Part shown: in pieces, positions 1 to 64,000 of the stretch
How the letters are laid out: the number at the start of each line of letters is the position of its first letter
How positions within the stretch are numbered: the first letter of the stretch is position 1
Sequence record: MK327943.1
Origin: Escherichia phage vB_EcoM_G53
Length of the DNA stretch: 64,000 bases
Reading direction: 5' to 3' (one strand)
Program-made: the position numbers and the translations under genes
The notes under the pieces: generated by a model
Told to the model about the DNA's origin: nothing
Database searches by the model: none
What the model saw: only the letters and a program-made list of their open reading frames with translations

Positions 1-1220
1 ACATATTTGTATCGATTTGGAATAGGTTCCTTAACAAAAGCGCCGGGATAAGGTTGAACCGGGTGAGAACGACCTTGTGGAATCACCTTGTTCTGCTCTT
101 TAAGGCTATTAAAAATAATAGCATCCCATGTTTTAATTGGGCTAAACACAGATTGAATCTGTATCTTAGCATAATAACCCATGTCCAAGCTCAAGTTGAT
201 GAACTGACGCTTAGCATCAATTTGCAATACACGATACACGTCGATAATGTTATAAGAAATATATCGTTGGTGATTGCTTTCACGAAGTTTAGAAATAGGG
301 CCGTCATATTTCAGTTTACCAACGTTCAATTCAAATTCTGAAATGTAATCCAGAGAATACGACGGTTGATTGGTAAAAGAGAATTTTTTGTAAAGGTCAA
401 TGTAATCAAGAACAGAGATACCGAACAATGTAATGATTTCACGAGAACCATACATGTTTTCGATAACTTTAACACGAGTTTTACGATGTGGTGATAAACG
501 TTTCGCAGTAGATTCGCCAAAAATATTCTTGATTCGGTTATACACATATGGAATATCAAATGACTCAACGTTCCATCCAGTCAAAATGACAGGAGTTTTC
601 TGTTGCCAGAAGTTGAGATATTCCATCAACAATTCTTTTTCGTTATCGAACGGCATATAAATGATTTTATCGATAATTTCAGATGGAACTTCATCACCGC
701 CTTGTTCTTGAAGCTTAGCAGCGATTTCAATAGACCATTCTTCTACATTACCATATGGAGAATTCAATAGATCAAATACGTAGAACCTGTCGTCAATTGA
801 GTCATAATGGGTGATAGCATCAATCGGATGTTTTGCTTGTGACGGCTCAGGGAACCCATCCGGAGATGTTACTTCGATGTCGAAGTTAGCCACACGAATT
901 TTTGTATGGTCGTATTTGATTTCATAGTTATAAGTGTCAGACAAATACGCCAATTTGAAATCGTCCATGCCAAGTGCTTCAAGTCCGATATCTTCCATGC
1001 GTTTAATCCATTGGGAGGCATCACGCATATTAGCGAACAACTTACGAGTACACGGCTTACCGTAGATATCGAAATATTTCGTAGCCTGACTTTCTGGACA
1101 ATGAGCAAACAGTGATGGTTTATATTCTACTTCACGAGTACGTTCACGGCCATTAGAATCGATGTAACGTTCAAAAATTGAATCACCAATCTGTTCAACC
1201 GTTAAGTAAAATTCTTTCAT
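1..1220 (-). CDS. 43: DNA polymerase gp43 (family B), N-terminal ~406 aa; gene continues beyond window start
   Basis: Reverse complement of 1191-1220 reads ATG AAA GAA TTT TAC TTA ACG GTT GAA CAG = MKEFYLTVEQ, then IGDSIFERYI; matches remembered RB69 gp43 N-terminus. SD AAAGGAAATTAA upstream. Gene order 45-44-62-regA-43 as in T4. Confidence 0.93.
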   Translation of the reverse strand, partial: MKEFYLTVEQIGDSIFERYIDSNGRERTREVEYKPSLFAHCPESQATKYFDIYGKPCTRKLFANMRDASQWIKRMEDIGLEALGMDDFKLAYLSDTYNYEIKYDHTKIRVANFDIEVTSPDGFPEPSQAKHPIDAITHYDSIDDRFYVFDLLNSPYGNVEEWSIEIAAKLQEQGGDEVPSEIIDKIIYMPFDNEKELLMEYLNFWQQKTPVILTGWNVESFDIPYVYNRIKNIFGESTAKRLSPHRKTRVKVIENMYGSREIITLFGISVLDYIDLYKKFSFTNQPSYSLDYISEFELNVGKLKYDGPISKLRESNHQRYISYNIIDVYRVLQIDAKRQFINLSLDMGYYAKIQIQSVFSPIKTWDAIIFNSLKEQNKVIPQGRSHPVQPYPGAFVKEPIPNRYKY

Positions 1221-1267
1221 TTAATTTCCTTTAGACGAGTTATTGTCTTTTGTTTGTTGATGAACTT

Positions 1268-1297
1268 ATTATACTCCAAATGGGACCGAAGTCCCAT
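1268..1297 (-). promoter_or_regulatory. Hairpin ATGGGAC-CGAA-GTCCCAT abutting a TATAAT -10 box upstream of gene 43
   Basis: Minus-sense reads AATGGGACTTCGGTCCCATTTGGAGTATAATAAG; same TTGGAGTATAAT -10 context as other early promoter cassettes in the window. Confidence 0.4.
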
Positions 1298-1301
1298 TGC
1301 T

Positions 1302-1670
1302 TTAATTACCAATTGTATATTTTGCTTTCAAAGTCCAGTCATCTTTCTGTTTAAAAGAGATAACACGGAAGTTATTAGTCAGGCCAAACAGATCTTCACG
1401 AGCAGAGTCTTCAATAACAATCAATCCCCAGTCTTCAAGCAACTGAGCAATCGAATCACGTCGCTGATAGTCTTCACCGTCAATATCAACCTGACGTCCA
1501 TCCATACGCAGCATTTCTTTAAAGTGGACGATGTAGTATTTACCTTGCTTTTGGAGGATATGACAGGACTGATAAAGGACTTTATCCTTGTTATTAGCGA
1601 TGCCCATACGGGTCAAAGTCTCTTTGACTTTCAGAAAATCTTCAGGGTTCTTCAATTTAATTTCAATCAT
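1302..1670 (-). CDS. regA: RegA translational repressor
   Basis: 122-aa product MIEIKLKNPEDFLKVKETLTRMGIANNKDKVLYQSCHILQK... closely matches T4 RegA; start taken at the second in-frame ATG (MIEIK), right after gene 62 stop. Confidence 0.92.
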   Translation of the reverse strand: MIEIKLKNPEDFLKVKETLTRMGIANNKDKVLYQSCHILQKQGKYYIVHFKEMLRMDGRQVDIDGEDYQRRDSIAQLLEDWGLIVIEDSAREDLFGLTNNFRVISFKQKDDWTLKAKYTIGN

Positions 1671-1672
1671 TT

Positions 1673-2236
1673 TTACCATTCCAATGCTAATTTTTTAAAT
1701 TGTTTTTGTTCTTTCACATTTTTTGTAACTTCTTTGAGAAACTCATCAGTGACCACGGCCTTCAGTTCTTTAAGGACTATTGGCAACTTGTTATTTTTTT
1801 CAAGGAGCCGCTTATACTCGGTAGCATCATTCATGTTGATTGTGTAATGTTTCATCAACAGTTTGATAACTAGTAACTCTGAAGTGTCTTCGACTAGTTT
1901 AGCCCATTTAGAGAATCGTCGGCCACGTGGAATTGCCGCCATCATATAGTTGAAGTGCGCTTCATCACTTAATTCAGAACCAACTAAGTTCATCATGTAA
2001 ACGGCTGGCATACATTCTGGGAACTGGGATAATGAGTTCTCAACCATAAATTTTGAGTAGTCGACCTGAGCAATTGACATAGATTTCTTTTCATTAATAG
2101 CATTAATGATTTTAAAGAATTCATTCTCAGGTTTTTCTTTAAACATGTCAGCACATTTTTGAATCGCATCAGCGTCGTTAGACTTCCATGCAATTTGGTG
2201 CTCGTTAAGTTGGACGTCATCATCAAATAAGTTCAT
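1673..2236 (-). CDS. 62: Clamp loader small subunit gp62
   Basis: 187 aa, same length and position as T4 gp62, between gene 44 and regA. Confidence 0.88.
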
Positions 2237-2237
2237 A

Positions 2238-3200
2238 TTATTTCCAAGTCAGTTCGCAGGTCAGTTGAAGAAGCATATACATAACATGTAATTCAATATT
2301 ACTTGCTAATCCATGAAACTTATTATTTTCGCCTGCAATTTCATAAAGCGAAATAATACTTTTACCTGGTGCAACTTTGTCATAACACTCAGAAACTAAT
2401 TTATCGATGAACCATGAATAATCAGCGGCATATTTTGGAGCTAACGCACGAAGCTGTTTGATATCTTTATTTTTCATTGCTTCTATGACATCATCTACCG
2501 TGCCACGATCATTGGTTACAATCGACAAAATACCTGCATCAAGAACACCTTTAGACGAGTACTGGTCTAATTGACCAATTGTACGTCGAAAGTCCGGGAA
2601 GTTCTTTTTAACCAGAGCTGCAACAACTTTCATATCAGCGATTTCGATATTTTCGTTCTTACAGATTTCAACCATGCGATGAATCATTTTCTTCATCATT
2701 GAGATTTTATCTTCTTCGGTTGGACGTCCGAATTCGATAACTCGACAACGACTACGTAACGGTTCGATAATTCCATCGATGTTGTTGGCAGTAATAATAA
2801 TAGAACAGTTACTAGAGAATTCTTCCATGAATGTACGAAGGTGACGTTGTGATTCAGCGAGGCCACTACGGTCAAATTCATCAATAACAATAACTTTAGG
2901 CTTGCCTTCCATTGAGACTGAACGAGCGAATGCAGTTAACGGACCGCGCACAAAATCAATCTTACAATCAGAACCGTTGACGAACATCATTTCGGCATTG
3001 ATATCATTACATAATGCTTTTGCTACGGTTGTTTTACCGGTACCAGGAGATGGAGAGTGTAAAATAATATGAGGAAGTTTTCCTTTAGATACTAAAGACT
3101 TGAATGTTTCATGGTCATACGCAGGCAGAATACATTCGTCAATGGAAGAAGGACGATATTTCTGTTCTAGAATGTGTTCTTTGGAATTGATAGTAATCAT
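2238..3200 (-). CDS. 44: Clamp loader large subunit gp44 (AAA+ ATPase)
   Basis: 320 aa; Walker [11 protein letters not shown] and DEFD Walker B; strong match to T4 gp44. Confidence 0.93.
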
Positions 3201-3226
3201 GTAATTTTCCTCATTATCATTAAACT

Positions 3227-3242
3227 GGAGGATTTCTCCTCC
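3227..3242 (-). promoter_or_regulatory. Intercistronic hairpin GGAGGA-TTTC-TCCTCC between genes 45 and 44
   Basis: Perfect 6-bp inverted repeat with 4-nt loop in the 75-nt gap upstream of the gene 44 SD; followed on the minus strand by TTTAATGATAATGAGGAAAATTACATG. Confidence 0.45.
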
Positions 3243-3275
3243 ATAATCGTATCACAATAAACGTAAAGCTTTGAC

Positions 3276-3962
3276 TTAGAAGTCGTGAGTAGAATCGGCT
3301 TCCATCGCAATAACATAACTTACTTGAGAGCTTTCAAACTTAGCTGCAACTTTATCACCAGCTCCCCACAACATTACTTTATAGTTACCTGGCTGGATTT
3401 TCATATTAGCCATATTGATTACGAAGTTAAAGTTATTAGAACCGTCATAATCAGTAAGAGTCAAAGAATACTTAGGACGAGTTAGTCCGGAATCTTCAAC
3501 TTTATTATAGCCATTGATAACAATTTTACCATCTTTATTTGTAATAGCAATTGTATCAATCTGAAGACCACGTGAAACTCGAAGCAATTGTTGAAGGTCT
3601 TCGGCTTTAATTTCAGTAATCACAGAAGCCACTGGGAATTGAATTGGCTTATTAGGAAAAACAATGGTGCTCTTGTCGGCAGCAGGCCAATAAACTGTGG
3701 AACGTGTATCTGCAATTTTAATATTGCCATCAGTATGCATTGAAATTTCGGCATCATCAGACACTAGACTCAAAATGCTTAAGAAGCTATTCAAATCATA
3801 AAGTGCTACGTCAAAATCAATTTCATCAGAGATATTTGCTTCCGCATAAGTGGTGCCATTAACTGCACGAGTCATAATAAATTTACCTTGACTCAGCAGA
3901 ATGCCAGAGTTAATAGAGGCAAAGTTTTTCAGAATAGCGATAGTATCTTTAGACAGTTTCAT
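3276..3962 (-). CDS. 45: Sliding clamp gp45
   Basis: 228 aa MKLSKDTIAILKNFASINSGILL... closely matches T4 gp45; start at the second ATG, which has SD AAAGGAAATAAA. Confidence 0.94.
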   Translation of the reverse strand: MKLSKDTIAILKNFASINSGILLSQGKFIMTRAVNGTTYAEANISDEIDFDVALYDLNSFLSILSLVSDDAEISMHTDGNIKIADTRSTVYWPAADKSTIVFPNKPIQFPVASVITEIKAEDLQQLLRVSRGLQIDTIAITNKDGKIVINGYNKVEDSGLTRPKYSLTLTDYDGSNNFNFVINMANMKIQPGNYKVMLWGAGDKVAAKFESSQVSYVIAMEADSTHDF

Positions 3963-4004
3963 TTTATTTCCTTTCAAGACAATTCAAAGTTTATAACAAA
4001 TTTA

Positions 4005-4421
4005 TTATGCAGCAACCATCTGCTTTTTAATAGCTTCAGGCAGTGATTCAATATATTCTGGAATTTTAGAAGCAACAATTTCGCCAGCTGCAATTAGTTG
4101 TTCGTCGGCATCAACACAGTAAAAATCTTCAAGGCGTTCAGAACCGTCTTTATCAAGAACGATTTTAGCACCTGCTTCGATAGAATCTTTATAGTGCTTA
4201 CGCATCAAATGAATCCACATATCAGACACATCGTTATCAATAAAACCATAAATCATAAAACGAGTTTCTTGTGGCAAAGATTGGAGTTTTTTAGCACTTG
4301 CGTCATCACAATGCAGGACCCATGCTTTACGAACACGATTATGGTTATGCGGGTTAGCGTCAGTACGGATAGAAGTAACTTTCAGATCAGCAGCGGTAAA
4401 ACCTTTAGCAGTAGTAAACAT
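4005..4421 (-). CDS. rpbA: RNA polymerase-binding protein RpbA (putative)
   Basis: 138-aa ORF in the position of T4 rpbA between genes 45 and 46; assignment is by synteny and size, sequence not independently recalled. Confidence 0.6.
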   Translation of the reverse strand: MFTTAKGFTAADLKVTSIRTDANPHNHNRVRKAWVLHCDDASAKKLQSLPQETRFMIYGFIDNDVSDMWIHLMRKHYKDSIEAGAKIVLDKDGSERLEDFYCVDADEQLIAAGEIVASKIPEYIESLPEAIKKQMVAA

Positions 4422-4433
4422 ATTATTTCTCTC

Positions 4434-4622
4434 TTATTCGTAGAAGTCGGTAACTGTCCATGCGGAATTGCGATTAGACATTATTTTATTATACTCATCT
4501 TTAAAAGCAGATTTGAGCATTTGTTCAGTGACAATATGTTCTTCACCTGAAAACGTATTGGTCAAAACATATTTTTTAATTTCAGGGACAACGAGAAGAT
4601 GTTGTCCAGTTGAATACTCCAT
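4434..4622 (-). CDS. Small conserved hypothetical protein (T4 45.2 position)
   Basis: 62 aa from the ATG with SD GGAGAA (MEYSTGQHLLVVPE...); lies between rpbA and gene 46. Confidence 0.55.
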   Translation of the reverse strand: MEYSTGQHLLVVPEIKKYVLTNTFSGEEHIVTEQMLKSAFKDEYNKIMSNRNSAWTVTDFYE

Positions 4623-4676
4623 GTTGTTCTCCATTTAATTTGATGTGGTCATTATAACCACATCGTGTTAAAGCGT

Positions 4677-6365
4677 TTATGAAACAGTCATTACAGTAAA
4701 TCGTCCAACTTTGCTCATTTGCAAATGTTGTCCATAACGTTGAGGGTCATGGTCCCTATGAGAAATAATGAACACGTTAGTATTTTGTAAACTTCCAAGA
4801 ATGGTATCTATAGCCTTAACAGCTTCAGAATCAACTGCCCCATCAAAAACCTCATCAAGAATCAGAGTGTTGATTTTAACACCAGAGACCTTTTCAGCAA
4901 TATCTCGCCATGTAAACAACAACGCGATATCAATGCGTGCTTTTTCACCTTGACTAAATGAAGCATAACTAAAATCTTCACGACCACGTGATTTTATAGA
5001 TTCATTGAATTCTTCATCAATAGAAAACACGTAATCAGCTTCCATGATTTTAAGATAATGGTTAATCTGCTTGTTGAACAGAGGCACATATTTTTTAATG
5101 ATAGCACCTTTAATACCAGAATCTTTTAACATATCTGTGATAATACCACGATGGTATTTTTCAAGAACGATATCTGATTTTGTTTTAATGATTTTATCAA
5201 GTTCTTTTTGAAGCAAAGCTATCTCATCGGCATGGTCGATAAATTCTGCTGAGGCTTGCTCTATTGCAGCTTTAACTTTCTTAGCTTTATCAATAGTGGC
5301 AATCATTGCTTGTTTCTTGGTACGAATATCAGATGCAAGGTCCTGTTTAGTCTTAACATTAGCTCTATATTCATCAACTAGGACACTCAGATTATCTCTG
5401 TGACAGGTAAGTTGCTCGAATGAGTGATTACATTCATGAAGCTTATCGGTAATCTTAGAGACAATAGGGTCACCCTGGTGCAATTGTGATGCACAAGTAG
5501 GACATGTGCCACCGTCATGATACATCTTAATAACTTTGTTATATGAGTCGATTTTAGATTTAATCAAGAATGCTTCTTGTCCTATCTTGTTGAATGCCTC
5601 AGTAGGGTCTTCATCAAGAACGATATTAAGTAGTCGCTCATTAGCTTCTTCGATTTCTGCTTTTAATGAACGAGCTTCTTTGGCTAGGTCGTCATACATA
5701 TTCTGTAGACGCGCTACATTATCACCAGATAATTTCTTTTGACGTTCGATATTCTCGTTATAAATCTTAATTTGTTGGATAATACCATCTTTCTTGGCAT
5801 CAAGAACTTGTCCCTGAGAATTAAGTTCGCGAACTTGAGACTTATTGATTTTATCCATTTCAGCGAGTGTGCCGACTTCTAAAAGGTCTTCGACAAGTTT
5901 TCTACGAGCAGGGGTGCTAAGAGCCATGAAAGGGGTATACCCTGCCGTCCCAAGCACAACGATTTGTTTAAAAGACGCGTATGACATTCCGATGCTACGT
6001 TCAAATTCTTCTTGGAAGTCACGACTGCTGGCAGATTCATCGAGACGAACACCGTCAACGGAGATTTCGAAAATATTGGGCTTTTGGCCGCGTCTAATGA
6101 AGTATTTTTTATCATCGAATTCCATCCAAAGCTCAACTAAGAGCTCTTTCTTGTTCGTGCTATTAATGATTTGTCCTTTCTTAACATCACGAAATGGTTT
6201 ACCGAAAAGTCCGAAAGTAATGGCTTCTAACATCGTAGATTTACCACCGCCATTTTTACCGGTGATTAATGTCTTTTGGACTTTATCTAATTGGATATCG
6301 ATAGGATTCCCACCTACCGACATGATGTTTTGATAACGAACACGATTTAATTTAAATGATTTCAT
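4677..6365 (-). CDS. 46: Recombination endonuclease subunit gp46 (Rad50/SbcC-like ATPase)
   Basis: 562 aa; N-terminal Walker A GKNGGGKST, long coiled-coil middle, C-terminal LILDEVFDGAVD signature/Walker B region. Confidence 0.92.
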   Translation of the reverse strand: MKSFKLNRVRYQNIMSVGGNPIDIQLDKVQKTLITGKNGGGKSTMLEAITFGLFGKPFRDVKKGQIINSTNKKELLVELWMEFDDKKYFIRRGQKPNIFEISVDGVRLDESASSRDFQEEFERSIGMSYASFKQIVVLGTAGYTPFMALSTPARRKLVEDLLEVGTLAEMDKINKSQVRELNSQGQVLDAKKDGIIQQIKIYNENIERQKKLSGDNVARLQNMYDDLAKEARSLKAEIEEANERLLNIVLDEDPTEAFNKIGQEAFLIKSKIDSYNKVIKMYHDGGTCPTCASQLHQGDPIVSKITDKLHECNHSFEQLTCHRDNLSVLVDEYRANVKTKQDLASDIRTKKQAMIATIDKAKKVKAAIEQASAEFIDHADEIALLQKELDKIIKTKSDIVLEKYHRGIITDMLKDSGIKGAIIKKYVPLFNKQINHYLKIMEADYVFSIDEEFNESIKSRGREDFSYASFSQGEKARIDIALLFTWRDIAEKVSGVKINTLILDEVFDGAVDSEAVKAIDTILGSLQNTNVFIISHRDHDPQRYGQHLQMSKVGRFTVMTVS

Positions 6366-6601
6366 ATGTATTCTCTTCGAATGAAGTCCTCTACATATTT
6401 TAACATGTCATCTCTATCAGCAAAATATTCATCTAGTTCTGCATACATAACAACACCTGGTGCATACTCACAGGTAACATACATTGTTCCAAAGAAACGA
6501 GGAGTTGATTCCTCGTAATTCTCAGTCCATTCAACGATACCAATATAACCGTCACCAATACTAAATTCATGACGATGGATTTCATAATCAGTCTTCGTCA
6601 T
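6362..6601 (-). CDS. Hypothetical protein between genes 47 and 46
   Basis: 79 aa from ATG with SD GAGGA; acidic small protein; overlaps gene 46 start by ATGA. Confidence 0.55.
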   Translation of the reverse strand: MTKTDYEIHRHEFSIGDGYIGIVEWTENYEESTPRFFGTMYVTCEYAPGVVMYAELDEYFADRDDMLKYVEDFIRREYI

Positions 6602-6845
6602 TATACGCATCCTCAATACACGCTTCAGCCATTTTAAGAATAGAGCCGGGAGTATCGTTGTCCATTATATTAAAGCTAAATTCAATGGCCCAGTCGGTGC
6701 AGACATGAACTGCTTTAACTTCATTGCCTTCAACGCGTAATGGCTCAATCCAATACTTGATAGTGTTCTCGAATCCATCATCGTCTTTAACGTCCATTTC
6801 AACTTCAAGTCCAAGCCCAGCATTATTAAATTCATCTAAAGTCAT
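6588..6845 (-). CDS. Hypothetical protein between genes 47 and 46
   Basis: 85-aa ORF, start overlaps gene 47 stop; acidic. Confidence 0.55.
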   Translation of the reverse strand: MTLDEFNNAGLGLEVEMDVKDDDGFENTIKYWIEPLRVEGNEVKAVHVCTDWAIEFSFNIMDNDTPGSILKMAEACIEDAYNDED

Positions 6846-7861
6846 TGTGTTGCCTCAATATAAAGTTCGTTGGAATATTTGACCAGCGCTTCTCTGTCTT
6901 CGTCTGAGATATCTGGAATCGCGTCAATATATTCTTTAATGATATCTTGAAGTGATTTAATCTCGATTTCCTGGTCGTCATCAGATTCAACACTGTTATC
7001 AACTTTAGAAACCATGCGAAGAGAGTGAACTACTTTTTCAAGTTCAGATTCAAACTTAGTCAACTCTGAATCAATTTCTGATACTATAACACGTAAGGCT
7101 AGATTAGTATAATCAGAATAATTGATTTTGCCTTTAAACGGATAAGTGATTCGTCGATGCCATGTTGTTTCATTAGGAATAAATTCCATACGTTCAACAT
7201 CAGTGTCAAATACCCAGAATCCGCGCGGGTCATTCTCATCACCTGCAGTAAGGGTCCATGGTGTCCCAATATATTTGACGTTAGCAGCTTCAGAGATTGT
7301 GTGGAAGTGGCCGGACCAGACTTGTTTATAGGTCTTTAAGAAATCAGGTTCAAGCCCATGAGACTTCATTCCTTTATAGAAATAAAAGCCATTCAGTTCC
7401 CAGTGCCCAACACAATACGCTGCGGAAGAAGTCTTGATGTGCTCTAAGATTTCACCTGTATTTTCTTCACACATCCATGGAACGATATCAATCAGACATC
7501 CGTCAAAATCTACAGTAGTCGGATGCTCGTAAATAGTAAAGTTTTCAAATTGAGTTAACAATTCAGAAACAGTGTTAGGTGTTATTGTATTCTTAAACGC
7601 CATGTCATGGTTTCCTATCGTGACATGAACGTGAATGCCTGCTTTAGAAATCATATCAACGATTTCACGATTGAATTCCATTGTACGATGTGTTATTGCT
7701 TTACGGACGTCAAACCAATCACCGTACTGAATCCAAGTTTTAATCCCGTGTTTCTTAGAGTATTCAATTGCTTGTTGAATACCATCACGTTGAATATCTT
7801 GAACCCATGGGTCGTCTTGTTTGACTCCGATATGGAAGTCGCCTAAGTGCAAAATTTTCAT
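6842..7861 (-). CDS. 47: Recombination endonuclease subunit gp47 (Mre11/SbcD-like phosphoesterase)
   Basis: 339 aa; MKILHLGDFHIG, GDWFD and GNHD phosphoesterase motifs; same length as T4 gp47. Confidence 0.93.
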   Translation of the reverse strand: MKILHLGDFHIGVKQDDPWVQDIQRDGIQQAIEYSKKHGIKTWIQYGDWFDVRKAITHRTMEFNREIVDMISKAGIHVHVTIGNHDMAFKNTITPNTVSELLTQFENFTIYEHPTTVDFDGCLIDIVPWMCEENTGEILEHIKTSSAAYCVGHWELNGFYFYKGMKSHGLEPDFLKTYKQVWSGHFHTISEAANVKYIGTPWTLTAGDENDPRGFWVFDTDVERMEFIPNETTWHRRITYPFKGKINYSDYTNLALRVIVSEIDSELTKFESELEKVVHSLRMVSKVDNSVESDDDQEIEIKSLQDIIKEYIDAIPDISDEDREALVKYSNELYIEATQ

Positions 7862-7904
7862 ATTATTTCCTCATTAGTTAATTCATTCTATCATCCGTTT
7901 ATAA

Positions 7905-7931
7905 AGCAAAAAAGGAACTCCGAAGAGTTCC
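7905..7931 (-). terminator. Rho-independent terminator-like hairpin (TTCG tetraloop) upstream of gene 47
   Basis: Minus-sense GGAACTC-TTCG-GAGTTCC followed by TTTTTTGCTTT. Confidence 0.6.
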
Positions 7932-8104
7932 TATCCACATAGTACACCGTACAGAGGCTCATTTGAACTTTTAAATCGAATGGGCTTGTACGTAATAGTT
8001 CCTTCGGCTTTAGCTTTATCATAAGACTCTTTAAAACGTCTCATTCTTTCTGCTTTGCCTTTACGGATTTTATCGAAATTTTCAGAAGTCGGGATGTTCG
8101 TCAT
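7931..8104 (-). CDS. Small basic hypothetical protein (57 aa), below the ORF-track size cutoff
   Basis: ATG ACG AAC ATC... = MTNIPTSENFDKIRKGKAERMRRFKESYDKAKAEGTITYKPIRFKSSNEPLYGVLCG; SD GAGAGGTG upstream; fills an otherwise empty 280-nt gap. Confidence 0.4.
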   Translation of the reverse strand: MTNIPTSENFDKIRKGKAERMRRFKESYDKAKAEGTITYKPIRFKSSNEPLYGVLCG

Positions 8105-8143
8105 GCATAAGCACCTCTCAGAAAATACCTAAATCGATTTCTC

Positions 8144-8350
8144 TCATCGTTTCCACCATTTCTTAACTTGAAATGAATCGACCCACACGAGTTGTTTTGG
8201 GTCTGCCTTTACAATAGGCGGACAAATTTCTGTAATAGAACCGTCGTGATATTCCTTTTCAGAAATTTTAACACAAAGAGGACCTCCCAATTTAAGGGTG
8301 AACCCTGCGTTCAGCTTCAGACGTTTAAACTTTGTTTGAACTAGCGCCAT
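8144..8350 (-). CDS. Hypothetical protein
   Basis: 68 aa from the ATG with SD GAGGA (MALVQTKFKRLKLNAG...); the track ORF starts upstream at a TTG. Confidence 0.45.
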   Translation of the reverse strand: MALVQTKFKRLKLNAGFTLKLGGPLCVKISEKEYHDGSITEICPPIVKADPKQLVWVDSFQVKKWWKR

Positions 8351-8648
8351 TAATGATGTCCTCAATAGCCTGACGAGTAGTAACCCACTGGATTTTAATT
8401 AACTTGTCATTGTATGGTTGTCGTAGAATATCCCGAGATTTCTTAATAGCATATTCGTAAGCTTCGAAGTTGTTTTGAATTGCTGCTTCTTGAGCATGAG
8501 CATAAAGACGGTTTAGTTCAAAACGATTCTTTTTAAGAATCTTTTCGGATTTTTTACGTGCTTCAGCTTCATTTTTCTTTTGGATTTCTTGTAGCATTTT
8601 AGCTACTGCATCTTCTGCTTCTTTATTTTCAATAATCTCGGTAGTCAT
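8325..8648 (-). CDS. Hypothetical coiled-coil protein
   Basis: 107-aa ORF, charged and helical-looking. Confidence 0.55.
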   Translation of the reverse strand: MTTEIIENKEAEDAVAKMLQEIQKKNEAEARKKSEKILKKNRFELNRLYAHAQEAAIQNNFEAYEYAIKKSRDILRQPYNDKLIKIQWVTTRQAIEDIINGASSNKV

Positions 8649-8649
8649 A

Positions 8650-8865
8650 TTATCTCATTAAATTAAAATAAAAACGTCCATCCTCTTCAATACAGAACTC
8701 ATATTCAACTGGAGTCCCGTTTATCGAAAATGACACGTCATGTGGGTTCAAAGGGTCGATGTCAAAATTAATTTTAAATTCACGACCCAACAGTTTTACC
8801 AAATAAGGGATTGCTTCGTCAAAAGGTTCTTCTAAGTAGTTAGAGATGTCAATTGTCATCCTCAT
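8650..8865 (-). CDS. Hypothetical protein downstream of gene 55
   Basis: ORF overlapping the 3' end of gene 55; start uncertain (internal ATGs at 8865 or 8859). Confidence 0.45.
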
Positions 8866-9406
8866 ATAAAAAATCCAAACTAGGCGAATCGCTAACAACT
8901 TCCTTCTTTTCAGCCCCAGGAGCTTTATAAGCGGATTCTTCATAATGCGTCATTTTATCGTAGATGTCTTGAATAAATGTTTCATCTACCAACGCTACCA
9001 TATCATCGTCATGACTGTCGTAGACATTATGAACGAAGTAACTATATTTCTTTGCAACTTCCTTACGTTCTTTTTTGATACGTTGGACAAAAGCATTAAA
9101 ACAAGCTCGAGTTATGTATGCATGTGGGTTATTGTACTTAGTTTCGTCGAAATTATGAAGTCCCTTAATAGAGGCTTCAATCCCATCTGCAATCATCTCC
9201 TGCTTCCAAGACTGGGTATATCCTGAAAAGTTGAAACGTTTGGACAGGCCTTCGGCGATAAGCATAATTGCTAAACCGATGGTATCATTCTGACGAATAA
9301 TTTTGTTTGGGTCTTTATTATTTAAGAGCTCCTTTTTCCACTCGATTATAGCGGCGAGAAGCTCTTTATTATTCACATAGTTATTTTTAGGTTTTTGTTC
9401 AGTCAT
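8849..9406 (-). CDS. 55: Late-transcription sigma factor gp55
   Basis: 185 aa from [24 protein letters not shown]... with SD AGAGG; close match in sequence and length to T4 gp55. Confidence 0.92.
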
Positions 9407-9478
9407 AAGTACCTCTTGGCTCAATTCATAGGTCTATTATATCATAATATTTAGAGACCTATCTTAAAGCACGAGATA

Positions 9479-9748
9479 CTATCGGAGCAAACAATAAGCC
9501 TGAAACACTTTTTCCATTAAACGTTTGAACTCATGGATATCGATATAAAGCTCAGTAAGACCGGCATTATAAAGAAAATCTAAAAAGTTCTCATGTGTTT
9601 CGTTATAGTCGCCTTCGTTTAATTGAGATACATGAGTTTCCCAAAAACCAACACCTTTAACGAATGGAAAATACGTGACTTTCATGTATTCGTCAACATA
9701 AAATTCGCCCAGCTTTTCTTCAGTTATACTGATTCGAGTTAATTTCAT
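9479..9748 (-). CDS. Hypothetical protein
   Basis: 89-aa ORF, tightly packed on the gene strand. Confidence 0.5.
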   Translation of the reverse strand: MKLTRISITEEKLGEFYVDEYMKVTYFPFVKGVGFWETHVSQLNEGDYNETHENFLDFLYNAGLTELYIDIHEFKRLMEKVFQAYCLLR

Positions 9749-9972
9749 TCTAGTTCCTTTGCTGCTTCAAGAGCAGCATCCAGCGAATCAAATTGGTCAA
9801 CGAAATCAATATTCAACGCATCGTCAACCGTAGCATATAACCACCATTGTTTGAATTCGTATTCTAGAATAAATCCAGGACCTTCAATCTGAGGAAGACC
9901 TAGACTATTTGTACCAACTTCGTAACCAGCTAGACGCAGGTCATTAATCAAAGTTTCTGTTAATACGCTCAT
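9745..9972 (-). CDS. Hypothetical protein
   Basis: 75-aa acidic ORF; stop overlaps next start. Confidence 0.5.
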   Translation of the reverse strand: MSVLTETLINDLRLAGYEVGTNSLGLPQIEGPGFILEYEFKQWWLYATVDDALNIDFVDQFDSLDAALEAAKELE

Positions 9973-10301
9973 TTTACCGCCTTAACAATTTTAAGGTCAA
10001 CGAATTTTTTCTTACGTTGATTTTTCATACGACGGATAGTCTTTTCAGAGATTTCATGTTTCTGATAAGCTTTAGATTCAACACCAAATGCAGCAACGTC
10101 AAATTCAGAAAGAATATATTGTACTAGAATTTCACGAATAGAATTACGTCCAATTTTCTGGTCGTGTTTTTGCATGATTTCATAAAGACGGAATTCCCAC
10201 GCATCAAGAACTTGAGGAGTAACAATATTGCCAGATTCCAGAAGAGCAACAACTTTATCGAAAGCGAAAGAATTAACTACGTTTTTGATTTTAGTAGACA
10301 T
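9969..10301 (-). CDS. Hypothetical protein
   Basis: 111 aa from MSTKIKNV with SD GAGGAAAATAAT; the track ORF extends 15 codons upstream without an SD. Confidence 0.55.
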   Translation of the reverse strand: MSTKIKNVVNSFAFDKVVALLESGNIVTPQVLDAWEFRLYEIMQKHDQKIGRNSIREILVQYILSEFDVAAFGVESKAYQKHEISEKTIRRMKNQRKKKFVDLKIVKAVK

Positions 10302-10332
10302 ATTATTTTCCTCGGTTATTTTATTATCCAAC

Positions 10333-10367
10333 GAGAGAATTATACTCATCTCTCAAGAGTTTGTATA
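10333..10367 (-). promoter_or_regulatory. Early-type promoter with inverted repeat around the -10 box
   Basis: Minus-sense GTATACA-17 nt-TATAAT; GAGAGA/TCTCTC inverted repeat brackets the -10; near-duplicate of the element at 38841-38875. Confidence 0.55.
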
Positions 10368-10607
10368 CTATTTTTTAAGCATGAAAAGTAAGTAATTTGT
10401 ATCACGTGGAGTAATATCAACACCCATATCAAAGATGCCTTTATAGATTGGGTATTTGTTTTCGGTTGTATCGAAGCTGAAACTATTTCCATCACAACTA
10501 ACAGTAATAGCATCTGTTAAAATGTCATACTCAATCCTAACAATTGAATCCCCAATTTTAACGTCGAGGTGTTTTTTGAATTTGATAAAATCTAATTCTT
10601 GGGCCAT
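10368..10607 (-). CDS. Hypothetical protein
   Basis: 79-aa ORF. Confidence 0.5.
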   Translation of the reverse strand: MAQELDFIKFKKHLDVKIGDSIVRIEYDILTDAITVSCDGNSFSFDTTENKYPIYKGIFDMGVDITPRDTNYLLFMLKK

Positions 10608-10670
10608 GATATTTTCCTCATTTTAAGACGATAGGAAGATAATAACATGTCTTCCTATCGTTGTACATTA

Positions 10671-10871
10671 TTAACCGAACTTTTTAGCGCCTTTCCAGCC
10701 TTCGTACATAACTGCACAAGTCAGTAGTACAGCGTGCTGGCATTCTTTGTATTTGTAAATCCAGAACCAGCGTAAGAAGTCTTCGTCCTCAACACCGTTG
10801 AGTTTCATATTGGCAAAGAATTCGGCACGTTCTTCACGAAGCTTTTGCGATAACATAGATTCAGGATTCAT
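10671..10871 (-). CDS. Hypothetical protein
   Basis: 66-aa ORF. Confidence 0.45.
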   Translation of the reverse strand: MNPESMLSQKLREERAEFFANMKLNGVEDEDFLRWFWIYKYKECQHAVLLTCAVMYEGWKGAKKFG

Positions 10872-11002
10872 TTTGTGTTCCAGGCCCCATTTTCATCGAT
10901 GAACTTAATCCAGTCATTTACAGACCATTTAGTTGTATCACCCTTTGGATTAACATTTAAAGTATATAATCCCTGCTTAAAAAGCATTCGTTTGATATTC
11001 AT
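10868..11002 (-). CDS. Small hypothetical protein (44 aa)
   Basis: Internal ATG with SD GAGGAAATT (MNIKRMLFKQGLYTLNVNPKGD...), chosen to avoid an 86-nt overlap with the upstream gene. Confidence 0.35.
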   Translation of the reverse strand: MNIKRMLFKQGLYTLNVNPKGDTTKWSVNDWIKFIDENGAWNTK

Positions 11003-11009
11003 AATTTCC

Positions 11010-11303
11010 TCAACTGTAACGATAACATTCGTTAGCTTTACGTTTGGCTTCAGTATGAGAAGTATTATAATCATACTCTTCTTTACTGTAAACATCTTTT
11101 TTCAACTTACGAACTTCTTTGCGGAGTTGTCGATTCATTTCGTTCTTGACTTCAGAATCAACGCCTTTCATACGTTTCCATTTATCTGAGCGGAAGATGT
11201 TTTCAACCATGTCTTTGTGGCTAACACCGTCAGGAGCTTTACGCTTACCAAAATAGTCGTAATCGCGAACTTTCAAATCTTTACGACGATATGTTTTACC
11301 CAT
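11010..11303 (-). CDS. Hypothetical basic protein
   Basis: 97 aa from MGKTYRRKDLKVRDYDYF with SD GAGG; lysine/arginine-rich. Confidence 0.5.
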   Translation of the reverse strand: MGKTYRRKDLKVRDYDYFGKRKAPDGVSHKDMVENIFRSDKWKRMKGVDSEVKNEMNRQLRKEVRKLKKDVYSKEEYDYNTSHTEAKRKANECYRYS

Positions 11304-11310
11304 AAGTACC

Positions 11311-11559
11311 TCAGAGGTTGATTGATACAACGCGTTTGATAAAATTCACTTCACTTACTGAAAGGTCTTTAAGACCGATTGATTCTAAACGCTGAGTAAG
11401 CGTCAACATCGGGATATAATCCCAATGAGTTTTATTTGCTTGATAAGTACGAACGCCATTAGCAATTTCAACGTTCAAATCAGAAATGGTAATGAATATC
11501 GGACGTTCGTTATTTACATTAAGAGATAGAACAACTTTCTTTGAATCTAAACTAATCAT
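11311..11559 (-). CDS. Hypothetical protein
   Basis: 82-aa ORF. Confidence 0.5.
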   Translation of the reverse strand: MISLDSKKVVLSLNVNNERPIFITISDLNVEIANGVRTYQANKTHWDYIPMLTLTQRLESIGLKDLSVSEVNFIKRVVSINL

Positions 11560-11738
11560 GGCTTAATTTCCTTCGCAATTGAACAGAAGATACCGCGGTC
11601 ACAAAGCATTTCACCAATTTCTGGATATTTGATTGAACGGTACCAAACATCCAGGTTTGAAACTTTGGTTATCTGTACTGCATTACCGTTGACAGAATAG
11701 TACTGGTCAACCTTAATTTCTTTATCTTCAATTGTCAT
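11556..11738 (-). CDS. Hypothetical protein (60 aa)
   Basis: Start MTIEDKEIKV with SD GAGGAAAATAAA; the longer track ORF runs into the upstream promoter region. Confidence 0.5.
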   Translation of the reverse strand: MTIEDKEIKVDQYYSVNGNAVQITKVSNLDVWYRSIKYPEIGEMLCDRGIFCSIAKEIKP

Positions 11739-11880
11739 TTTATTTTCCTCTATAGTAGATGGTTTAATCTTAACACATTTATTGAGGATGTAAACTGTTT
11801 TATGAAAATATTTTTTGATTTGAGAGGGGCACAAGGAGATAGTGAAGTGAAGATTCCAATGGATTATATTAGAAATGAGA

Positions 11881-11906
11881 TAAAGAAGACCAGGCGGCAC
11901 CTGGTC
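11881..11906 (-). terminator. Terminator-like hairpin GACCAGG-loop-CCTGGTC
   Basis: 7-bp GC-rich stem overlapping the stop codon of the glutaredoxin-like gene; followed by TTCTTTA on the minus strand. Confidence 0.45.
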
Positions 11907-12228
11907 AATCTTCTATGATATCAGAGTCATATCCTAATGAAATCAAGGACTTTTTAAACTCTGCAATATTCTTTTGTTTCTTATCATTTAAAAATATGAC
12001 AGGATAACGAATATTAAGTGAAGTGAATCCTGCACGTTTAGCAAGAGATATGATTAAAGGACGGTCATATTCAATCTTACCATTATTAGTGAGGACTTTA
12101 TAAAATGTATAAGGAGCATTGAGATCCTTTAAAAGTTTTGTAACAGCATAACATCCTGGACAACGTCCTACTTCTTCAGGGATGCCATAAACTTCAATTT
12201 TATTCTTTGGGTTCGAGTTTTGTTCCAC
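11905..12228 (-). CDS. Glutaredoxin-like protein (CxxC), possible NrdH counterpart
   Basis: IEVYGIPEEVGRCPGCYAVTKLLKDL resembles the glutaredoxin active-site region; start ambiguous (GTG at 12228 with SD AAGGAA, or ATG at 12276). Confidence 0.55.
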   Translation of the reverse strand: MEQNSNPKNKIEVYGIPEEVGRCPGCYAVTKLLKDLNAPYTFYKVLTNNGKIEYDRPLIISLAKRAGFTSLNIRYPVIFLNDKKQKNIAEFKKSLISLGYDSDIIED

Positions 12229-12511
12229 GAGAAATAATTCCTTGATAAGCCCAGTACGGCGGGTTAACAGAATCATCACCAGAATTTTCTTCAGGGAAAT
12301 AAACCTGAATAACGAATCCGGATTCGTCAAAGGTAAAATACACTGTAGGCAGTTCACCAAGCAATTCGGAACGAGCGTTAATTTCTTCGAGGTCTTGCTC
12401 ACGTCCAGCCCAGAAACTATGGTTCAGTGTACACTCATAGAAATAATAGTCATTGCCAAACATGTCAAAGCCGTTCCAGCTCTCGGCGACATAACGTTCA
12501 AAACTAAGCAT
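12200..12511 (-). CDS. Hypothetical protein
   Basis: 103-aa ORF (MLSFERYVAESWNGFDMFGNDYYFYECTL...). Confidence 0.5.
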   Translation of the reverse strand: MLSFERYVAESWNGFDMFGNDYYFYECTLNHSFWAGREQDLEEINARSELLGELPTVYFTFDESGFVIQVYFPEENSGDDSVNPPYWAYQGIISRGTKLEPKE

Positions 12512-12513
12512 AA

Positions 12514-12729
12514 TTAGGCCTTTTTATCAAGAATACGTTCGATGCGACGAGTAATTGATTCACAACGTGCTTTAAACTCGGCAGGCGGAAGTCCCTTTTC
12601 AGGAGAAATCGTTCCAATGATGTAGAACATTACTAATGCCGGAATTGTAACCACAGCACCGATGGCCAACAAAATAACCATCACAATAAATCCGAGTGTT
12701 TGTGCTACTGCTAATCGAAATTTATACAT
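12514..12729 (-). CDS. Hypothetical membrane protein
   Basis: 71 aa from MYKFRLAVAQTLGFIVMVILLAIGAVV...; one hydrophobic helix then basic tail; the start overlaps the stop of the upstream 41-aa ORF (TAATG). Confidence 0.45.
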   Translation of the reverse strand: MYKFRLAVAQTLGFIVMVILLAIGAVVTIPALVMFYIIGTISPEKGLPPAEFKARCESITRRIERILDKKA

Positions 12730-12730
12730 T

Positions 12731-12854
12731 AGAAAAAGTTCCCGTACATTGATGCAACAAAAAGCCATTGAGAAGGATACTCAAGGCCCATTAGACGAAC
12801 CGCATCGTTTACTGCTTCTTGTAATGCGTAGAACACATATCCGTAAAAATTCAT
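12731..12854 (-). CDS. Small hydrophobic ORF (41 aa) translationally coupled to gene 49
   Basis: ATG overlaps the gene 49 stop (ATGA); SD GAGGAAA 9 nt upstream; MNFYGYVFYALQEAVNDAVRLMGLEYPSQWLFVASMYGNFF. Confidence 0.4.
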
Positions 12855-13324
12855 TTAAGCGATTTCCTCAGTTGTTTTTTAAATGACGTTACCATTTTAG
12901 CTTTGGTATCGTCTTCATTATAACTAAAACCGTTTGAAAGCATTTCTGCAATCATTTCTTCTTTAGCTAATCTTGAGAACTCTTTAGTTTTGTCCGGAAC
13001 AAAATTAGGATGGATGTTATTAGCAGAATAATCTTGTTTCAAATAAGCAAGAAGAGCTTCAAGCCATTCGAGGTAGTCGACATCACGACCTTTAAGACCA
13101 GAACGGTTGAACTTATGCTTCATTTGACCTTCTGCTGCGTTGCACAGATTACAGAGTAACCCACGAACTCTACCTGCTTTTGGCCCGTTTAATTCGTGGT
13201 CGTGGTCAAGATGGTTACCTTGAACATCAGGGTCTAATTCACGGTGGCAAATAGGACACTTACCGTTCTGTGCATCATAAAATTTTTGTTTTTCTTCTTT
13301 GTATAATTTGCCAGATAATAACAT
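12851..13324 (-). CDS. 49: Endonuclease VII (Holliday junction resolvase) gp49
   Basis: 157 aa MLLSGKLYKEEKQKFYDAQNGKCPICHRELDPDVQGNHLDHDHELNGPKAG... closely matches T4 endonuclease VII. Confidence 0.93.
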   Translation of the reverse strand: MLLSGKLYKEEKQKFYDAQNGKCPICHRELDPDVQGNHLDHDHELNGPKAGRVRGLLCNLCNAAEGQMKHKFNRSGLKGRDVDYLEWLEALLAYLKQDYSANNIHPNFVPDKTKEFSRLAKEEMIAEMLSNGFSYNEDDTKAKMVTSFKKQLRKSLK

Positions 13325-13363
13325 AATAAACCCTTACCATATATAGATAAGGGTATTTATAAT

Positions 13364-13543
13364 TTAGTAAACGTTATAAAAGTCTCGATGAAAACGTTTA
13401 TACTGTCGAATCATTCTTTTAGTAGGACGTGTTACCGAAATGATTGAAGTCCTCATGTTTGGATTGTTTGGAGCCCCAATCATAATAAATTTCCAGGATT
13501 TTTGGCCGTTTGTTCTTTCGCCATAAAATAGTTCAGTTTTCAT
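13364..13543 (-). CDS. Small basic protein (59 aa), paralog of 13968-14138
   Basis: SD AAAGG; ...SIISVTRPTKRMIRQYKRFHRDFYNVY shares its C-terminal motif with the neighbouring small ORF. Confidence 0.45.
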   Translation of the reverse strand: MKTELFYGERTNGQKSWKFIMIGAPNNPNMRTSIISVTRPTKRMIRQYKRFHRDFYNVY

Positions 13544-13552
13544 AATAAACCT

Positions 13553-13966
13553 TTAACTTAAACGTCTTTCTAAATATTCAACGTATTCCGCTGCGGCTTG
13601 CATCAGATTACCTTCATAACCGTCATTATTTTCTTGGGCGGCTAATTTAGCTAAAGCATAAGAAATACGTTCACCTTCGAATTCGCCAAGTCCACCATCA
13701 CAAACTACTTGGTCAATTTCTTCGAGTTCATCTATTGAATGGGATTCCCAGAAGCACCAAAGAGAAGTATCACGGTCATAGATGCAAAGTTTCTCACCTG
13801 TGTTCAACATCACTTCAATAATGCCATGGTCGCCATAACCATCTTCGGTAGTAGTACCAATTACCTTGATGATCGTATCTTTCTTTAATTCAGGAAACTT
13901 GACTTGTAGTTCTTCATCTTCTTTAACAATCTTGAACCATTTACCGCGAGTTTCAGAAATATTCAT
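13553..13966 (-). CDS. Hypothetical acidic protein
   Basis: 137 aa from MNISETRGKWFKIVKEDEEL; the upstream part of the track ORF overlaps the small paralog gene. Confidence 0.5.
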   Translation of the reverse strand: MNISETRGKWFKIVKEDEELQVKFPELKKDTIIKVIGTTTEDGYGDHGIIEVMLNTGEKLCIYDRDTSLWCFWESHSIDELEEIDQVVCDGGLGEFEGERISYALAKLAAQENNDGYEGNLMQAAAEYVEYLERRLS

Positions 13967-13967
13967 A

Positions 13968-14138
13968 TCAATATTCTCTATAAAAGTTACGATGAGAACG
14001 TTTAGCTTTGCGAAGCTGACGTTTAGTAGGACGAACTGTAAACGGTTGTCCAGAGAAAAAATTCGGATCGGTTTTAATAAGCAAATACCAATCATGCTTG
14101 CCATTTTTTAATAAACGGTACAATAATTTAACTTGCAT
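13968..14138 (-). CDS. Small basic protein (56 aa), paralog of 13364-13543
   Basis: MQVKLLYRLLKNGKHDWYLLIKTDPNFFSGQPFTVRPTKRQLRKAKRSHRNFYREY; early-type promoter GTTTACA-17-TATGAT lies just upstream. Confidence 0.45.
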   Translation of the reverse strand: MQVKLLYRLLKNGKHDWYLLIKTDPNFFSGQPFTVRPTKRQLRKAKRSHRNFYREY

Positions 14139-14266
14139 AATAATCTCTTCCCATCTCCATATCAATTAATTCATTTATTGAAGGTTCATCATAACACGTT
14201 TCTTCGTCGTTGTAAACTGTTTCGACGTCCGGCTCGACTGTCTCCCATCGAGCCGAATACCATGGC

Positions 14267-14623
14267 TTAACCCCGGAGTTTATTGAGCTCTTCATAATCA
14301 ATCCAGGATTCTAGCCCTGACGGCAGGTCACATTCAATGTTCCACAGAAGCTCTTCAATGGCTTGCAGGCGATTATATTCTTCAACGGTAATGGTAACCA
14401 TTGGTGCAACCGGTTCTGCCTTTTTAACCATCATGTCGTTCATCAGGACGTAAAGGTCATCACGAACGACAGTGTCGTTCCATCCCCATGATTTGGCTTC
14501 GTAAGCTAATGATGAAGGGAGCACATTTAAAACTTCAATAATAGTTGGAGCATCAGGACCAAGTTCATTGGCACAAACTTCGTATACATCTTGGAAATCT
14601 TTAAGATTTAATGAATATGTCAT
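14267..14623 (-). CDS. Hypothetical acidic protein
   Basis: 118-aa ORF. Confidence 0.5.
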   Translation of the reverse strand: MTYSLNLKDFQDVYEVCANELGPDAPTIIEVLNVLPSSLAYEAKSWGWNDTVVRDDLYVLMNDMMVKKAEPVAPMVTITVEEYNRLQAIEELLWNIECDLPSGLESWIDYEELNKLRG

Positions 14624-14641
14624 TTAAAATTTTCTCGCAGG

Positions 14642-14938
14642 TTATTGTTCTACCCATGAACAAGAGACTTCAAAATCAGGACCACCGTATTCCCAGTGAT
14701 ATTCACCAACAGGAATCCAGTCACCGTGCTCGTTTTCTTCATAGTCCTCAGGCTCAAGGCCAACGAATCGCCATTGGACACCGATGATTCGATTACCCAT
14801 CATTACTCGAAATTCGCCCCATGGATTATCGATAGCATACTGAATATCGTTCTTGGCACGAGAGCACATTTCTTGATATAATAAAGCTTCTAATTCACCC
14901 TTGTCATAAGGACCAGGGAAAGTTAAATCAATACTCAT
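14642..14938 (-). CDS. Hypothetical acidic protein
   Basis: 98-aa ORF, Trp/Glu-rich. Confidence 0.5.
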   Translation of the reverse strand: MSIDLTFPGPYDKGELEALLYQEMCSRAKNDIQYAIDNPWGEFRVMMGNRIIGVQWRFVGLEPEDYEENEHGDWIPVGEYHWEYGGPDFEVSCSWVEQ

Positions 14939-15198
14939 TTAAAATATTCTCGTAGTTGGTCAAATCCACCAATGTGACTTCCGTCAGGAGCAAACACCTG
15001 AGGCATAGTCAATCCAACTTGTGATTCACGTCCAAGCTTAACCAGAAGCTCAGTAATTTTCTCATCATCGAACACACCTTTTTCCGGCATAACATTAATG
15101 AATTCGAATGGTTGTTTCTTAACAGTCAGCAATCGTTTCGCATTATCACAATAAATGCATTTATGAATAGTAGAGTCATACCCGTACACTTTAAACAT
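14935..15198 (-). CDS. nrdC: Glutaredoxin/thioredoxin NrdC
   Basis: 87 aa MFKVYGYDSTIHKCIYCDNAKRLLTVKKQPFEFINVMPEKGVFDDEK... closely matches T4 NrdC; start at the ATG with SD AAAGGAAAAATA. Confidence 0.92.
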   Translation of the reverse strand: MFKVYGYDSTIHKCIYCDNAKRLLTVKKQPFEFINVMPEKGVFDDEKITELLVKLGRESQVGLTMPQVFAPDGSHIGGFDQLREYFK

Positions 15199-15604
15199 TA
15201 TTTTTCCTTTCATCGATTAAATATGCAATGCCAAATACAATACATGTAATAAAACCTGTGATACAGATAGAAACCAACAATACTGTACCAAAGAACCAAA
15301 TCAAGTTATCTTTGGTAGTTTGTTTGATATCCATCTCACGAATTTCTATAGCTATCGTATCACCTTTATTCAGAAGCGTATAAAACGATGGCGATACACG
15401 CCTGTCAAAAACTCGTCCTTGCTCATCTTTATAGACTGCAATAAATTCTAATTTAGAATATTTTCCTGTAGATTGGCCTGAGATTAATTCCACTACCTCC
15501 ACAGGAATTACTTTAGTTTCCATGTAAGTATTCTGGCTGTTCCAAATGAATGGAATAATAGCAAAAACTAAAGCTGCGATAAAACAACGAAGGCTATATC
15601 TCAT
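15191..15604 (-). CDS. Hypothetical membrane protein
   Basis: 137 aa with hydrophobic helices at both ends. Confidence 0.55.
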   Translation of the reverse strand: MRYSLRCFIAALVFAIIPFIWNSQNTYMETKVIPVEVVELISGQSTGKYSKLEFIAVYKDEQGRVFDRRVSPSFYTLLNKGDTIAIEIREMDIKQTTKDNLIWFFGTVLLVSICITGFITCIVFGIAYLIDERKNNV

Positions 15605-15909
15605 TATAATGTTCTCTCAAATTTGTGGAAGCATTTACGGCATTTCAATTTCAAGTTATCAGTGGTCCAGTTAACCAATTGGACTTGGATAGTTCCACAT
15701 TCCGGACACGGGTGTTTTGCTGCCGATTTGGCAGCATTTTCACGTCGTTCAACCATTTTCATTATTTCGTTCCATGCCGGAGGAACAAACTCTTCTTCAC
15801 CGTGGATTTTATCTCGCTGAACAAATTCAATCTTTGAACTATCGTCAATAAACTTAACCAAGCCATGATTAGTGCTCATATCAATATCCTCTAAAAGACG
15901 TAGTTTCAT
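15604..15909 (-). CDS. Hypothetical protein with C-terminal zinc ribbon
   Basis: 101 aa; CPECG...17 aa...CRKC four-Cys arrangement. Confidence 0.55.
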   Translation of the reverse strand: MKLRLLEDIDMSTNHGLVKFIDDSSKIEFVQRDKIHGEEEFVPPAWNEIMKMVERRENAAKSAAKHPCPECGTIQVQLVNWTTDNLKLKCRKCFHKFERTL

Positions 15910-16856
15910 TATAACACCTCAATGGCATTTCGTAAACCATCCGCTTTCGCATTCAGAGCTTTTAACGATTTAGTTTGTTCTGCAATCTGGGCTTCGACTT
16001 CTTTCAGACGAGATTTGAGATATTCGCGTTCTTCTCTTAAGTTATCAACTTTTTCTGCTTTAGGCTCTTTAATAGGCTTAGGCTTATACTCGTTAGGGTT
16101 CTTCAACTTAATTTGAATGCGAGAACTGTATAACATTGAACCATTATCTTCGGTTTCATCATACATTTCTACCACGTCCATGATTCTTAACATCATGCGA
16201 AGTTTATAAGACAGCGAACGAATGGTTTTATTGTGCTTCTTAATTTCTTCAGCTTTCATGGTGCCGAGATTACGCGAGTAATAATAAGGAACCTGAATAT
16301 CAATTGATAATGATGCGGTACCATTACCGGTTGGTTTGAACACTGCAGTAACCCAATCTTTAGCATGAACTGTATTTGTACGATCATCGCCGCCTGTGAA
16401 TAATTTACGAGAATGTTTAAAAAGCATATTCACTTGGTTATTGAATTCACAAGCAAATTTATCAGCAAATTTAGTTTCAGGAATGGTAGTTAACCAATCA
16501 GCCAAATGAGTCTTTTTAACATCATTAACAATAGTGAATTCAACCAAATCGGTTTTAGATGTCACAGATTTAATAAAGCTCGGCTTCATAAAGTTTTTAA
16601 TGTTATCGCGAGCTACAGTAGAAGATAATAAACGAGAACGTTTGAACCATTGAAGCAGCGTCCCTAATGAATGAGAATATGCATTTTGAGTATCTTTACA
16701 GATATGATTTTCTTGGCCTGTGTATGTAAGAAAATCACGAAGAATACTATAAACCACACCTTTATGTGGAACATCAGTCCAAGCACCAGTAGCACGTTGA
16801 GCGTGAGCGTTAGCGATAAGACCGGCAAAGTATTCAATGTAATGTGAACGTGTCAT
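15909..16856 (-). CDS. Lineage-specific hypothetical protein with C-terminal coiled coil (315 aa)
   Basis: Long ORF; the last ~50 aa are heptad-like (KVDNLREEREYLKSRLKEVEAQIAEQTKSLKALNAKADGL); preceded by a promoter cassette. Confidence 0.65.
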   Translation of the reverse strand: MTRSHYIEYFAGLIANAHAQRATGAWTDVPHKGVVYSILRDFLTYTGQENHICKDTQNAYSHSLGTLLQWFKRSRLLSSTVARDNIKNFMKPSFIKSVTSKTDLVEFTIVNDVKKTHLADWLTTIPETKFADKFACEFNNQVNMLFKHSRKLFTGGDDRTNTVHAKDWVTAVFKPTGNGTASLSIDIQVPYYYSRNLGTMKAEEIKKHNKTIRSLSYKLRMMLRIMDVVEMYDETEDNGSMLYSSRIQIKLKNPNEYKPKPIKEPKAEKVDNLREEREYLKSRLKEVEAQIAEQTKSLKALNAKADGLRNAIEVL

Positions 16857-16884
16857 AATATTTTCCTCTCGTTAAGATAAATTC

Positions 16885-16914
16885 ATTATACTCCAACCAT
16901 CCTTGGTTGTAAAC
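16885..16914 (-). promoter_or_regulatory. Early-type promoter cassette (GTTTACA-17-TATAAT) with inverted repeat in the spacer
   Basis: Minus-sense GTTTACAACCAAGGATGGTTGGAGTATAAT; CAACC/GGTTG inverted repeat; near-identical copy at 17905-17933. Confidence 0.6.
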
Positions 16915-16918
16915 TGAT

Positions 16919-17878
16919 TTATGATTTTAACGCATTCATTGCGTTAAAAAGTTTAGAATACTGCAACTGGAGATTCGTTACAACACTTTGAGCATCACGA
17001 AGCTTAGCTTGTGCTTTGTCAAGTTCAACAGACAGTTGGTCCATAGTGGCCTTGATTTGATTGTAATGGTAATCTTCGACCGGAAGAAGGTCATTAGAAA
17101 CATTTAGTTTTACTGCAGACAGTTTGCACACATTTGGCGAACCTTTAAACATTGATTTACCCGAAGTAGAATAAGCACTTAGGACTTCGGCCTGTTCAAT
17201 TGGGGTCCCAGTAAGCGATGCTTCAAACAATGCATTTTCCTTTTTAAGATTTTGATAATATTCGGAGTCTTTGTGCCACCATGGCGCCGGAACCTTTTTA
17301 CCAATAGATACACGAGCCTGGATAGCGATATGGCCCTTATTCTTGATAGGGTTGATAATATTAAGCTCACGAGAATAAATTGCTTTAATCTGGTGAATAT
17401 TATCACCTAAAACTTCCAATGCTTGGTGGAATACACGAGCAACATTATCATTCTTAGGTTTATACGTAAGAGTGAACTCATTCTCACTGATAACCATGAT
17501 TTCCAACTTATCGTAAGTATATTTCAAATGTTTCATGTTAATTGCTTGAGAACGAATACGAGAAGCAATGGCCATCAGATTGTTAAGGTTATTCCGGAAC
17601 TGCTTAGCGAAATATTGTCCTTCACCGCCAATACAAAAATTACGAAGTTTCTGTTTGGCCAATAAACGGCTGAACTCGCCATTTTTAATGAACTCTTTAA
17701 CGGGTGTGTTAGTAACGCATTCAAATTGAGTAAACTTACGAGAATTAATCCCATAATATGAACAGATTTCCTCAATCTCTTCAGGAGTCTTTACAGGCAT
17801 ACGGATAGGATTAGGTCCTGGAGTATATGCGTTCGAGGTAAATTCTTTGATAAGTTCTCTACGTGTAATAAAAGCCAT
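16919..17878 (-). CDS. Lineage-specific hypothetical protein with C-terminal coiled coil (319 aa)
   Basis: Long ORF ending in a coiled-coil-like segment (DQLSVELDKAQAKLRDAQSVVTNLQLQYSKL). Confidence 0.65.
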   Translation of the reverse strand: MAFITRRELIKEFTSNAYTPGPNPIRMPVKTPEEIEEICSYYGINSRKFTQFECVTNTPVKEFIKNGEFSRLLAKQKLRNFCIGGEGQYFAKQFRNNLNNLMAIASRIRSQAINMKHLKYTYDKLEIMVISENEFTLTYKPKNDNVARVFHQALEVLGDNIHQIKAIYSRELNIINPIKNKGHIAIQARVSIGKKVPAPWWHKDSEYYQNLKKENALFEASLTGTPIEQAEVLSAYSTSGKSMFKGSPNVCKLSAVKLNVSNDLLPVEDYHYNQIKATMDQLSVELDKAQAKLRDAQSVVTNLQLQYSKLFNAMNALKS

Positions 17879-17904
17879 TTTATATTCCTCATGTTGAAAA
17901 ATTT

Positions 17905-17933
17905 ATTATACTCCAACCATCCTTGGTTGTACA
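17905..17933 (-). promoter_or_regulatory. Early-type promoter cassette, second copy
   Basis: ttatactccaaccatccttggttgtaca, identical to the 16885 copy except in the -35 region. Confidence 0.55.
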
Positions 17934-18929
17934 TCATTCCTTAAGAAGTTTTACTACTTGAATAAGATTAGCTCGTTCTGTTTTATTTTTACCGTTTAAG
18001 CCTGCTAATCGTGAGATTTCATCGTCAGTCTGTTGAATAGTTACATTAAGTTCGTTAATCAAAGCTTCAAAGTATTTGATTTGCTCAGCATGTTTTGATT
18101 CAAATTTCTGAACCGGAATAACGTCTTGGTTCAGTTCATCAATAAGGTCTTTAAGAGCATCTTCTTGGTTGATATCATATTCAACTTCTTTTATTTCTTC
18201 AACGAGCTCGTCTTTATATCTAACGTCTTTTAGTCCTGGAGCTGGTCCTGAAATCTCTTCTTTAAGAGTACAAACATACCCAATACGGTATCCAATGCCG
18301 TCTCGCTTGATATCAACTTCGTCGATAAATCCACAATGTTTAAGCCCGGAGCCGATTATGTCAAAATATCCTTGACGTCGTCCTTCAAACGTTACACGAA
18401 CTACTAAGACAGTTTTACCTGCAACCTTTTGAAGCTCACATTTATAAAAGTCAGTTGAACCTGAATAACGTGGATGAGTTTTAAAGTTCATCTGACGATC
18501 TAGGCCCATTTGTAAGCGTGCTGTTACGGCCATAAAACGTGTTTGGTTCTCGTTAAGATGAGCAACAATCCATTTCAAAGGCATTTTACACTGTTCACGG
18601 CCGAACAAATCAGTACGTCCTAGATTACGCAGGATGTTGTTAGAGTTAATCATCGACAGAACGTTAAGTTTATTCAGCGCGCTGAAGATTCCATCAGCCA
18701 TTGATTTTCCATAACCTTTACACGCTTTAATAAGTGCTCGCGGCAGATTAGTATAGATTTCAGACGGCATATGAAAATCAAATTTACTAGTCAGTAATTG
18801 ATGAACTTGGATAGCAATTTGCTCATAATTAAGTGCTCTGCGATCGTTATGGTCTTTAAACCATACTTTAATCTGTGAAGCACATAAACCGTTAATTTCA
18901 TGTTTTACCGCATCAGATGTAATGCTCAT
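17934..18929 (-). CDS. Lineage-specific hypothetical protein with C-terminal coiled coil (331 aa)
   Basis: Long ORF; C-terminal ~90 aa acidic and heptad-like. Confidence 0.65.
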   Translation of the reverse strand: MSITSDAVKHEINGLCASQIKVWFKDHNDRRALNYEQIAIQVHQLLTSKFDFHMPSEIYTNLPRALIKACKGYGKSMADGIFSALNKLNVLSMINSNNILRNLGRTDLFGREQCKMPLKWIVAHLNENQTRFMAVTARLQMGLDRQMNFKTHPRYSGSTDFYKCELQKVAGKTVLVVRVTFEGRRQGYFDIIGSGLKHCGFIDEVDIKRDGIGYRIGYVCTLKEEISGPAPGLKDVRYKDELVEEIKEVEYDINQEDALKDLIDELNQDVIPVQKFESKHAEQIKYFEALINELNVTIQQTDDEISRLAGLNGKNKTERANLIQVVKLLKE

Positions 18930-18991
18930 AACTATTTCCTCAGATTGAATTGGAACTCAAAACCATTATAACCCGTCCTTGGGTAAAGCGT

Positions 18992-19519
18992 TTATGCGTG
19001 AACCGTCTTTAAACGTTCTTCAAATTTCCGAAGAGTACTAATACGTTCTGCTTTCTGTTTTGTATAGTTTGCAATACGTTCTGAAGTGAGAGCGTATCGT
19101 TCGTTTACTGTTTCTTTCATGAAGTCAGGGATTTCACGAGAAGCTTTAATTTCATCAAACTTATCGAGTACTGCCTGGTCTTCAGCAATTAAATTTTCGT
19201 ACATCTCGATATCTTTCTTGATGAAGTCGATATCTTCCTGGGTTACTTTGGATAAACGAGATGCTTTATCCTTTTTGTACTGCTCGTTAGTTTCACGAGA
19301 CCAGAATAATGTACGTTTTTTGTTAGTGTTTTTGTAGACTTCCACAATTCCAACTGAATCGATGATAACAATCCAATTCCAGCGAGATTTGAAAATCTGA
19401 CCTCCGTCCACGGTAATCTCGTTACCATAAGCAACGTCATTAAAGAACTTACTTTGTGCTTCAGATTTAAATTTACCGTCGTTATAATTTACCAGGTTGA
19501 AAATATCTTTAGCGTTCAT
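18992..19519 (-). CDS. Hypothetical protein with C-terminal coiled coil (175 aa)
   Basis: ORF with helical charged C-terminal half. Confidence 0.6.
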   Translation of the reverse strand: MNAKDIFNLVNYNDGKFKSEAQSKFFNDVAYGNEITVDGGQIFKSRWNWIVIIDSVGIVEVYKNTNKKRTLFWSRETNEQYKKDKASRLSKVTQEDIDFIKKDIEMYENLIAEDQAVLDKFDEIKASREIPDFMKETVNERYALTSERIANYTKQKAERISTLRKFEERLKTVHA

Positions 19520-19577
19520 GTTTTACCTCCAGTAGTTGATAGGTCTATAATAACATAACCATAGACCTTGTAAACAA

Positions 19578-19865
19578 CTAAAAGAAACTTTTTTCGGTAT
19601 TTTTTCCACTGAACCAAACAGACTTCGGGATTTTTTGTAATTTTTCAGATTTAAGTTTCTCTTCCTGTTCTTTCTTATATACACCCTTGTCGTACTGGAG
19701 CATCTCTATGGCATTCTTTTGCAAACGATCTAAGGTAATTAAGGCTTTAGTTTTTCCTTTCAAGGAAGAGTCCTGGCGAACCTCCTCGCTATATTGCATT
19801 GTAGAACTAACCATACGATGAGCATAGAGTTCGACTGCGGCTTTAATTTTTTGCATAAAATCCAT
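19578..19865 (-). CDS. Hypothetical protein
   Basis: 95 aa; SD AGAGGA upstream of the ATG. Confidence 0.55.
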   Translation of the reverse strand: MDFMQKIKAAVELYAHRMVSSTMQYSEEVRQDSSLKGKTKALITLDRLQKNAIEMLQYDKGVYKKEQEEKLKSEKLQKIPKSVWFSGKNTEKSFF

Positions 19866-20003
19866 AACATATCCTCTTTGATTTGTACATCATTATTTTT
19901 AAATATTTCTATGCCCTCAGTAGGTTCCTGGTGTCCTTCTTTGAGGTAAGCCATATGATTATTCATCTTTATGGCTTTTGTTACCTCAGAACTTCCTATA
20001 AGC

Positions 20004-21005
20004 TTATTTCAGTAAAGTTACTTCAGAGATTTCCTCCCAACCATCTTTATCAGTTGAAATAAAATCTGCTACATAAAGAGCGGTACGTAATGATACATTG
20101 CGAAGACGAGATACATTAGCCTTCATCCAGGACAATGCTTTGTACGTTTCTGCATCCGTCAGGCCACGTTTCTGCATCATGTCAGTAGATAATATTACAT
20201 CTTCAACTCGAACCATAATCTCTTCATTAGAGTGTACTCCAAGGTCGAGATACACTGAACGAGATACTAAAGCTTGAAGGTGTGGAGCAAGTTTCGAACC
20301 CCGTTCTAACTCTTTATCGATATCAACGTTTGTAATGAAAACGATAGTACCTTCAAACTCAAATTCTTTATCAATACCCTTATCCTCGAGATAAGATGAC
20401 GCAGTGCTCCAACAAACTTTGCGTTTATCTCCGGTATCTAATGCTGCTTTAAGAAGGTTCAGGATGTCCATATCTGAGAATACGTCAACGTCATCGATTA
20501 AGAGAACGCTGTCTGCATCACGGTTGAGCCAAAGTTGTTCGTAAAGGCCAATACCAGAGATTTTACCATTAATGCTTTTGTATTTGATGAAACCATTATC
20601 ATTAGCATTATTAAGTGCTTTATCCAGAGAATACGTCTTACCAATACCAGCTGCACCTGAAATAATGAGTGAACGAATTTTGCCATCGATAATACCATTC
20701 GTCATCATGTTCATTACTTTAAAGCGTTTGTTGATACGGGTTTTCATATCTTCAGTGCTTTCAACAACTGCAACTGGTGATGTCTCAACTCCTTCCATTA
20801 CGATGTCTGATTTGAAGACCCATACTCCACGTTCAGAACCATCAATAATAACGAAAATTTTACCATCACCTAAGTGGGAACATTCAGGATTAAGCTTTGC
20901 CGGGAACCAGGTCTTTGTGGCAACATAAGAACCAGAGATTTCGTTATTACGATAGATACCTTTTTTGATTTGAACGTTGAACATTTTATTCTCCAATTTA
21001 CTCAT
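20004..21005 (-). CDS. P-loop NTPase (AAA-like), function unknown
   Basis: 333 aa; Walker A SGAAGIGKT and Walker B-like VLLIDDVD. Confidence 0.65.
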   Translation of the reverse strand: MSKLENKMFNVQIKKGIYRNNEISGSYVATKTWFPAKLNPECSHLGDGKIFVIIDGSERGVWVFKSDIVMEGVETSPVAVVESTEDMKTRINKRFKVMNMMTNGIIDGKIRSLIISGAAGIGKTYSLDKALNNANDNGFIKYKSINGKISGIGLYEQLWLNRDADSVLLIDDVDVFSDMDILNLLKAALDTGDKRKVCWSTASSYLEDKGIDKEFEFEGTIVFITNVDIDKELERGSKLAPHLQALVSRSVYLDLGVHSNEEIMVRVEDVILSTDMMQKRGLTDAETYKALSWMKANVSRLRNVSLRTALYVADFISTDKDGWEEISEVTLLK

Positions 21006-21069
21006 TTCGTTTCGATAGGTCTATAGTATCATATCCTAAAAGCATGTACACTACTTTTTAAAAATATTT

Positions 21070-21098
21070 TAACCCCCTAAAGGGACCCGAAGGTCCCC
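21070..21098 (-). terminator. Terminator-like hairpin GGGACC-loop-GGTCCC
   Basis: Minus-sense hairpin followed by TTTAGGGGGTTAAAATATTTTT, downstream of the 21103-21369 gene. Confidence 0.5.
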
Positions 21099-21102
21099 AA
21101 AT

Positions 21103-21369
21103 TTACTTATCGCACTTAGCAACATAATTAGGCATATCACAGAATACAGAGCGAGTAACTACTCGGCCCTTTGACCATGCTTCAGTTGCTTGTCCGGCCG
21201 TGCTATTAATATAGCTTGATTTGATATTCTCAATACCCTGAGAATGTGATGCATTTACCGAACCGTTGGAAGGCCCAGAAGACTGGTTACCACCAGCTCC
21301 TGTACCTGTGGTAGCACCAACAGAGAATGCCATCATTACTGCGAATAAACCAATTACTAATTTTTTCAT
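21103..21369 (-). CDS. Small secreted protein (signal peptide predicted)
   Basis: 88 aa; MKKLVIGLFAVMMAFSVGA then Gly/Ser/Thr/Asn-rich region and two Cys near the C-terminus. Confidence 0.6.
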   Translation of the reverse strand: MKKLVIGLFAVMMAFSVGATTGTGAGGNQSSGPSNGSVNASHSQGIENIKSSYINSTAGQATEAWSKGRVVTRSVFCDMPNYVAKCDK

Positions 21370-21400
21370 ATTTACCTCAAGTTAAGGGTTATTTATCTAT

Positions 21401-22390
21401 TTATTTATAGTAAGAATTATGATTTTCGAGATAGACTTGCTCAAGGAAATCATCCCAGAAACTCATATCTACTTTTTGTTGCATACCGTTCTTAGCGGCT
21501 TGTTCTGATGCTTGTTCTACCTGGTCAACAATGTCTTCCAGGAATTCTTGTACAGTTTTAAACGTATGTTTACCAAGCTTAACATCGAGAATAAATGGAG
21601 CATCCTGAAGTGGGTAAACCAAGTCACCGGTTTTGTAAATTTCCAATAATTGAAGTCCACCACGACATGCATGGCTCAATGCTTTCCAGTCAATACCTTC
21701 GTTGGCTTCTGCCTTACGAGCACGTTCGCCATAGTTCTCTTCCAGTTTAACCAGGATGGCATTGAACTCTTTATTGGTTAACGTATCTTGGAATTTACGG
21801 TCTAACAGATTATAGAATGTTTGCTTACCTGTTTTCTCGTTTTCGGTTTCAACCCACGAAGCAAATTCACCTACAGGCAGAACATTCTTCATATGTGATA
21901 AACGAATTACTGCACCATTATCAAAGTATCGTCCCCATTCATTAGAACGTTTAAGGGCTTGACGAAGAACAGCCAGTCGAGAACCCTTGACACCGTATTT
22001 AGAAGCTTGCTTACGGACATACCCTAAATAAGATTTCATGTTAGTGGTATAGAAACGAGACCTGTTATCTTGAATATACTTCCATACATCAGGCAAATCA
22101 GATTTAACTACTAGACTTTGTGGAGTGTGAAGCATATCTAATGCGACGGTTTCACCATCCGCAGCTAGTTTAAAGAAATATTTGAGACTATACAACTCAT
22201 GGTCCACGTCGTCTTTTGTGTTCTTAGAAGCCGTGTTGTTAGTGTTCTTGCTCATGTGTTCTTTAACGTTACCGGTCAAGATATCGCGAGCATGAGGGAC
22301 ATAAATTTCTTTAAAATCGACGTCAGAATCAGGAGTAGACGTTCCATAAAGGTGGCTACCAAAGTAAGCCTTAACAATCGTTTTCATCAT
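21401..22390 (-). CDS. Predicted nucleotidyltransferase-fold protein (Pol beta superfamily-like)
   Basis: 329 aa; N-terminal YFGSHLYGTSTPDSDVDFKEIYVP fits the G[GS]x9-13 D-x-[DE] nucleotidyltransferase motif. Confidence 0.55.
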   Translation of the reverse strand: MMKTIVKAYFGSHLYGTSTPDSDVDFKEIYVPHARDILTGNVKEHMSKNTNNTASKNTKDDVDHELYSLKYFFKLAADGETVALDMLHTPQSLVVKSDLPDVWKYIQDNRSRFYTTNMKSYLGYVRKQASKYGVKGSRLAVLRQALKRSNEWGRYFDNGAVIRLSHMKNVLPVGEFASWVETENEKTGKQTFYNLLDRKFQDTLTNKEFNAILVKLEENYGERARKAEANEGIDWKALSHACRGGLQLLEIYKTGDLVYPLQDAPFILDVKLGKHTFKTVQEFLEDIVDQVEQASEQAAKNGMQQKVDMSFWDDFLEQVYLENHNSYYK

Positions 22391-22860
22391 TTAGCCTTAT
22401 ATTCAAGAGTAGGACAGACTTTTTCTTTACGAGCTTTAAGGTATTCACCTATTAATGATTTCTTACGTTCAATAGGCTCAAGTCCATTTTTAATTCGTTC
22501 TTGGTTTTGTGCAATGAGCTCAATTTCTTTATAATATTTTCTGTCGTTATACTTGTCTAACAACCAAGACGGACCAATTACCGCCCCGACAGCAATAAGA
22601 ACCATTACTGATATTGTTAAAATGCCTATACCAATTGAAGCAGGAACTAATGTCCATAAACTACTAAAGACAAAGAATTTAGTTAAAATTTCTTGGCCAA
22701 TGATCGCGGCACCTGCTAAAGTTGCAAATCCAACAATTGAAACAGCTAATACCGGGATAAACGTTTTCCAAAAATAAGCACATAGCGTTTTTGGACGATT
22801 CCACGTACTATTGAACGCGGCATAAATTTTAAAGTGCCAAGAGTTTTCATTGATAATCAT
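22387..22860 (-). CDS. Hypothetical membrane protein
   Basis: 157 aa with two or three hydrophobic helices and a basic C-terminal tail. Confidence 0.55.
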   Translation of the reverse strand: MIINENSWHFKIYAAFNSTWNRPKTLCAYFWKTFIPVLAVSIVGFATLAGAAIIGQEILTKFFVFSSLWTLVPASIGIGILTISVMVLIAVGAVIGPSWLLDKYNDRKYYKEIELIAQNQERIKNGLEPIERKKSLIGEYLKARKEKVCPTLEYKAK

Positions 22861-22869
22861 AATAATTCC

Positions 22870-23400
22870 TTATTTCAAAGTCGGGATAATAGAATCAAGA
22901 TAAGCTTTAAGAGCAACTGCTTCATCTTTGTCTAATGTAATGATATGTTGACGAAGGTCGTCAATTTGATGAATAACTACGACATCACCATCTTCATAAG
23001 AAGGATTAACGCTCAGGACTGTTGTATAGTCAGGGTTGTCCTGATTTGTAATAAAAGCATTACGACATTTAGCCCATTGAAGTTTGGCCTTTTTGACTGT
23101 TTCAGATTCCATGAATTCTTTCACTTTAGTGACGAATGTTTTCCAATTATTAATAGAAAAACATTCGTCTTCAGTTTCGATATTAACCCCACTATAAAGT
23201 CCGTGATAAAAACGAACTTGAAGGTCTTCATCAATGTTAATTACAGATGCATGGCCTGGCGGATTGAGTTTCAAAATCTTGTCTAGTTCCATAGGAAGAA
23301 TAGTAACAGCATCATCTTCTTGCGTCAGAACGTAAGCATAACCGCGTTTTTCAATACATAAATCACCGAACAACTCTGTTGTTTCAATTACAGTTTTCAT
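22870..23400 (-). CDS. Hypothetical acidic protein
   Basis: 176 aa from MKTVIETTELFG; start placed just after the stop of the upstream small ORF. Confidence 0.5.
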   Translation of the reverse strand: MKTVIETTELFGDLCIEKRGYAYVLTQEDDAVTILPMELDKILKLNPPGHASVINIDEDLQVRFYHGLYSGVNIETEDECFSINNWKTFVTKVKEFMESETVKKAKLQWAKCRNAFITNQDNPDYTTVLSVNPSYEDGDVVVIHQIDDLRQHIITLDKDEAVALKAYLDSIIPTLK

Positions 23401-23401
23401 A

Positions 23402-23581
23402 TTATTCACCAATTAAAGTTTCAACAAAATTCACCAAAGCATTCTGGCAAGCGTCAACCTGATTTTCATAAAAATCTCCATTATCATTTACCGCATGATA
23501 AGCTACGTCATTCAAATCTGAATCAGCTTCACGTAAGTCACGGATAAGGTCCATCAATTTATTAGCTTGTTCACGGGTCAT
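23402..23581 (-). CDS. Small acidic hypothetical protein (59 aa)
   Basis: MTREQANKLMDLIRDLREADSDLNDVAYHAVNDNGDFYENQVDACQNALVNFVETLIGE; below the track size cutoff. Confidence 0.4.
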   Translation of the reverse strand: MTREQANKLMDLIRDLREADSDLNDVAYHAVNDNGDFYENQVDACQNALVNFVETLIGE

Positions 23582-23688
23582 TTTACCATACTCGTTTCAA
23601 TAAGATTCACTATGCCGTTTACCATGTTATAGGTAAACATCGGATAATTGTATTGTACTACAACATAAGCGATAAGCAAAAGTTTCAT
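23578..23688 (-). CDS. Small hydrophobic ORF (36 aa)
   Basis: MKLLLIAYVVVQYNYPMFTYNMVNGIVNLIETSMVK with SD GGAGAA; stop overlaps the next start (ATGA). Confidence 0.3.
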   Translation of the reverse strand: MKLLLIAYVVVQYNYPMFTYNMVNGIVNLIETSMVK

Positions 23689-23707
23689 TTTGTTCTCCGT
23701 TTGTTTT

Positions 23708-23746
23708 GATAGGACTACTATAACATAGTCCTACCAAGATGTAAAC
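23708..23746 (-). promoter_or_regulatory. Early promoter / stem-loop cassette (GATAGGACT ... AGTCCTAC inverted repeat around the -10)
   Basis: gataggactactataacatagtcctac...gtaaac; minus-sense -35 GTTTAC and -10 TATAGT. Confidence 0.55.
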
Positions 23747-23952
23747 TACCGATTGTGTTTTAAATGTTGATAAAGTTCTTCAACTTGTTTTGGGTCCAAA
23801 ACAATTAGGTCATTTTCTTGGCGAAGATAAATCCATCCATTATCCCCAGGACCATTTTTACAAAACATCACCACCATATCATCATCTTCAGCGCTTTCAG
23901 GTAAAAGTTCAAGTACACCGTCTTCAGATTTTCCAGTATAATCGTAAAGCAT
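23746..23952 (-). CDS. Hypothetical acidic protein
   Basis: 68 aa from MLYDYTGKSEDGV with SD GAGGA. Confidence 0.45.
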   Translation of the reverse strand: MLYDYTGKSEDGVLELLPESAEDDDMVVMFCKNGPGDNGWIYLRQENDLIVLDPKQVEELYQHLKHNR

Positions 23953-23959
23953 AATATCC

Positions 23960-24139
23960 TCACATAATCTCGTTAACATACATTTGCAATTCGGTGTGGG
24001 CATCGGCCATCTTTTTCATAGCTCTGTTAATGTCGATGTCTCCATCTTCGCAACCATGAGCATTTTCCCAATCAGATACCGCATTAGCGTACTCTTCAAT
24101 CAAAAACATTAACTTAGAAATTTTTTCTTTACGTGACAT
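23960..24139 (-). CDS. Hypothetical protein (59 aa)
   Basis: Start MSRKEKISKLMF with SD GGAGAA; promoter GTTTAC-17-TATAGT just upstream. Confidence 0.45.
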   Translation of the reverse strand: MSRKEKISKLMFLIEEYANAVSDWENAHGCEDGDIDINRAMKKMADAHTELQMYVNEIM

Positions 24140-24205
24140 AACGTTCTCCTCTAGTAAGTAAGGTTTACTATAACACAACCTGAGGAGAAGTAAACTGATA
24201 GATGC

Positions 24206-24234
24206 CAAAAAGCCCCAACCATAAGGAAGGGGCT
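24206..24234 (-). terminator. Rho-independent terminator-like hairpin AGCCCC-12 nt-GGGGCT
   Basis: Minus-sense hairpin followed by TTTTTGG, downstream of the 24241-24543 gene. Confidence 0.55.
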
Positions 24235-24240
24235 AGTAAA

Positions 24241-24543
24241 TTAGATAGATGTAGGCTCTAATTTTATTTTCATGAACTCGGCAAATTGTCTGGCAGTTTT
24301 TATGCCTTGTTCATGACATTCAAATGCATCATCACAGGGACTATTTTTGTAATGCTTTGCCATATACTTATAGAATTTTTCAGAATTCTCGACATTTTGA
24401 ATTTCAAACAAAGTATATACGTTTTTAATCCCTGATTCCATAAAGTTATCAAAATATGGGTCGATATGTGCAGTACCAACGATAGGAGTTGTTGCTGCAA
24501 AAAACCCCAGCATCGCTATGACAGCTATCGCTCTTAAGGCCAT
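24241..24543 (-). CDS. Hypothetical protein with N-terminal signal/membrane helix
   Basis: 100 aa; MALRAIAVIAMLGFFAATTPIVGTA hydrophobic N-terminus. Confidence 0.55.
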   Translation of the reverse strand: MALRAIAVIAMLGFFAATTPIVGTAHIDPYFDNFMESGIKNVYTLFEIQNVENSEKFYKYMAKHYKNSPCDDAFECHEQGIKTARQFAEFMKIKLEPTSI

Positions 24544-24555
24544 ATAGGCCTCCTG

Positions 24556-24768
24556 TTAATTTTGGCCAGTATTTATTTTTCGCCTTTGGACGGCCTTAAC
24601 ATCTGTGAGGTATTTTTCCAGCTTGCGCTTGCGTGTATAATCAGCTTTAGAACCGGTTTGACGGATATCCTCGTTTAAATGAGAAATAGAATGTCCTAAT
24701 TCTCTTCGGATTTCATCTAATTGGGTTACAGTAAGATTACGAAGTTGTCTTTCGTTTAATTGCTGCAT
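24556..24768 (-). CDS. Hypothetical basic protein
   Basis: 70-aa ORF, Arg/Lys-rich. Confidence 0.5.
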
Positions 24769-24795
24769 ATATACCTCTTGGTTAGATATTAGTAT

Positions 24796-25377
24796 TTATA
24801 ACAACCCTGTCAAATCATTCCAATGCTTCCGGCATAATGACACATATCTATCGGTATCACCAATTTCAATTTGACTGCCATCTGTAATTGGAAGTCCGTC
24901 TTCCGTGACTCTAGCTACCATTGTGGCCTTTTTACCACAATGACAGACACCTTTAAGTTCAACAAGCTTATCGGCAATAGCCATTAATGCTTGAGAACCT
25001 TCAAATAGATTACCTTTAAAATCTGTTCGTAGTCCATATGCCATTACCGGCACATTGTACACGTCAACAATACGACTAAGTTGATACACCTTTTCAGTAG
25101 TTAAGAACTGAGCTTCGTCAACAAATACACAATGAATATCCTTTTGTGCTGCAGCCCATTTATAAAATTCAAAGATATCCATGTCTTTTGTAATTATATT
25201 GGCATCCTGACGAATACCAATACGAGAGACTATTTCACCTTTTGAATCGCGAGTATCAATAGCCGGTTTAAGAACTAATACACCCATGCCACGTTCTTTA
25301 TAGTTATGTGCGGCAGTAAGTAATGAAGCAGACTTACCAGCGTTCATAGCGGCATAGGTAAAAATTAAACTAGCCAT
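24796..25377 (-). CDS. tk: Thymidine kinase
   Basis: 193 aa; P-loop AAMNAGKSASL, VFVDEAQF Walker B, C-terminal Cys cluster; same length as T4 Tk. Confidence 0.92.
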   Translation of the reverse strand: MASLIFTYAAMNAGKSASLLTAAHNYKERGMGVLVLKPAIDTRDSKGEIVSRIGIRQDANIITKDMDIFEFYKWAAAQKDIHCVFVDEAQFLTTEKVYQLSRIVDVYNVPVMAYGLRTDFKGNLFEGSQALMAIADKLVELKGVCHCGKKATMVARVTEDGLPITDGSQIEIGDTDRYVSLCRKHWNDLTGLL

Positions 25378-25386
25378 AAGAGTCCC

Positions 25387-25569
25387 TTATAGTGAATTCA
25401 CGTAGTCAATGAGTTCTTGTTCTTTCCTGTCAAATGATTCCAACAATGCTTGATATTCTTCGTCTGTTAAAGGAGCATATTCATCGTACGCATTGGTGGC
25501 TGCTTGCTCATCCAATAGGTCATGGATAAGTTCGAACAGTTTAGTTTTCTCTTCTTTAGTCAATTTCAT
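25387..25569 (-). CDS. Hypothetical acidic protein
   Basis: 60-aa ORF. Confidence 0.45.
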   Translation of the reverse strand: MKLTKEEKTKLFELIHDLLDEQAATNAYDEYAPLTDEEYQALLESFDRKEQELIDYVNSL

Positions 25570-25793
25570 TTAGGTTCACCTTCTTTAACGAAATCTGGGT
25601 AAGGGTAAAATCCTGAGTAAAACCCTTCACCTTTATGATTGCTACAACCTTTGTTCGAACAGTAACACCAATAATCAAAATCACAAGCCATTTCGTCATT
25701 GCATAAAGCAAAAACTACAGGCCATTCGCATTTTTCGCATTTAGCACCTGTAAGAATTTTTGTTTGACTCATAGCCATGTCACCTTTAAGCAA
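25566..25793 (-). CDS. Cys-rich small protein
   Basis: 75 aa with 11 Cys (CEKCEW, CNDEMAC, CYCSNKGC); putative metal-binding. Confidence 0.5.
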   Translation of the reverse strand: MLKGDMAMSQTKILTGAKCEKCEWPVVFALCNDEMACDFDYWCYCSNKGCSNHKGEGFYSGFYPYPDFVKEGEPK

Positions 25794-25981
25794 TATTCTT
25801 CTACATGTTGTTTACGGCCTTTCTTATCAATAAAGGTATATTCAACGAATGTTCCGATGTAGTCTTTATCTACATCATGTGGACTATTAATTGGACATTT
25901 GGTACGACAAATGCGTTCCCATTGACGAATAATTACTGCCTTATTCTTTGGGTCATATGGATGTGGATAATGTATATTCAT
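25769..25981 (-). CDS. Hypothetical protein
   Basis: 70 aa from MNIHYPHPYD, adjacent to the macro-domain gene stop. Confidence 0.45.
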   Translation of the reverse strand: MNIHYPHPYDPKNKAVIIRQWERICRTKCPINSPHDVDKDYIGTFVEYTFIDKKGRKQHVEEYCLKVTWL

Positions 25982-26445
25982 AATAACGGTTCCCAATCAA
26001 CAATCACAATTTCTAGTTTAGTAGAATACGTATCTAAAATCTCTTCGATGACATCCCAGTTTCCACCACCAATACCTGCACCAATTCTTGGCATATAAAT
26101 TACAGGCTTTATTATCTTATTCTTTCCGAATTCATTTAATTCTATTATACAATTCATTAAAGCAGAGTACTCAAAATTAGGTCCCGGCTCAAACTGTGTA
26201 TAAAGATTAAAGCAATAAGCTTTATGGGTCTTAAAATATTTTTCATAAACCGAATAAGTCCCGAGTTTAGACTCGTCTCCGAATTCGGTTTGAAGTTTAT
26301 CGGCTTCCAGAATTTTTGGATAAGCCTTTGCTAATTGTCCTGCCACACCCGCGCCCATTGTATGAAAACAATTACACCCATGAGCAATATTATTACCTTT
26401 AGAAAACAGGGCGACAATATCGCCCTTGATATAGTTTTTAATCAC
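25978..26445 (-). CDS. Macro-domain protein (ADP-ribose binding/processing fold)
   Basis: NNIAHGCNCFHTMGAGVAGQLAKAY and PRIGAGIGGGNW resemble the two glycine-rich macro-domain motifs; start probably GTG at 26445 (SD GAGGA), since the track start at 26475 is a TTG. Confidence 0.6.
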   Translation of the reverse strand: MIKNYIKGDIVALFSKGNNIAHGCNCFHTMGAGVAGQLAKAYPKILEADKLQTEFGDESKLGTYSVYEKYFKTHKAYCFNLYTQFEPGPNFEYSALMNCIIELNEFGKNKIIKPVIYMPRIGAGIGGGNWDVIEEILDTYSTKLEIVIVDWEPLL

Positions 26446-26785
26446 TTGCTGCAAGTCCTCTATTATAAGAGTCAACTAGACGGTCCACCATAGAATTGCA
26501 TGCTGCCTTATCTTTAGGTTCCGCCACCGAGCATTCTAATATTTGCCATTTTTTATAGTATCTTTTAATTAAGGTAGACGCCTTGAACCTACTAGACGCC
26601 CCGTCTTTTTCTCCGTCTTTATACGCATATAACAATTTTTGTGAAAAATCTACTTTACACTCTTGACTTTTACCACAGTAATCAGACGCCGTTCTGTTTG
26701 TATACTCCGTTACATCAGTATATGTAGTATTAGCAAGAGCGTTAAATGAAACCAAGCCAACTATTAAAGCCAACATTTTGGTCAT
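26438..26785 (-). CDS. Secreted/periplasmic hypothetical protein (signal peptide predicted)
   Basis: 115 aa; MTKMLALIVGLVSFNALA signal-like N-terminus; four Cys. Confidence 0.55.
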   Translation of the reverse strand: MTKMLALIVGLVSFNALANTTYTDVTEYTNRTASDYCGKSQECKVDFSQKLLYAYKDGEKDGASSRFKASTLIKRYYKKWQILECSVAEPKDKAACNSMVDRLVDSYNRGLAASD

Positions 26786-27324
26786 TCTTTTATTTCCAGT
26801 AGTTTATTTGATTTAAGGTAATTAGCCTTTTCTAGGACTTCAGAAGCATATTTACTTCCGGCACTTGTCTTCCATCCCGCATTATATGAGGATATAGCTT
26901 TTCTTATATCCCCGTTATGTATATTTAACCAATAAGAAAATTCGATATAAGCCCATCTGGCTGAATTAGACCGCTTAGATAGCATTTTCTTAATTTGGGC
27001 ATCAGTCATATTATAACCAAGTTGGTTAATTCTTGCCCTCATTGTTGGTAGATAATTTTGGAACATTCCATACGCATGGTGACCTTTCTTATCTTTAAGA
27101 TTAATACCGGCAGATGATTCCTGCCATAGTATTGCGGCCATTATGTATCCAAGTCCTTTCTTATGCATATTTTCATGCGTTTTAAATTTTCCATCCTTAG
27201 AAAACTGTTCCCCAAACTGATAAGCATAATTCAAGTTATCGAGTTGGACATTACTAAAAGTATGCTCGGAGCTATGTGCTGATAACGAAAGAGCAAATAG
27301 ACCAGCGAGTAGTGCTTTTCTCAT
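26782..27324 (-). CDS. Periplasmic lytic transglycosylase-like protein (SLT domain) with signal peptide
   Basis: 180 aa; MRKALLAGLFALSLSAHS signal peptide; WQESS, YGMFQ and SYNAG resemble the E-S, GLMQ and AYNAG motifs of SLT-family enzymes. Confidence 0.6.
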   Translation of the reverse strand: MRKALLAGLFALSLSAHSSEHTFSNVQLDNLNYAYQFGEQFSKDGKFKTHENMHKKGLGYIMAAILWQESSAGINLKDKKGHHAYGMFQNYLPTMRARINQLGYNMTDAQIKKMLSKRSNSARWAYIEFSYWLNIHNGDIRKAISSYNAGWKTSAGSKYASEVLEKANYLKSNKLLEIKE

Positions 27325-27332
27325 GTTTACCT

Positions 27333-27791
27333 CTAGATTTTAATCACTGCTTTAGAAGCTTTTCCTGGTAGTCGTTTACTGTTAATAATAGCCATTCTAC
27401 ATCGAAGAGTCTTCATTTTGAATGCCGGATTTTCGCGACAAACTGTAAGTCCTAACCAAAGATTTCCGTCAGTTATTTCTAAACGGCCTGGACGATACTC
27501 GACACCTTCGACAAAATCTTCATCAACATCTGGACGTGCCGGCATTGATAAAAATTCTGCAACTTCTTTAACGTGATTTTTTACTTTATGAAATAATTCA
27601 AAAACGTAATTCTCATCTATTTCTCTCTGGATGGCACGATCTAAGAGATGTTGAGAATACTTGATATGAAAGCCTGGTAGTCCAAGAGACTTTGCAGCAT
27701 CTTTTATACCGGCATTTATTTTGCGGAACTCCGTTTCAAAGATTCGACGGAGTTTATTACGGCGGATAAAAACTTCCGAATTGATAGTCAT
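27333..27791 (-). CDS. regB: RegB endoribonuclease
   Basis: 152 aa MTINSEVFIRRNKLRRIFETEFRKIN...HLLDRAIQREIDENYVFELFHK... closely matches T4 RegB. Confidence 0.9.
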   Translation of the reverse strand: MTINSEVFIRRNKLRRIFETEFRKINAGIKDAAKSLGLPGFHIKYSQHLLDRAIQREIDENYVFELFHKVKNHVKEVAEFLSMPARPDVDEDFVEGVEYRPGRLEITDGNLWLGLTVCRENPAFKMKTLRCRMAIINSKRLPGKASKAVIKI

Positions 27792-27847
27792 TTTGATTTC
27801 TCCTCTAGTTGACAAGTCTATAGTAACACAACTAGAGGAGAAGTAAA

Positions 27848-28147
27848 CTACTCTTTGAAAGGAATTAACTTTTTAACTGCTTTAGATACTTCGTCACGAA
27901 CCTGATGGAAGTTCTTGAGCTGTTCAAGGCGTTGTTCGTAATACGCAATCTCATCTTCTTCAAGACAATCGTCAGCGTCTTCTTTCAGATATGCCTTGTA
28001 CTCATTAAAGAGGGCCCATAGGCGGTTCTCAAAGTCATCAAGGCTTTGAATTTTCTTGTGCTTCGGAACAAGGCCAAAAGGATTGCTTTCAGTTATGCGT
28101 CTAGATGCTTCATAATGAGTTCCAAAGCCTGATAGGATTTGAGCCAT
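27848..28147 (-). CDS. Hypothetical acidic protein
   Basis: 99-aa ORF. Confidence 0.5.
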
Positions 28148-28413
28148 TAGTATTTTTCCTCAGGTCGAAATACCGCACGACATGCCCACATGCTGGCTTC
28201 TTTTAGATGTTGCTTAGCATACTTAAGAGCCTGCACTGCATCCATATCTTCTTTGGTTTGTTGCTCTGTTTCATTTTCTTTCAAGATATATGCTTCTTCA
28301 ATCAGAGCATCAAACAACAATCCAAGACGGACTTCTGCATCTTTAATAGCGTTCACTTTACCGATTTTATCATCGGTATGCGGCTTGTAGCCTTTGATGT
28401 CTTCAATCGACAT
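28147..28413 (-). CDS. Hypothetical protein
   Basis: 88 aa from [18 protein letters not shown] with SD GAGGAAA; the longer track ORF overlaps the upstream gene. Confidence 0.45.
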
Positions 28414-28627
28414 AAGGAATTTCCTCATCTGTGGCAAGGTCATATTCGACCAATTGGATAGGCTCATTAATACCATATCCACGTACAGTGATATCAGTTG
28501 TCGGATAGTTTCCAGTAATATCACCCATTCTAAATGATTCAGTGAATGATTGCTCGCCTGAGCAACTAAACCAGGCGGCAAAACATTTTAAAACATCTTC
28601 AGACCCTTCTATAATCAATTTAGCCAT
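28403..28627 (-). CDS. Hypothetical acidic protein
   Basis: 74-aa ORF. Confidence 0.45.
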   Translation of the reverse strand: MAKLIIEGSEDVLKCFAAWFSCSGEQSFTESFRMGDITGNYPTTDITVRGYGINEPIQLVEYDLATDEEIPYVD

Positions 28628-28989
28628 TATAGACTCTCAGTAAAGGTGCGAGCGATAACGTCACGCTGCTGTTCCGGAGTCAGAGAGTTAAAGCGAACTG
28701 CATAACCGGATACACGGATGGTCAGCTGCGGATATTTTTCCGGATGCTTAACTGCATCTTCCAGAGTTTCACGACGCAGAACGTTAACGTTCAGGTGTTG
28801 ACCACCTTCAATTTTAACTTTAGGTTGATGTTCAATTTCAATTTCACGGGCATTCAAACCGTAGAAAATTTCCGGGTCTACAATAGCGTCTTCTTTAAAA
28901 GTCTTAGAGACAATAATCCGGGCTTGAGTACCGTCTTCAAAATAAATAGTGCCTTTATGTGCACCTTCAAGAATTTGATATGCTTTCAT
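28627..28989 (-). CDS. Glycyl-radical cofactor protein (GrcA/YfiD-like)
   Basis: 120 aa; the C-terminal ~60 aa ([59 protein letters not shown]) carry the RVSGY glycyl-radical motif and match my recollection of enterobacterial GrcA. Confidence 0.8.
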
Positions 28990-28995
28990 ATAACC

Positions 28996-29304
28996 TCAAT
29001 TAGAAAATAAATTTATCCAAGTTTTTTCTTTAATCAAAAATGGGTCGGAATTAAACGCCATTAAACTTTGAGTGATTAATCCCTTAAATGGCCCATCAAT
29101 AAATTCCATTTTGAAATGTGGAATACTAGTCATCAACCGTGCATTAGGAGCAGTACAAAGAACCTGCTGCCCTGCGAACGGACCTTTAGTCAAACGATAT
29201 CGTTTAGGTTTAAAATGGTAAATCTCGTAATTTTCTACAAGGGCCCTTTTATTGCATACTGGGCTGTTATAACAATATTCAAAAACTTCAATAGTGGTCA
29301 TCAT
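28996..29304 (-). CDS. Hypothetical protein
   Basis: 102-aa ORF. Confidence 0.5.
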   Translation of the reverse strand: MMTTIEVFEYCYNSPVCNKRALVENYEIYHFKPKRYRLTKGPFAGQQVLCTAPNARLMTSIPHFKMEFIDGPFKGLITQSLMAFNSDPFLIKEKTWINLFSN

Positions 29305-29840
29305 TGCATTCCAATCACAAAAAATTGAGGACGAGCATTACCGCCGATGCAATATTTGCTTTTGCAACAGTGTTGGACTGTTTTAATATGTACATTGTAA
29401 ATCTTATCCATATCAGGAGCTTTAATAGGCTCGTCAATTATATACAGAATACGAGAAAGCGTTAATCCACGGAATTTAGAACCTTCATTGCCAATAAAAC
29501 TACGAACAGAATCAGTAAATAAACGGAATCGAATATCGTCGCTAGAATAACGAGAAAATTCTTTTTCAATGTTGCCAGCAGAAATTTTAGCATAAGCTGA
29601 AGTATTAGAAAGAACAATAACTGTTCCGCCATCATACAGCCAATTAGCAGCAAAGTTAGTCACAGCAATTGATTTACCTGATTGTCGGCCGCCGTCTAAA
29701 CGAAGTGTACAGTACTGCTTGAGTACGTCTTCAAATGGTGGGACATAACCGTTCTTACAAATTTCTTCTACTCTAGCATCAGAATGGTGTGTAAAAGCAT
29801 TCATCAGGGATAGATAAGGTCCAGTTAAAAATGTTCTCAT
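29301..29840 (-). CDS. P-loop protein, function unknown
   Basis: 179 aa from MRTFLTGPYL; Walker A-like DGGRQSGKS. Confidence 0.55.
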   Translation of the reverse strand: MRTFLTGPYLSLMNAFTHHSDARVEEICKNGYVPPFEDVLKQYCTLRLDGGRQSGKSIAVTNFAANWLYDGGTVIVLSNTSAYAKISAGNIEKEFSRYSSDDIRFRLFTDSVRSFIGNEGSKFRGLTLSRILYIIDEPIKAPDMDKIYNVHIKTVQHCCKSKYCIGGNARPQFFVIGMQ

Positions 29841-30012
29841 ATTATTTCTCTTAAGGTTGGGGCCATTCCGTGGCACATGTTAGGTCCTTCGACTCGCTAT
29901 GTAAACCCATTACCGCATTGCGCTCGACCTTATTACAGGTTGGAAAAGGTACATCACTCAGAGGACTCGACGTTCATGAGGAGAGGTTGCGTTTCCCTTT
30001 ATTAGGCAAGAA

Positions 30013-30342
30013 TTATACTCTAGGCTTTTGAGCTTGTTTGGTATTGGATTCCCATGCGGCTTTGGTAATTTTGTTAGCGGCATAACCAAAGGCATTAGAT
30101 AGAACACCTTTAGAGTTGAATACATCCAATCCAATAAGTACACCGGCTGTGTTAAATTTAGGAGCAAAGTACGCATTAGTTTTAGAAAGAACTTTTTTCA
30201 ATTCAGGGTCTTGAACCAAGCCATCAAAAACGCCTTTACTATTTACTTTGTATGTTACTTTGGGATTTTTACCTTCTTCGATAGCAGCTTTCTGTTCCGC
30301 AGATAATGTAACTTCAGTGATAAACTCCTGATATGTTTTCAT
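30013..30342 (-). CDS. Internal protein (IP) candidate with capsid-targeting N-terminus
   Basis: 109 aa starting MKTYQEFITE, the conserved N-terminal capsid-targeting sequence of T4 internal proteins. Confidence 0.75.
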   Translation of the reverse strand: MKTYQEFITEVTLSAEQKAAIEEGKNPKVTYKVNSKGVFDGLVQDPELKKVLSKTNAYFAPKFNTAGVLIGLDVFNSKGVLSNAFGYAANKITKAAWESNTKQAQKPRV

Positions 30343-30367
30343 TTTGTTCCTATTGTTTTAATTTATG

Positions 30368-30682
30368 TTATTCTTTAGGGAAGTTTTTAGAGTATGCATC
30401 ATAAAGTTTATTACCAATACGACGGAAGACTTTAGCTGCAAAACGGTTTTCAGGGTTTTTAATCATGATTTGCATCATGTAAGTTCCTGCATCCGAAAGA
30501 GCTTCTTCATAGTACCCATTAATTTCTTTAAGAGTCCTACGTTTACCGCCAGGACCATCAACAGTAATTTTCCATTTACCTGTAGAAGTGCGGCTCGGTG
30601 GCTCAACTTGTTCAATCCAAATATAACCACCTTCAACGCGTTGGTTGGCGGATTCTGCAATAAATTCTTTATACGTTTTCAT
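30368..30682 (-). CDS. Internal protein (IP) candidate with capsid-targeting N-terminus
   Basis: 104 aa starting MKTYKEFIAE; body unrelated to the neighbouring IP. Confidence 0.75.
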   Translation of the reverse strand: MKTYKEFIAESANQRVEGGYIWIEQVEPPSRTSTGKWKITVDGPGGKRRTLKEINGYYEEALSDAGTYMMQIMIKNPENRFAAKVFRRIGNKLYDAYSKNFPKE

Positions 30683-30746
30683 TTTTTGTTTCCTTGTTTG
30701 TTTTGATAGAGTAATTATACCATATTAATACTTAAGCGTAAACAAT

Positions 30747-31427
30747 TTAAGCTTTACCGCCAGAAATAATTCCGAAGTTGTTAAAATCGTATCCAATATC
30801 GTCAACATCTACTTTAGGGCTTGCTACAACATAAGCAATTTCACTACGTTTTGCATAGGTGTTGATTTCTTTACCATCGCCACCTAAGAAAGAATACCCA
30901 TTACGTTTTAATGAGCCAAAGTCTTCCGCATCACCAATGAAAGCTTTAACTTTAAATTTGGGGTCTTTGGCATCTGCTTCAATGATAAATTCTTGATACA
31001 TTTTCATTTTTTCCTTAGTAAATTGATTACCATAGTATTTGTACCAAGTCGGACGTTGAGCAATTTTTTCATCTAAGCGTGCTTGACTTATCGCAATGGA
31101 CGCTTCGGACGGGACGTAATTATTACGAAATTCGGCAGGAATGTCGGAAATATCCTGGACAGTCGTGTCCTTGATTTTGAAACCGCGTTTCAAGCATTCA
31201 GCGATTAGCTCGATTTGTCGTAAACGTAAAAATTCGAGTTTGTCGTAAAAGAATGTTACGTGACCTGTGCCTAAGATAAATGTTGGAGAGATTTTAAAAT
31301 CCTTTACACGTTTACCGTTTTGAACATGTTTACGGACTGCACCAAATACGCGTGGTAATTCACGATACTCAGCCATAAGATGTTGGTCGGACAGTTCAGA
31401 AACAAGTGTTAAATTGATACGAGTCAT
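30747..31427 (-). CDS. denV: Endonuclease V (DenV, pyrimidine-dimer glycosylase) with an in-frame C-terminal extension that is an IP-like ORF
   Basis: First ~140 aa [34 protein letters not shown]... match T4 DenV; the frame then continues with no stop through [18 protein letters not shown]... to 30747. An internal ATG at 31007 has SD TAAGGAAAAA. Confidence 0.8.
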
Positions 31428-31485
31428 AATTTCCTCCAAGTAGTTGATGAATGTATAGTATCAAAACCCTTGGAGGAAGTAAACA

Positions 31486-31767
31486 CTATTTTTCTGAAGC
31501 GCCTGAAATATATTTTTCAAGACGTTGTTTCATTAGCGAGCCGTTCTTAGCGATTTCTTCCGGTTTATCGCACATACGTAACAAGGCTTCAAGCTTAGCG
31601 ATATCGCTGGTACGTTCAAATTTGCGAGTATCTATTTTACTAGCAAGTTCAGAAATACGTGCTAATAGACTTTCAGCTTCAACCAAAGCTGCACCTAGCT
31701 TAGTTGCAAATGTGTCGGTAGCTTCGTTAAGAATAGATTCTGATAAAAATTCACTATATGTTTTCAT
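31486..31767 (-). CDS. Internal protein (IP) candidate with capsid-targeting N-terminus
   Basis: 93 aa starting [10 protein letters not shown]; ATG overlaps the lysozyme stop (ATGA). Confidence 0.7.
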
Positions 31768-32252
31768 ATATACGCTTTCCAAGTTCCTGTTTTAAATGTT
31801 GAGATTACGCGTTTCGCGCGATTAGGTGTCTGACGATACCATTTAGATTGGGCTAGATTTACTGCCGCTTCATCCCAACGTTTCTGTTGAAGCATACGAA
31901 GAGAATTAGTAAAACCGGCGACGCCTGCTACACCCATTTGGAAGACCATATTGACCAATGCACAACGACGAACTGCATCTAAAGAATCATACACCGGTTT
32001 AAGTTTAGCATTACCCAAGATTCCGCGAACGGCTTTATCAATGTCTTCATTAAATAGCTTTTCAGCCTCATCAAGGGTAATTGTACCGTTGCATTTATGA
32101 CCGATCATTCTGTCAAGTTCAGCTTTAGCTACGGCTAAAGACGGGTTCTTTGTTACCAAATGGCCTATGCCAATCGTCCAAAAGCCTTCGGTGTCTTTGT
32201 ATAAAGTCAGTCTAAGACCTTCGTCATTACGAAGCATTTCAAATATATTCAT
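31764..32252 (-). CDS. e: Lysozyme (endolysin) e
   Basis: 162 aa [32 protein letters not shown]... closely matches T4 lysozyme, including catalytic Glu11/Asp20 context. Confidence 0.95.
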
Positions 32253-32254
32253 AA

Positions 32255-32278
32255 TACCTCCCACGTTTATAGGAGGTA
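32255..32278 (-). promoter_or_regulatory. Hairpin sequestering the lysozyme SD (T4 e-gene type translational control)
   Basis: Minus-sense TACCTCC-TATAAACGTG-GGAGGTA then TT ATG; the 3' arm contains the SD GGAGG 5 nt from the e start; loop contains a late-promoter-like TATAAA. Confidence 0.6.
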
Positions 32279-32286
32279 TTTATTAC

Positions 32287-32745
32287 TTATAGGAGTGTAG
32301 TGAGCACCTTATATAATGATTTACCCATTACATATTCCCATTGAGAAGGTTTAATTAAAGCGAATGCATCAAATTCAGGAATCTGTCGTCCGTCTGGGAA
32401 TGTATGATAGGAATTACAAACACTGTTTCTGAATTGCTCGTGCTCTACAGGGATGGTATATAGGAACAGATGAATATTCTTATTGTCTGAGTAATGATGT
32501 TCACCTAGGTCTTTCAGGAAGGCAGGGTCATATTGTGTAAACCCGGTTTCTTCTTCGCATTCGCGAATAGCGGCTTCAATAGGAGATTCGCCAGGTTCGA
32601 CACGGCCTTTAGGAATATCCCACCGATGAGCTAATGCACCTTTAGGACGAGAACCAGTTACACGGCCCATGAATAACTCTTTATCTTTTGACATGAAGAT
32701 AATACCGGCTGATAGCTCTTTCACTTTATTTTTCTTACTCATCAT
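32287..32745 (-). CDS. nudE: Nudix hydrolase NudE
   Basis: 152 aa; Nudix box GRVEPGESPIEAAIRECEEETG; position next to e as in T4. Confidence 0.85.
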   Translation of the reverse strand: MMSKKNKVKELSAGIIFMSKDKELFMGRVTGSRPKGALAHRWDIPKGRVEPGESPIEAAIRECEEETGFTQYDPAFLKDLGEHHYSDNKNIHLFLYTIPVEHEQFRNSVCNSYHTFPDGRQIPEFDAFALIKPSQWEYVMGKSLYKVLTTLL

Positions 32746-32971
32746 CTCGGTCCCATGATTTGGCCATTAATTCGGACATAAATTCTTCAATGCGCGTTTC
32801 TTTAGATGGACTTTCACTATTAGAGACCGCAAGTTTGTAATCTGCAATAGGACAGAACATATCAAGGTCCATATTAAGGTCGTCTTTGATTTTTTCTTCT
32901 GACACATCTTTATCGTATGTGTACAGATAACTATCACATGATTCTGATTTAATGTAAATTGCTATACTCAT
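32735..32971 (-). CDS. Hypothetical acidic protein
   Basis: 78 aa from MSIAIYIKSESCD; start overlaps the upstream stop. Confidence 0.5.
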   Translation of the reverse strand: MSIAIYIKSESCDSYLYTYDKDVSEEKIKDDLNMDLDMFCPIADYKLAVSNSESPSKETRIEEFMSELMAKSWDRDDE

Positions 32972-33447
32972 CTCAAATTCCTGCATTCGGTAATAAAACG
33001 TTCAACTTCATTATTCTTGGCTTTTATCTTGTCTTTATGTTCTTGTAAACTACTTTTAATAAGATTAATAATGATAGCGACGGTGCCGCCGCCAATGATG
33101 CCACCAATAATACTTACGATAGTAGATGCTAATAAGATAGCAATAATATCAACAAAACCGAAAGAACTCACCTTAGTACTAAAAAACCATACCGACGGTA
33201 CAAATATAATCCATCCTGTTATCCATTGGCACTTATTGAAAAACTTTTCAAGCTCAGCTTGAGTTGTTCGTATTACTTCATCGATAGGTTGATATCCATT
33301 AATGTATCTGTTCACGATAATACCTGCTGGCTGGTCGATTTTAAATTCTTGGCAAATATGTTTCACTAAGTAGGATGGACATCCTGTCCAATCTACTGAA
33401 TAGTATGAAATACCTTCGTTGCCATCGTCTATATTATTGTTAATCAT
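32968..33447 (-). CDS. Hypothetical membrane protein ending in the FIxECR junction motif
   Basis: 159 aa; hydrophobic helices in the middle; C-terminus ...ERFITECRNLR. Confidence 0.55.
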   Translation of the reverse strand: MINNNIDDGNEGISYYSVDWTGCPSYLVKHICQEFKIDQPAGIIVNRYINGYQPIDEVIRTTQAELEKFFNKCQWITGWIIFVPSVWFFSTKVSSFGFVDIIAILLASTIVSIIGGIIGGGTVAIIINLIKSSLQEHKDKIKAKNNEVERFITECRNLR

Positions 33448-34133
33448 TACCAGCCTTCCATAGGGAATTCCAGATAAACTTGAGCATTGACACGAATTTC
33501 ATTGGTAATCTTTTTAACTCGGTCTGTATTACGAGATACACGTCCGAACCAACGCCATCCATTACTAATTGCACGAGAACCAGTGTGCCATGTTTGCCAA
33601 TCAAACTGAAGAAGAGTACGGTCTGGAGCTTCCCATTTCTCTAGTTCACCTTTTTCAATTTTTTCGAGGACTTCTTTGTGCCACTGACGATAGATAAGTT
33701 CGCCATCAGGAATCTGACTGAACTCTGCAGTTCCTGTTGCAAAATGAGTAGGACACACATCAGCGTTAACAAGACCAAGAATATGTTCAGAATGGTAACG
33801 AGGGTTGTCATAGTCAGGTTGTCCTGCAGTAATAAAGTGTTGTCCAACTGGAATATCAGGGCGTGGAACATCGTCATGGTGATATCCAGGAATAGCAGGG
33901 TACCAACCAGGCATCAGCATATGAACCCGAGAATCAAATACAACATGTTGATTAGTCCAATCAATTGGGAGATTGGCAATAAAGCTACGAGTGATTGAGC
34001 CACCATTATCCCAAGCAAAACCCAAATCACAATTAAAGAACATTGGTTCATTTTTGATTCGGTCATTTTGTACGTTATGTGCAAAACTACCAACTGCACG
34101 AGCTTGACTATTAAACACTTTAGAACTATTCAT
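33447..34133 (-). CDS. Hypothetical protein (228 aa), His/Trp-rich
   Basis: Long ORF; contains HHDD and several His; fold not recognised by eye. Confidence 0.6.
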   Translation of the reverse strand: MNSSKVFNSQARAVGSFAHNVQNDRIKNEPMFFNCDLGFAWDNGGSITRSFIANLPIDWTNQHVVFDSRVHMLMPGWYPAIPGYHHDDVPRPDIPVGQHFITAGQPDYDNPRYHSEHILGLVNADVCPTHFATGTAEFSQIPDGELIYRQWHKEVLEKIEKGELEKWEAPDRTLLQFDWQTWHTGSRAISNGWRWFGRVSRNTDRVKKITNEIRVNAQVYLEFPMEGW

Positions 34134-34134
34134 A

Positions 34135-34440
34135 TTATTTTCCTCGACATTCTTTAATGAAATTTTCTAGATTGGTAGATTCAATAGCTTTTTTACGAGC
34201 TTCTGTGTGTTCTTCTTCGGACAATTTACGTTTATAATTGACCCAGACATTATGGTCGAAACCAGACGTGGCATATAATAACAAAGCTCCAACGAATAGC
34301 AAAAATGGTGATAAAAATATACAACCAGGAACACCATCCATACTGTAAGCCTTTTGTAATACTGCAACAGAAAGAGTTGCGTAAAAAGGTGATGCAAGTA
34401 TTGTTAAAAGGCCAATTCGGTTGGTTTCGCCTAATTTCAT
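34135..34440 (-). CDS. Hypothetical membrane protein ending in the FIKECR junction motif
   Basis: 101 aa; two hydrophobic helices; C-terminus ...NLENFIKECRGK. Confidence 0.55.
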   Translation of the reverse strand: MKLGETNRIGLLTILASPFYATLSVAVLQKAYSMDGVPGCIFLSPFLLFVGALLLYATSGFDHNVWVNYKRKLSEEEHTEARKKAIESTNLENFIKECRGK

Positions 34441-34498
34441 AATATTCTCCTCATGTTTTAATAGGACTACTATAATATAGCCCTATCAGTTTGTACAC

Positions 34499-34699
34499 TT
34501 ATTTTGACATTTCTTCGATGTCACGACGATACCCATCACGAACTTCACGAAGAGCTTCAAGGCCACACATAGGCTCGATACCAGTAATGTGAACTTGATT
34601 AATCTGATACTCTACATCTTCTAACTGAGCGAAAACATAACGACGTTCTGCTGCACAACCAGGTTTAGCTTTACCGAAACGTTTATTCAAAGTAGTCAT
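34499..34699 (-). CDS. Hypothetical protein
   Basis: 66 aa from MTTLNKRFGKAKPG with SD GGAG. Confidence 0.45.
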   Translation of the reverse strand: MTTLNKRFGKAKPGCAAERRYVFAQLEDVEYQINQVHITGIEPMCGLEALREVRDGYRRDIEEMSK

Positions 34700-34779
34700 T
34701 TTTATATCTCCATTCACTCATTTGTTTTGATAGGTCTATAGTATCAACAACTACAGACCTTGTAAACTGTTTTGCGAAA

Positions 34780-35736
34780 TTATTTGAAAGGTTTTACCAT
34801 ATGGAAATTTTGTTTGAAACGTTTGACGTAATCGTCGTGTCCTAAGCTTTGGTACATACTTACTACTTTGCTATAATTTTCCCAAGCGAACTCACGGAAC
34901 CATCCTGATGTGATTGATGTACAGACCTTTTCAAGGGCCATCATAAAACTATCACGTGGATGGATTTTAAAGTCGTTAGGAATCTGTGAACGTTCAAGAG
35001 CTAATACACAAGCTTCTTCATATACACCGGCTAATTTAACCATTTCTGGTAATGATTCGAACTTCTCGCGTGATGTCATAACTTCTGAGCCTTCTTTCAT
35101 ATAAAACTTATAAGCAGGCTGGTCAGTTAGTGCAATGGCTTCATGGATAGTATCATGGTCATACGTATAGATGTCATCTTTAAAGAACGCACTTTTAGAA
35201 GTGTCAAGAACTGGGTGAGCATAATTCAAGGTTTCTTTCTGGCGTTTCAGCATAATTTCAGTAAGTTCATCGTTCAGTGTAACACCTTTACCACGAAGAT
35301 ACTGAATATGGTTCATAGTCTTTAAAAAGAATGGATTATTTTTCTTGAAACGATGAGACATCTTAATTGCAAGACATATCTCAGGAGTTGCCCAGTAAAA
35401 CCCGTTCAAACGGTCTTTAGTCAAATTTTTCTTGGCGTATTTTAAAAGGTCATAAGAAGACGTGAAATCTTCAGGAGTGAGTTCACCGACTAGTTCGCGA
35501 ACGTTAGTGAGAGCCGGAACGATGTATGCTTCAAAATGAGTTTCGCGTCCATTATGGAAGCATTTGAAAACTTGGACATCAGGGTTATCTTGGTGAACAT
35601 ATACACCCATCATTTGATTTTTGAATGCATTCCAAGAACCTTGGTCCGCAATAAAGTCCCAATCACTATTTTTAATAGCGCTAGAATCAATAAGACCGTG
35701 ATAGTGAAGTGCACGAGAACCAATAACTAACATCAT
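34780..35736 (-). CDS. Hypothetical protein (318 aa)
   Basis: Long ORF with dense coding; no motif confidently recognised. Confidence 0.6.
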   Translation of the reverse strand: MMLVIGSRALHYHGLIDSSAIKNSDWDFIADQGSWNAFKNQMMGVYVHQDNPDVQVFKCFHNGRETHFEAYIVPALTNVRELVGELTPEDFTSSYDLLKYAKKNLTKDRLNGFYWATPEICLAIKMSHRFKKNNPFFLKTMNHIQYLRGKGVTLNDELTEIMLKRQKETLNYAHPVLDTSKSAFFKDDIYTYDHDTIHEAIALTDQPAYKFYMKEGSEVMTSREKFESLPEMVKLAGVYEEACVLALERSQIPNDFKIHPRDSFMMALEKVCTSITSGWFREFAWENYSKVVSMYQSLGHDDYVKRFKQNFHMVKPFK

Positions 35737-35764
35737 AATATTTTCCTCGGATTAATTCATTAAC

Positions 35765-36004
35765 TTAAATTTCACGACATGCGATATTATATTCATCCCA
35801 GAGGTCATCATGTGAAGCCTCTACCAATGGAACGATTGTACCGTTTATGTCTTCATTATAAGGGCAAATTGTACAGTGCGCATCTTCGAATCGGATGCCT
35901 TTGTGTTCAGATTTTTTATAACGCATATCGAATATCTTTGCAAACTTTTCACGAGTAATGGTTTTACCAACCACTTTGGTTCCGATACTTTCGTAATAAA
36001 TCAT
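35765..36004 (-). CDS. Hypothetical protein
   Basis: 79 aa from MIYYESIGTK with SD GGAG. Confidence 0.5.
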   Translation of the reverse strand: MIYYESIGTKVVGKTITREKFAKIFDMRYKKSEHKGIRFEDAHCTICPYNEDINGTIVPLVEASHDDLWDEYNIACREI

Positions 36005-36023
36005 TGTGGACTCCATTTGTTTT

Positions 36024-36062
36024 GATAGGACTACTATAACATAGCCCTATCTTGTTGTAAAC
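36024..36062 (-). promoter_or_regulatory. Early promoter / stem-loop cassette
   Basis: gataggactactataacatagccctatc...gtaaac; minus-sense -35 GTTTAC, -10 TATAGT. Confidence 0.55.
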
Positions 36063-36066
36063 TGTT

Positions 36067-36264
36067 TTAGCAAGAATAACTAGATGATACCCAGCCTTGA
36101 ACAGTGATACTATTGTGGGATAATGAGATCGCGTCCTGGAGATTCAGACCTGCGTTATCTTCAATCCATAATGTAACTTCTTCGCGTTCTTCTGTTGCAA
36201 TTTGGAACAGGTTTTCCAGAGCAGCTACTGCCGTACGTACAGCACAATCTAATTCACGAGACAT
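36067..36264 (-). CDS. Small protein, member of the C-terminal GWVSSSxxC family
   Basis: 65 aa ending ...ITVQGWVSSSYSC. Confidence 0.55.
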   Translation of the reverse strand: MSRELDCAVRTAVAALENLFQIATEEREEVTLWIEDNAGLNLQDAISLSHNSITVQGWVSSSYSC

Positions 36265-36273
36265 ATTGTTTCC

Positions 36274-36546
36274 TTAGCAAGTGTGAGAAGATGCGACCCA
36301 ACCACCAGTTTCGAGGCTCAGGTTGTAGTCGTATTGGTAAACGTCAGCCCATTCAGCATAGCCGTTTTTTGTACAACGTTCAAGATCGGCTTTAAGATGT
36401 CCGGGTGAATGATAGGTTCCACCCATACCATAAGCTGGGTACAAGTTGAACGTTGTGTTTTGTTTATCAGCAATTTCTTTGGCAGCCTCAATAGCTGCAT
36501 AGATTTTTGCTACAGCTTCAGCCAGTTCGGTTTGTTCTTTAGACAT
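36274..36546 (-). CDS. Small protein, member of the C-terminal GWVSSSxxC family
   Basis: 90 aa ending ...ETGGWVASSHTC; N-terminal region similar to 36556-36861. Confidence 0.55.
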   Translation of the reverse strand: MSKEQTELAEAVAKIYAAIEAAKEIADKQNTTFNLYPAYGMGGTYHSPGHLKADLERCTKNGYAEWADVYQYDYNLSLETGGWVASSHTC

Positions 36547-36555
36547 AACGATTCC

Positions 36556-36861
36556 TTAGCACAACGCAGAAGACGAAACCCAAGCACCTTCAGTAATAAC
36601 GTAACCATTACCTTCACGCTTAACATCGCCACCATTATTTTCAATTTCATCTTTCATCCACTGGGATACGATTTCACCCTTAGGATAATAAGTACGACCG
36701 CTACCATAATCACCTACAGAAAATGATACGGCATATTGGTCTGCGATCTTTGTTGCTTCTTCTTCGATACGTTCAGCTTGATTCAGAAGTTTATAAATTG
36801 CATCTGAAGCGGATTTGGCATCATTAAACTCTGGTACTTTAATTTCAATAATCTTACTCAT
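36556..36861 (-). CDS. Small protein, member of the C-terminal GWVSSSxxC family
   Basis: 101 aa ending ...EGAWVSSSALC. Confidence 0.55.
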   Translation of the reverse strand: MSKIIEIKVPEFNDAKSASDAIYKLLNQAERIEEEATKIADQYAVSFSVGDYGSGRTYYPKGEIVSQWMKDEIENNGGDVKREGNGYVITEGAWVSSSALC

Positions 36862-37217
36862 TTTCTACATTCCTTAATAAAGTTTTCGATTGTTTCATTT
36901 TCACGTTTAGCTAGAAGTTCATTATAACTAATCATTTGAGAAGCGTAAATCTTTTTATTTTTCTTGTTATGGTTTATAAAATCGTAGTAAAAATAGACTA
37001 CAGTACAAAATGATGCGATGGATGCAAAGGCTTGGGTATACCGTAAGTCCTGCCATTGGTCTGTGAATCCACCAGTGTTCCCTATAAATCCTAACACAAC
37101 GCCGTCAATAAGAAATCCAACTAATCCAAAGGCAAATCCCATGCCAATACTCATAATAAAAATTAGAATGTTCTCACCAAGAGAAGGCCATACGGTTAAG
37201 AGTTGAGGCTTTTGCAT
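36858..37217 (-). CDS. Hypothetical membrane protein ending in the FIKECR junction motif
   Basis: 119 aa; three hydrophobic segments; C-terminus ...ETIENFIKECRK. Confidence 0.55.
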   Translation of the reverse strand: MQKPQLLTVWPSLGENILIFIMSIGMGFAFGLVGFLIDGVVLGFIGNTGGFTDQWQDLRYTQAFASIASFCTVVYFYYDFINHNKKNKKIYASQMISYNELLAKRENETIENFIKECRK

Positions 37218-37591
37218 CTTATTTCCTTAACGAATTCCATAGCTTCTTCATATTCATACTTTTTAACAGCTTCATCATACTGAGCTTGGGCTTTTGCGCA
37301 CTGAACTTTCCATTCTCTTAATCGGGCTCTGTGATGACGGCCTTGGTGCCAATATCCTACCCAATTAATAGGCATTAATAAAAACGGTACAATAAGTGGT
37401 GCGACGAACATTAATGAAAATGCTGCATCAGACGATATAACTTCACTAGAATCTAAAACAGCTCCTATAATCATAAAGATTAAAAATGCTAAAGCTAAAA
37501 TAGGGCCAAATAATACTTCATTTGGGATTAATTTACGCTTGTATTCATACGCCCAGGGCTTACTTGGCATGTATAGGGTTGGCTTTGACAT
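37196..37591 (-). CDS. Hypothetical membrane protein
   Basis: 131 aa from MSKPTLYMPSKPW; two hydrophobic helices; C-terminus ...AMEFVKEIRCKSLNS overlaps the next SD and start. Confidence 0.5.
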   Translation of the reverse strand: MSKPTLYMPSKPWAYEYKRKLIPNEVLFGPILALAFLIFMIIGAVLDSSEVISSDAAFSLMFVAPLIVPFLLMPINWVGYWHQGRHHRARLREWKVQCAKAQAQYDEAVKKYEYEEAMEFVKEIRCKSLNS

Positions 37592-38162
37592 ATTCTCTAC
37601 ATTCCATAATAAATTGCTCAAGGATTAAATTGTTAGTGAAATTAGGACTAACAACCATAGTTTCATAAAGCGCATCAATAGCACTTAAAGCATCAACTCT
37701 TTTAAGCAAAGGCTTGCCTTCATACATAGTTTCAGAATCGATGATTAACGTAAAGTAATATTTTTTATTATCGACTAGAACTTCTGTATCGATATAAAAC
37801 ATATTAGACCTCAGAAGCTTATCTCTAAAGCCATAATAATCTTCAGAGCGTTCGCTGATATATTCCCATTCAGTGTTTAAACAACAAACAGACCACGTAG
37901 GAGCAACGAAATCAGTGAATCTAATATCATGGTCTGCAACTAGTTTAGCAATAGCTCCGATATCATGAATCATAATACCTGGGGCTAATAAAGATTTTCT
38001 GCTATGGCTAGCCGTTTTCTCGGTGGTCTCATAAGAAGACGACCAGTACCATTTACGTCCGGTTGCAACATATCGTAATGAATCAACTAAAGACGTAGGT
38101 GGATTTACCTTATCTCGGAACTCTTCGAACATTGAGTCAATATCATTATTTTGGTTTCGCAT
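37560..38162 (-). CDS. Hypothetical protein (200 aa) with FIMECR near the C-terminus
   Basis: Start MRNQNNDIDSMFEEF with SD AAAGGAG; ends ...LEQFIMECREYVKANPIHAK, overlapping the next gene start by 32 nt. Confidence 0.55.
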   Translation of the reverse strand: MRNQNNDIDSMFEEFRDKVNPPTSLVDSLRYVATGRKWYWSSSYETTEKTASHSRKSLLAPGIMIHDIGAIAKLVADHDIRFTDFVAPTWSVCCLNTEWEYISERSEDYYGFRDKLLRSNMFYIDTEVLVDNKKYYFTLIIDSETMYEGKPLLKRVDALSAIDALYETMVVSPNFTNNLILEQFIMECREYVKANPIHAK

Positions 38163-38180
38163 GTTAACTCCTTTATTATC

Positions 38181-38203
38181 CAAAAGGAGGACCGGAGTCC
38201 TCC
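38181..38203 (-). terminator. Terminator-like hairpin GGAGGAC-CGGA-GTCCTCC (T-runs on both strands)
   Basis: Minus-sense hairpin followed by TTTTGG; plus-sense followed by GTATTATTTTATTT. Confidence 0.55.
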
Positions 38204-38211
38204 GTATTATT

Positions 38212-38805
38212 TTATTTCAAAGAGTTAATATATTCTTGTACATCAGCAGAAGTGGTTTCGACGCCGGCTGGAGTGCCATTGAACGTTTCAACACGAGTCA
38301 GAGTGTCTTCGATATCAACCTTAGTCAGTGCAGCTATTTCAATTACATCATCGGCCGTAGAGATACCAAGGGCATTAGCTGCTCGAGTTTCACGAATGTA
38401 TTCGAGTTTGATTGCCAGATTCTGACGAGCATCGTCAAGTTCAACCACCTTACGAGCAATTTCAATTCGCATAGCGGCATACCCGTCAGCTTTTGTATTA
38501 AGTTGTTCGGCAGTTCGACGATACAGAAGACCAAGCTTAGCATGCATAGTAACATCTTGTCCTTCAGCCAGGAGCTTACGAATTTCACGTTCCTTAGAAG
38601 CGGCTTGCTTGTTCTTTTCATTAACAAGTTCGCGAATACGTTTTTCTTCATTAATAGATTTAACAGAAGCCGTTTTTAGTTCTTTGATTTGGGTAATCAA
38701 CTTATCTGCAGCTGCGTTATACTGTTCTTCGACAGTCAGATTTTTAGCCATAGCAGTACCCAGTTTAGTGCGGATGAATTCAACAAGTTTCTTCAGTGTG
38801 TTCAT
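38212..38805 (-). CDS. Coiled-coil protein (197 aa), possibly PspA/IM30-like
   Basis: From [16 protein letters not shown] with SD AAAGGTAA; almost entirely helical and charged. The PspA-like assignment is a low-confidence guess. Confidence 0.55.
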
Positions 38806-38840
38806 ATTATTACCTTTCAATTGGTGGTTTATTATCCAAT

Positions 38841-38875
38841 GAGAGCATTATACTCTGCTCTCAAGAGTTTGTAAA
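38841..38875 (-). promoter_or_regulatory. Early-type promoter with inverted repeat bracketing the -10 box
   Basis: Minus-sense TTTACA-17-TATAAT; GAGAGCA/TGCTCTC inverted repeat; near-duplicate of 10333-10367. Confidence 0.55.
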
Positions 38876-39103
38876 TTATTTTTTAATCAAATTGACATAA
38901 AACTTGGCGTCTTCTGGGTGCATGCCTTCGCAGTATTCTTCAACCATGAACTTCTTAACAGCTTCATAAGGACCACTCAGATTAAGCTCAGTTGTCCAGA
39001 ACTTGGAATCTTGGGCTGAATCGATATGAACTTCAGGGTGACGGTTGCGAATAACTTCTTCTGTGTATTCATAATCAACGACATCAATACTAACTTTAGC
39101 CAT
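38876..39103 (-). CDS. Hypothetical acidic protein
   Basis: 75-aa ORF. Confidence 0.5.
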   Translation of the reverse strand: MAKVSIDVVDYEYTEEVIRNRHPEVHIDSAQDSKFWTTELNLSGPYEAVKKFMVEEYCEGMHPEDAKFYVNLIKK

Positions 39104-39164
39104 TTTGTTTTCCTCTCATTTGATTTGATAGGTCTATAGTAACACCGTCCTTGGTGTTTGTACA

Positions 39165-39668
39165 TCATTTATTTTTAATTTTGCAAATTTTTCCAGCTTC
39201 AATGCACGCAGCATAGATGATGCTCTGGGCAATTTTATTGCTAGTGGACCTTGCAATCACACTAAGAACAATTTCTTTTTCTTCACCACCACATCCCCAG
39301 CTATTTTGCCCATGTGTACCTTTAACTACGGCTGAAACTTCAACAGAACGTCCACCATCAGAAGTCTTAACATCCACAACCCAATCACCGTCTTTCTCAT
39401 TAACCTGTGGTTTATCCCAAGAAATACTAATATATGATTCACCGTCAATAGAAGTCGCCGGGTTTTTCTCTACAGTAAGACCTTCGCTTTCTAACCATTC
39501 AATAGTATTTGAGCATAAATCTGTAGAACATCTCATCGGAAAGCGGCATGATTTTTCACCTTTAGATGCAGCATCATACATCTTTTCCAAAATACGCTTT
39601 TGTACATTTTTAAAAACAACGTCACGCGATTCTTCAGATTTTTTATTCAGTTCAGTATAAAGACTCAT
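39165..39668 (-). CDS. Hypothetical protein (167 aa)
   Basis: ORF with several Cys (CRFPMRCSTDLC). Confidence 0.55.
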   Translation of the reverse strand: MSLYTELNKKSEESRDVVFKNVQKRILEKMYDAASKGEKSCRFPMRCSTDLCSNTIEWLESEGLTVEKNPATSIDGESYISISWDKPQVNEKDGDWVVDVKTSDGGRSVEVSAVVKGTHGQNSWGCGGEEKEIVLSVIARSTSNKIAQSIIYAACIEAGKICKIKNK

Positions 39669-39805
39669 AATGTTTTCCTCATTTGTTTTGATAGGTCTAT
39701 AGTATCATACCTCAAGGAGAAGTAAACAACTTTGTGAAAAATTTATCTGCCCTAGATGCCCGAAAGCCCCTTCCTATGGTTGGGGCTTAAGTGATTGTAA
39801 CTTAA

Positions 39806-40432
39806 TTATTTACGGGTTTTTGCATACTGAGCAGCGTCAGCAGCCAAACGACCTGCTTGTCGAAGTTTTTCTTTAATCTCATCATGAAGTGGTTGAGTAT
39901 ACTTCAAACCTTCGATAGTCAAATAAAGACGATAAAGGTCTGGGGTATCAAGGTTGTTGATATGTTGGCCATTACGAAGAATATTGAATTCACGAACGAG
40001 TGAAGACGTATCAGATTCAATATCACGAACAAGCGAAGATAGTTGTTTATATTTTTTTTCCAGGCTAGAAGTATCAAACTTAAGAGCAGGAGCTTTAGGA
40101 GTTGCTTTTACTTCCGGCTTAGGCTCAGGTTTTGCTACTGCTTTAGGGGTCGCAGGTTTAGGAGTGGTAGGAGCAGGTTTCACTTTAGGCGAACCAGATT
40201 TAGCAGAAACACCACCACTAACAATATCTTTGAATGCTTTAGAAGCTCTGTAATATTCTTTTTGGCTGGAAGTGTCGATACCGTACATGGCTTGAACGTT
40301 TTTGAAAAACTCTGTACTAGTTTTTGTACCAGAAATAGCATCGTAAGCAGCTTGCCATTTCTCTTTTGTCATACGTACACCGGCTTCGGTGATTACTTCC
40401 GTTTCGGCTAAAAATTCATTAAAAGTATACAT
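39806..40432 (-). CDS. Internal protein I-like protein (divergent capsid-targeting N-terminus, Pro/Lys-rich linker)
   Basis: 208 aa starting MYTFNEFLAETE; middle PKVKPAPTTPKPATPKAVAKPEPKPEVKATPKAPA; sits immediately downstream of the tRNA region, as ipI does in T4. Confidence 0.6.
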   Translation of the reverse strand: MYTFNEFLAETEVITEAGVRMTKEKWQAAYDAISGTKTSTEFFKNVQAMYGIDTSSQKEYYRASKAFKDIVSGGVSAKSGSPKVKPAPTTPKPATPKAVAKPEPKPEVKATPKAPALKFDTSSLEKKYKQLSSLVRDIESDTSSLVREFNILRNGQHINNLDTPDLYRLYLTIEGLKYTQPLHDEIKEKLRQAGRLAADAAQYAKTRK

Positions 40433-40467
40433 TGATGGTCCTTAGAAAGTAGGTTTATTGTTTACTA

Positions 40468-40475
40468 TATTTATA
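40468..40475 (-). promoter_or_regulatory. Late promoter TATAAATA upstream of the ipI-like gene
   Basis: Minus-sense TGTATAAATATAG about 35 nt upstream of the start; SD TAAGGA. Confidence 0.5.
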
Positions 40476-40505
40476 CAAAAAAGCCCCGACCTTTCGGAAG
40501 GGGCT
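40476..40505 (-). terminator. Rho-independent terminator-like hairpin AGCCCC-12 nt-GGGGCT followed by T6
   Basis: Minus-sense AGCCCCTTCCGAAAGGTCGGGGCTTTTTTG; terminates transcripts reading through the tRNA region. Confidence 0.6.
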
Positions 40506-40807
40506 ATATACCTTGTCGGGGTCCCACCTGCTAAGGCAAGTGTTTGTACGAAACGCCGGGATTCGAACCCGGTTATTAAGCAGTTGACGCTACTCAATAT
40601 TTTTAAAAGGCCATATCTCGACCATATCCGAACGTTCCGTCAAAAACGCTACTCGGCTTACGACAAAGATATTTCCTCGAATCGATAATTCTGTGCGCCG
40701 TTTCTGCTGTGATGTAAGGGGATATTAACAAATCGTAAAGATTTATTAAGACCAGTCCTTACTCAGGGAACATCAGTCCGACGTCTTGCCGGTAGCGACC
40801 CGGCTTC

Positions 40808-41152
40808 TTATTTTGGCATATCGTCAATTTGCTCTCGACGCCGACGCCATAGATTAATCGCTTCATAGGCACATTCTGCGTTTGGTATATGACGGCAATA
40901 ATATAATGATTCGCGTTTCTGGAACCGATGTTGCAACGGGATTTCGTTTAAAAGGTCTTTACGGTCAAAGTATTCAAAACTAGTTAACCCAGAACGGTTT
41001 TTAAGAAACTTCCAATGTCCGAATTCATTTTGAAAATAAACATAATCAGCATGCTGATACAGCGAATTAATTAACCTATCGGAAATAACTGTTTCACGTT
41101 CGTTAAAATAAAACGTTAAGTCATGAACTACCAGATAAATATTGCCTTTCAT
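40808..41152 (-). CDS. Hypothetical protein adjacent to the tRNA genes
   Basis: 114 aa from MKGNIYLVVHDL with SD GAGGAAAAT; the track ORF start would overlap tRNA-Arg. Confidence 0.55.
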   Translation of the reverse strand: MKGNIYLVVHDLTFYFNERETVISDRLINSLYQHADYVYFQNEFGHWKFLKNRSGLTSFEYFDRKDLLNEIPLQHRFQKRESLYYCRHIPNAECAYEAINLWRRRREQIDDMPK

Positions 41153-41170
41153 ATTTTCCTCACTTGAAGT

Positions 41171-41247
<77 letters not shown>

Positions 41248-41253
41248 AATATA

Positions 41254-41327
41254 TGACCCAGACCAGATTCGAACTGGTAACCTTTCCCTTATGAGGGGAC
41301 TGCTGCTAACCATTGAGCTACAGGGCC
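41254..41327 (-). tRNA. tRNA with anticodon CAU (Met or Ile2-type)
   Basis: Manual fold: T arm ACCAG-UUCGAAU-CUGGU, anticodon loop CUCAUAA, acceptor GGCCCUG/CUGGGUC with one U-U mismatch, 3-bp D stem; 6 nt from tRNA-Arg. Confidence 0.6.
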
Positions 41328-41406
41328 TAAATAACTTTCTATTATGAAAGGCACTTTAGAGCACCTTTGGTAATAGAGGGTATGAATTAATAATAACACA
41401 TAATTC

Positions 41407-41922
41407 TTAAAGCAAATCAATCATTTTAACAGTCGGCAAAACGATTTCTTCTTCAATATAAGCAAATTCAACACATTCAACTACGCGCAAGAAATCATAA
41501 TCATAATATTCAGAAGCATGGCCAAGAATATCAATGAGACCTTCTGATACTAAATATCCATTCTCATGGAACAGGTCAAATACACGCGATTCGTCTTCTT
41601 CAGATTTATTACCAAGGTCGACTTCAATATCAAAGACCTTTTTAATGAATTCTGGATAAAGCTGGTCTGAGAACAATCCTTCAACCAAGTATTCATAGAT
41701 TAAAAGCGAACAATCACTGAATAGTGTATTACCACAGTAACGTTCAGCTTTAGTGCTGGAATGACGGCTCTTAAATTTCTTCAAAAGATATTTAAACTGT
41801 TGGAGCTCATGCTCTTCCACACCAAATAATGTTTTGGTTTTATAGTTGTCGCCGTCATTTTCCCAAGTAGTGACATCAATTACGTAACCCTTAGGAATTG
41901 TACTGCCTAAACAAATATTCAT
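41407..41922 (-). CDS. Hypothetical acidic protein (171 aa)
   Basis: ORF, Glu/Asp/Tyr-rich. Confidence 0.55.
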   Translation of the reverse strand: MNICLGSTIPKGYVIDVTTWENDGDNYKTKTLFGVEEHELQQFKYLLKKFKSRHSSTKAERYCGNTLFSDCSLLIYEYLVEGLFSDQLYPEFIKKVFDIEVDLGNKSEEDESRVFDLFHENGYLVSEGLIDILGHASEYYDYDFLRVVECVEFAYIEEEIVLPTVKMIDLL

Positions 41923-41926
41923 TTAC

Positions 41927-42217
41927 TCACCGTACCATATTAATGTAATTATATTCAATGCAACATAATTTCAAAGGATTCTTGAAAATATCATATTCAA
42001 GAGGACCTTTTTCTGTTTCAATAAAGAAATCAAAGTTAACTGTGTTAAATTTATCGTCTTCACAGAGTAATTTAACTTGCGAAGATGAACGGTCGATATA
42101 AACCTTTTCAACCTCAAAGTTAGTCAGAATACCGTAGTCGTCGACTAGTGCTTTAGCTGCACGTTGATCGCTTTCATATCCATTCTCAACGGATTTTACC
42201 TTAGCATAAAGAATCAT
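41927..42217 (-). CDS. Hypothetical protein
   Basis: 96-aa ORF. Confidence 0.5.
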   Translation of the reverse strand: MILYAKVKSVENGYESDQRAAKALVDDYGILTNFEVEKVYIDRSSSQVKLLCEDDKFNTVNFDFFIETEKGPLEYDIFKNPLKLCCIEYNYINMVR

Positions 42218-42576
42218 GAATGTTCCACCATTTCAAAGGTATGAGCATCAACAATATGATACCAGTCAAAATTTTCTTCTGCGTTTTTATAAATTTCGCG
42301 AAGAGCCTCAACAGTTTTTCCTGTAGCAACAAGGTCGTCAATACCACCAAGAGGATAACAGTCATAACCAGCAAACAGAAGGAAATTAATAGTTTCTGTA
42401 GGTTCTGGATGCAGAACTCCGTTATCGTCTACCACTTCAAAGAAAGTGTAAGAAGGAGTACAAGTTTTAATCCAGGCCCATGCTTGAGCTGCTGAATCAA
42501 ACGGATTACGGAATAAACGACAATCTGGGTCTTTAGAAGGATTTGCTTCAAAATCCGCATATATGTGATATTTCAT
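42214..42576 (-). CDS. Hypothetical protein
   Basis: 120 aa from MKYHIYADFEANPS with SD AAGGTGA. Confidence 0.5.
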   Translation of the reverse strand: MKYHIYADFEANPSKDPDCRLFRNPFDSAAQAWAWIKTCTPSYTFFEVVDDNGVLHPEPTETINFLLFAGYDCYPLGGIDDLVATGKTVEALREIYKNAEENFDWYHIVDAHTFEMVEHS

Positions 42577-42577
42577 T

Positions 42578-42763
42578 TTACTCACCTTTTGCAATTTTAT
42601 CCATAACGATAGCGATTAAGCCGATTAGAAATGCTACTACCAATGAGATAGAATTTTCTGTTGTTGACAGTAGTCCACAAATGAATCCTACAAACATCGA
42701 AAAACTAAAAGCCATTGAAGCAATTACTACAGCAACATTACGAATCAGTTCAGCGCGTTTCAT
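42578..42763 (-). CDS. Small membrane protein
   Basis: 61 aa from MKRAELIRNVAVVIASMAFSFSMFVGFICGLL with SD GGAG; two hydrophobic helices. Confidence 0.5.
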   Translation of the reverse strand: MKRAELIRNVAVVIASMAFSFSMFVGFICGLLSTTENSISLVVAFLIGLIAIVMDKIAKGE

Positions 42764-42791
42764 TTTATTTCTCCATTTACTCATTTGATTT

Positions 42792-42830
42792 GATAGGACT
42801 ACTATAACATAGTCCTATCATCATGTAAAC
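42792..42830 (-). promoter_or_regulatory. Early promoter / stem-loop cassette (perfect 9-bp inverted repeat around the -10)
   Basis: gataggactactataacatagtcctatc...gtaaac; minus-sense GTTTACA-17-TATAGT. Confidence 0.6.
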
Positions 42831-42832
42831 TA

Positions 42833-43096
42833 TTAAATTCCAGCTTCGCGTTTAACATAATCGACATAAGCTTGGATAGCTTTCTTGCTGGTAATTTTTA
42901 CCTGGCCACGACCATTGCCTTCTTTAGAGTTTTTCTTAACAACTACATTACCATCTTTAACACCCCATACATGGACATAAGTACCGATGTTTCGGTCGTA
43001 GAACATTGCATGGTCGTTGTTGTAAGAGAATGATTCGTAGTTCTCCGACAGAGTAGAAGATTGAGATTCAGCGATAAATTCTTTATACGTTTTCAT
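42833..43096 (-). CDS. Internal protein (IP) candidate with capsid-targeting N-terminus
   Basis: 87 aa starting MKTYKEFIAESQ. Confidence 0.75.
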   Translation of the reverse strand: MKTYKEFIAESQSSTLSENYESFSYNNDHAMFYDRNIGTYVHVWGVKDGNVVVKKNSKEGNGRGQVKITSKKAIQAYVDYVKREAGI

Positions 43097-43122
43097 TTGT
43101 TTTTCCGTTTGGTTGTTGATTT

Positions 43123-43161
43123 GATAGGACTACTATAACATAGTCCTATCTGCATGTAAAC
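43123..43161 (-). promoter_or_regulatory. Early promoter / stem-loop cassette
   Basis: Identical core to the 42792 copy (gataggactactataacatagtcctatc). Confidence 0.6.
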
Positions 43162-43164
43162 TAC

Positions 43165-43452
43165 TTACAGAAGAGTTTTTGCAATAATTTTAAGCTGAGC
43201 TACAGAAATATGCTTAGCTTTAAACAGTGCGGTCTCTTCAGCCGGAGAGATAACAATAGTAGCGCCATCTTTCTTAGCAGACCATCCATCCCCTAAGTAA
43301 ACAGTACCTTTTACTTCTTCGCCATCAACCAGACTAATCATCGGTTTACCCTCACGTCCTTTATTTGCTTTAATAACTTCGGAAGTAAGGGTTGCTTCGG
43401 TCAGAGTAGAAACGTTAGCAACAGGTGATATAAATTCTTTATAGGTTTTCAT
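43165..43452 (-). CDS. Internal protein (IP) candidate with capsid-targeting N-terminus
   Basis: 95 aa starting MKTYKEFISPVANVSTLTEA. Confidence 0.7.
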   Translation of the reverse strand: MKTYKEFISPVANVSTLTEATLTSEVIKANKGREGKPMISLVDGEEVKGTVYLGDGWSAKKDGATIVISPAEETALFKAKHISVAQLKIIAKTLL

Positions 43453-43529
43453 TTTATTTCCTTGAGGTTGTTTATTTGATAGGATGATAGTAACACACCA
43501 TCATCCTTATGTAAACTGTTTTGTGAAAA

Positions 43530-44215
<686 letters not shown>

Positions 44216-44219
44216 TTTA

Positions 44220-44954
44220 TTACCTTAAGATTGTTTCAATTTTAGAATAAAGCTCTTCTAAAGAGCCGTCGTTTGTAATAACTAAATCGCCTTCTTCAAT
44301 AGGCAACCCAGCTTCTGTAATATGTTTATCGGTGGATTCCGTACCAGAGCGAACCACATGAATAACTGTAGCACCCATCGCTCTAGCGGTTTCCATTTCA
44401 TGGACTTGGCGTGTATCGGTTACAACATAGTAATCGAAATCACTTCCAATATAATCCATATAGTTTAATGCAAAAAGCTTAACCCAATACATACGGTCAA
44501 ATAAATTAACGACAACATCCGTACCGAGGGCTTGCATAAGACGGCGGATTGACCATGTGTCGTTGATATTATTTATAGCTTCACGCAGGGCTTCATATGG
44601 TTTAATATCTAGATACGAATATCCACCTTCTAACGATGATAATACTTTAACATTATTAATCGGTAAATATTGACTTTGCAAATAAATTAGCGCTTCTTCC
44701 AATAATTCAATAACATCCAACTTATTGAGATTTAATGGTGTTTCACGGTCGTATCCAATGCCTTCAAAGTATTCGTATTTCAACTCTGTGAATACATCAG
44801 GATTTTCAGCATGCCTACGTCCCCAGGCTATTGCTAGAGCGTCTTTAATTGGATATGCTAATTGGTATTTTACGGATTTAAAGTTTGAATTGATGTAATC
44901 AGCAGTGGTGTCTTTACCACTACGTTTGATGCCACTTAAAAAGATTAGCTCCAT
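44220..44954 (-). CDS. 1: Deoxynucleoside monophosphate kinase gp1
   Basis: 244 aa; P-loop LSGIKRSGKDT; matches T4 gp1 in size and N-terminus. Confidence 0.9.
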   Translation of the reverse strand: MELIFLSGIKRSGKDTTADYINSNFKSVKYQLAYPIKDALAIAWGRRHAENPDVFTELKYEYFEGIGYDRETPLNLNKLDVIELLEEALIYLQSQYLPINNVKVLSSLEGGYSYLDIKPYEALREAINNINDTWSIRRLMQALGTDVVVNLFDRMYWVKLFALNYMDYIGSDFDYYVVTDTRQVHEMETARAMGATVIHVVRSGTESTDKHITEAGLPIEEGDLVITNDGSLEELYSKIETILR

Positions 44955-45007
44955 AGGTTTTCCTCATATAATTTATGAGTGATTATAACATACGGAGCTA
45001 GAAGCGA

Positions 45008-45592
45008 TTAACGTAAGGAAGGGTGTCTAGAAATGGATTTAGATTCGACTGCTTGACGTGGTTGTTGAGATACAATGACTTCACCATCCTTTTCTATCGT
45101 CATATACGCATAGTGAATAGTTGCTACGCACGTAACGGCAGGGTCAGAGTCTTCGGTGTAACTAAATTCAATTTCACTCAAATCAGAAATCCATGGTTTA
45201 TAGAAATTCGCCGTCAAAACTACTTCAGTCTTATTGTTGTTTAAAATGTGCAAAGTAACAAACTCAGGACCATCGGAGTGGGCAGTATTATGTCCGGTTA
45301 TATAGTTATTAGTGCTGAGCATCCATTTATACATGTTCATCCAGGACGTCATGTCTTCATCAACTATAAATCGTACAACAAAAGGGTCATATTCAAATGT
45401 GGTGCCTGCACGCATTGCACGTCCTAACCCCATCGTGCCTGTCACAGTTTCAACAACAGGAATTCTCACACCTGGCAATGGAGCCGTTTGGGCATTGAGC
45501 ACAAAACCTGAAGTTCGTGTACTATCCGGGATATCCACAACAAAGTTTGTTATATTTGTTTGGTTAAAAATCTGTCTCGCTGGACGAGTCAT
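45008..45592 (-). CDS. 3: Tail completion / sheath stabiliser gp3
   Basis: 194 aa from the ATG with SD GAGGTG; position between genes 1 and 2 as in T4. Confidence 0.75.
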   Translation of the reverse strand: MTRPARQIFNQTNITNFVVDIPDSTRTSGFVLNAQTAPLPGVRIPVVETVTGTMGLGRAMRAGTTFEYDPFVVRFIVDEDMTSWMNMYKWMLSTNNYITGHNTAHSDGPEFVTLHILNNNKTEVVLTANFYKPWISDLSEIEFSYTEDSDPAVTCVATIHYAYMTIEKDGEVIVSQQPRQAVESKSISRHPSLR

Positions 45593-45694
45593 AAGCACCT
45601 CAAAAACGCTTTAATAAAAATGCAGTATAATGGTTTTAGGTCTCTTCCATTAATCCGGTTCAACAGAATATCAGAAGAACGGAAGAGAATAGAA

Positions 45695-46516
45695 TTAAGA
45701 TTTCCAAACAGTATTCGCAGAGAAACGTTTTCCTTTTGACATAAACTGCTGAGTAGGTAACATGATTATGTTAGCCCAGTCTTTAGGAGCTATTTCTGTT
45801 ATTGTTCCTCTAATGTGGCCTGGCAGGTATGCTTTAATCATTTTGTCAGCACCTTGAAATCCTTTCACCTTGCTCCAGTCTATCTTCAACTTTGTGTTAT
45901 TAGTAATAGTAGTTGTGCTAGCATATTGCTTCAGCAATTCTTCAAGAAACTGTTGACGTGCTTTAGGTGGGATATAGTGCAAGTTTAACCCATACATCAA
46001 ATTATGTTTACCTAATCCTAAATAAATAATCAAAGGATATCTGTCCCAATACGGCAGAGTATCTTTATGTTTAGCATCATACACGTAAGTATAAATTTTG
46101 CCTGGCGTAGGCTTGACTACTTTATGACCTTTTACACTTTTCTTAATTGTTTCAACAAACCACTTAGATGATTTGTTGTTTACTGCTGCGCCTTCATTTC
46201 TAATCTTTTCTCGTATTGAACTGCGAAACGAGTTTATCATCAGAAGTTGACGTTCTTGCTTATTGAGTTTATTTTTAGGTTTAGATTCAAGCGTTTCAAT
46301 TTTCTGTGCAGTTTTAATAGATGATGCATATCTAGACATTGCAGATGTAAACGACGAGTATTTTATTCCTTTTGATTCTGCAAATGCTTTTGCAGTGATT
46401 CCTTTCTCTTTAGCTTTCTTGTATTCTAATCCTATCTCAATCCATTTTCTTTCATTCATAGACTGAGCAATCTTAGGGGCTTGTACGCCTTCAGATATAA
46501 TTTGGAATATGCTCAT
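45695..46516 (-). CDS. 2: DNA end-protector protein gp2
   Basis: 273 aa, basic; T4 gp2 length and position. Confidence 0.8.
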
Positions 46517-46518
46517 AA

Positions 46519-46968
46519 TTACCCCTTGTATCCGAGTTTTCTAAGACCATCTTCGGTTAGAACTCGAAATTTTATATTTCTCTTTTCAGCAACAGCTGAG
46601 GCAGCTTTCCATTTGTCACAGTTCACAGACCACGTGTAGATTTCATTCATATAACGTTTCTTAGCCGCAGTTGTAAGATTCACCGGTTTAATAGGTGGCT
46701 GAGTTTCTTTCTTTGGTTTTATTTCTACAAAGAACTCTTGACCTGATGCATCTTTCATCCATATGTCCATATAGTATCGACGTTTCTTACCTTCAGCATT
46801 ACAAAAATATGGAATTACTGCTGTTTCACTACCCCATGCAATAATTTCTGGATTTTTATCCAACCATTCGAAAAAGAATTTTTCCCAGTTTGAACGATAC
46901 GTTATTTTGGTATGGTCTCCACGGTATTTTTTTAAATTTTTTGGGACCCATTTACCAGAGTAGGCCAT
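46519..46968 (-). CDS. 4: Head completion protein gp4
   Basis: 149 aa from [19 protein letters not shown] with SD AGGAGG; T4 gp4 is 150 aa. Confidence 0.8.
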
Positions 46969-46979
46969 GTTGTCCTCCT

Positions 46980-46987
46980 TATAAATA
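46980..46987 (+). promoter_or_regulatory. Late promoter TATAAATA (rightward, upstream of gene 53)
   Basis: Exact T4 late-promoter octamer in the divergent gap between genes 4 and 53. Confidence 0.6.
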
Positions 46988-46994
46988 GTATTAT

Positions 46995-47002
46995 TATTTA
47001 TA
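46995..47002 (-). promoter_or_regulatory. Late promoter TATAAATA (leftward, upstream of gene 4)
   Basis: Reverse complement of tatttata at 46995-47002. Confidence 0.55.
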
Positions 47003-47029
47003 CCAATTTCATATTGGAAGGAGACTATC

Positions 47030-47605
47030 TTGTTATTTACATTCTTCGACCCAATAGGATATAGTGCTAAAACAGTTGATAAGAATGCACCTACTATTCC
47101 TATGACAGACATATTTCGTAACTATAAAGAGTACTTTAAGCGTGTTGCTGCCAATTATAGATTACGTTCTTATTACATTAAAGGCTCTCCGCGTCCTGAA
47201 GAATTAGCAAACATAATTTATGGAAACCCTCAATTATACTGGGTTCTTTTGATGTGCAACGATAACTACGACCCGTATTATGGTTGGATTACATCTCAGG
47301 AAGCAGCGTATCAAGCTTCTATTCAGAAATATGCTAATGCTGGCGGCGACCAAATTCTTTATCATATTAACGAGAACCGTGAGAAATTTTACAATTTGGT
47401 TTCATATCCTGACGAGCCTTTAGTTTGGTACGATAAAGGTGATGAAGCTCGTAAGTATCCGCAATATAAAGGACCTTTAGCTGCAGTAGATATTTATGAA
47501 GCGGCTGTATTAGATAACGAAAAACTTCGTAAAATAAAAATTGTTGCAAAAGAAGATATAAACTCGTTTATTACAGATTTGATTCGTGAGATGGAGATTG
47601 CATAA
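47030..47605 (+). CDS. 53: Baseplate wedge protein gp53
   Basis: 191 aa; starts at TTG with strong SD GGAAGGAG 7 nt upstream; MLFTFFDPIGYSAKTV... resembles T4 gp53. Confidence 0.85.
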   Translation: MLFTFFDPIGYSAKTVDKNAPTIPMTDIFRNYKEYFKRVAANYRLRSYYIKGSPRPEELANIIYGNPQLYWVLLMCNDNYDPYYGWITSQEAAYQASIQKYANAGGDQILYHINENREKFYNLVSYPDEPLVWYDKGDEARKYPQYKGPLAAVDIYEAAVLDNEKLRKIKIVAKEDINSFITDLIREMEIA

Positions 47606-49338
47606 TGGAAATGATTAGCAGTAGCCTTAATTGGTTCGTGGGTGTTGTCGAGGACAGAATGGACCCATTAAAACAAGGGCGAGTTCGAGTGCGAGTAGTT
47701 GGACTTCATCCCGCACAGAGAGTACAAGGCGATGTGCAGGGTATTCCTACAGAAAAACTTCCATGGATGACTGTTATTCAACCTATTACGTCTGCATCAA
47801 TGTCAGGTATTGGTGGTTCTGTTACAGGTCCTGTTGAAGGAACTCGAGTATATGGTCATTTCTTAGACAAATGGAAAACAAACGGGATTGTACTTGGTAC
47901 ATATGGCGGAATTGTACGTGAAAAGCCTAATAGACTTGAAGGTTTTTCAGACCCGACAGGCCAGTATCCGCGACGTTTAGGTAATGATACGAACGTATTA
48001 AACCAAGGTGGTGAAGCTGGTTATTATTCAAACTCTAACGTAATTCAAGATAACAACTTAGATTATGGTATAAACCCAGACGATACAGATTTAGCAAATA
48101 TTCCAGAAGATGATGACCCTAATTTTACAATAACAGAAATGTTACGTCGTGACGAAGGTCTTCGTGATAAAGTGTATTGGGACCATCTCGGATATCCTAC
48201 AGTAGGTATTGGACACCTTATAGTAATGGAAAAAACCCGGGATATGTCTCGAATTAATAAATTGTTATCTGATCAAGTAGGGCGTGAAGTAACAGGAAAT
48301 CCGGGAACTATTACATTAGAAGAAGCAACAGCGTTATTTGAGAAAGACCTTGCTAAGATGCAGAAAGACATTCGTTCTAATTCTAAAGTAGGTCCTGTTT
48401 ATGCTAAAATGAACAGATCTCGCCAAATGGCATTAGAAAACATGTGCTTCCAAATGGGCGTTGGTGGTGTAGCAAAATTCAATACTATGCTTAAAGCAAT
48501 GGCCGAAGGTGATTGGAAAACTGCATACAAATCTGGGCGCGATTCATTATGGTTCCAACAGACTAAAGGACGTGCTTCACGCGTAACAACAATTATTTTA
48601 ACTGGTAACATGGAATCATACGGTGTTCCTGTTAAAACACCACCTTCGCCTGGTGTTGGTGCCGATTTAGTTACTAGAAATACAGATCCAGAAGATCCGG
48701 CTAGTCCTCCTGTTCCGTTAGATTCACGCATCCTTTTTAAAGAACCGGAATCAAGTTATCGTGGTGAGTACCCATATGTTCATGCTATGGAAACAGAAAG
48801 TGGTCATATCCAAGAATTTGACGATACTCCAGGTAATGAACGTTATCGCTTAGTTCATCCAACAGGGTCATATGAGGAAGTTTCTCCGTCTGGGCGTCGT
48901 ACTCGTAAAACTGTAGAAGACCTTTTTGACATCACTAATGGCGACGGGAACTTCTTGATTTCTGGCGATAAGCTTGTTAACGTTGGTGCTAATGAAATAT
49001 ATTATAACATGGCAGACCGCCTCCATCAAATAGACGGCAATGACACAATCTTTATTCGTGGTAACCAAGCTAAAACTGTTGAAGGCGATGGAACTCTTTA
49101 CGTTAAGGGTAATATCAAAATAGTTGTTGACGGAAATGCAGATATTCTTGTTAAAGGTGATGCCAAAACTCAGGTCGAAGGGAATCATGATTACACCGTC
49201 AACGGAAACGTTAAATGGACTGTTAATGGTAATGTTGATATGACTGTTGCCGGGGATTGGGCAGAAACAATGTCTACAATGAGCTCAGTAGCTTCAGGAC
49301 AATACACTGTTGATGGATCTCGTATTGATATTGGGTAA
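47605..49338 (+). CDS. 5: Baseplate hub and tail lysozyme gp5
   Basis: 577 aa; lysozyme domain MLRRDEGLRDKVYWDHLGYPTVGIGHL and C-terminal V-x-G-x repeats (VKGNIKIVVDGNADILVKGDAKTQVEGNHDYTVNGNVKWTVNGNV) of the beta-helix needle. Confidence 0.93.
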   Translation: MEMISSSLNWFVGVVEDRMDPLKQGRVRVRVVGLHPAQRVQGDVQGIPTEKLPWMTVIQPITSASMSGIGGSVTGPVEGTRVYGHFLDKWKTNGIVLGTYGGIVREKPNRLEGFSDPTGQYPRRLGNDTNVLNQGGEAGYYSNSNVIQDNNLDYGINPDDTDLANIPEDDDPNFTITEMLRRDEGLRDKVYWDHLGYPTVGIGHLIVMEKTRDMSRINKLLSDQVGREVTGNPGTITLEEATALFEKDLAKMQKDIRSNSKVGPVYAKMNRSRQMALENMCFQMGVGGVAKFNTMLKAMAEGDWKTAYKSGRDSLWFQQTKGRASRVTTIILTGNMESYGVPVKTPPSPGVGADLVTRNTDPEDPASPPVPLDSRILFKEPESSYRGEYPYVHAMETESGHIQEFDDTPGNERYRLVHPTGSYEEVSPSGRRTRKTVEDLFDITNGDGNFLISGDKLVNVGANEIYYNMADRLHQIDGNDTIFIRGNQAKTVEGDGTLYVKGNIKIVVDGNADILVKGDAKTQVEGNHDYTVNGNVKWTVNGNVDMTVAGDWAETMSTMSSVASGQYTVDGSRIDIG

Positions 49339-49341
49339 TAT

Positions 49342-49857
49342 ATGGCACAAATACTTCCTTTAAATACCGACTTAGGAGAAGACATGGAAGGGGCGTCTAT
49401 TGACGTCCTTTTTACTCCACAGTTAGAAACAACCGAAACTTTAGTGTCAATAAATATAACAGATTATGAACCGACACAAGGCATTACGGTAGATGGTAAT
49501 CGTTTATATGGAACATATGAAAGTGTGTTTAGCTTTTCTTCGGATGCATTGAAATATCGATTAAATGATGATTTTAAAACTGCATCTTCATGGGATGATT
49601 TACCGAAAGATGAATCCACCCAGTTATATTTGTGGAGAGCTCCTCAGAATCTTCGTAAAGTGTTTAGTTATACGGTTGAAATGATTTATAACTACCAAGA
49701 AGAAAGTTCATCAGGCGGTTCTAGAAGTGACTCTGGTGCAGAACCTCCACCAGCTCCAGTACAAAAAACTCTTACTAAGGTTTATACAAAAACTATAGTA
49801 GGAAATTGGAGCAAATGGGCTCATCAATTACGAAACTATGTTTATGTGAGGCCGTGA
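49342..49857 (+). CDS. Hypothetical protein in the gene 5.1 position
   Basis: 171-aa ORF between genes 5 and 5.4. Confidence 0.6.
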
Positions 49858-49859
49858 AA

Positions 49860-50153
49860 ATGTCTGGCTTAAGTTACGACAAGTGCGTTACAACAGGTCA
49901 TGAAGCATGGCCTCCTACTGTAATAAATGCTTCCCAATCTAAAGTGTTCACCGGCGGTATTCCTGTTCTTGTGGCAGGAGACCAAATAACACCTCATACA
50001 GAAATTAAAAAACCATACGAGACTCATGGAGGTGTTACTGAACCTCGTACATCTAAAGTATACGTCACCGGTAAAAAGGCCGTTCAAATGGCTGACCCAA
50101 TTTCATGCGGGGATACTGTTTCTCAGGCCTCGTCAAAAGTCTTTATAAAATAG
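49860..50153 (+). CDS. 5.4: Spike-tip protein gp5.4 (PAAR-like)
   Basis: 97 aa from [21 protein letters not shown]; size and position match T4 gp5.4. Confidence 0.75.
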
Positions 50154-50161
50154 GAATTAAA

Positions 50162-52135
50162 ATGGCAAACACTCCTGTAAATTATCAATTAACACGAACA
50201 GCGAATGCTATTCCCGAGATTTTTATCGGGGGCACATTTGCCGAAATCAAACAGAACATTATTGAATGGCTCAATGGGCAGAATGAATTTCTTGATTATG
50301 ATTTTGAAGGTTCACGCTTAAACGTATTGTGCGACCTTTTAGCATATAACACTCTTTACATCCAACAGTTCAGTAATAGTGCAGTGTATGAAAGTTTTAT
50401 GCGTACTGCAAACTTGCGTAGTTCTGTTGTACAAGCGGCTCAAGATAACGGATATCTGCCTTCATCTAAATCAGCAGCACAAACAGAAATTATGCTCACA
50501 TGTACGGATGCATTAAATAGAAACTATATCACCATTCCACGTGGCACTCGTTTCTTAGCATACGCTAAAGATACTTCTGTTAACCCGTATAACTTTGTTT
50601 CTACCGAAGATGTCATTGTAGTTAAAGACAAAAATAACCAATATTTCCCGCGTCTTAGATTAGCTCAAGGGCGTATTGTTCGCACTGAATTAACATTTGA
50701 TAGATTAAAACCTATCATTATTCGTGATAAGAATATTGACCGTAATTTGGTTAAGTTGTATGTTGACGGAGCAGAATGGATTAACTGGACTCGTAAGTCG
50801 ATGGTTCACGCTGGTTCTACGTCAACAATCTATTATATGCGTGAAACAGTTGATGGGAACACCGAATTTTATTTTGGTGAAGGCGAAATCTCTATTAACA
50901 CGTCAGAAGGTGCGTTAACATCTAACTATATTGGTGGCCTTAAACCTGTTCAGGGTTCTAAAATCGTAATTGAGTATATTTCTACTAATGGCGCAGATGC
51001 TAACGGTGCTGTAGGATTTTCTTATGCTGATACATTAGCTAATATCACTGTAATCGATATTAATGAGAACCCTAGCAATAACCCGGACTTTGTCGGGGCC
51101 GATGGTGGTGGTGACCCTGAAGATATTGAACGTATCCGCGAATTAGGCACAATTAAACGCGAAACTCAACAACGTTGTGTAACCGCTTCCGACTATGACA
51201 CATTCGTCTCTGAGCGGTTTGGTTCTATTATTCAAGCGGTTCAAACATTCACAGATTCATCTAAACCAGGGTACGCATATATTGCTGCTAAGCCTAAATC
51301 TGGATTGTATTTGACTTCTGTCCAACGCGATGATATCAAAAACTATTTGAATGATTATAACTTAGGGACTATTACACCTGTTGTTATTTCGCCTGATTAT
51401 TTGTTTATCAAAATGAATATCAAAGTTACATACGCGTTGAATAAACTCCAAGAATCAGAACAATATCTTGAAGGGCAAATTATTAATAAAATTGACCGAT
51501 ATTATATTGAAGATGTAGAAATTTTTAACTCATCGTTTGCAAAATCTAAAATGCTAACTTATGTCGATGATGCAGATATTTCTATTATTGGTTCTTCAGC
51601 TACTATTCAAATGGTTCGCGAAGTACAAAACTTCTATAAAACGCCTGAGGCCGGTATTAAATACAATAATCAGATTAAAGATAGATCGATGGAATCTAAT
51701 ATATTCTCGTTTGATTCGCACAGACCTAATCCAGAAAATGCAAACGAAACTATTAAATATGGTGTTCGCATAGTATCTTCTGACCGTAATGACCGTGGCA
51801 TAGGTCAAGTTATTATTGGTCCATTTGCAGACGGTGATGTTGTTGAAAACGAAAATATACAACCTTATACAGGTAATGATTTTAATAAACTTACTGTTAC
51901 TGACGGACGAAACAAATACTATTCAATTGGTGAAGTGAATTATCCTGCCGATTCGATTTATTGGAACATTGCTAAAATTGACCTCACTTCAGACCGTTTT
52001 GAAGTTCAAACAATTGAACTTTATTCCGACCCTGCAGATGATATTATTTTTACAAAGGATGGTTCTTTAATCGTATTCGAAAATGACTTACGTCCTCAGT
52101 ACTTAACTATAGATTTGGAGCCTATTTCACAATGA
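50162..52135 (+). CDS. 6: Baseplate wedge protein gp6
   Basis: 657 aa from MANTPVNYQLTRTANAIPEIFIGGTF with SD AGGAATTAAA. Confidence 0.9.
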   Translation: MANTPVNYQLTRTANAIPEIFIGGTFAEIKQNIIEWLNGQNEFLDYDFEGSRLNVLCDLLAYNTLYIQQFSNSAVYESFMRTANLRSSVVQAAQDNGYLPSSKSAAQTEIMLTCTDALNRNYITIPRGTRFLAYAKDTSVNPYNFVSTEDVIVVKDKNNQYFPRLRLAQGRIVRTELTFDRLKPIIIRDKNIDRNLVKLYVDGAEWINWTRKSMVHAGSTSTIYYMRETVDGNTEFYFGEGEISINTSEGALTSNYIGGLKPVQGSKIVIEYISTNGADANGAVGFSYADTLANITVIDINENPSNNPDFVGADGGGDPEDIERIRELGTIKRETQQRCVTASDYDTFVSERFGSIIQAVQTFTDSSKPGYAYIAAKPKSGLYLTSVQRDDIKNYLNDYNLGTITPVVISPDYLFIKMNIKVTYALNKLQESEQYLEGQIINKIDRYYIEDVEIFNSSFAKSKMLTYVDDADISIIGSSATIQMVREVQNFYKTPEAGIKYNNQIKDRSMESNIFSFDSHRPNPENANETIKYGVRIVSSDRNDRGIGQVIIGPFADGDVVENENIQPYTGNDFNKLTVTDGRNKYYSIGEVNYPADSIYWNIAKIDLTSDRFEVQTIELYSDPADDIIFTKDGSLIVFENDLRPQYLTIDLEPISQ

Positions 52136-55100
52136 CAGTAAAAGCGCCAGCAGTCACAAGTCTCAGAATATCCAAGTTGTCCGCTAACCAAGTTCAAATA
52201 CGCTGGGATGACGTTGGTGCTAATTTCTACTATTTTGTAGAAATCGCTGAGACTAAAACGGCAGACGGGGAAATAATTCCCCCTGCCAGCTACAGATGGA
52301 TAAATTTAGGATATACTCCTAATAGCAACTGGTTCGAAAGTAGCTTAGACCCATTAACTTCTTATATTATTCGTGTATCAACTGCCGCCGAAGGCTTCGA
52401 GAGATCTGATTGGGTATATACCGAAATATTTGAATCATTTCAGACTAACGCGTATACATTTCAACATATGATTGAAATGCAATTGGCTAACACTTTTATT
52501 AGAGAAAAATTTACAAATAACAACATGGCTTATGTCGATTTTAATAACGACACTATAATGGCAGCTCTAATGAATGAATCGTTCCAATTTAGCCCAGCTT
52601 ATGCGGATATTTCATCTATTAAAAATTTCATTATTGGCGAAAATGAGTATCATGAAATTCAAGGTTCGATTCAACAGGTGTGTCATGATATAAACCGTGT
52701 TTATTTGATGGAATCCGAAGGAATTCTTTATTTGTTTGAACGATATCAGCCTGTGGTTAAAGTCTCTAATGATAAGGGACAAACCTGGAAATCGGTTAAA
52801 TTGTTTAATGACCGTGTAGGGTACCCTGTATCAAGAACAGTGTATTACCAGACAGGTTATACCACGTATGTTCTTGGGTATGATAAATTATTTTACGGCC
52901 GTAAATCAACTGACGTTCGTTGGTCTGCTGATGATGTGAGATTTAGTTCTCAAGATATAACATTTGCTAAAATTGGTGACCAGTTAAATTTAGGATTTGA
53001 TGTAGAAATATTTGGTAACTACGCATCATTACCTGCTAACGTGTCACGTATTGCAGAAGCTATCGTTTGCAATGACGATTATGTATACGTTGCTGCTCGA
53101 GATAAAGTTCGTTTTATTAAAACTAGTAATGCCCCTATTGATTCGGACCCGTTATCTCCGACATATTCCGAACGTTTGTTTGAACAAGAAACATTTAACA
53201 TCACAGGTAACCCTAAGGCAGTTTGCTATAAAATGGATTCTGTCGGTGGTAAAATATTTGCACTGATTATCGGTGAAGTTGTTAATCTTAATGACGACCC
53301 GAGGACCACTCCTATTGTTGATTCTGCTGATAAGGGCGTTTACGTTCTAGACCATGATGCTGGCACATTTAAACGTGTGTTTGGTAATACTGAAGAAGAA
53401 CGCCGTCGTATTGAACCTGGGTACACCAGTATGTCTACTGATGGTGTTGAGTTATCTATTTCATCTAGTAATTTTAAATTTCTAGAATCGGATATTGTTG
53501 ATGACCCAAAAACACAAATCAAGTACGGTTTAATCGGTGCTGTTAAATATGAGTATCCTCGCGAATGGTTGGCTGATAAACATTATCATATGATGGCATT
53601 TATTTCAACTGAAGACTCTCAATGGGAATCGTTCACTCCTCAACCGATGGAATACTATGCTGAGCCATTCTTTAGTTATTCTAGAAAGTCCGGTACTCGA
53701 TGTTGGATTAATAACTCAGACAAGGCTGTTGTAATTTATTCTGATTTACTTTACACTAAGGTTATTGAGAATCATCCACTTAGTTCTTCAGACCGTGAAG
53801 TTCATGAATATTGGAAGGACGGTGACTGTACAATAGTGATGCCTAACGTAGATTTCACCGGATTTAAAAAATATGCATCCGGCATGATTTTCTATAAATC
53901 ATCAGGTGAGATTATTTCTTATTATGATTTTAGTTATCGTGTTAGAGATAATGTTTCTATAATTTGGAAGCCTACTAATATATTCTTAACAGCATCGTTA
54001 CAAAACCAAGAAAAAGATACCACATGGACTCCTGTAGAAGAGAACGGTATTGCAGACCCAGATTTACGACCATTGCTCACTACAATGATGCCAGAGTCTT
54101 ATCTTTTAGATAATACAAACTTTGAAGCATTCTGCGAGGCTTATATTCAGTATCTTTCTGACGGTTATGGGACCCATTATAACAACCTTTTAAATCTTAT
54201 TAAAAATCAATATCCGCGCGAAGAACATGCGTGGGAATATTTATGGTCTGAGATTTATAAACGAAACATTTACTTAAACGCCGAAAAACGCGATTTAGTG
54301 TCTCGTTTCTTTGAATCAAGAAGTTATGACTTCTATTCAACTAAAGGAACTGAAGCGTCATATAAATTCTTGTTTAAAGTGCTTTATAACGAAGATGTTG
54401 AAATTGAAATTGAATCTAGTTCCGGGACCGAATATGATATCATCATTGAATCTGATTCGTTGACAGAAGATTTGGTCGGGCAAACCATATACACCGCTAC
54501 AGGACGTTGTAATGTGACGTATATCGAGAGAAGTTACTCTAAAGGTAAATTACAATGGACTGTAACAATTCACAACCTCTTAGGTCGTTTAATCCAAGGA
54601 CAGGAAGTTAAAGCTGAAAGACTTCCTGGTTTTGAAGGTGAAATTGTTCGTGGTATTAAAGGTAAAGAGCTTTCTCAGAACAACATCGATTACATAAATC
54701 GTGGTAGAGCATACTACGTAATGAAGATTAAATCTAAACTTCCATCATCTCGTTGGAAATCAGACGTATTACGTTTTGTTCATCCGGTTGGATTTGGATT
54801 TATCGCAATTACCCTTCTCACAATGTTTATTAACACCGGATTAACACTTAAACATGTTGAAACCATTATTAATAAATACAAAAACTATAAGTGGGATTCT
54901 GGATTACCGACTAAATATGCAGACCGAGTGGCTAAATTAGACCCACAAGGAAATGTTGAGTTTGACCCTATTACAGGTAAAGCGATATATGAAATAGGCC
55001 CTATGGCTGGTCAAGATTATCCATTGCCTGAAGATTATAACGCTGAAAACAATAACTCCATATTTCAAGGTCAACTTCCATCGGAACGACGTAAACTGAT

Positions 55101-55230
55101 GAGCCCATTATTTGATGCGTCCGGAACAACATTCTCTAGATTTAGAGATTTGGTTGAACAACGGTTAATCGATAATGTAGGAAATCCAAGAGACCCCGTG
55201 AATCCACCACAGGTTAAATTAGATGAATGA
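52132..55230 (+). CDS. 7: Baseplate wedge initiator gp7
   Basis: 1032 aa, the same length as T4 gp7; ATGA overlap with gene 6. Confidence 0.92.
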   Translation: MTVKAPAVTSLRISKLSANQVQIRWDDVGANFYYFVEIAETKTADGEIIPPASYRWINLGYTPNSNWFESSLDPLTSYIIRVSTAAEGFERSDWVYTEIFESFQTNAYTFQHMIEMQLANTFIREKFTNNNMAYVDFNNDTIMAALMNESFQFSPAYADISSIKNFIIGENEYHEIQGSIQQVCHDINRVYLMESEGILYLFERYQPVVKVSNDKGQTWKSVKLFNDRVGYPVSRTVYYQTGYTTYVLGYDKLFYGRKSTDVRWSADDVRFSSQDITFAKIGDQLNLGFDVEIFGNYASLPANVSRIAEAIVCNDDYVYVAARDKVRFIKTSNAPIDSDPLSPTYSERLFEQETFNITGNPKAVCYKMDSVGGKIFALIIGEVVNLNDDPRTTPIVDSADKGVYVLDHDAGTFKRVFGNTEEERRRIEPGYTSMSTDGVELSISSSNFKFLESDIVDDPKTQIKYGLIGAVKYEYPREWLADKHYHMMAFISTEDSQWESFTPQPMEYYAEPFFSYSRKSGTRCWINNSDKAVVIYSDLLYTKVIENHPLSSSDREVHEYWKDGDCTIVMPNVDFTGFKKYASGMIFYKSSGEIISYYDFSYRVRDNVSIIWKPTNIFLTASLQNQEKDTTWTPVEENGIADPDLRPLLTTMMPESYLLDNTNFEAFCEAYIQYLSDGYGTHYNNLLNLIKNQYPREEHAWEYLWSEIYKRNIYLNAEKRDLVSRFFESRSYDFYSTKGTEASYKFLFKVLYNEDVEIEIESSSGTEYDIIIESDSLTEDLVGQTIYTATGRCNVTYIERSYSKGKLQWTVTIHNLLGRLIQGQEVKAERLPGFEGEIVRGIKGKELSQNNIDYINRGRAYYVMKIKSKLPSSRWKSDVLRFVHPVGFGFIAITLLTMFINTGLTLKHVETIINKYKNYKWDSGLPTKYADRVAKLDPQGNVEFDPITGKAIYEIGPMAGQDYPLPEDYNAENNNSIFQGQLPSERRKLMSPLFDASGTTFSRFRDLVEQRLIDNVGNPRDPVNPPQVKLDE

Positions 55231-56227
55231 TTCAAGTGTTATCTATCGTGCAATAGTTACATCAAAATTTAGAACAGAGAAAATGCTGAATTTTTATAAT
55301 TCAGTTGGGGATGGAGACGATAAGAACTCCATTTATATTACGTTTGGACGTTCAGAGCCTTGGGCGTCAAATGAAAATGAGGTGGGCTTCGCCCCACCTT
55401 ATCCTACAGATTCTGTTCTTGGTGTTACTGATATGTGGACCCATATGATGGGTACCGTTAAAGTTTTACCTTCAATGTTAGATTCTGTTATTCCTAGACG
55501 TGATTGGGGAGATGTGCGATATCCAGACCCTTACACGTTTAGAATTAACGATATAGTCGCATGTAATACTGCTCCGTACAACGCGACAGAAGTTGGAGCT
55601 GGTTGGTTAATTTACCGTTGTTTAGATGTCCCTGACGTAGGGCTCTGTTCAATAGAATCTTTAGATAATAAAGATGAATGTCTTAAATTGGGTGGTAAAT
55701 GGACTCCGTCTGTTCGTTCTATGTCTCCTCCTGAAGGCAGAGGCGATGCTAATGGGGTTATCGAAACCGGTGATGGATATATTTGGGAATATCTTTATGA
55801 GATTCCTGCCGATGTGTCAATTAACCGTTGCACTAACGAATATCTTGTAGTTCCATGGCCGGAAGAAATTAAAGAAGACCCCACCCGTTGGGGATATGAA
55901 AATAACTTAACTTGGCAACAAGATGACTACGGTTTGATTTACCGTGTTAAAGCTAATACGATGCGGTTTAAAGCATATTTTGATTCTGTTTATTTCCCTG
56001 AGGCAGCTTTGCCTGGTAACAAGGGTTTTAGACAGATATCAATTATCGCAAACCCGTTAGAAGCTAAGAAAAATCCAAATGACCCTAATGTTAAAGCAGA
56101 AAAGGATTATTACGACCCTAGAGACCTGCAACGTCATTCCGGTGAAATGATTTATATGGAAAACCGACCACCTGTTATTATGGCAATGGACCAAACAGAA
56201 GAAATTAACATTTTGTTTATGTTTTAA
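55223..56227 (+). CDS. 8: Baseplate wedge protein gp8
   Basis: 334 aa MNDSSVIYRAIVTSKFRTEKMLNFYNS... closely matches T4 gp8. Confidence 0.93.
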   Translation: MNDSSVIYRAIVTSKFRTEKMLNFYNSVGDGDDKNSIYITFGRSEPWASNENEVGFAPPYPTDSVLGVTDMWTHMMGTVKVLPSMLDSVIPRRDWGDVRYPDPYTFRINDIVACNTAPYNATEVGAGWLIYRCLDVPDVGLCSIESLDNKDECLKLGGKWTPSVRSMSPPEGRGDANGVIETGDGYIWEYLYEIPADVSINRCTNEYLVVPWPEEIKEDPTRWGYENNLTWQQDDYGLIYRVKANTMRFKAYFDSVYFPEAALPGNKGFRQISIIANPLEAKKNPNDPNVKAEKDYYDPRDLQRHSGEMIYMENRPPVIMAMDQTEEINILFMF

Positions 56228-56230
56228 TTA

Positions 56231-56256
56231 GGGAGCCTTCGGGCTCCCATTTTTGT
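56231..56256 (+). terminator. Rho-independent terminator (TTCG tetraloop) after gene 8
   Basis: GGGAGCC-TTCG-GGCTCCC followed by ATTTTTG. Confidence 0.65.
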
Positions 56257-56259
56257 ATC

Positions 56260-56267
56260 TATAAATA
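56260..56267 (+). promoter_or_regulatory. Late promoter TATAAATA upstream of gene 9
   Basis: Exact octamer 33 nt before the gene 9 ATG. Confidence 0.6.
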
Positions 56268-56299
56268 GAATATAATATCGGACAACAAAAGGCAGAATT

Positions 56300-57172
56300 A
56301 TGGCATTTTTTAAGCAAACTCCTAAACAATTAATCGATACCGGCGAAATTGGTAATGCCTCAACAGGTGATATCTTATTCGACGGCGGTAATAAAATAAA
56401 TGACGATATCAACGCTATTTACAATGCATTTGGCGATCAACGTAAAATGGCCGTAGCAGATGGAACCGGACCTACAGGTCAAACTATTCATGCCACAGGT
56501 TATTATCAAAAAGGAAAGGCGATCGATTATCAAACTCCTATTAAACCCGGCACCATGCATGATATTGATGCTTCTGATGGCGGTGTGATTGTTATTATTG
56601 ACCGTCCTGAATTAGGTGATTCTGTAGAATTCATAAACTCTAATGGGTCTATTTCTGTTAACAATCCTTTAAGTATCCAAGTAACCGATGGTTCAATTAA
56701 AGGTGTTCTTAATAATCTTGTTATTTCCACCCCTTATACCCATGTTGTTCTTCGTTGTGTTGAACTTAACGGGCCAACTTCAGTATGGAATTATTCTACT
56801 GATAGCATGTTTGGGCAGAAAGAATCTCCTGTTGATGGGACTTGGAGTCTTACAGGAAACACAGTTTCTATTCCTCTGTTTTATCGCACAGATTATAACA
56901 TGGCTAAATTGCTTGTTACATGCCAATCCGCCGACGGTAGAAAAATAAAAACATGCGAAATAAATATTCTAATAGATACAATTAACTCAGAAGTTCTTTC
57001 TACCGAATTTGCAGTAATGCGAGTTGGTAATGTAGATGAAACCGACGAGATTGCTAATATTAGCTTTAGTATTATTAACAACTTTGCTACTATGACGATT
57101 ACATCCGATATTATTGGATTACGTTCAGCAGTTAAAATTATCTCAACTCAGAAAATTGGGGTCGCTCAATAA
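56300..57172 (+). CDS. 9: Baseplate wedge / long tail-fibre connector gp9
   Basis: 290 aa; ...KLIDTGEIGNASTGDILFDGGNKIN... resembles T4 gp9. Confidence 0.92.
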   Translation: MAFFKQTPKQLIDTGEIGNASTGDILFDGGNKINDDINAIYNAFGDQRKMAVADGTGPTGQTIHATGYYQKGKAIDYQTPIKPGTMHDIDASDGGVIVIIDRPELGDSVEFINSNGSISVNNPLSIQVTDGSIKGVLNNLVISTPYTHVVLRCVELNGPTSVWNYSTDSMFGQKESPVDGTWSLTGNTVSIPLFYRTDYNMAKLLVTCQSADGRKIKTCEINILIDTINSEVLSTEFAVMRVGNVDETDEIANISFSIINNFATMTITSDIIGLRSAVKIISTQKIGVAQ

Positions 57173-58977
57173 TGAAACAAAATATTAAAATTGGTAACGT
57201 CGTTGATGACGGACAAGGCGATTACCTTCGTCGAGGTGGTGAAAAAATAAATGAGAACTTTGACGAAATCTATTATGAATTAGGTGATGGTGAAGTTCCT
57301 TATGCCGCTGGCGCATGGAAGACTTATGATGCGGCTGATGGTCTTAATCTTAAGGCTGCTTGGGGTAAATCTTATGCAATTAATACTACTTCTGGACGAG
57401 TTTCGGTAAATCTTCCTAAAGGGACAATTGCAGACTATAATAAAGTTATTCGTGCTCGTGACGTATTTGCAACTTGGAACATTAACCCTGTTACTTTAAT
57501 TCCGGCAAACGGGGACACGATTAAAGGTTCTTCATCTCCGGTAGAAATTAACGTTCAGTTCTCTGATTTAGAATTAGTTTATTGTGCTCCTGGTCGTTGG
57601 GAATACATCAAGAACAAACAAATTGATAAAATAGTTAGCTCTGACATTAGTAATGTTGCTCGTAGAGAATATCTGGTTGAAACCCAAGGTCAGACCGATT
57701 TCATGGATGTTTTTAACGGGACCTCTTATAACGTTAACAACATTCGCGTAAAACATCGTGGCAACGAATTGTATTATGGTGATGTATTCAGTGATAATAG
57801 TGATTTTGGTTCTCCAGGCGCTAATCCTGGTGAACTGGTTGCACTCGATGGATTTAATATTAGATTACGCCAACCGTGTAATGTTGGGGACACTGTACAA
57901 ATTGAGACATTCCTAGACGGTGTTTCTCAGTGGCGTAGTTCATATACTCGTCGCCAAGTTCGCATTTTAGATAGTAAATTGACTGCTAAAAAGTCTATTG
58001 ATGGAAGTATTTACGTCACTGATTTGAGTACATTCAGGTCTATTCCATTTACAGCATTTGGTATTAATCCTACAGAACCACCTAACCCGAATTCATTAGA
58101 AGTTCGCTTCAATGGTATTCTCCAAGAATTAGCTGGTACTGTTGGAACTCCTATTTTCCGTTGTGAAGGTGTGGATGCTGATTCTGAAGAGTCGTGCGCT
58201 AATCTAGGTGGGACATGGACTCAATCGTATACAGATTATGCGATTGAGTATACTGATAATACCCCTAGCGCAATTCTGTTTGACCGTCAATTTGAAGACC
58301 AAGACATTATTACCATCACATGGTTTAATAACGATTTAGGAACTCTTCTTGAAATGGAAGAAATCCTTGATGTCGCTGATGAGAAATATGTTTCTCAAGG
58401 GTCTAACATTGAAATTACTGGCGATGTTGCATTAACCGATTTTGATAAAATCGGCTGGCCTAATGTAGAACCTGTTCCTACATATGAACGTGAATTCTCG
58501 ACTATTTCAGCAATATTTGACACAATTTATCCTGTTGGGACTATTTACGAAAATGCTGTTAACCCTAATAATCCGGCCACTTATTTAGGTTTTGGTTCGT
58601 GGAAAATTTGGGGACAAGGCAAAGTATTAGCAGGTTGGAATGACGACGCATCCGATCCTAATTTTGCATTAAATAATAATGACCTTGACGTCAATGGTAA
58701 CCCTACTCATACCGCGGGTGGTACCGTTGGTGTAACAACCATCACATTAGAAAATGCTGATTTACCGGCTACACAAACCGATGAAAAGGTTCTTATTTCT
58801 GATGATAATGGTACAGTAATTATAGGCGGTTGCCAATATGACCCGGATGAAGAAGGTCCTATTTACACTAAATATCGTGAAGACCATGCAAAGACTAATG
58901 AATCTCATGTTCCAGCGCGTTCTATAACTAATATTCAGCCATCTATAACTGTATACCGTTGGGTAAGGATTGCATAA
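57172..58977 (+). CDS. 10: Baseplate wedge / tail pin protein gp10
   Basis: 601 aa; T4 gp10 length and position. Confidence 0.9.
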
Positions 58978-59636
58978 TGACTGTACTTAATACAAAGGCG
59001 GGAGTTATTTCCCGCCATGCTGATTTTTTGAATTACAGAAAAAATCCAGCTCAAATTGATGTTTTAAACAACCAAGCTGTAGGTTCCGTGACTATTTCTC
59101 AGTTAGCTCGCGGTTTTTATGACGCTAACGTAGAATCTGCAATAAATGATGTCCATAATATGGCACGAGCTGATATTGGTACTGTTGTCACAAACACTTC
59201 AGGCATATCGCCTGAAGGTACAGCACAAGTTGATTATTGGACTTTTTCTGGTGATGTTCTCGACGATACTTTGGCCCCTGGAACGCCTGTCGTTATTAAC
59301 GTATTTGGACTTGCTGTTAAAGCAACAATCGGTATGACTGATAACGAATTAACGGCACAAGTTCGTATAGCTTTACAAGAAGCCATTGCTAATCAAATCG
59401 CTATTTCTTCTTATAAAGACCATCCGTCTGAAGGTAATAAACTTCAGGTGACATATTTAGATAACCAACGTCATGTGTTGCCAACATATGCTTCGTTTGG
59501 TGTAACAATTTCGCAAGAAATTTTGTCTGAAGCAAAATCCGGATACGGAACATGGAATTTATTGGGTGCCCAAACGGTTACTCTTGATAACCATGGTACT
59601 CCTACCGTTTTCTACCACTTTGTGAGAGCCTCATGA
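58977..59636 (+). CDS. 11: Baseplate wedge / short-fibre attachment protein gp11
   Basis: 219 aa from [10 protein letters not shown]; the start shares a base with the gene 10 stop (TAATG). Confidence 0.9.
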
Positions 59637-61216
59637 GTAATAACAATACATACCAACACGTTTCAAATGAATCTATTTACGTTGAATTCGACCCCGTAGG
59701 GTCGAATTTTCCAGACACAGTCACTAATGTCCAAGCCGCATTAGCTGCCATTTCTCCTTCAGGTGTTAATGGCGTACCGGAAGCAACAACTACTACACCT
59801 GGAATTATTCAAATAGCTACTCCACAAGAAGTTATTGATGGATTAGATAATAGTAAAGCTGTTACTCCGGCAACACTGAATGCTCGTCTACAATATCCTA
59901 ATGCAACCGAAACTCAATATGGCTTAACTCGTTATGCTACTGAAGATGAAGCAGTAACAGGAACTATTGACGATGCATCAATTACTCCGCTTAAATTGAA
60001 TCAAAAAATAGACAATGTATTTCAGACAAAAGTGTCAACAGAAGCAACAAATGGTGTAATTAAAATTTCAACTTCTGCTGCGGCATTAGCCGGTTCTGAT
60101 GATACGACGGCAATGACTCCGTTAAAAACGCAACAATTAGCAATTAAACTTATTTCGCAAATTGCTCCAAATAATGGTGACGCAACCGAATCTATTACTG
60201 GTGTTGTTCGTTTGGCTACAGTTGCTCAAGCGCAACAAGGCACCCTTCGTGAAGGCTATGCAATTTCACCTTATACCTTTATGAATTCAGTAGCATCAGA
60301 AACTAATAAAGGTGTCGTTAAACTAGGGACACAGACCGAAGTAAATAGTAACAACTCTTCAGTTGTAGTGACCGGCGCAACATTAAACGGGCGTGGGGCT
60401 ACAACTTCTTTACGTGGAGTTGTTCGTTTAACTACACAAGCGGGTAGCCAATCAGGTGGTGATGGTTCTTCTGCCCTTGCTTGGAATGCTGATGTTATCC
60501 ACCAACGAGGCGGACAAACTATTAATGGCACGCTTCGCATTAATAATACGTTGACGGTTGGTTCTGGTGGCGCTAATATAACGGGTAATGTCAATATGAC
60601 CGGTGGTTATATTCAAGGCAATCGTATTGTGACTCAAAATGAATTGGACCGAATTCTTCCAGTTGGCGCTATTACAATGTGGGCTGCAGATAGTTTACCG
60701 AGTTCTGACTGGCGCTTCTGTCATGGTGGGACCGTTTCTGCTTCAGAATGTCCTGTATATGCTTCCAGAATTGGGACACGATATGGTGGTAGCTCTTCTA
60801 ACCCAGGCTTGCCTGATATGCGTGGATTATTTGTTCGCGGCTCAGGTCGTGGTAACCATTTAACTAACCCTAATGTTAATGGTAATGACCAATTCGGTAA
60901 GCCTCGTCTGGCGGTAGGTTGTACCGGTGGATATGTCGGTGAAGTGCAAAAACAACAGATGTCGTATCATAAGCATGCTGGTGGTTTTGGCGAACATGAC
61001 GATTCCGGTGCATTTGGTAATACTCGTCGTTCAAACTTTGTTGGTACTCGTAAAGGACTTGACTGGGATAACCGTTCATATTTTACTAACGAAGGATATG
61101 AAATTGATCCAGCGTCTCAGCGTAACTCTAAATATACCATGAATCGTCCAGAATTAATTGGAAATGAAACTCGTCCATGGAATATTTCTTTAAACTATAT
61201 CATTAAGGTAAAATAA
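59633..61216 (+). CDS. 12: Short tail fibre protein gp12
   Basis: 527 aa, the T4 gp12 length; Gly/Thr/Ser-rich repeats. Confidence 0.9.
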
Positions 61217-62664
61217 TGACTGATATAACTCTGGTAGATTTACCATATGTTGACGGCCCGCCAGACGCGGGTCAGAGTCGTATTGAATGGATTAAAAACG
61301 ATGAAGAAATAACAGGTGCTGACACAAAATACGGTTCTGAAGGTGTAATGAACCGCCCTATTGTTGAAGTTCAACGTAACGTAGAAGCGTTAGATGTTAA
61401 TATTAAAACTATAGCATCTTCTTTGAATACGGCCAATGAAGATATCAAAGTTATTCAAGGTATTTTAGATGTTTCTGGGGATGTTGATGCTCTTGCACAG
61501 ATAGGCCAGAACACCCAAGATATTGATGTCATTAAAGTCACAGTTCAAACCCATGCTAGTGAATTGAATGATTTGAATGAACATATTGATGCGAATACTG
61601 ATGATATTGGTGTTTATAATCAGGAAACAGATTCAGTTTATAGAACGGTTCGTAATGACCTGCTTTGGATTAAAAATGAATTAGGACAATATACTGGTCA
61701 AGATATTAATGGGGTTCCTACTCCAGGAAATGATAGCACTGGTATGAAACGCCGTATTATGACTAATAGCTCCGTAATTGTTGACCACGGTGTTCGATTA
61801 ACTGATTTAGAAACTAAATTTGCTGATTCTGACGTCGGCTCTTTAACTATTGAAGTCGAACACTTGCGCGAAGAAATGGGGCCTCGTACTTCTTTCACTA
61901 CTCCAGTGTTTAGTCGTCTTTCCGGTATTGATTTAACTTTGTCGCGTCAAAATGCTGACTTGGATGGCATTAAACAGTCTATTGGGTATCCTAATACGAC
62001 TTCTATTATTACTACAACTAATGCGAATAGTTCAGCAATAAACGACATTAATCTTGAGCTCAATCAATCAGGTGGTATTAAACCTCGTTTGACTACGGTA
62101 GAAACTGCCATTGGCGCTGATGATTTGCCTACTACAATCCAAGGACGTATTAAACTCAATACTGATGCTATCGGAGCATTGAACACTGTTGTCGGCTCTG
62201 ATTCTTCGTCAGGACTGCGTTTTAATGTGTCATGGTTAAATAACGTAGTTGGTGTTGACGCTTCAGGTGGGAAACCGGAACCAGACGGCTCTTTGCTTTA
62301 TCGTACTCGAGAGCTTGAAGGAACTATCAGTGGGATGAGTAATGACATTCAGAACATTCAAACTGATGTTGGGACTAATAGCACAGGAATTAAGGGTTCT
62401 GTAAACACATTAAATACTCTTATAAATGGCACCAACCCAAATGGTTCGACTGTTGAAGAACGCGGTATATTGCCTACAGTTAAAAGTCATGATATGACAA
62501 TTAATGGTTTAACTTCTAGAATTGCTACTCTTGAAACTGATTTGGCCGCTGCAGAAGCTGAAATCCAAACTCTTAAGGACGCTGGATATATTGAAGATGC
62601 TCCTTCAGACGGTAAATTCTATGTTCGCAAAGATGGCGCATGGGTTGAACTTCCTACAGCTTAA
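61216..62664 (+). CDS. wac: Fibritin (whisker antigen control) with C-terminal foldon
   Basis: 482 aa; C-terminus GYIEDAPSDGKFYVRKDGAWVELPTA is a foldon-type trimerisation domain; coiled-coil body. Confidence 0.92.
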   Translation: MTDITLVDLPYVDGPPDAGQSRIEWIKNDEEITGADTKYGSEGVMNRPIVEVQRNVEALDVNIKTIASSLNTANEDIKVIQGILDVSGDVDALAQIGQNTQDIDVIKVTVQTHASELNDLNEHIDANTDDIGVYNQETDSVYRTVRNDLLWIKNELGQYTGQDINGVPTPGNDSTGMKRRIMTNSSVIVDHGVRLTDLETKFADSDVGSLTIEVEHLREEMGPRTSFTTPVFSRLSGIDLTLSRQNADLDGIKQSIGYPNTTSIITTTNANSSAINDINLELNQSGGIKPRLTTVETAIGADDLPTTIQGRIKLNTDAIGALNTVVGSDSSSGLRFNVSWLNNVVGVDASGGKPEPDGSLLYRTRELEGTISGMSNDIQNIQTDVGTNSTGIKGSVNTLNTLINGTNPNGSTVEERGILPTVKSHDMTINGLTSRIATLETDLAAAEAEIQTLKDAGYIEDAPSDGKFYVRKDGAWVELPTA

Positions 62665-62670
62665 TGAAAA

Positions 62671-62684
62671 GGGCCTTCGGGCCC
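62671..62684 (+). terminator. Hairpin GGGCC-TTCG-GGCCC after wac (weak T-tract)
   Basis: Tetraloop hairpin 7 nt after the wac stop; followed by TAAAGGATTTATATG. Confidence 0.4.
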
Positions 62685-62696
62685 TAAAGGATTTAT

Positions 62697-64000
<1,304 letters not shown>

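Follow-up and report, generated by a model that had tools for sequence, protein, structure and literature searches.

The window, i.e. the whole stretch of 64,000 nt from Escherichia phage vB_EcoM_G53 (MK327943, Mosigvirus) that was analysed, carries on its minus strand one open reading frame (ORF) in which a denV gene runs into a gene for an internal head protein (IP). This fused denV::IP ORF occupies 30747-31427, from the ATG at 31427-31425 to the TAA at 30749-30747 (681 nt, 226 codons plus TAA), and its predicted translation product of 25.9 kDa has the layout DenV(1-133)-NQFTKEK-IP. A Shine-Dalgarno (SD) sequence for denV, GGAGGA, was read from the sequence at 31432-31437 (minus strand). An upstream TTG start at 31439 (230 aa) was set aside, since the ATG at 31427 follows GGAGGA and yields the canonical DenV N-terminus MTRINL. 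The DenV part comprises codons 1-133 (31029-31427, minus strand, MTRINL...RPTWYKYYG), assigned with PHROG 1183, PF03013 and the T4 structures. It is followed by a frameshifted linker, NQFTKEK, as residues 134-140 (31008-31028, minus strand, AAT CAA TTT ACT AAG GAA AAA) in place of the native K-S-I-Y-stop, and by a complete IP gene of 86 codons plus TAA (30747-31007, minus strand, PHROG 2667), which supplies residues 141-226 and ends in GGKA. The first-pass annotation had described an unbroken ORF at 30747-31427 with two domains and an embedded ATG at 31007 with an SD of its own; the coordinates and the matches to PHROG 1183 and PHROG 2667 bear out the former, and the latter is indeed preceded by TAAGGA at 31017-31012. 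By the strength of these profile matches, the two-domain composition is not a product of chance. The fused coding sequence (CDS) is already known from public annotation: the 226-aa CDS stands in GenBank as QBO65262.1, 'putative pyrimidine dimer DNA glycosylase', of phage vB_EcoM_G53.

In the DenV part, residues 1-134 of the fusion matched PHROG 1183, endonuclease V, with E = 2e-61 in a profile search, and the match to PF03013 reached 51.3 bits at a cut-off of 23. The T4 endonuclease V structures 2END (E = 4e-79) and 1VAS aligned without gaps over residues 1-134 at about 88 % identity. Thr2 directly after the initiator methionine, which we take to be the catalytic N-terminal residue, as well as Arg22, Glu23 and Arg26 are present (MTRINL..., ...AEYRELPR..., residue for residue with 2END), presumably in the roles known for T4 endonuclease V. 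The aromatic segment WYKYY (residues 128-132), which we assume to be the functional C-terminal segment of the T4 enzyme, is unchanged, and the frameshift begins at residue 134. A search of the open-access literature gave nothing usable on what the very C-terminal end of the T4 enzyme does. The ORF has neither the T4-like size of 137-143 aa nor the ending G-K-[AS]-I-Y; it is 226 aa long with 96 residues after WYK, where close T4-like homologues have tails of 7-12 residues. Among the DenV homologue clusters, about 20 of 120 have tails of 16-112 aa after the WYK motif, so the DenV fold appears to accept C-terminal extensions. Because all known catalytic and DNA-binding elements precede the change, the DenV activity is probably kept in the fusion. 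A further long tail was seen in the 242-aa protein of Salmonella phage SD-2_S15 (P0051), which departs from its 171-aa relatives (P0054, P0049) right after WYKFTDVE and continues for about 100 residues more; it may be another frameshift read-through into an adjoining ORF.

The C-terminal part of the fusion matched PHROG 2667, 'internal head protein', with E = 3e-20 to 3e-21 in the profile search, and the orthologues of RB69 and APCEc01 bear the same name in RefSeq, a name given by annotation only. The family is narrow, with 12 clusters found. An exact look-up retrieved the 86-aa sequence as QBP05738.1 of phage PHB12; as it was recorded only under PHB12, the G53 record appears to be without a separate IP gene. 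The start region is formed by the SD TAAGGA (31012-31017, minus strand), which overlaps the old denV stop, followed by four A and the ATG at 31007-31005. All relatives inspected have this TAAGGA(A)n ATG start in common and annotate the IP separately. The number of A between the GG of the SD and the TG of the start codon (window 31007-31012) was compared in the Mosigvirus sequences L001, L002, L003, L006 and L008: five were found in RB69, moskry and the metagenome contig L006, six in APCEc01 and the window, and seven in G2285. With this start intact, free IP is probably still made from it, so that independent synthesis, as proposed in the first-pass annotation, is a reasonable expectation. One gene call (P0145) shows NQFTKEK upstream of the IP, from which it is seen that no stop closes the IP frame where it extends back into denV; as a second fusion it was ruled out, because the call merely takes an earlier in-frame ATG, within denV, as the start of the IP ORF.

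The first ten residues of the IP (30978-31007, minus strand, fusion residues 141-150) form a decapeptide that resembles a capsid-targeting sequence (CTS), with Tyr4, Phe7, Ile8 and Glu10, and is common to three neighbouring IP-like ORFs and to the IP homologues. The CTS of T4 is of the type MKTYQEFIAE. Initiation at the IP's own start places the decapeptide at the N-terminus of the free IP, while it is internal in the read-through product. Positions 4 and 7 of the CTS matter for targeting, and the cut made by the head protease involves positions 8 and 10 (PMC9026906). Altogether four ORFs around denV begin with MK[TM]Y[QKS]EF[IL]xE, all on the minus strand (31767-31489, 31007-30750, 30682-30371 and 30342-30016), and one of the decapeptides reads MKTYQEFITE. 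They fall in PHROGs 3499, 2667, 3966 and 3966, two of these families being labelled 'unknown function', and the mature parts of the other IP-like ORFs are only 18-35 % identical to the IP behind denV. The mature parts of T4-type internal proteins are highly diverse (PMC3012670), and the ORFs at 30016-31767 look like a typical variable internal-protein cluster. In a search for a late promoter from which the IP could be transcribed separately, no exact TATAAATA was present within 29500-33500, which is odd for head proteins; the lone candidate nearby, TACAAATA with one mismatch, lies inside the WYKYY codons, and no claim is drawn from it. A near-consensus sigma-70-type promoter (TTTACG, 17 nt, TG-TATAAT; 10 of 12 matches) was observed on the minus strand at 30714-30742, right behind the stop of the fused ORF and ahead of the next IP-like gene. 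Ahead of denV lies an element of the form GTTTAC-18 nt-TACTAT (31484-31455).

The cause of the fusion was located by aligning the junction. In the relatives it reads GGT AAA TCA ATT TAC TAA, encoding G K S I Y stop, and in the window GGT AAT CAA TTT ACT AAG GAA AAA ATG, encoding G N Q F T K E K M. Against RB69, APCEc01 and moskry, the window lacks a single base, in GGT-AA(A)-TCA, and the gap recurred against mar009P5. Accordingly, the junction alignment and the indel lists of the whole window place a one-base deletion at 31027-31028 (minus strand), where AA is left of the AAA codon for Lys134; the undeleted reading of 31031-31023 would be GGTAAATCA. The deletion-bearing junction is GGTAATCAA, the two-gene junction GGTAAATCAA. 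At the aligned Lys134 codon, AAA is present in RB69, APCEc01, moskry, G2285 and the metagenome contig, and the mar009P5 lineage (mar005P1 records) has AAAA in GGT AAA ACA. The first-pass annotation had offered natural loss of the stop codon as one cause and an indel as another. The alignment decides for the indel: the ancestral denV stop TAA is intact at 31015-31017 (minus strand), out of frame, with the deletion sitting 10 nt upstream of it, and it is bypassed through the change of AAA to AA at 31028-31027. The TAA is skipped because the deletion puts the last four denV codons in the +1 frame, which is that of the IP, and the agreement of this shifted frame with that of the IP depends on the run of six A between the GG and the TG of the window's start region. 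Relative to RB69, the denV stop is thus flanked by two changes, -1 at the deletion and +1 in the spacer. Judged by these alignments, the fusion is an RB69-type pair of denV and ORF125c with a private one-base deletion and not a new gene design.

The distribution of the fused form was followed through nucleotide and protein collections. Over the 781 nt compared, identity to the best-matching phages of the RB69-like group (Mosigvirus) is 97.7-98.8 %, with 97.8-98.8 % for RB69, APCEc01 and moskry, 98.7 % for mar005P1 and 98.1 % for G2285. RB69, APCEc01, moskry and G2285 annotate two genes here, a 137-aa DenV and an IP of 84 or 86 aa, and the mar009P5 record does likewise. Whether two separate genes stand in the reference annotation, a point raised in the first-pass annotation, has a divided answer: they do in all inspected relatives including the RB69 reference, whereas G53's own GenBank record holds the single 226-aa CDS. 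None of 176 matching phage records, from a collection without MK327943 itself, was identical over the 86-nt junction, and the best of them differed from the window solely in the one-base gap. When the junction peptide was used as a tblastn query, each of the 30 best-ranked relatives had its two parts either in separate frames or in one frame interrupted by a stop; since a true fusion would rank first, none appears to be present. Among the 120 matches listed from 5.8 billion protein clusters there was no other full-length fusion, coverage being at most 77 %, and the close DenV relatives (137-143 aa) in this list cover about 60 % of the fusion. An exact look-up of the 226-aa protein found only G53's own CDS, and no independent assembly was found among contigs encoding the fused protein. 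Exact-pattern searches of IMG/VR, the JGI metagenomes and GTDB, which hold almost no Mosigvirus, gave no match to the deleted junction. A control pattern from the conserved upstream flank had no match in IMG/VR and GTDB and matched one metagenome contig, with a normal junction; because the control matched only this contig, the exact-pattern negatives were given almost no weight. By these comparisons the deletion is private to G53.

We estimate a probability of about 0.6 that a real, tolerated one-base deletion private to vB_EcoM_G53 is the explanation, the best one available, and that the fusion arose by accident in an accessory gene that the phage can do without. A change in a lone deposit is also how an error would look, and an error of consensus or assembly is possible, though we do not consider it probable: the true sequence would be GGT AAA TCA ATT TAC TAA with two ordinary genes, of which one A was lost and from which a chimeric CDS was called. 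The change is a single-base deletion inside a mononucleotide run, and every relative checked has AAA (AAAA in mar009P5), including the sibling G2285 of the same study. A consensus built from PacBio reads alone is prone to leftover single-base deletions. G53, isolated from pig manure in Hameln, was described by Korf et al. 2019 (PMC6563267), who sequenced by PacBio RSII (HGAP3) or by MiSeq (SPAdes) without stating the platform for each phage; PacBio RSII with HGAP3 as one of the two platforms of the study would fit such an error. The reported coverage of 258.6x argues against it, as does the run length of only three bases. Runs of three bases are not a typical error hotspot. The normal AAA of G2285, which passed through the same study and pipeline as G53, speaks against a site-specific artefact of the pipeline.

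The quality of the assembly was judged by listing every indel that separates the window, over its full 64 kb, from mar009P5 and from RB69. The denV deletion was the only private, uncompensated indel inside a conserved gene, so the assembly does not appear to be generally indel-prone; an error would thus have struck at this site with no other private coding frameshift in 64 kb. Three further positions were considered and rejected. At 36365 the deletion belongs to the mar005P1 lineage and is no second private frameshift; 14934 marks the border of an exchanged gene cassette whose ORFs are intact; and 30681 lies in a non-coding SD-ATG spacer. At 36365 (ORF 36274-36546, minus strand) the window, RB69, JK42 and APCEc01 have a run of six T, and the five mar005P1 assemblies listed have five, which shortens the ORF from 90 to 76 aa and alters its tail (L004, 28198-28425). 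Being common to five records, the mar005P1 frameshift, in a small accessory gene, is real. Around 14934, a 98-aa ORF on the minus strand (14642-14938) lies right behind nrdC, and no alignment with mar009P5 or RB69 was obtained over 14640-14923, an interval that takes in most of this ORF; a small cassette appears to have been replaced where two genes meet. At 30681, a polymorphism of five versus six bases similar to that ahead of the IP of the fusion precedes the next IP gene.

Other records from this accessory region contain frameshift and deletion variants that appear genuine, which also argues against a consensus error in G53. Frameshifted tails occur in the IP homologues P0140 and P0142-P0144, from isolate genomes and sequencing-run assemblies, and the IP recorded for phage UFV13 (P0141) has only 50 aa; damage to the IP gene, or errors in its sequencing, appear to be frequent. 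In one sequencing-run contig (L007, Logan SRR29457804_122560, 1244-1408), an in-frame deletion of about 505 nt fused codon 30 of denV with the final 24 codons of the IP. The product is a 54-aa protein (P0146), and the breakpoints overlap in about 12 nt of imperfect similarity. The RB69-like phage of this contig has lost denV function. Frameshifts and deletions are evidently tolerated in the denV-IP accessory region, and the frameshift common to the five mar005P1 records, in another small ORF, is a further instance of such damage.

If the deletion is real, its consequences would be as follows. The loss of one A from the AAA of Lys134 would shift the last four denV codons to the +1 frame, and the 6-A spacer of G53 would make this the frame of the IP. 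Ribosomes initiating at the AUG of denV would not terminate before the end of the IP and would form the 25.9-kDa chimera. Others could still start at the intact TAAGGA-AAAA-AUG and would probably produce free IP. The yield of IP may change, because the termination event 7 nt upstream would be lost and elongating ribosomes would cross the start site. In T4, denV is dispensable for growth in the absence of UV; the mutation would therefore be nearly neutral.

A functional fusion, in which the DenV-IP chimera was selected or the junction is a programmed recoding site, is very improbable in our estimation. The arrangement invites the thought: in the majority of the relatives, those with five A such as RB69, denV and IP already lie in one frame with only TAA GGA AAA between them, the CTS-like decapeptide is intact at Tyr4, Phe7, Ile8 and Glu10, the positions tied to targeting and cleavage (PMC9026906), and fusions to the CTS or to IPIII carry foreign proteins into T4 heads (PMC3012670, PMC9026906). 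However, the fusion is not conserved (0 of 176 relatives), the spacer of 5, 6 or 7 A does not maintain the relative frame of the two genes, documented CTS cargo always has the CTS at the N-terminus (PMC9026906), the folding of the junction RNA does not surpass that of shuffled controls (z = -0.68), and by eye there is no slippery heptamer at the junction. As the ORF is continuous in the DNA, no recoding would be needed. The lack of conservation, a frame that varies with the spacer and the ordinary structure of the junction RNA speak against programmed read-through or frameshifting. Packaging of the chimera is conceivable but unsupported. In its most specific form, the chimera would enter the prohead through its internal CTS, the protease would cut after ...IIE, and a 17.7-kDa DenV fragment would be injected with the genome; we regard this as the least credible of the scenarios. 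If it were true, G53 would bring a finished repair enzyme for pyrimidine dimers into the cell along with its UV-damaged DNA, and would represent a natural case of CTS-mediated cargo loading with the cargo upstream of the CTS.

With a private one-base deletion as the preferred reading, the biological weight of the fusion is small: both families are known, the relatives have an ordinary arrangement, and GenBank already contains the fused CDS. For curation, QBO65262.1 should be flagged, since a gene for an internal head protein lies concealed in it without annotation, and so should a mixed protein cluster. This cluster, of 475 sequences at 90 % identity (P0001, P0121, P0122 among them), was seen to contain 137-aa DenV proteins together with unrelated IPs of 84 or 86 aa. 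The two are probably linked through G53's 226-aa CDS, and such a mixed DenV/IP cluster could spread wrong names between the families. If the deletion is real, G53 would be a natural test of the tolerance of DenV to a C-terminal appendage of 93 residues and of a CTS in a position other than the N-terminus, the latter being relevant to groups that package foreign proteins by means of the T4 CTS.

Among the known systems, T4 endonuclease V agrees with the fusion over residues 1-133 including the key residues and differs in its native tail, G-K-[AS]-I-Y(-A/N), in place of which G53 has NQFTKEK and 86 further residues. In the long-tailed DenV homologues of 171 aa (P0054, 134 member sequences), 179 aa (P0041) and 242 aa (P0051), the polypeptide likewise extends past WYK; tails of this type, unlike that of G53, are lineage-typical, occur in more distant phages (53-68 % identity), some on contigs of more than 300 kb, and are not an appended neighbour gene. 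With IPI, IPII and IPIII of T4, the IP has in common the CTS-type decapeptide, the small size and the clustering of several genes in a variable region, but beyond the CTS no similarity of the mature part is detectable. T4 heads have been loaded with engineered fusions to the CTS or IPIII (Hong and Black 1993; Mullaney and Black 1996, summarized in PMC9026906), which are, like the predicted product of G53, one polypeptide of a CTS-bearing IP and an unrelated enzyme. In them the CTS is N-terminal or the cargo stands behind IPIII, whereas in G53 the enzyme precedes the CTS, an order for which no precedent is reported (PMC9026906). The closest system is the pair of RB69 denV (RB69p126) and RB69ORF125c (RB69p125), found also in APCEc01, moskry, mar005P1 and G2285. 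Genes, gene order and SD are alike, and the neighbours e, another IP, two more IP-like ORFs and vs.8 are common to these relatives and the window; the relatives differ in having AAA (AAAA in mar005P1), a working TAA and two proteins in place of the single 226-aa ORF.

Follow-up and report, generated by a model that had tools for sequence, protein, structure and literature searches.

Five coupled early genes with a common C-terminal peptide

The source of the 64-kb window (the whole stretch of DNA analysed here) is a Mosigvirus, an RB69-like T-even phage. Five minus-strand genes of this window, ending at 32968, 34135, 36858, 37196 and 37560, are homologues of T4/RB69 e.2, ORF133c, e.3, e.4 and e.5 (Table 1), and both their reading frames and the C-terminal peptides given in an earlier note on this DNA were confirmed. 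They are direct orthologues of e.2-e.5 of T4 and RB69 and of RB69ORF133c, share 87-100% identity with the Mosigvirus copies and 35-47% with the T4 copies, and constitute a tightly packed, translationally coupled early-gene string. The gene order of the orthologues is conserved, between e.6 and nudE/e. Database proteins near-identical to the window genes belong to Pfam families PF26896 (e.2), PF26873 (e.4) and PF26876 (e.5); sequence searches of Pfam, NCBIfam and PDB, together with literature searches, yielded nothing useful on the role of these proteins. In T4 and RB69 the ORFs have been annotated singly, as hypothetical or predicted membrane proteins. The description of all five as membrane proteins holds for e.2, 133c, e.3 and e.4, each of which has two hydrophobic segments, but not for e.5, which has none.

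Table 1. Genes, motif codons and junction elements in the window.
Feature	Position	Strand	Description
e.2 homologue (RB69p131 type, 159 aa)	32968..33447	-	phrog_2203, E 7e-51; soluble N-terminal domain, two hydrophobic segments, charged C-terminal tail; ends FITECRNLR-stop
e.2 motif codons	32980..32997	-	TTT ATT ACC GAA TGC AGG (FITECR)
e.2 junction, best anti-SD match for the downstream gene	32978-32983		CAGGAA
ATG of RB69ORF130c homologue, downstream of e.2	32969..32971	-	overlaps e.2 stop (ATGA)
RB69ORF133c homologue (101 aa)	34135..34440	-	phrog_9798, E 7e-64; weak phrog_2203 match; two-TM hairpin and charged tail; ends FIKECRGK-stop
133c motif codons	34144..34161	-	TTC ATT AAA GAA TGT CGA (FIKECR)
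133c junction, SD	34141-34146		CGAGGA
133c junction, ATG of ORF132c homologue	34131-34133
e.3 homologue (119 aa)	36858..37217	-	two-TM hairpin; ends FIKECRK-stop
e.3 motif codons	36864..36881	-	TTT ATT AAG GAA TGT AGA (FIKECR)
e.3 junction, SD	36870-36877		TTAAGGAA
e.3 junction, downstream ATG	36859-36861		overlaps stop (ATGA)
e.4 homologue (131 aa from ATG 37591)	37196..37591	-	phrog_2604, E 3e-64; two-TM hairpin and charged tail; ends FVKEIRCKSLNS-stop; T4-style start at ATG 37591, start in RB69 annotation at 37570
e.4 variant motif codons	37217..37234	-	TTC GTT AAG GAA ATA AGA (FVKEIR)
e.4 junction, SD	37223-37230		TTAAGGAA
e.4 junction, ATG of e.3	37215-37217		straddles Arg and Cys codons
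e.5 homologue (200 aa)	37560..38162	-	phrog_2607, E 2e-95; soluble, no TM segment; ends FIMECREYVKANPIHAK-stop, C-terminal helix with FIMECR, then 11-residue tail overlapping e.4
e.5 motif codons	37596..37613	-	TTT ATT ATG GAA TGT AGA (FIMECR)
e.5 junction, ATG of e.4	37589-37591		weak SD match (TGGAA, 10-nt spacer)

The same short peptide, F-I/V-x-E-C-R, ends these five neighbouring early genes, and its recurrence is real. In the six-frame translation of the window, F[IV]xECR has 4 matches against 0.05 expected, all confined to the C-termini of the e.2, ORF133c, e.3 and e.5 homologues; e.4 has the variant FVKEIRC. The degenerate DNA pattern TTYRTNNNNGARTGYMG likewise has 4 matches against 0.05 expected, a number reached in 0 of 100 shuffles. 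Literature searches found no description of a motif common to these families, and the motif appears to be new. In the T4 reference sequence the motif of e.2 is hidden because frameshifts split the gene.

Selection on the peptide and the embedding of translation signals

At the nucleotide level the five paralogous junctions are more similar than the flanking coding sequence (mean identity of 74% over the 18 nt of the motif versus 23-44%), and an independent repeat finder placed the e.2, e.3 and e.5 junctions in a single 22-nt family (D6) with 77-91% identity. The earlier note had proposed that the peptide is a by-product of the junction, not a functional domain; under such a reading selection would act on the RNA, maintaining a coupling module of Shine-Dalgarno (SD) sequence, spacer and ATG, and the encoded peptide would be neutral. 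The likeness within the 22-nt family agrees with this, but identity drops to 28% immediately downstream of the motif (+18 to +29), where SD and ATG should align. Moreover, comparison of orthologous junctions reversed the interpretation, as the peptide is conserved and the nucleotides are not. Across seven genera the amino acids of the motif are fixed and the codons variable. Among 33 unique junctions of five genera, whose counts are phylogenetically non-independent and represent about 13 family-by-lineage combinations, the Arg is encoded by AGA (10), AGG (9), CGT (5), CGA (4) or CGC (2), or replaced by Lys, and the Cys by TGT (16) or TGC (10); Phe is TTT or TTC, and Ile/Val is ATT, ATC, GTT or GTG. 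Thus not only wobble but even first positions (AGR versus CGN) vary. Among the four exact motifs of the window, identity is 90%, 100% and 70% at codon positions 1, 2 and 3, respectively.

The protein families themselves are very divergent. Only five columns are invariant in the e.2 family (7 sequences, minimum identity 13%), and three of them are F, C and R; in the e.5 family these residues account for three of nine invariant columns; the families in which they are invariant are otherwise 13-30% identical. Position x, which corresponds to the AAG of AAGGAA, can be T, K, M, I, S, A or E. The motif is retained in Gaprivervirus, Dhakavirus, Kanagawavirus and Marfavirus, genera in which it also occurs on an unrelated soluble family of 96-102 aa, and it persists even where the next start lies 40-50 nt away. 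The core motif is [LIVM]-x-x-F-[IV]-x-[ED]-C-[RK], with the looser form [FW]-[IVLA]-x-x-[CIVLS]-[RK] representing it in more distant genera. Because the amino acids are fixed while the codons and the distance to the next start vary, and because F, C and R are invariant, the comparison shows selection acting at the level of the protein to keep the amino acids of the motif, not its DNA.

The junctions do carry the SD sequence and start codon of the next gene, and at five of five the next start overlaps the stop or sits at most 2 nt from it. However, the arrangement is variable. The claim that the ending itself supplies AAGGAA and ATG stands for e.3 and e.4; the corresponding hexamer is ATGGAA in e.5, AAAGAA in 133c and ACCGAA in e.2. 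For e.2 and 133c, the Cys codon, the Arg codon and the codon after them give the best anti-SD match, and the ATG lies 26-28 nt past the Phe codon, not 17-22; overall, the motif-to-ATG distance is 17, 19, 20, 22, 26, 28, 40 or about 49 nt. Which motif codons supply the SD varies from gene to gene, and in some e.5 homologues none of them does. The 32-nt overlap of e.5 and e.4 noted previously applies with ATG 37591 (T4 annotation) and becomes 11 nt with the RB69-style start.

Codon choice is nevertheless biased to AAG, AGG and CGA-GGA, building the downstream SD, an effect that is real but secondary. Lys at position x is AAG by 15:1, compared with 25% AAG genome-wide, the Arg codons AGG, AGA and CGA are over-used relative to genome codon usage, and the rare AGG, at 2.8% of the Arg codons in the genome, appears in e.2 and T4-type e.3, completing CAGGAA. 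Most junctions place the SD of the next gene inside motif codons, and in e.4 the Cys after the Arg (IRC) is dictated by the overlapping ATG of e.3, as AGA|TGC contains ATG; this detail fits the idea of a by-product. The junctions show no RNA structure (z between -1.4 and +1.9). As the SD comes from differing codons at variable distances and F, C and R are invariant, the peptide comes first and the nucleotide effects second. The codon data already largely refute a neutral peptide, and we regard that explanation as very unlikely. In coupled overlaps (ATGA or TAATG), which are common in phage and bacterial operons, the SD also lies inside the upstream ORF, but ordinary coupled junctions share no conserved peptide, whereas here the peptide is conserved and the SD shifts within or beyond the motif.

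Gene losses at the repeated junctions

Comparison of related genomes shows that two natural gene losses, of e.2 in T2-type phages and of e.4 in Dhakavirus, break exactly at the repeated junction. The 485-bp e.2 gene is exactly missing in T2, PST, ZN18 and others, where the hybrid junction GATTGCAGGAAATTAAAATGAAAACA remains. In Dhakavirus e.4 is absent, and the tail of e.5 combines parts of the e.5 and e.4 tails found in Gaprivervirus. Direct repeats of 9-16 nt flank both losses, and no other segments of the tandem paralogues are so well conserved. In T4, deletions at short repeats are known, and the losses of e.2 and e.4 resemble short-direct-repeat deletion or unequal crossing-over in tandem paralogue arrays. 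As the repeats coincide with stop/start junctions, the removals are clean, in frame and still coupled instead of disruptive. In addition, the e.2 and e.3 tails of T4-type phages (CRKLK-stop and CRKIK-stop) are closer to each other than to the orthologous tails of other genera, a pattern suggestive of gene conversion. Every motif-bearing gene can be dispensed with singly in nature, as the losses of e.2 in T2-type phages, of e.4 in Dhakavirus and of e.3 in LF82-7 illustrate, and the motif is therefore not essential.

These observations raise the possibility that the junction is primarily a recombination linker, kept so that genes can be inserted, deleted or swapped in the operon with frame and coupling unbroken, the peptide being merely tolerated. 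The two independent whole-gene losses with both breakpoints inside the repeated junction, the likeness of the e.2 and e.3 tails and the presence of the same ending on non-homologous proteins (e.5, the 96-102-aa soluble family and the two-TM hairpins) would fit such a linker. It would be a coding counterpart of the PeSL (promoter-early stem-loop) cassettes, which mediate modular shuffling in T4-type genomes (PMC2839356, PMC4122927). Like PeSLs, the motif junctions are short gene-boundary repeats found in hyperplastic regions of T4-type phages at the end points of insertions and deletions. In contrast to the intergenic PeSLs, with their promoter and stem-loop or terminator, they lie inside coding sequence, encode a selected peptide, have neither promoter nor RNA structure and offer only about 9-20 nt of homology. 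PeSL-like promoter repeats (repeat family D1) also occur in the same region of the window.

However, exact homology between the junctions extends over just about 9-12 nt, and the synonymous divergence among paralogous junctions argues against maintenance as a DNA repeat. The large indel between e.3 and e.2 that distinguishes T4 from Mosigvirus is flanked by a motif junction at just one of its ends, and other deletions in the cluster (e.3 in LF82-7; P0026) bypass it. Tandem paralogues would also yield such microhomology without selection for it. We therefore consider a primary linker function unlikely. Of the earlier suggestion of a translational-coupling or recombination junction, the carriage of SD and start and the use as breakpoints stand, whereas the drop in identity after the motif and the primacy of the peptide do not accord with it.

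A putative role for the C-terminal helix

The explanation we favour, with a probability of about 0.6 for the account as a whole, combines a selected peptide motif that serves as a shared helix handle, SD signals layered onto it, and recombination at the resulting microhomology. The motif would lie at the end of an alpha-helix, which in e.2, 133c, e.3 and e.4 would be a roughly 40-residue cytoplasmic extension of the second TM helix, and in e.5 and the small soluble family of related phages the C-terminal helix of a non-membrane domain. As a common docking or assembly handle, it could allow the co-expressed proteins to associate on the cytoplasmic side of the inner membrane, either among themselves or with a single common partner. 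Synonymous codon choice gives the next gene its SD, either within the motif or in the codons right behind it. With identical stretches of 9-20 nt repeated at the ends of several genes, the junctions also act as microhomology for unequal recombination, by which whole genes are removed in frame with coupling intact.

In an AlphaFold2 model of e.3, built on a very shallow alignment of paralogues, helices span residues 9-45 and 53-118, the second TM helix running on as a single long helix to the C-terminus, where pLDDT is highest (about 85). For e.5 the model is of low confidence (pLDDT 48), with a helix predicted at 178-194. Residues -3, 0, +1 and +4 (Leu/Ile, Phe, Ile/Val and Cys) run as a narrow hydrophobic stripe along a helix that is highly charged elsewhere. 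From the e.3 model and the positive-inside rule, we infer that the stripe may mediate an interaction and that the tail is probably cytoplasmic. Profile comparison (hhalign) aligned e.3 with e.4 over the full length (89% probability) and 133c with e.3 over 66 columns (91%); e.2 and e.5 match the other families only across the motif.

The conserved Cys-Arg might instead be a chemical site: it could bind a metal or cofactor, provide a catalytic thiol or be modified by the T4 ADP-ribosyltransferases. Both residues are invariant in the e.2 and e.5 families, and e.3 and e.4 are named 'sulfurtransferase' in some GenBank records, such as OL964735. However, the residue at the Cys position varies: e.4 has Ile, Ser or Val there, the e.3-like proteins of Kanagawavirus have Val, and the positional orthologues of 133c have Leu, Val or Ile. 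A +4 residue that can be C, I, V, L or S agrees better with packing than with thiol chemistry. As the architecture is that of a two-TM hairpin whose tail is one helix, and as Pfam, NCBIfam and PDB searches found no rhodanese or other enzyme domain, a chemical role seems highly improbable.

The stop codon always follows the motif within 1-15 codons and adjoins or overlaps the next gene, and some positional link to the junction is therefore possible. The peptide could be a C-terminal signal read by cell machinery, either a degron limiting the lifetime of early proteins or a nascent-peptide element that slows the ribosome close to the stop codon and favours re-initiation on the next gene. Selection on the peptide, its independence of the N-terminal domain and its place beside a coupled start are all in line with this, and T4 gene 60 bypassing uses a nascent-peptide signal. 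Nevertheless, the motif is unlike known degrons such as the nonpolar ends of the ssrA type, and the tails past it are charged and variable; the variable motif-to-stop distance also implies different depths in the exit tunnel. A signal of this kind seems quite unlikely, and a helix handle remains our preferred reading.

A comparable arrangement occurs in the W-V-S-S-S-x-x-C-stop family of the same window (36067-36861), which is likewise a tandem set of small paralogues whose C-terminal peptide and stop-SD-start junction, TAAGGAAAC followed by ATG, are both conserved (repeat family D5). This family differs in that its peptide is unrelated, its members are soluble, and the stop codon together with intergenic bases, not motif codons, provides the SD.

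The e-cluster families and their shared C-terminal ending

Many genomes of Mosigvirus (RB69-like T-even phages) match the 5.6-kb region at 95-99% identity, Escherichia phage mobillu best of all (98.8%). Genes were named from annotated relatives and from the T4 and RB69 reference records (tblastn and annotation transfer), by which all five families proved homologous to named T4/RB69 ORFs: e.2, ORF133c (hereafter 133c), e.3, e.4 and e.5. The window e.5 is 47% identical to that of T4, the five proteins match PHROG families with E values of 8e-50 to 2e-95, and the genes keep their position between e.6 and nudE/e, their strand and their order in the relatives. The Pfam models PF26896, PF26873 and PF26876 are precomputed on database proteins that share 96-100% identity with those of the window; the window proteins themselves gave no match at E<=1 in a Pfam copy that apparently lacks these three models. 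The five genes belong to known but uncharacterised families of the T4 e-cluster, and the e.2-e.5 block falls among the many early T-even genes without an assigned function. Two other genes that sit among them, the very conserved RB69ORF132c homologue and a DUF7277+DUF7275 protein, are both kept from Mosigvirus to Marfavirus. Between e.6 and e.5 lies a strong hairpin, rich in GC and with a T-run after it (GGAGGACTCCGGTCCTCC TTTT), which is readable on both strands and likely to be an intrinsic terminator; if so, expression of e.5-e.4-e.3 would need read-through or an unrecognised promoter. Early-promoter-like sites were called by a promoter scan further along from this hairpin.

Coordinates of the genes and other features discussed (positions in the window unless another record is named)
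Feature	Position	Strand	Length	Ending or remark
e.2 homologue	32968-33447	-	159 aa	FITECRNLR
RB69ORF133c homologue	34135-34440	-	101 aa	FIKECRGK
e.3 homologue	36858-37217	-	119 aa	FIKECRK
e.4 homologue	37196-37591	-	131 aa	FVKEIRCKSLNS
e.5 homologue	37560-38162	-	200 aa	FIMECREYVKANPIHAK
RB69ORF132c homologue	33447-34133	-	228 aa	phrog_1843; no Pfam match
DUF7277+DUF7275 protein	34780-35736	-	318 aa	
Tandem soluble paralogues, whole array	36067-36861	-		
Soluble paralogue	36556-36861	-		WVSSSALC
Soluble paralogue	36274-36546	-		WVASSHTC
Soluble paralogue	36067-36264	-	65 aa	WVSSSYSC
Intergenic repeat	34450-34495	-	about 46 nt	
Intergenic repeat	34719-34764	-	about 46 nt	
Intergenic repeat	36014-36059	-	about 46 nt	
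Intergenic repeat	39117-39162	-	about 46 nt	
Intergenic repeat	39680-39725	-	about 46 nt	
Hairpin and T-run	38186-38203	both		likely terminator
Spurious longer ORF of ORF130c homologue	32735-32986	-		begins MQEFEMSIAIY...
T4 reference e.2 (L003, NC_000866)	67490-67960		102 aa	
Unrelated soluble family, L015	5046-5345			FIKQCRRNQNVS
Unrelated soluble family, L018	4998-5288			FIQMCRRNQNVSS
Unrelated soluble family, L019	6960-7268			FIKYCRGKHVS
e.3 deletion variant, LF82-7 (L011)	4956-5090			

All five genes end as the earlier note had described, and the ORF ends were confirmed: four in F[IV]xECR, where x is a variable third residue, and e.4 in the variant FVKEIRC. The translated window (64 kb, all six frames) contains four instances of F[IV].ECR, each at the C-terminus of one of these genes, and a degenerate DNA pattern of the motif has four matches against 0.05 expected from shuffling. 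A blind repeat search placed the junctions of e.2, e.3 and e.5 (the motif-coding gene end with the Shine-Dalgarno (SD) sequence and start of the next gene) in one 22-nt family, D6. Among the five paralogues the 18 motif nucleotides are 74% identical, against 23-44% for the flanks; the junctions are more alike than the coding sequence around them, which is the opposite of the outcome that the earlier note had named as its refutation, and the resemblance that it had pointed out stands.

Across the window, T4 1-50 kb and T4 64-76 kb, the motif is confined to the e-cluster, and at least three genes per genome always bear it. In more distant phages, e.5-like endings read FVDQCR, FVEQCR or FIKHCR and e.2-like endings FVKGCR, FIKGCR or WIKGCRK, while the proteins orthologous to 133c by position have FASQVRK or FAKELR. 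An HMMER profile of the four window paralogues, run against 1.84 billion cluster representatives, gave nine matches, all in the T-even e-cluster, and this membrane-paralogue profile detected no family wider than the T-even phages. A single-sequence search with e.5 returned only three matches and an IMG/VR scan with it only six loci; a search of an index of 5.8 billion proteins with a profile of the last 47 residues brought up no more than 43 candidates, each a fragment of one of these families, and is useless as a census, although it pointed to the Pfam accessions. In a literature search whose coverage falls short of most subscription journals, we found neither a description of a cross-family motif nor anything relevant on e.3/e.4/e.5 or the msp6-8 gene names. 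The cross-family C-terminal motif is real and, apparently, undescribed so far. Being common to five or six otherwise unrelated families from T4 to Marfavirus, it provides a concrete experimental handle: one motif peptide (for example, ETIENFIKECRK) could serve as bait for a partner that they share, or the motif could be mutated in all genes at once.

A soluble family of 96-102 aa in Kanagawavirus and Marfavirus, unrelated to these proteins and absent from the window, ends in FIKQCR, FIQMCR or FIKYCR and is coupled to a homologue of the window's WVSSSYSC gene.

Peptide constraint and the embedded ribosome-binding site

The earlier note had suggested that the peptide may be a by-product of a nucleotide junction serving coupling or recombination. 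Junctions were gathered from relatives of the window, RB69, T4 and T4-like IMG/VR contigs, Gaprivervirus RZ, two Dhakavirus phages, Kanagawavirus CIP9 and PEi20, and Marfavirus, six further genera in all, and codons were tabulated for the 33 distinct junction sequences of the first five genera. In these, Phe is encoded by TTT or TTC, Ile/Val by ATT, ATC, GTT or GTG, Cys by TGT (16) or TGC (10), and Arg by AGA (10), AGG (9), CGT (5), CGA (4) or CGC (2), and three have Lys (AAA) there; the residues seen at x are T, K, M, I, S, A and E. Identity among the four exact window motifs is 90%, 100% and 70% at the first, second and third codon positions, respectively. Switches between AGR and CGN with the arginine kept are a classic signature of selection on the amino acid. 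F, C and R account for three of the five invariant columns in the e.2 family alignment (seven sequences, minimum identity 13%) and for three of the nine in that of e.5; the motif is the most conserved part of these very divergent families. As codons vary while residues hold, the causal order proposed in the earlier note is reversed, and on this codon evidence the motif is shown to be under protein-level selection. The overall picture that we favour, with a probability of about 60%, is that of a functional peptide that is dual-coded with an SD sequence, with recombination as a side effect.

At all five junctions the next start overlaps or abuts the upstream stop, with ATGA overlaps at e.2 and e.3, a 2-nt gap at 133c, and overlaps of 22 nt at e.4 and 32 nt at e.5. 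Four junctions form SD duplexes of -4.3 to -6.1 kcal/mol with the 16S 3' end, with 5-8-nt spacers, inside the upstream ORF; the duplex at e.5 to e.4 is weak (-3.3 kcal/mol, 10-nt spacer). In position and SD, the junctions have the predicted features of translationally coupled gene junctions. The AAGGAA-plus-ATG arrangement that had been attributed to all of them is found in e.3 and e.4 and not in e.2, 133c or e.5.

If the peptide were purely a by-product of the SD, the junctions should share one fixed SD-ATG module. The best anti-SD match does come from the x-Glu codons (TTAAGGAA or TTGAGGAA) where the ATG lies 17-22 nt past the Phe codon, but it comes from the Cys-Arg-next codons (CAGGAA, CGAGGA) where the ATG is at +26 to +28, and from outside the motif where it is at +40 or about +49 (e.5 of RZ, IME341 and CIP9). 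Because the SD source shifts with the ATG distance, and because paralogous junctions are only 28% identical just past the motif, one such module cannot explain the peptide. Codon choice within the motif is biased as well: Lys at x is AAG in 15 cases and AAA in one, with AAG making up 25% of Lys codons in the long ORFs of the window; AGG accounts for 2.8% of Arg codons, yet is used in e.2 and T4-type e.3, where it forms the SD; and the SD codons of 133c are CGA-GGA. Constraint on the peptide comes first, and codon choice fits the SD into it. A true by-product residue is the Cys after Arg in e.4 (IRC/SRC), which is forced by the overlapping ATG of e.3 (AGA-TGC); Gaprivervirus e.4, in a different overlap frame, reads FIKEVRN. 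No significant RNA structure was found at the junctions, and an RNA element was therefore dropped as an explanation. The locus is a clear natural case of 18-30 nucleotides that answer to three constraints at once: a selected peptide, an embedded ribosome-binding site and microhomology for recombination.

The Glu-Cys codon pair (GAATGY) makes an out-of-frame ATG in every motif; its use as an alternative start (GA-ATG-Y) was rejected, as a stop follows in e.3 and it is out of frame in 133c and e.5. The one at 32986 (minus strand) is an annotation trap, since in mechanical ORF lists it gives the ORF130c homologue a spurious longer ORF.

Protein architecture and a possible docking role

Four of the five proteins (e.2, 133c, e.3 and e.4) are membrane proteins as originally described, with two hydrophobic segments, a basic stretch and then a charged tail of about 30-45 residues, which the positive-inside rule would place in the cytoplasm; e.5 has no hydrophobic segment. 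Compared as profiles, e.3 and e.4 align from end to end (89% probability), 133c and e.3 align over 66 columns (91%), and e.2 and e.5 align with the others solely over 9-27 motif columns. The e.5 profile had no match among PDB sequences, and Pfam and NCBIfam searches returned nothing meaningful. AlphaFold2 predicts e.3, from a shallow alignment, as a helical hairpin whose second helix is unbroken from residue 53 to 118, with confidence peaking at about 85 at the C-terminus; the e.5 model (27-sequence alignment, mean pLDDT 48) is unreliable and has a predicted C-terminal helix at 178-194. The motif is shown at a helix end in these predicted structures, and it is shown to be carried, independently of the N-terminal module, by co-transcribed genes that are predicted to be coupled. 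On a helical wheel, positions -3 (L/I/V/M), 0 (F), +1 (I/V) and +4 (C, or I/V/L/S in some families) share one face, so that the motif forms a stripe on an otherwise charged helix.

A chemical Cys-Arg site would give the cysteine a thiol role, but the tolerance of I, V, L and S at +4 argues for packing instead. A degron or nascent-peptide signal has also been considered for this C-terminal peptide; ssrA-like tags, however, have a nonpolar extreme C-terminus (for example, ..LAA), whereas what follows the motif here is a charged or polar tail of 1 to 15 residues. The motif may be a handle for docking or assembly that these proteins have in common at the cytoplasmic side of the membrane, which would serve mutual association, such as the recruitment of soluble e.5 to the hairpin proteins, or alternatively the binding of one common partner. 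We put forward this specific role tentatively and regard it as possible, if somewhat doubtful.

Gene loss at the junctions, neighbouring repeats and annotation

T4-like genomes with e.2 contain two similar junctions, e.3 ending in ...GATTGTAGGAAAATTAAATGA and e.2 in ...GAATGCAGGAAATTAAAATGA. In contig L010 the 485-bp e.2 is exactly absent, and a hybrid junction, GATTGCAGGAAATTAAAATGAAAACA, leads straight into nudE. The hybrid is uninterrupted in 24 of its 40 best Tequatrovirus matches, T2, PST and ZN18 among them; e.2 is present in the remaining 16, which are without exception T4 strains or close relatives. The Dhakavirus phages lack e.4, and their e.5 tail (FIAECREYAKEVQNGTA) equals the Gaprivervirus e.5 tail (...EYAKGVQNA...) joined to the e.4 tail (...FIKEVRNGTA), with the join falling across similar SD-ATG segments. 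The losses of e.2 and e.4 are two independent, precise, coupling-preserving deletions at junction repeats, and the locus illustrates gene loss of this kind within phage operons. The e-cluster is highly plastic, and each of its genes is dispensable.

Such deletions might suggest that the motif is a selected recombination linker. However, the homology at the loss junctions is short (9-16 nt) and other cluster deletions are not at the junction; we therefore read recombination as a side effect of tandem paralogy and not as the purpose of the repeat. We likewise consider it unlikely that the junction is a dual-purpose portable gene end, combining a helix handle common to otherwise unrelated early proteins with an in-operon recombination linker through the embedded ribosome-binding site and maintained partly for that reason. 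If this were true, T-even phages could add, drop and swap genes in frame with coupling preserved, and the junction would be a coding-sequence counterpart of the promoter-early stem-loop (PeSL) cassettes, which are intergenic and consist of an early promoter with a stem-loop or terminator (Arbiol 2010; Comeau 2014). Like the repeated PeSL copies, motif junctions flank indels (e.2 in T4 versus T2-type phages; e.4 in Gaprivervirus versus Dhakavirus), but they lie inside coding sequence, without significant RNA structure and with no promoter hexamers in the motif.

The five intergenic repeats of the window (GTTTACA-17 nt-TATAGT, with an inverted repeat TAGG(G/A)CTA around the -10) resemble early promoters of the T4 type combined with a stem-loop, the make-up of the PeSL cassettes described in PMC2839356; the promoter scan called three of them as well. 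W-V-[SA]-S-S-x-x-C is the ending of the three small soluble paralogues that lie in tandem, and their stop-SD-start junction, TAAGGAAAC..ATG (repeat family D5), is conserved among them; Gaprivervirus, Dhakavirus, Kanagawavirus and Marfavirus have four to five genes of this kind, and two of the proteins match the C-terminal part of phrog_899. Rearrangements were followed in records L011 (LF82-7) and L006 and proteins P0013 and P0026: most of e.3 is deleted in LF82-7 and in a phiE142-like contig, with the last 30 codons remaining; phage OLB35 has an e.3/e.4 chimeric ORF; and one variant joins the e.3 N-terminus, out of frame, to the ORF130c region.

The analysis also exposes annotation errors, namely a truncated T4 e.2, a nudE start placed within the motif and unsupported 'sulfurtransferase' labels. 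These labels are found on e.3 and e.4 in L017 (OL964735, a T4 clone), JK36, ESCO47 and other GenBank records; a rhodanese-type sulfurtransferase was rejected, as the proteins are two-TM helical hairpins with no Pfam/NCBIfam match and the Cys is not conserved in e.4. In the T4 reference, two compensating frameshifts relative to T4-like relatives shorten e.2, which if read through would be about 161 aa and carry the motif at its end (NNFITECRKLK); in other T4 records it is divided into e.2a and e.2b. For nudE, the T4 annotation (MQEIK-MKTLSAG) begins at the out-of-frame ATG that the Glu-Cys codons of e.2 contain (GA-ATG-C), and as T2-type phages lack this ATG, the real start is probably MKTLSAG.

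What the first reader, a model, noticed from the sequence alone, without database searches (positions are those of the whole stretch)
36067..36861. Three tandem small paralogs sharing a C-terminal GWV(S/A)SSxxC motif ending exactly at the C-terminus
Products end ...VQGWVSSSYSC, ...TGGWVASSHTC and ...EGAWVSSSALC. The codons differ synonymously between copies (GTA/GTC/GTT, TCA/GCA/TCG), so conservation is at the peptide level. The two longer copies also share an internal KIAD...YG.G.TY.P region. A conserved C-terminal tail ending in Cys on otherwise diverging small proteins suggests a targeting or modification signal.
Basis: seen in the sequence. Interest (0 to 1): 0.6.

Follow-up and report, generated by a model that had tools for sequence, protein, structure and literature searches.

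The report
Cys-tailed small proteins paired with nucleotidyltransferase
The three small genes are real, anciently duplicated members of a large, unnamed phage-only protein family whose invariant tail (Trp-x-Ser-Ser-Ser-x-x-Cys, at the very end) almost always lies just upstream of one conserved nucleotidyltransferase gene, which points to an undescribed two-part phage system.

Summary
Three adjacent minus-strand genes (101, 90 and 65 aa) end in AWVSSSALC, GWVASSHTC and GWVSSSYSC, with synonymous codon differences.

They are not recent copies. They share about 30% identity, each has its own orthologues, and all three are under purifying selection. They belong to a large family (696 representative clusters) of small acidic proteins with no Pfam, PDB or literature match. 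In that family W(-7), S(-4), S/T(-3) and the terminal Cys are essentially invariant.

The new result is genetic linkage. In 84 loci from 18 enzyme lineage groups, 195 of 196 family ORFs lie upstream of, and on the same strand as, a DUF7277-DUF7275 protein (window 34780-35736). Loci found through the small gene alone carry the enzyme downstream wherever enough DNA was stored.

My best reading is that the small proteins are cognate partners of this nucleotidyltransferase. The Ser/Cys tail would be the site the enzyme engages, either as an acceptor of a modification or as an inhibitory plug. The chemistry is inferred, not shown.

The parts
36556..36861 (-). Small acidic protein, 101 aa (RB69ORF139c type; phrog_899). 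Predicted long helix plus beta-sheet, a DYGSGRTYYP loop, and tail AWVSSSALC.
36274..36546 (-). Small acidic protein, 90 aa (phrog_899), with a YGMGGTYHSP loop and tail GWVASSHTC.
36067..36264 (-). Small acidic protein, 65 aa (RB69ORF136c type; phrog_4882). A shortened family member that lacks the YGxGG loop; tail GWVSSSYSC.
36559..36582 (-). C-terminal motif W-V-S-S-S-A-L-C of the 101-aa protein (codons for W94 to C101).
36277..36300 (-). C-terminal motif W-V-A-S-S-H-T-C of the 90-aa protein.
36070..36093 (-). C-terminal motif W-V-S-S-S-Y-S-C of the 65-aa protein.
34780..35736 (-). Linked enzyme, 318 aa, DUF7277 + DUF7275. Pol-beta-type nucleotidyltransferase fold closest to MenT1, ANT(2'') and MenT3. 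Invariant G6, S7, D25, D27, E69, K125, H128, H194-D195..H198 and C272.
35765..36016 (-). Intervening 83-aa ORF (phrog_3723). No family other than the enzyme and the small proteins was shared by 4 or more lineage groups, so this ORF is probably not part of the core module.
36921..36949 (-). Promoter-like site inside e.3 (TTTACG-17-TATAAT), upstream of the three small genes. A closely related record annotates a T4 middle-type promoter at the corresponding place.
36033..36061 (-). T4 early-type promoter-like site (TTTACA-17-TATAGT) between the 65-aa gene and the 83-aa/318-aa genes. It is part of a repeated intergenic cassette.

Best explanation
The three genes are ancient tandem paralogues of a large, phage-restricted family of small, acidic, cytoplasmic alpha/beta proteins. 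The family forms a conserved two-component module with the nucleotidyltransferase encoded downstream on the same strand (window 34780-35736).

The invariant tail G-W-x-(S/A/P)-S-(S/T)-x-x-Cys-COOH is the family's functional site. The most likely mechanism is that the tail is presented to the nucleotidyltransferase. The enzyme would transfer an NMP to one of the conserved tail hydroxyls (S-4 or S/T-3). The terminal Cys would help dock the tail, or take part in the chemistry, at the conserved C-terminal domain of the enzyme, which carries the invariant residues H128, H174, HDxxH and C272.

Several diverged small proteins per genome would then be alternative substrates or carriers of one enzyme.

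Shown: paralogy, motif conservation, purifying selection, gene linkage, the enzyme's fold and its intact catalytic residues, and restriction to phages.

Inferred: physical interaction, nucleotidylylation of the tail, and the role of the Cys.
For: Family and motif:
- 696 representative clusters at E<=1e-3.
- 184 of 198 small members end in Cys; W(-7) is present in 183 of 184, S(-4) in 182 and S(-3) in 181. A subclade has SST..C followed by one extra residue, so the hydroxyl at -3 is kept.
- Half of the members have no other Cys, and the median pI is 4.4.

Linkage:
- 69 of 80 loci fetched through the enzyme carry HMM hits to the small family, all on the same strand and all but one upstream.
- With the motif added, 195 of 196 family ORFs are upstream on the same strand. 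This covers 77 of 84 loci and 17 of 18 enzyme lineage groups, with 1-5 copies per locus.
- No other gene family was shared by 4 or more lineage groups.
- The reverse test used 24 loci found through the YGMGGTYY DNA pattern alone. The enzyme lies downstream in 17; 6 are truncated pieces of contigs already known to carry it; 1 is undetermined.
- Counts per host genus in the phage collection are almost equal for the small protein and the enzyme, and each is essentially single-locus per genome.

Enzyme:
- AF2 mean pLDDT 93.
- G6, S7, D25, D27 and E69 are invariant. These relatives all transfer NMP to a hydroxyl, of tRNA 3' ends or of antibiotics.
- C272 and the KVCTSITSGWFR block are kept in all 16 aligned enzymes of the clade that carries Cys-tail partners. 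They are lost in three distant homologues that have no such partner.

Phage restriction: only 5 loci, all metagenome bins, were found among 185,579 bacterial and archaeal species genomes, and each has Cys-tail ORFs upstream.
Against: - No direct evidence of interaction or modification. No co-folding could be run.
- In the AF2 model W94-S96 form the last beta-strand, so part of the motif (the Trp) may be conserved for folding.
- Two adjacent invariant serines plus a Cys are more than a single acceptor site needs.
- In T4-like phages the small genes are separated from the enzyme by 330-1600 nt, a promoter and another ORF, so they are not translationally coupled there.
- Four related loci (L046, L047, L050, L073) have the enzyme, with all conserved residues in the two aligned (L046, L073), but no small partner within 4 kb.
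- The structural relatives MenT act on tRNA, not on proteins.
Confidence: 0.42

Rival explanations
1. The small proteins are non-covalent regulators of the nucleotidyltransferase. They could be antitoxin-like inhibitors, as MenA1 is for MenT1, or specificity adaptors. The acidic body would mimic nucleic acid on the enzyme's substrate surface and the tail would plug or dock into a conserved pocket. The enzyme's true substrate would be RNA, for example tRNA 3' ends.
For: - The gene order is the same here (small gene upstream), and in some lineages the small ORF abuts or overlaps the enzyme gene (gaps of -28 to +15 nt).
- The small proteins are strongly acidic.
- Distant enzyme homologues sit next to RNA ligase, a metallophosphoesterase, tRNA clusters or peptidyl-tRNA hydrolase.
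- Several diverged paralogues with one invariant docking tail would suit adaptors.
Against: - There is no sequence or family similarity to MenA, AbiEi or MazE.
- Copy number is 1-5 per enzyme, which is unusual for antitoxins.
- The module is found almost only in phage genomes, including lytic T4-like phages, not in bacterial chromosomes or plasmids.
- Strict retention of the hydroxyls at -4 and -3 and of a lone terminal thiol suggests chemistry rather than binding alone.
Confidence: 0.28
2. The tail is mainly a structural element (last beta-strand plus a C-terminal cap) of a small fold. The proteins act independently of the enzyme, for example as decoys or inhibitors of host proteins or defences. 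The linkage would then reflect co-regulation or co-inheritance only.
For: - AF2 places W-V-S in a beta-strand and the last residues in a short helical turn.
- 24 of 139 members carry a second internal W-x-S-S directly before the terminal one, consistent with a Trp-Trp hairpin.
- They are small, acidic proteins with early/middle-type promoter-like sites upstream, lying between e.2 and e.3, which abut directly in T4. This is typical of host-takeover or anti-defence genes.
Against: - Linkage holds across 17 of 18 enzyme lineage groups that share no other gene family in four or more groups, always with the same order and strand.
- The tail Ser, Ser and Cys are invariant across the 99-sequence alignment, where no core position other than the loop glycine G55 is.
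- A lone invariant cytoplasmic Cys has no structural partner within the protein.
Confidence: 0.12
3. The tail is a RiPP-like core. The enzyme activates Ser/Thr(-3), which is eliminated and attacked by the terminal Cys to give a lanthionine-type S/T-x-x-C ring. Alternatively, the Cys joins enzyme residues in a shared metal site.
For: - The S/T-x-x-C spacing is kept in nearly all members.
- Several 'precursor' genes lie upstream of one enzyme.
- The enzyme's C-terminal domain has invariant His and Cys residues: H128, H174, HDxxH and C272.
Against: - No lanthipeptide dehydratase, cyclase or kinase family was found in the neighbourhood.
- To my knowledge no nucleotidyltransferase is known to drive such dehydration.
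- The substrates are folded 65-105-aa proteins.
- C243 is replaceable by Tyr.
Confidence: 0.05
4. The tail is a virion-targeting or processing signal, like that of T4 internal proteins.
For: The genes lie between the ipII-like and ipI-like genes of a T4-type genome.
Against: - The known capsid-targeting sequence is N-terminal (MKTYxEFIxE). It is present on four other genes in the window and on none of these three.
- The family also occurs in unrelated phage groups, always next to the enzyme.
- The upstream promoter-like sites are of early/middle type.
Confidence: 0.03

Closest known systems
MenAT1 / AbiE nucleotidyltransferase toxin-antitoxin systems (DUF1814 NTases; MenT1 PDB 8an4, MenT3/TglT 6j7n, MenT4 6y56)
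   Same: - A small protein gene lies upstream on the same strand, as MenA1 (68 aa) does for MenT1.
- The catalytic GS/DxD/acidic triad is intact.
   Different: - There is no sequence-level match to DUF1814 or to any solved chain.
- The partner proteins are unrelated to MenA or AbiEi and carry an invariant Cys tail.
- There are 1-5 partner copies per enzyme.
- The module is phage-only.
- The enzyme has a distinct, highly conserved C-terminal DUF7275 domain.
- Toxicity was not tested.
GlnD-PII and MntA-HepT (Pol-beta NTases that nucleotidylylate a small partner protein)
   Same: The concept is the same: a Pol-beta-fold NTase acting on a small cognate protein encoded nearby, at a hydroxyl side chain. 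This comparison rests on my own knowledge of those systems.
   Different: - Those enzymes modify Tyr in a loop, not a Ser/Cys tail at the C-terminus.
- There is no homology of the small proteins to PII or HEPN.
- Modification is not demonstrated here.
ANT(2'')/LnuA antibiotic nucleotidyltransferases
   Different: Those are single-domain enzymes of about 160-180 aa with no protein partner. The enzyme here has an additional helical domain of about 190 aa and a dedicated set of small proteins.
RlaP (PF10127) and CCA-adding enzymes of phage RNA-repair clusters
   Same: Both are phage-borne Pol-beta NTases. Distant homologues of the enzyme here sit beside RNA ligase or tRNA genes.
   Different: There is no Pfam match to PF10127 or PolyA_pol. 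The core clade is linked to Cys-tail proteins, not to RNA ligase.

Membership tests
MenAT/AbiE (DUF1814) toxin-antitoxin system | Toxin is a DUF1814-family NTase with sequence motifs I-IV | tested here: inconclusive
   [not shown]
MenAT/AbiE (DUF1814) toxin-antitoxin system | Cognate antitoxin of a known class (MenA1 MazE-like, AbiEi wHTH/COG5340, MenA3) | tested here: not met
   The small proteins match no family above threshold in Pfam, NCBIfam or PADLOC, and their fold has no PDB match.
MenAT/AbiE (DUF1814) toxin-antitoxin system | Growth inhibition by the NTase, neutralised by the upstream protein | not testable with these tools
   This needs expression assays.
MenAT/AbiE (DUF1814) toxin-antitoxin system | Encoded in bacterial or archaeal chromosomes and plasmids | tested here: not met
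   There are 733 phage records and 170 viral-contig matches, against 5 metagenome-bin contigs among 185,579 species genomes.
Lanthipeptide/RiPP precursor | Adjacent dehydratase, cyclase or kinase-lyase (LanB/C/M/KC/L) or another known RiPP maturase | tested here: not met
   The only conserved neighbour is the NTase. Pfam scans of neighbouring genes found no Lan families.
Lanthipeptide/RiPP precursor | Ser/Thr and Cys in the core peptide with ring-compatible spacing | tested here: met
   The S/T(-3)-x-x-C(0) spacing is near-invariant. This alone is not diagnostic.
T4 internal (capsid-targeted) proteins | N-terminal capsid-targeting sequence MKTYxEFIxE ending in an (L/I)xE cleavage site | tested here: not met
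   The motif was found on four other ORFs in the window (30013-30342, 30368-30682, 31486-31767, 42833-43096) and not on the three genes.
Small Cys-tail family (phrog_899/phrog_4882; no Pfam entry) | N-terminal helix (A..A..IAD), a strand, a YG(M/S)GxTY loop (optional), and a W-x-[SAP]-S-[ST]-x-x-C tail at the C-terminus | tested here: met
   The 65-aa type joins the family at hhalign probability 93.9% and E=1.6e-7 over its full length.
Small Cys-tail family + DUF7277/DUF7275 module | Small gene or genes upstream of, and co-directional with, a DUF7277-DUF7275 gene | tested here: met
   In the window the small genes are at 36067-36861 and the enzyme at 34780-35736, all on the minus strand. The general pattern is shown.

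The most novel reading that the evidence does not exclude
The module is a phage-encoded protein-modification system of a kind not described. A MenT/ANT-like nucleotidyltransferase would install a covalent modification on the invariant C-terminal Ser-Ser-Ser/Thr-x-x-Cys tail of a set of dedicated small carrier proteins. The modification could be O-nucleotidylylation, possibly followed by elimination and thioether formation, or by priming of a nucleotide chain. The modified proteins would then act on host targets or defences.
Probability: 0.27. Interest if true: 0.85.

Novelty: new variant of a known kind. Interest (0 to 1): 0.66.

Why it matters
The enzyme is present in about 1.4% of deposited phage genomes (733 of 50,697). 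These include RB69-like, Dhaka-, Karam-, Aeromonas and Acinetobacter T4-type phages, roughly 150-kb Escherichia and Klebsiella phages (phAPEC8 type), Pseudomonas Otagovirus, and jumbo-sized viral contigs of 355-371 kb. In all of these groups the enzyme gene is preceded by Cys-tail genes. Neither partner has a name, a solved structure or a paper.

If the tail is a modification site, this would be a new protein modification made by a phage enzyme from the same fold group as tRNA-blocking toxins and antibiotic-resistance enzymes.

If the small proteins are inhibitors or adaptors, it would be a phage-borne counterpart of MenAT/AbiE systems, with a new partner class.

Either way it gives a concrete, testable function to a set of 'hypothetical' early/middle-type genes. 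The system can be tested in RB69-type phages, and T4 can serve as a comparison: it has no copy in the 35 kb examined around the e locus, the rest of its genome not having been checked.

Tried and rejected
Searches and ideas that led nowhere:
- Pfam, NCBIfam and PADLOC scans of the three proteins and of 99 family members gave nothing above threshold.
- PDB sequence and profile searches for both the small proteins and the enzyme gave nothing.
- Foldseek of the 101-aa model against the PDB gave a best E-value of 0.15, so there is no fold relative.
- Three giant proteins topped or ranked high in the representative search. They are cadherin-like repeat proteins that match only the 'SFSVGDYGSGRTY' stretch by repeat summation, and are spurious.
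- The 'sulfurtransferase' annotation in some related records belongs to e.4, not to these genes.
- The search for related loci with the small-family alignment failed because it had no conserved 7-10-column stretch. I replaced it with an enzyme-based scan and a DNA pattern for YGMGGTYY.
- No other paralogues exist in the window (tblastn). The extra 'places' reported by megablast are a repeated promoter/terminator cassette.
- Literature searches for the PHROG, DUF and ORF names, and for phage NTase or protein nucleotidylylation, found no description.
- RlaP (PF10127) was considered and rejected as the enzyme's family.
- The capsid-targeting idea was rejected.
- A weak Pfam hit to Peptidase_S78_2 (E 0.007, below the cutoff) was ignored.

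Full report
**Origin of the window.** The region is 99.8% identical to Escherichia phage mobillu and is conserved in about 140 RB69-like (Mosigvirus) genomes. In an annotated relative the three genes correspond to RB69ORF136c and RB69ORF139c and lie between the e.2-side ORFs and e.3/e.4/e.5. In T4 itself e.2 abuts e.3. Neither the small family nor the enzyme occurs in T4 positions 50-85 kb.

**Observation.**
- The ORFs are 36556-36861 (101 aa), 36274-36546 (90 aa) and 36067-36264 (65 aa), all on the minus strand. They are separated by 9-nt spacers that carry AAGGA.
- The tails read AWVSSSALC, GWVASSHTC and GWVSSSYSC, each followed by TAA.
- Only 26 of 978 six-frame ORFs in the window end in Cys. 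The W[VIL][SAT]S[SA] pattern occurs four times, three of them here at the same offset from the stop.
- There are no further paralogues in the window.
- dN/dS is 0.0-0.1 against the nearest relative and 0.13-0.45 against distant orthologues. Each paralogue has its own orthologues in other genera, so the triplication is old.

**One family, not just one tail.**
- The 101-aa and 90-aa proteins align over most of their length at about 30% identity (E 2e-4).
- The 65-aa subfamily aligns end to end with the family profile (hhalign probability 93.9%, E 1.6e-7).
- A word-indexed search found homologues in Mosig-, Dhaka- and Karamvirus, Klebsiella and Aeromonas phages and jumbo contigs, all with the tail.
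- An exhaustive profile search found 696 representative clusters at E<=1e-3. Three giant hits in that list are spurious cadherin-like repeat proteins.
- Of 198 small members, 184 end in Cys. W is at -7 in 183 of 184, S at -4 in 182, and S at -3 in 181. Position -5 is S, A or P.
- A subclade has SST..C plus one extra residue, so the hydroxyl at -3 and the near-terminal position are both kept.
- In a 99-sequence alignment the only invariant columns are G55 (in the YGxGG loop), W94, S97, S98 and C101.
- The proteins are acidic (median pI 4.4), and about half have no other Cys.
- AF2 gives a confident model (pLDDT 93): a long helix packed on a small sheet, with W-V-S as the last strand and the final residues in a short turn.
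- There is no Pfam, NCBIfam or PADLOC family, no PDB sequence or fold relative and no literature.
- 24 of 139 representatives carry a second W-x-S-S just before the terminal one, against 0.6 expected from shuffles.

**The key new finding is linkage to an enzyme.**
- Annotated hits in Karamvirus, Pseudomonas Otagovirus and Phapecoctavirus all showed a protein of about 310 aa directly downstream. In every case it is DUF7277 + DUF7275, like window ORF 34780-35736.
- I fetched 80 viral loci through the enzyme, at 39-97% identity to the window protein. A small-family HMM hit 69 of them, always on the same strand and upstream but for one extra hit.
- Most of the loci without an HMM hit still have an upstream ORF ending in W..SS..C.
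- With the motif added, 195 of 196 family ORFs are upstream on the same strand. That covers 77 of 84 loci and 17 of 18 enzyme lineage groups, with 1-5 copies per locus. Gaps to the enzyme gene run from an overlap of 28 nt to 1.6 kb.
- No other gene family was shared by 4 or more lineage groups.
- Conversely, 24 loci found through a DNA pattern for YGMGGTYY all hold small-family ORFs. The enzyme is downstream in 17. Six are truncated pieces of contigs already known to carry it, and one is undetermined.
- In the phage collection the small protein (484 records) and the enzyme (733 records) have nearly equal counts for Escherichia, Aeromonas, Klebsiella, Enterobacter and Shigella phages, with one place per genome.
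- Among 185,579 bacterial and archaeal species genomes only five metagenome-bin contigs carry the enzyme, each with Cys-tail ORFs upstream.

**The enzyme.**
- It is strongly conserved: the 63-sequence alignment has 45% mean column identity and long invariant blocks.
- G6, S7, D25, D27 and E69 form a Pol-beta-type catalytic set. K125, H128, K139, H194-D195..H198, E240-E241, E248-R249 and K270 are conserved even in actinophage homologues.
- AF2 gives pLDDT 93.
- Foldseek's top hits are an NTase-like protein (5uvd) and MenT1.
- These relatives transfer NMP to a hydroxyl of tRNA 3' ends (PMC7450476) or of antibiotics.
- Distant homologues (26-35% identity) in Streptomyces, Gordonia, Vibrio and roseophage genomes lack a Cys-tail neighbour. 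Three of the four also lack C272 and the KVCTSITSGWFR block, which all 16 aligned enzymes of the partnered clade keep. Their neighbours include RNA ligase, a metallophosphoesterase, tRNA genes and peptidyl-tRNA hydrolase.

**Interpretation.**
- The functional coupling of the small proteins with the nucleotidyltransferase is well supported.
- How they work together is inferred.
- I favour the tail as the element the enzyme engages, with the conserved hydroxyls as NMP acceptors and the Cys in docking or chemistry. The reasons are that hydroxyls and a lone thiol are strictly kept, the motif sits within one residue of the C-terminus, several diverged bodies share one invariant tail, and the enzyme class modifies hydroxyls.
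- The main rival is a MenA1/MenT1-like non-covalent inhibitor or adaptor, with RNA as the true substrate.
- A purely structural tail, a RiPP-like thioether, and capsid targeting are less likely. Capsid targeting is excluded for the known N-terminal signal.

**Expression context.**
- A promoter-like site inside e.3 (36949-36921) precedes the three genes.
- A T4 early-type site (36061-36033) lies between the 65-aa gene and the 83-aa/318-aa genes.
- All genes are co-directional.

**Verdict.** It was incomplete in two ways: the proteins are whole-length paralogues, and the informative context lies outside the given coordinates. The family and its enzyme link appear to be undescribed.

Noticed in passing
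window 36001-36066; also 23685-23747, 42782-42834, 43116-43162 and 34454-34499: An intergenic cassette of 46-63 bp is repeated at five places (86-89% identity). It contains a T4 early-type promoter (GTTTAC...TATAGT) that overlaps annotated terminator hairpins. It accounts for the extra 'places' reported in megablast hits.
   Followed up: partly
RB69 record AY303349 69737-70040 (H42); proteins P0012, P0013 and P0024: In the RB69 record the 101-aa gene is split into ORF139c and ORF138c by a frameshift. Other isolates carry frameshifted or truncated versions of the 90-aa gene. Either these are sequencing errors or individual paralogues are dispensable.
   Followed up: no
L092 3378-4136 (Streptomyces phage Sham), L093 3309-4100 (Gordonia phage ClubL), L094 3156-3917 (Vibrio phage ValKK3), L095 3486-4391 (DSS3_VP1): These distant enzyme homologues have no Cys-tail gene nearby. 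Their neighbours are RNA ligase, a metallophosphoesterase, a tRNA cluster or peptidyl-tRNA hydrolase. Sham's 111-aa downstream protein is homologous to ValKK3's 97-aa upstream protein (E 5e-7), which may be an alternative partner family.
   Followed up: partly
L046, L047, L050, L073 (related viral contigs): The enzyme keeps all conserved residues in the two that were aligned (L046, L073), but there is no Cys-tail ORF within 4 kb. A 178-aa ORF sits directly upstream instead. In L050 the enzyme gene is split into two ORFs.
   Followed up: no
family representatives such as P0096, P0082 and P0085; L032 3700-3954: The tail unit is duplicated in tandem in some members (for example WESSSEGWESSSEGWVSSSSQC). 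In total there are 25 internal W-x-S-S motifs against 0.6 expected by shuffling.
   Followed up: partly
window 30013-30342, 30368-30682, 31486-31767 and 42833-43096 (minus strand): Four genes start with the T4 capsid-targeting sequence MKTY(K/S/Q)EF(I/L)xE. This is a set of polymorphic internal head proteins flanking the region.
   Followed up: no
window 35765-36016 (minus strand): An 83-aa ORF (phrog_3723, contains CTICPYNED) lies between the small genes and the enzyme in T4-like phages. It was not among the ORF families shared by 4 or more lineage groups, and its function is unknown.
   Followed up: partly
window 37196-37621 (e.4 homologue): Some related GenBank records (JK42, JK36, JK45, vB_Eco_F31) label a gene in this region 'sulfurtransferase'. 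In JK42 the label sits on this predicted membrane protein. Pfam and PHROGs give no support for that label.
   Followed up: partly

Follow-up and report, generated by a model that had tools for sequence, protein, structure and literature searches.

The window analysed in this study, a stretch of 64,000 nt from a Mosigvirus of the RB69/JS09 type, encodes a protein of 208 amino acid residues (39806..40432 with its stop codon; this and all further features of the gene and its flanks are on the minus strand) that affiliates to PHROG 2280, a family of unknown function. This candidate internal head protein likely belongs to the T4-type class of internal proteins (Ips), and its family has not previously been recognised as such. 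PHROG 2280 would thus probably represent a new family of internal proteins, whose packaging, cleavage and function we infer from the encoded sequences. Packaging into the head appears to be the best explanation for three observations taken together: a leader conserved across nine genera and through the exchange of adjoining domains, a protease site at the end of this leader, and a conserved late-promoter motif.

The PHROG 2280 gene was found in 138 phage records from several genera, and all those with a listed annotation call it "hypothetical". The family is small, with only 13 clusters among 1.84 billion representatives. It is absent from T4 and phiR1-RT; the copy in ValerieMcCarty01 (VMC01, Jiaodavirus-related) is a 58-aa remnant and that of RB69 is split. 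Such a patchy accessory distribution is also seen for known Ips.

Genomic position and late promoter

The initial annotation had placed the gene downstream of the tRNA region, at the position attributed to ipI in T4. In T4, however, ipI is located upstream of the tRNA genes, because the order of transcription is 57B, ipI, tRNA.4/.3/.2, the tRNAs, rnaD, rnaC, a gap and e.8; the slot between rnaC and e.8 is an empty gap of 284 nt. The maps of T4, RB69 and JS09 place ipI upstream of the tRNA genes; the 208-aa gene of the window is downstream of rnaC. The IPI ortholog of the window is a 95-aa protein (43165-43452, phrog_4363) with a mature part near-identical to that of T4 IPI, encoded on the opposite side of the tRNA genes from the 208-aa gene; a second gene with a capsid-targeting sequence (CTS) is located at 42833-43096. 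The ipI position is hence taken by 43165-43452 and not by the 208-aa ORF, which is not situated between 57B and tRNA.4. The suggested relationship with IPI did not hold in the comparison with the T4 protein either: BLASTP aligned only residues 1-17 (E 0.27), and the two proteins belong to different families (PHROG 2280 vs 4363). With neither homology in the mature part nor the matching position, affiliation to the IPI family proper was rejected. A lack of similarity to the IPI family does not by itself speak against an internal protein, because the known Ips share the leader only (PMC12373910). The 208-aa gene probably occupies a third Ip locus, extending from rnaC to e.8 and distinct from the ipI and ipII/ipIII loci.

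The cassette begins directly 3' of rnaC (species 1 stable RNA, 40547..40685), the final element of the tRNA/stable-RNA cluster, which is 97.8% identical to T4 rnaC over 139 nt. The RNA-like region upstream of the ORF matched no Rfam family and was identified as rnaC/rnaD by BLASTN to T4. Next lies an intrinsic-terminator-like hairpin (GCCCC...GGGGC, then six T; 40477..40504), recognised in the sequence and by a terminator scan, which matched at 40499-40484 on the minus strand plus the T-run. This hairpin would shield the 208-aa gene from upstream early/tRNA transcription. Directly behind hairpin and T-run follows an exact match to the T4-type late promoter, TATAAATA (40468..40475), 35 nt 5' of the ATG, and a Shine-Dalgarno sequence AAGGA (40439..40443) precedes the ATG by 6 nt. 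The start codon itself stands three codons past an in-frame stop. The encoded N-terminus reads MYTFNEFLAETE, and an unprocessed product would carry the N-terminal peptide MYTFNEFLAETEVITEAGVR. Just 3' of the stop codon, a hairpin AAGCCCC...GGGGCTT (39764..39788) lacks a clear T-run behind it and was not called by the terminator scan; it is possibly a transcript end or a stabiliser. A PeSL-like early promoter cassette is located downstream of the gene.

In the AT-rich window, TATAAATA is not enriched (8 observed vs 7.9 expected). Its count being at chance level, the weight of the promoter derives only from position and conservation. Upstream of the homologs, NATAAATA ([T/G/C]ATAAATA) was present 27-36 nt 5' of the start at all ten loci checked; at six of these it takes the form GATAAATA or CATAAATA, which is not the exact late consensus and counts against the Ip reading. 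A GC-rich hairpin with a predicted energy between -15.5 and -23.0 kcal/mol was obtained in the matching upstream segment at seven of ten loci folded. Among six CTS genes checked in the window, only the 208-aa gene has a late motif within 160 nt; the other five, as well as T4 ipI, ipII and ipIII, have GTTTAC-type early-promoter-like sequences upstream. A literature search for transcript data, including Mosigvirus RNA-seq, gave nothing usable. The elements described by the initial annotation, namely a 208-aa product, a Pro/Lys tract PKVKPAPTTPKPATPKAVAKPEPKPEVKATPKAPA and an exact TATAAATA at 40468-40475, were all recovered from the sequence, and the exact match together with its retention at the homologous loci supports the proposal that the gene has a late promoter of its own. 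Late transcription from this element, with the terminator blocking early/tRNA read-in, would be the first step in the life of the protein.

The N-terminal leader

The first ten codons (40403..40432) encode the CTS-like leader MYTFNEFLAE, which ends in the protease motif L-A-E. It is followed by the variable spacer TEVITE (codons 11-16, 40385..40402), with I-T-E|A as a further candidate protease site at its end. Six of the ten leader residues are identical to MKTYQEFIAE of T4 IPII/IPIII and five to residues 1-10 of T4 IPI, which shares Phe4 with the leader (MKTFKEF). Genetic studies in T4 assigned targeting to leader residues 4 and 7 and processing to residues 8 and 10, and defined L/I-x-E as the motif of the prohead protease (PMC9026906). 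With F4, F7, L8 and E10, the leader carries all of these critical positions. Both candidate sites, L8-A9-E10|T and I14-T15-E16|A, conform to the motif, the second one being identical in tripeptide and P1' residue to the cleavage site of T4 IPI (...STITE|ATL).

The five canonical CTSs of the window served as references for BLOSUM62 scoring of the N-termini of 676 ATG-initiated ORFs. The leader reached a score of 30.0 and rank 7 of 676; ranks 1-6 were all Ip-type ORFs starting with MKTY, and the next ORF scored 20.0. A regex scan of all six reading frames returned zero off-target matches. Of the seven leaders in the window, MYTFNEFLAE is the furthest from the canonical form, departing from the MKTY of the other six Ip-type genes by K2 to Y, Y4 to F and Q/K5 to N. 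The earlier proposal of a degenerate capsid-targeting sequence at the N-terminus is plausible in view of the retained critical residues and the rank, and we regard the capsid-targeting reading as well supported, at least plausible. Since MYTF and ML[KN]F leaders are non-canonical, binding to the core could nonetheless be weaker or absent.

Homologs were present in nine genera (Mosig-, Dhaka-, Karam-, Kanagawa-, Winkler-, Kagamiyama-, Teguna-, Marfa- and Jiaodavirus) and have the leader pattern M-x-x-[FY]-x-[ED]-[FI]-[LIV]-x-E in common (e.g. JS98 MKTYNEFLNE, PG7 MLNFKEFITE, CBH8 MLKFKEFISE). The family consensus is MLxFNEFLxE, with F7 conserved in at least 90%, and in most genera the leader begins with ML[KN]F. 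The motif L/I-x-E ends at residue 10 in all ten representatives, or at residue 9 in Jiaodavirus PKO111, the leader of which is one residue shorter between Met1 and the aromatic residue; in P0027, leader residue 10 is Gly, a point against the Ip reading. The 5-8 residues past the leader are variable and gapped in alignments, and a second L/I-x-E|A site was located at residues 14-18 in four of nine other family members scanned. The leader was kept in CIP9, PKO111, P0023 and P0026, which have other C-terminal domains, and in P0025 and P0027, which have another N-terminal domain. Its codons differ synonymously between homologs (TTT/TTC; TTA/TTG/ATC/ATT/CTC), which indicates that selection acts on the peptide. 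A co-variation of the leader with the canonical CTS of the respective genome was considered as a test and rejected: PG7 encodes Ips with MKTYQEF/MKTYNEF, and its family member starts with MLNFKEF. The PHROG 2280 family has its own leader variant.

The conservation of the leader bears on an alternative that we regard as unlikely, namely a late-expressed protein that is not packaged (an assembly chaperone, a lysis-timing or a DNA-associated factor), with the CTS-like N-terminus being a relic of ip-cassette shuffling. Such an origin is consistent with the position of the leader as the least canonical of the seven and with the placement of the gene between module boundaries, the terminator upstream and the PeSL-like cassette downstream; recombination at PeSL-like cassettes is documented (PMC2839356, PMC4122927). 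A relic would decay, yet positions 4, 7, 8 and 10 form the best-conserved part of the N-terminus in nine genera, the motif persists in the protein although its codons have changed synonymously, and exchange of either flanking domain leaves the leader in place. Proteomic support for packaging was not found in the published virion data searched, which fits an unpackaged protein: among published virion proteomes, none was found that covers a phage with a full-length homolog. The supplementary MS data of ValerieMcCarty03/04 (Jiaodavirus) contain peptides of canonical Ips and none of a homolog, the VMC01 copy being a remnant; a particle proteome is published for phiR1-RT, a phage without the gene; the "hypothetical" bands in the paper on ECLFM1 (Karamvirus) are unnamed; and a literature search for proteomes of Mosigvirus, Dhakavirus and Kosakonia phages yielded nothing usable. 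In favour of an internal protein, canonical CTS-bearing proteins of a related Jiaodavirus were detected by MS in purified virions, and therefore the CTS logic holds outside T4.

For an internal protein, the leader MYTFNEFLAE would dock the product onto the prohead scaffolding core, as suggested by its match to the critical residues of T4 IPIII/IPI. A homolog of the gp21 prohead protease may then cut after Glu10 (L-A-E|T) and/or Glu16 (I-T-E|A), as the motifs suggest, and the predicted mature product would be basic, with a mass of about 21-22 kDa and a pI of about 9.6.

The mature protein and its possible function

Downstream of the spacer, AF2 predicts a small N-terminal helical domain (residues 19-73, 40214..40378; RMTKxKWQ...YGIxTS...AFK) with helices at 23-31, 39-50 and 57-72 at moderate confidence (pLDDT 80-87), which is conserved in Karam-, Marfa-, Kanagawa- and Jiaodavirus homologs. 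It is followed by a disordered, basic Pro/Ala/Lys-rich (P/A/K) tract (residues 77-116, 40085..40204; pLDDT about 31-36) that includes PKVKPAPTTPKPATPKAVAKPEPKPEVKATPKAPA and consists of 11 Pro, 8 Ala and 9 Lys among its residues, with a net charge of +7. In 19 full-length members the charge of the tract is kept (net +3 to +9), whereas its sequence and length (14-45 aa) are not. The C-terminal three-helix domain (residues 117-208, 39809..40084; FDTSxxxKKYxQL...NNLxTPxLYxLY...YTQP...), with helices predicted at 122-153, 164-177 and 180-206 (pLDDT >90), is the best-conserved portion within the close family, and at least three types of this exchangeable domain were observed in the family as a whole. 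After removal of the first 10 residues, all full-length members analysed have a pI of 9.5-9.9. Described Ips do not typically combine two domains with a 40-aa linker, which counts against the Ip reading.

Pfam contained nothing for the protein, with SIX1_SD (E 0.098) below the cut-off, and a sequence profile search of the PDB gave no match. BLASTP against T4 IPI, IPII and IPIII aligned the leader only and left the mature part unaligned. Foldseek obtained no PDB hit at E <= 0.001 (best E 2.9), and in the BFVD it matched only the family of the protein itself. An assignment of function from the fold was rejected, as the AF2 model matches only generic helices and is uninformative. The NCBIfam models for TonB and PspC were rejected as well, with 16.8 bits vs a cut-off of 315 and 18.6 bits vs a cut-off of 500, respectively, over low-complexity sequence (about residues 53-122). 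With no similarity of the mature part to any Ip or protein of known function, a role after injection is proposed purely by analogy.

The sole database matches of the P/A/K tract are the Pro-rich regions of TonB and PspC, and a weak PHROG match to "virion structural protein" (E 0.12) falls within this low-complexity tract only. These matches, together with the late promoter and the typical occurrence of extended Pro-rich linkers in exposed or spanning proteins, are what an external virion component would share, i.e. a capsid decoration, neck or tail accessory with the tract as an extended surface linker. We consider this very improbable: the TonB, PspC and PHROG matches are compositional only, no Ig-like, fibre or other decoration-type fold was predicted, and an external location does not account for a conserved CTS-like leader that includes a protease site.

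Also improbable, to a lesser degree, is an accessory of the prohead core or scaffold, comparable to T4 gp67 and gp68 or to the morphogenetic role of IPIII, that aids assembly or DNA condensation and is not an injected effector. The same leader and late-promoter evidence fits such a protein, the long helices of the C-terminal domain resemble generic helical hairpins and bundles as in scaffolding proteins, and the basic charge of the P/A/K tract could offset that of the DNA; moreover, heads assemble more slowly in IPIII mutants of T4 (PMC9026906). On the other hand, the gene is located outside the conserved head module; T4 and phiR1-RT lack it, and some evidently viable phages carry it in truncated or split form. 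Its C-terminal domain is swapped between genera, and its product is without the conserved internal L/I-x-E sites that fragment true core proteins.

As an internal protein, the mature product would contribute two helical domains and a flexible basic tract, the latter plausibly lying along packaged DNA; it may stay in the head and leave with the DNA at ejection. T4 Ip1-3 each specifically inhibit different GmrSD type IV restriction enzymes (PMC12373910). In the cell, the injected protein might most likely act on a host factor, by analogy in anti-defence, and the swappable C-terminal domain might be a specificity module; both suggestions are speculative. Taken as a whole, a modular, injected, DNA-tethered anti-defence effector from a third Ip locus after tRNA/rnaC, composed of leader, N-domain, histone-tail-like basic tether and exchangeable C-domain and with targets possibly beyond GmrSD, is a tentative and rather doubtful proposal.

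Among phage proteins, the injected internal ones encounter the defences of the host first, and the GmrSD inhibitor result has renewed interest in uncharacterised Ips (PMC12373910). PHROG 2280 has kept both its position and its leader across nine genera, and its carriers include Klebsiella, Enterobacter and E. coli phages, which are discussed for phage therapy. If the protein is packaged, it adds a third Ip locus, a set of naturally divergent working CTSs (ML[KN]F..., MYTF...) useful for studies of core recognition and for the engineering of protein packaging, and a modular candidate anti-defence effector in which the swapped C-terminal domains point to a specificity module. Otherwise, the case illustrates where the identification of Ips by leader alone reaches its limits.

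Comparison with known internal proteins

The CTS-bearing, gp21-processed and injected proteins IPI, IPII and IPIII of T4 resemble the 208-aa protein in the ten-residue leader with an aromatic residue 4, Phe7, an aliphatic residue 8 and Glu10, in the L/I-x-E motif and, for IPI, in a second I-T-E|A site. The mature protein is basic and close to IPIII in size (208 aa vs 193 aa for IPIII). As with the T4 Ips, its gene is non-core and patchy and belongs to a hyperplastic region in the vicinity of tRNA/e. In contrast to the T4 Ips, the 208-aa protein has no similarity past the leader and belongs to another PHROG; its gene follows rnaC, being neither between 57B and tRNA.4 nor beside e, and has a late promoter of its own, of consensus sequence and preceded by a terminator. 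Its two swappable domains with a 40-aa P/A/K linker are likewise different, as is leader residue 2, which is Y or L in the family and K in the T4 Ips. For the 208-aa protein, packaging and processing are predicted from the sequence. According to the account of Repoila et al. (1994) in PMC12373910, further T-even Ip genes have been recognised by the leader alone.

In RB69, ORF149c/ORF148c occupy the corresponding slot between ORF150c/rnaC and e.8. They have the leader, the N-domain (MYNIDTSS), a short basic linker and a helical C-domain (FDTKKY...), and the leader of ORF149c is canonical (MKTYAEFLTEAA). The RB69 sequence is, however, highly diverged (tblastn E 0.64 to the 208-aa protein) and is recorded as two overlapping ORFs, for which a frameshift or a sequencing error is possible. 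The Pro-rich spacers of TonB and pneumococcal PspC are alike in linker composition and show no homology. The Ala/Pro/Lys-rich tails of histone H1-type proteins are similar in composition to the P/A/K tract.

The six ORFs of the window starting with MKTY (phrog_4363, 3499, 2667, 3966, 13302) share the common leader with the 208-aa protein and have unrelated mature parts, and they are encoded on the same strand within the same region of about 13 kb. These are single-domain proteins of 86-109 aa with near-canonical leaders, located at the two classical Ip loci, whereas the 208-aa protein is twice as long and modular, with a divergent leader and a third locus.

A leader-bearing gene downstream of the stable RNAs

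The target ORF (39806..40432, minus strand; 208 aa, N-terminus MYTFNEFLAETE) lies among genes that are all encoded on the minus strand. Its start is unambiguous because of an in-frame stop three codons ahead of the ATG, and a Shine-Dalgarno-type AAGGA is located six bases before it. Near-identical copies (98-99.5%) are present in dozens of Mosigvirus Escherichia phages, including JS09, HX01, ST0 and p000v.

The initial annotation regarded the target as the gene in ipI position, a placement that does not hold. The T4 feature table lists, in transcription order, 57A, 57B, ipI, tRNA.4, tRNA.3, tRNA.2, eight tRNAs with segB, rnaD and rnaC, followed by a 284-nt gap and then e.8 to e, ipIII and ipII. 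This order puts T4 ipI ahead of the tRNA region on the upstream side, and the annotations of JS09 and RB69 agree with it. The ipI slot of the window is occupied by an IPI counterpart (43165-43452, minus; 95 aa; phrog_4363, 'internal virion protein') whose mature part hardly differs from that of T4 IPI, followed by a second leader-bearing ORF (42833-43096, minus). Beyond tRNA-Met (41254-41327) and tRNA-Arg (41171-41247), BLASTN against T4 identified homologs of rnaD (species 2; 40693-40811, minus; 86%) and rnaC (species 1; 40547-40685, minus; 97.8% identity over 139 nt). The target thus begins about 70 nt past rnaC, in a slot (rnaC to e.8) that is empty in T4.

Both RNA homologs are located directly downstream of ORF150c, itself after tRNA-Arg, and rnaC ends with a tRNA-like T-arm (GGTTCGAATCC). 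They were missed by cmscan because Rfam contains no family for rnaC or rnaD. For RNAs whose function is unknown, so close a match of rnaC between T4 and one Mosigvirus is striking. The RB69ORF150c homolog, as longest mechanical ORF (40808-41200, TTG start at 41200), overlaps tRNA-Arg; its real start is probably an internal ATG (MKGNIYLVV..., about 41152), in agreement with the 114-aa JS09 annotation.

The stretch that separates the target from the following gene (39165-39668) contains, at about 39700-39760 (minus), cacaaagttgtttac...gatactat and a stem-loop, and the sequence upstream of T4 ipI is almost the same. This segment looks like an early-promoter/stem-loop cassette (PeSL), a proposed mediator of modular shuffling in T4-type genomes, in which case the target gene would be a separately bounded module.

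The motif of the late promoter proposed initially was recovered as an exact TATAAATA at 40468-40475 (minus), 35 nt before the ATG. In the AT-rich window this motif is not over-represented (8 observed, 7.9 expected) and hence is weak evidence by itself; position and conservation decide. In all ten loci compared (the target and nine homologs), [T/G/C]ATAAATA is located 27-36 nt upstream of the start, with the exact motif in the window, JS98, PG7, fHe-Yen9-01 and PKO111. Immediately upstream of it (minus), a scan predicted a terminator-like GC hairpin with T run; a GC-rich hairpin folds in the corresponding segment of seven loci.

The leader as a probable capsid-targeting sequence

In T4, the first 10 residues of IPIII are enough for packaging; residues 4 and 7 are the main targeting determinants, residues 8 and 10 serve processing, and the prohead protease cleaves after Glu in L/I-x-E (PMC9026906). 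In the T4 record the leaders are MKTYQEFIAE/A (IPII and IPIII) and MKTFKEFTSTTTPVSTITE/A (IPI); that of the target is MYTFNEFLAE/TEVITE/AG. It retains F4 (shared with IPI), F7, L8 and E10, and contains two candidate protease sites, L-A-E10 (IPII/III-type) and I-T-E16/A (IPI-type). Each ATG-ORF of the window with 40 or more codons (676 in all) was scored by its ten N-terminal residues against the five canonical window leaders. The target ranked 7th (30.0) behind six MKTY... ORFs (37.8-44.4), with the next ORF at 20.0, and a regex search through the six reading frames yielded no further matches. Residues and rank together support the degenerate capsid-targeting sequence (CTS) suggested earlier.

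Seven leader-bearing ORFs, the target included, are thus present in the window, three of them annotated in PHROGs as internal head or virion protein. The other six have near-canonical leaders (MKTY[KQS]EF..., one MKMYQEF...) and are located at the ipI locus (43165-43452, 42833-43096) and in a cluster at the ipII/ipIII locus beside gene e (31486-31767, 30747-31007, 30368-30682, 30013-30342; all minus). For three of these six the sole match is to phrog_3966 or phrog_13302, each of 'unknown function'; these too are likely unannotated internal proteins (Ips). Calling Ips from the leader is established practice.

The target as query retrieved homologs from 138 phage records and the PG7 homolog from 189; they are 'hypothetical' in every record whose annotation was listed. 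The PKO111 ORF (extract L012 2501-3085) is unannotated in its record, and the ValerieMcCarty01 (VMC01) copy (extract L013 2501-2677) is reduced to a 58-aa remnant. In every locus inspected (JS98, PG7, Marfa, fHe-Yen9-01, CIP9, CBH8, Kosakonia 305, EcS1, Vettismorki, PKO111, VMC01) the homolog slot directly follows the final tRNA or stable RNA and precedes e.8/e.6. The N-termini are MKTYNEFLNE (JS98), MLNFKEFITE (PG7), MLNFNEFLLE (CIP9), MLNFNEFITE (Kosakonia 305), MLKFKEFISE (CBH8, EcS1, Vettismorki), MLQYNEFLKE (fHe-Yen9-01), MLKFKDILTE (Marfa) and MKFKDFLTE (PKO111), and in the homolog clusters P0022, P0025 and P0026 MITFNEFLNE, MLKFNEFLAE and MNFKEFLKE, respectively. These leaders give the consensus MLxFNEFLxE, in which F7 reaches at least 90% conservation; the residues beyond the leader are variable and gapped. 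All ten representatives have an L/I-x-E site whose Glu is residue 10 (residue 9 in PKO111), and four of nine homologs scanned have another at residues 14-18, with Ala next after it. Conserved leader residues are encoded by synonymous codons that differ between genera, which argues for selection on the peptide and not on a DNA recombination site.

Architecture of the mature protein

Among 1.84 billion representatives the family makes up 13 clusters (50% identity) and is thus small. An AF2 model built from a 15-sequence family alignment (mean pLDDT 74) shows residues 19-73 as a small helical N-domain (pLDDT about 80-87), 74-113 as disordered (about 31-36) and 122-206 as a three-helix C-domain (above 90). 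The Pro/Lys tract noted initially was found as a P/A/K-rich segment at residues 77-116 (11 P, 8 A, 9 K, net +7). Across the family, composition alone is conserved in this linker (P/A/K-rich, 14-45 aa, net +3 to +9), and the calculated pI without leader is 9.5-9.9 in all 19 full-length members analysed. Judged by its charge, the tract may ride on packaged DNA; a plain flexible spacer is equally possible.

CIP9, PKO111 and cluster P0023 share leader, N-domain and linker and carry another C-terminal domain, P0026 represents a third C-terminal type, and P0025 and P0027 combine the common C-domain with another N-domain. The alternative domain reads ...IPGLKV..GSGEL..AIDK..PLLRDN..LYK...ELS.QT.LSY (CIP9, extract L005 3001-3627; PKO111, L012 2501-3085). 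Late expression without packaging, the leader being a relic, is an unlikely reading, since exactly the critical positions are conserved at the protein level across these domain swaps.

RB69 carries in this slot the highly diverged ORF149c/148c of the same layout, with a fully canonical ORF149c leader (MKTYAEFLTEAA). The two ORFs overlap (NC_004928 73428-73990; extract L016 9429-9991) and are apparently one gene split by a frameshift; either the gene is a pseudogene or the reference record contains a sequencing error.

Proposed packaging and function

Virion data of ValerieMcCarty03/04 (Jiaodavirus) contain abundant peptides of canonical MKTY... internal virion proteins, hence these relatives also use the CTS logic. 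In the part of these data examined no target homolog was present, the related VMC01 copy being the remnant. The gene is absent from phiR1-RT, whose particle proteome is published, and no usable published virion proteome of a phage carrying it was found. Packaging, cleavage and ejection of the target are accordingly inferred.

We consider it fairly probable that the target belongs to a previously unrecognised family of T4-type internal head proteins and occupies a third Ip locus. Its own promoter would drive late expression of the gene; the leader, divergent and functionally intact, would dock the protein onto the scaffold core; the prohead protease would trim it after Glu10 and/or Glu16, and the protein would be kept with the DNA and then injected. 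An accessory of head assembly or DNA condensation with the same leader seems improbable, and an external virion component highly so. For the internal head protein, the most likely task after injection would, by analogy, be anti-defence, the exchangeable C-domain acting as the specificity module: Ip1-3 are all specific GmrSD inhibitors, and the leader is their sole shared part (PMC12373910).

The family (unannotated in all records looked at) and its locus are new, as is the modular two-domain-plus-basic-tether architecture with its natural series of divergent leaders. Nothing in these findings overturns current understanding; with all T4 Ips recently shown to be anti-restriction proteins, the target is a concrete and cheaply testable lead. 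Among six CTS genes of the window checked, only the target has a late motif within 160 nt upstream. Two others are preceded by early-type promoters (GTTTAC...TATAAT/TATAGT), as are ipI, ipII and ipIII of T4.
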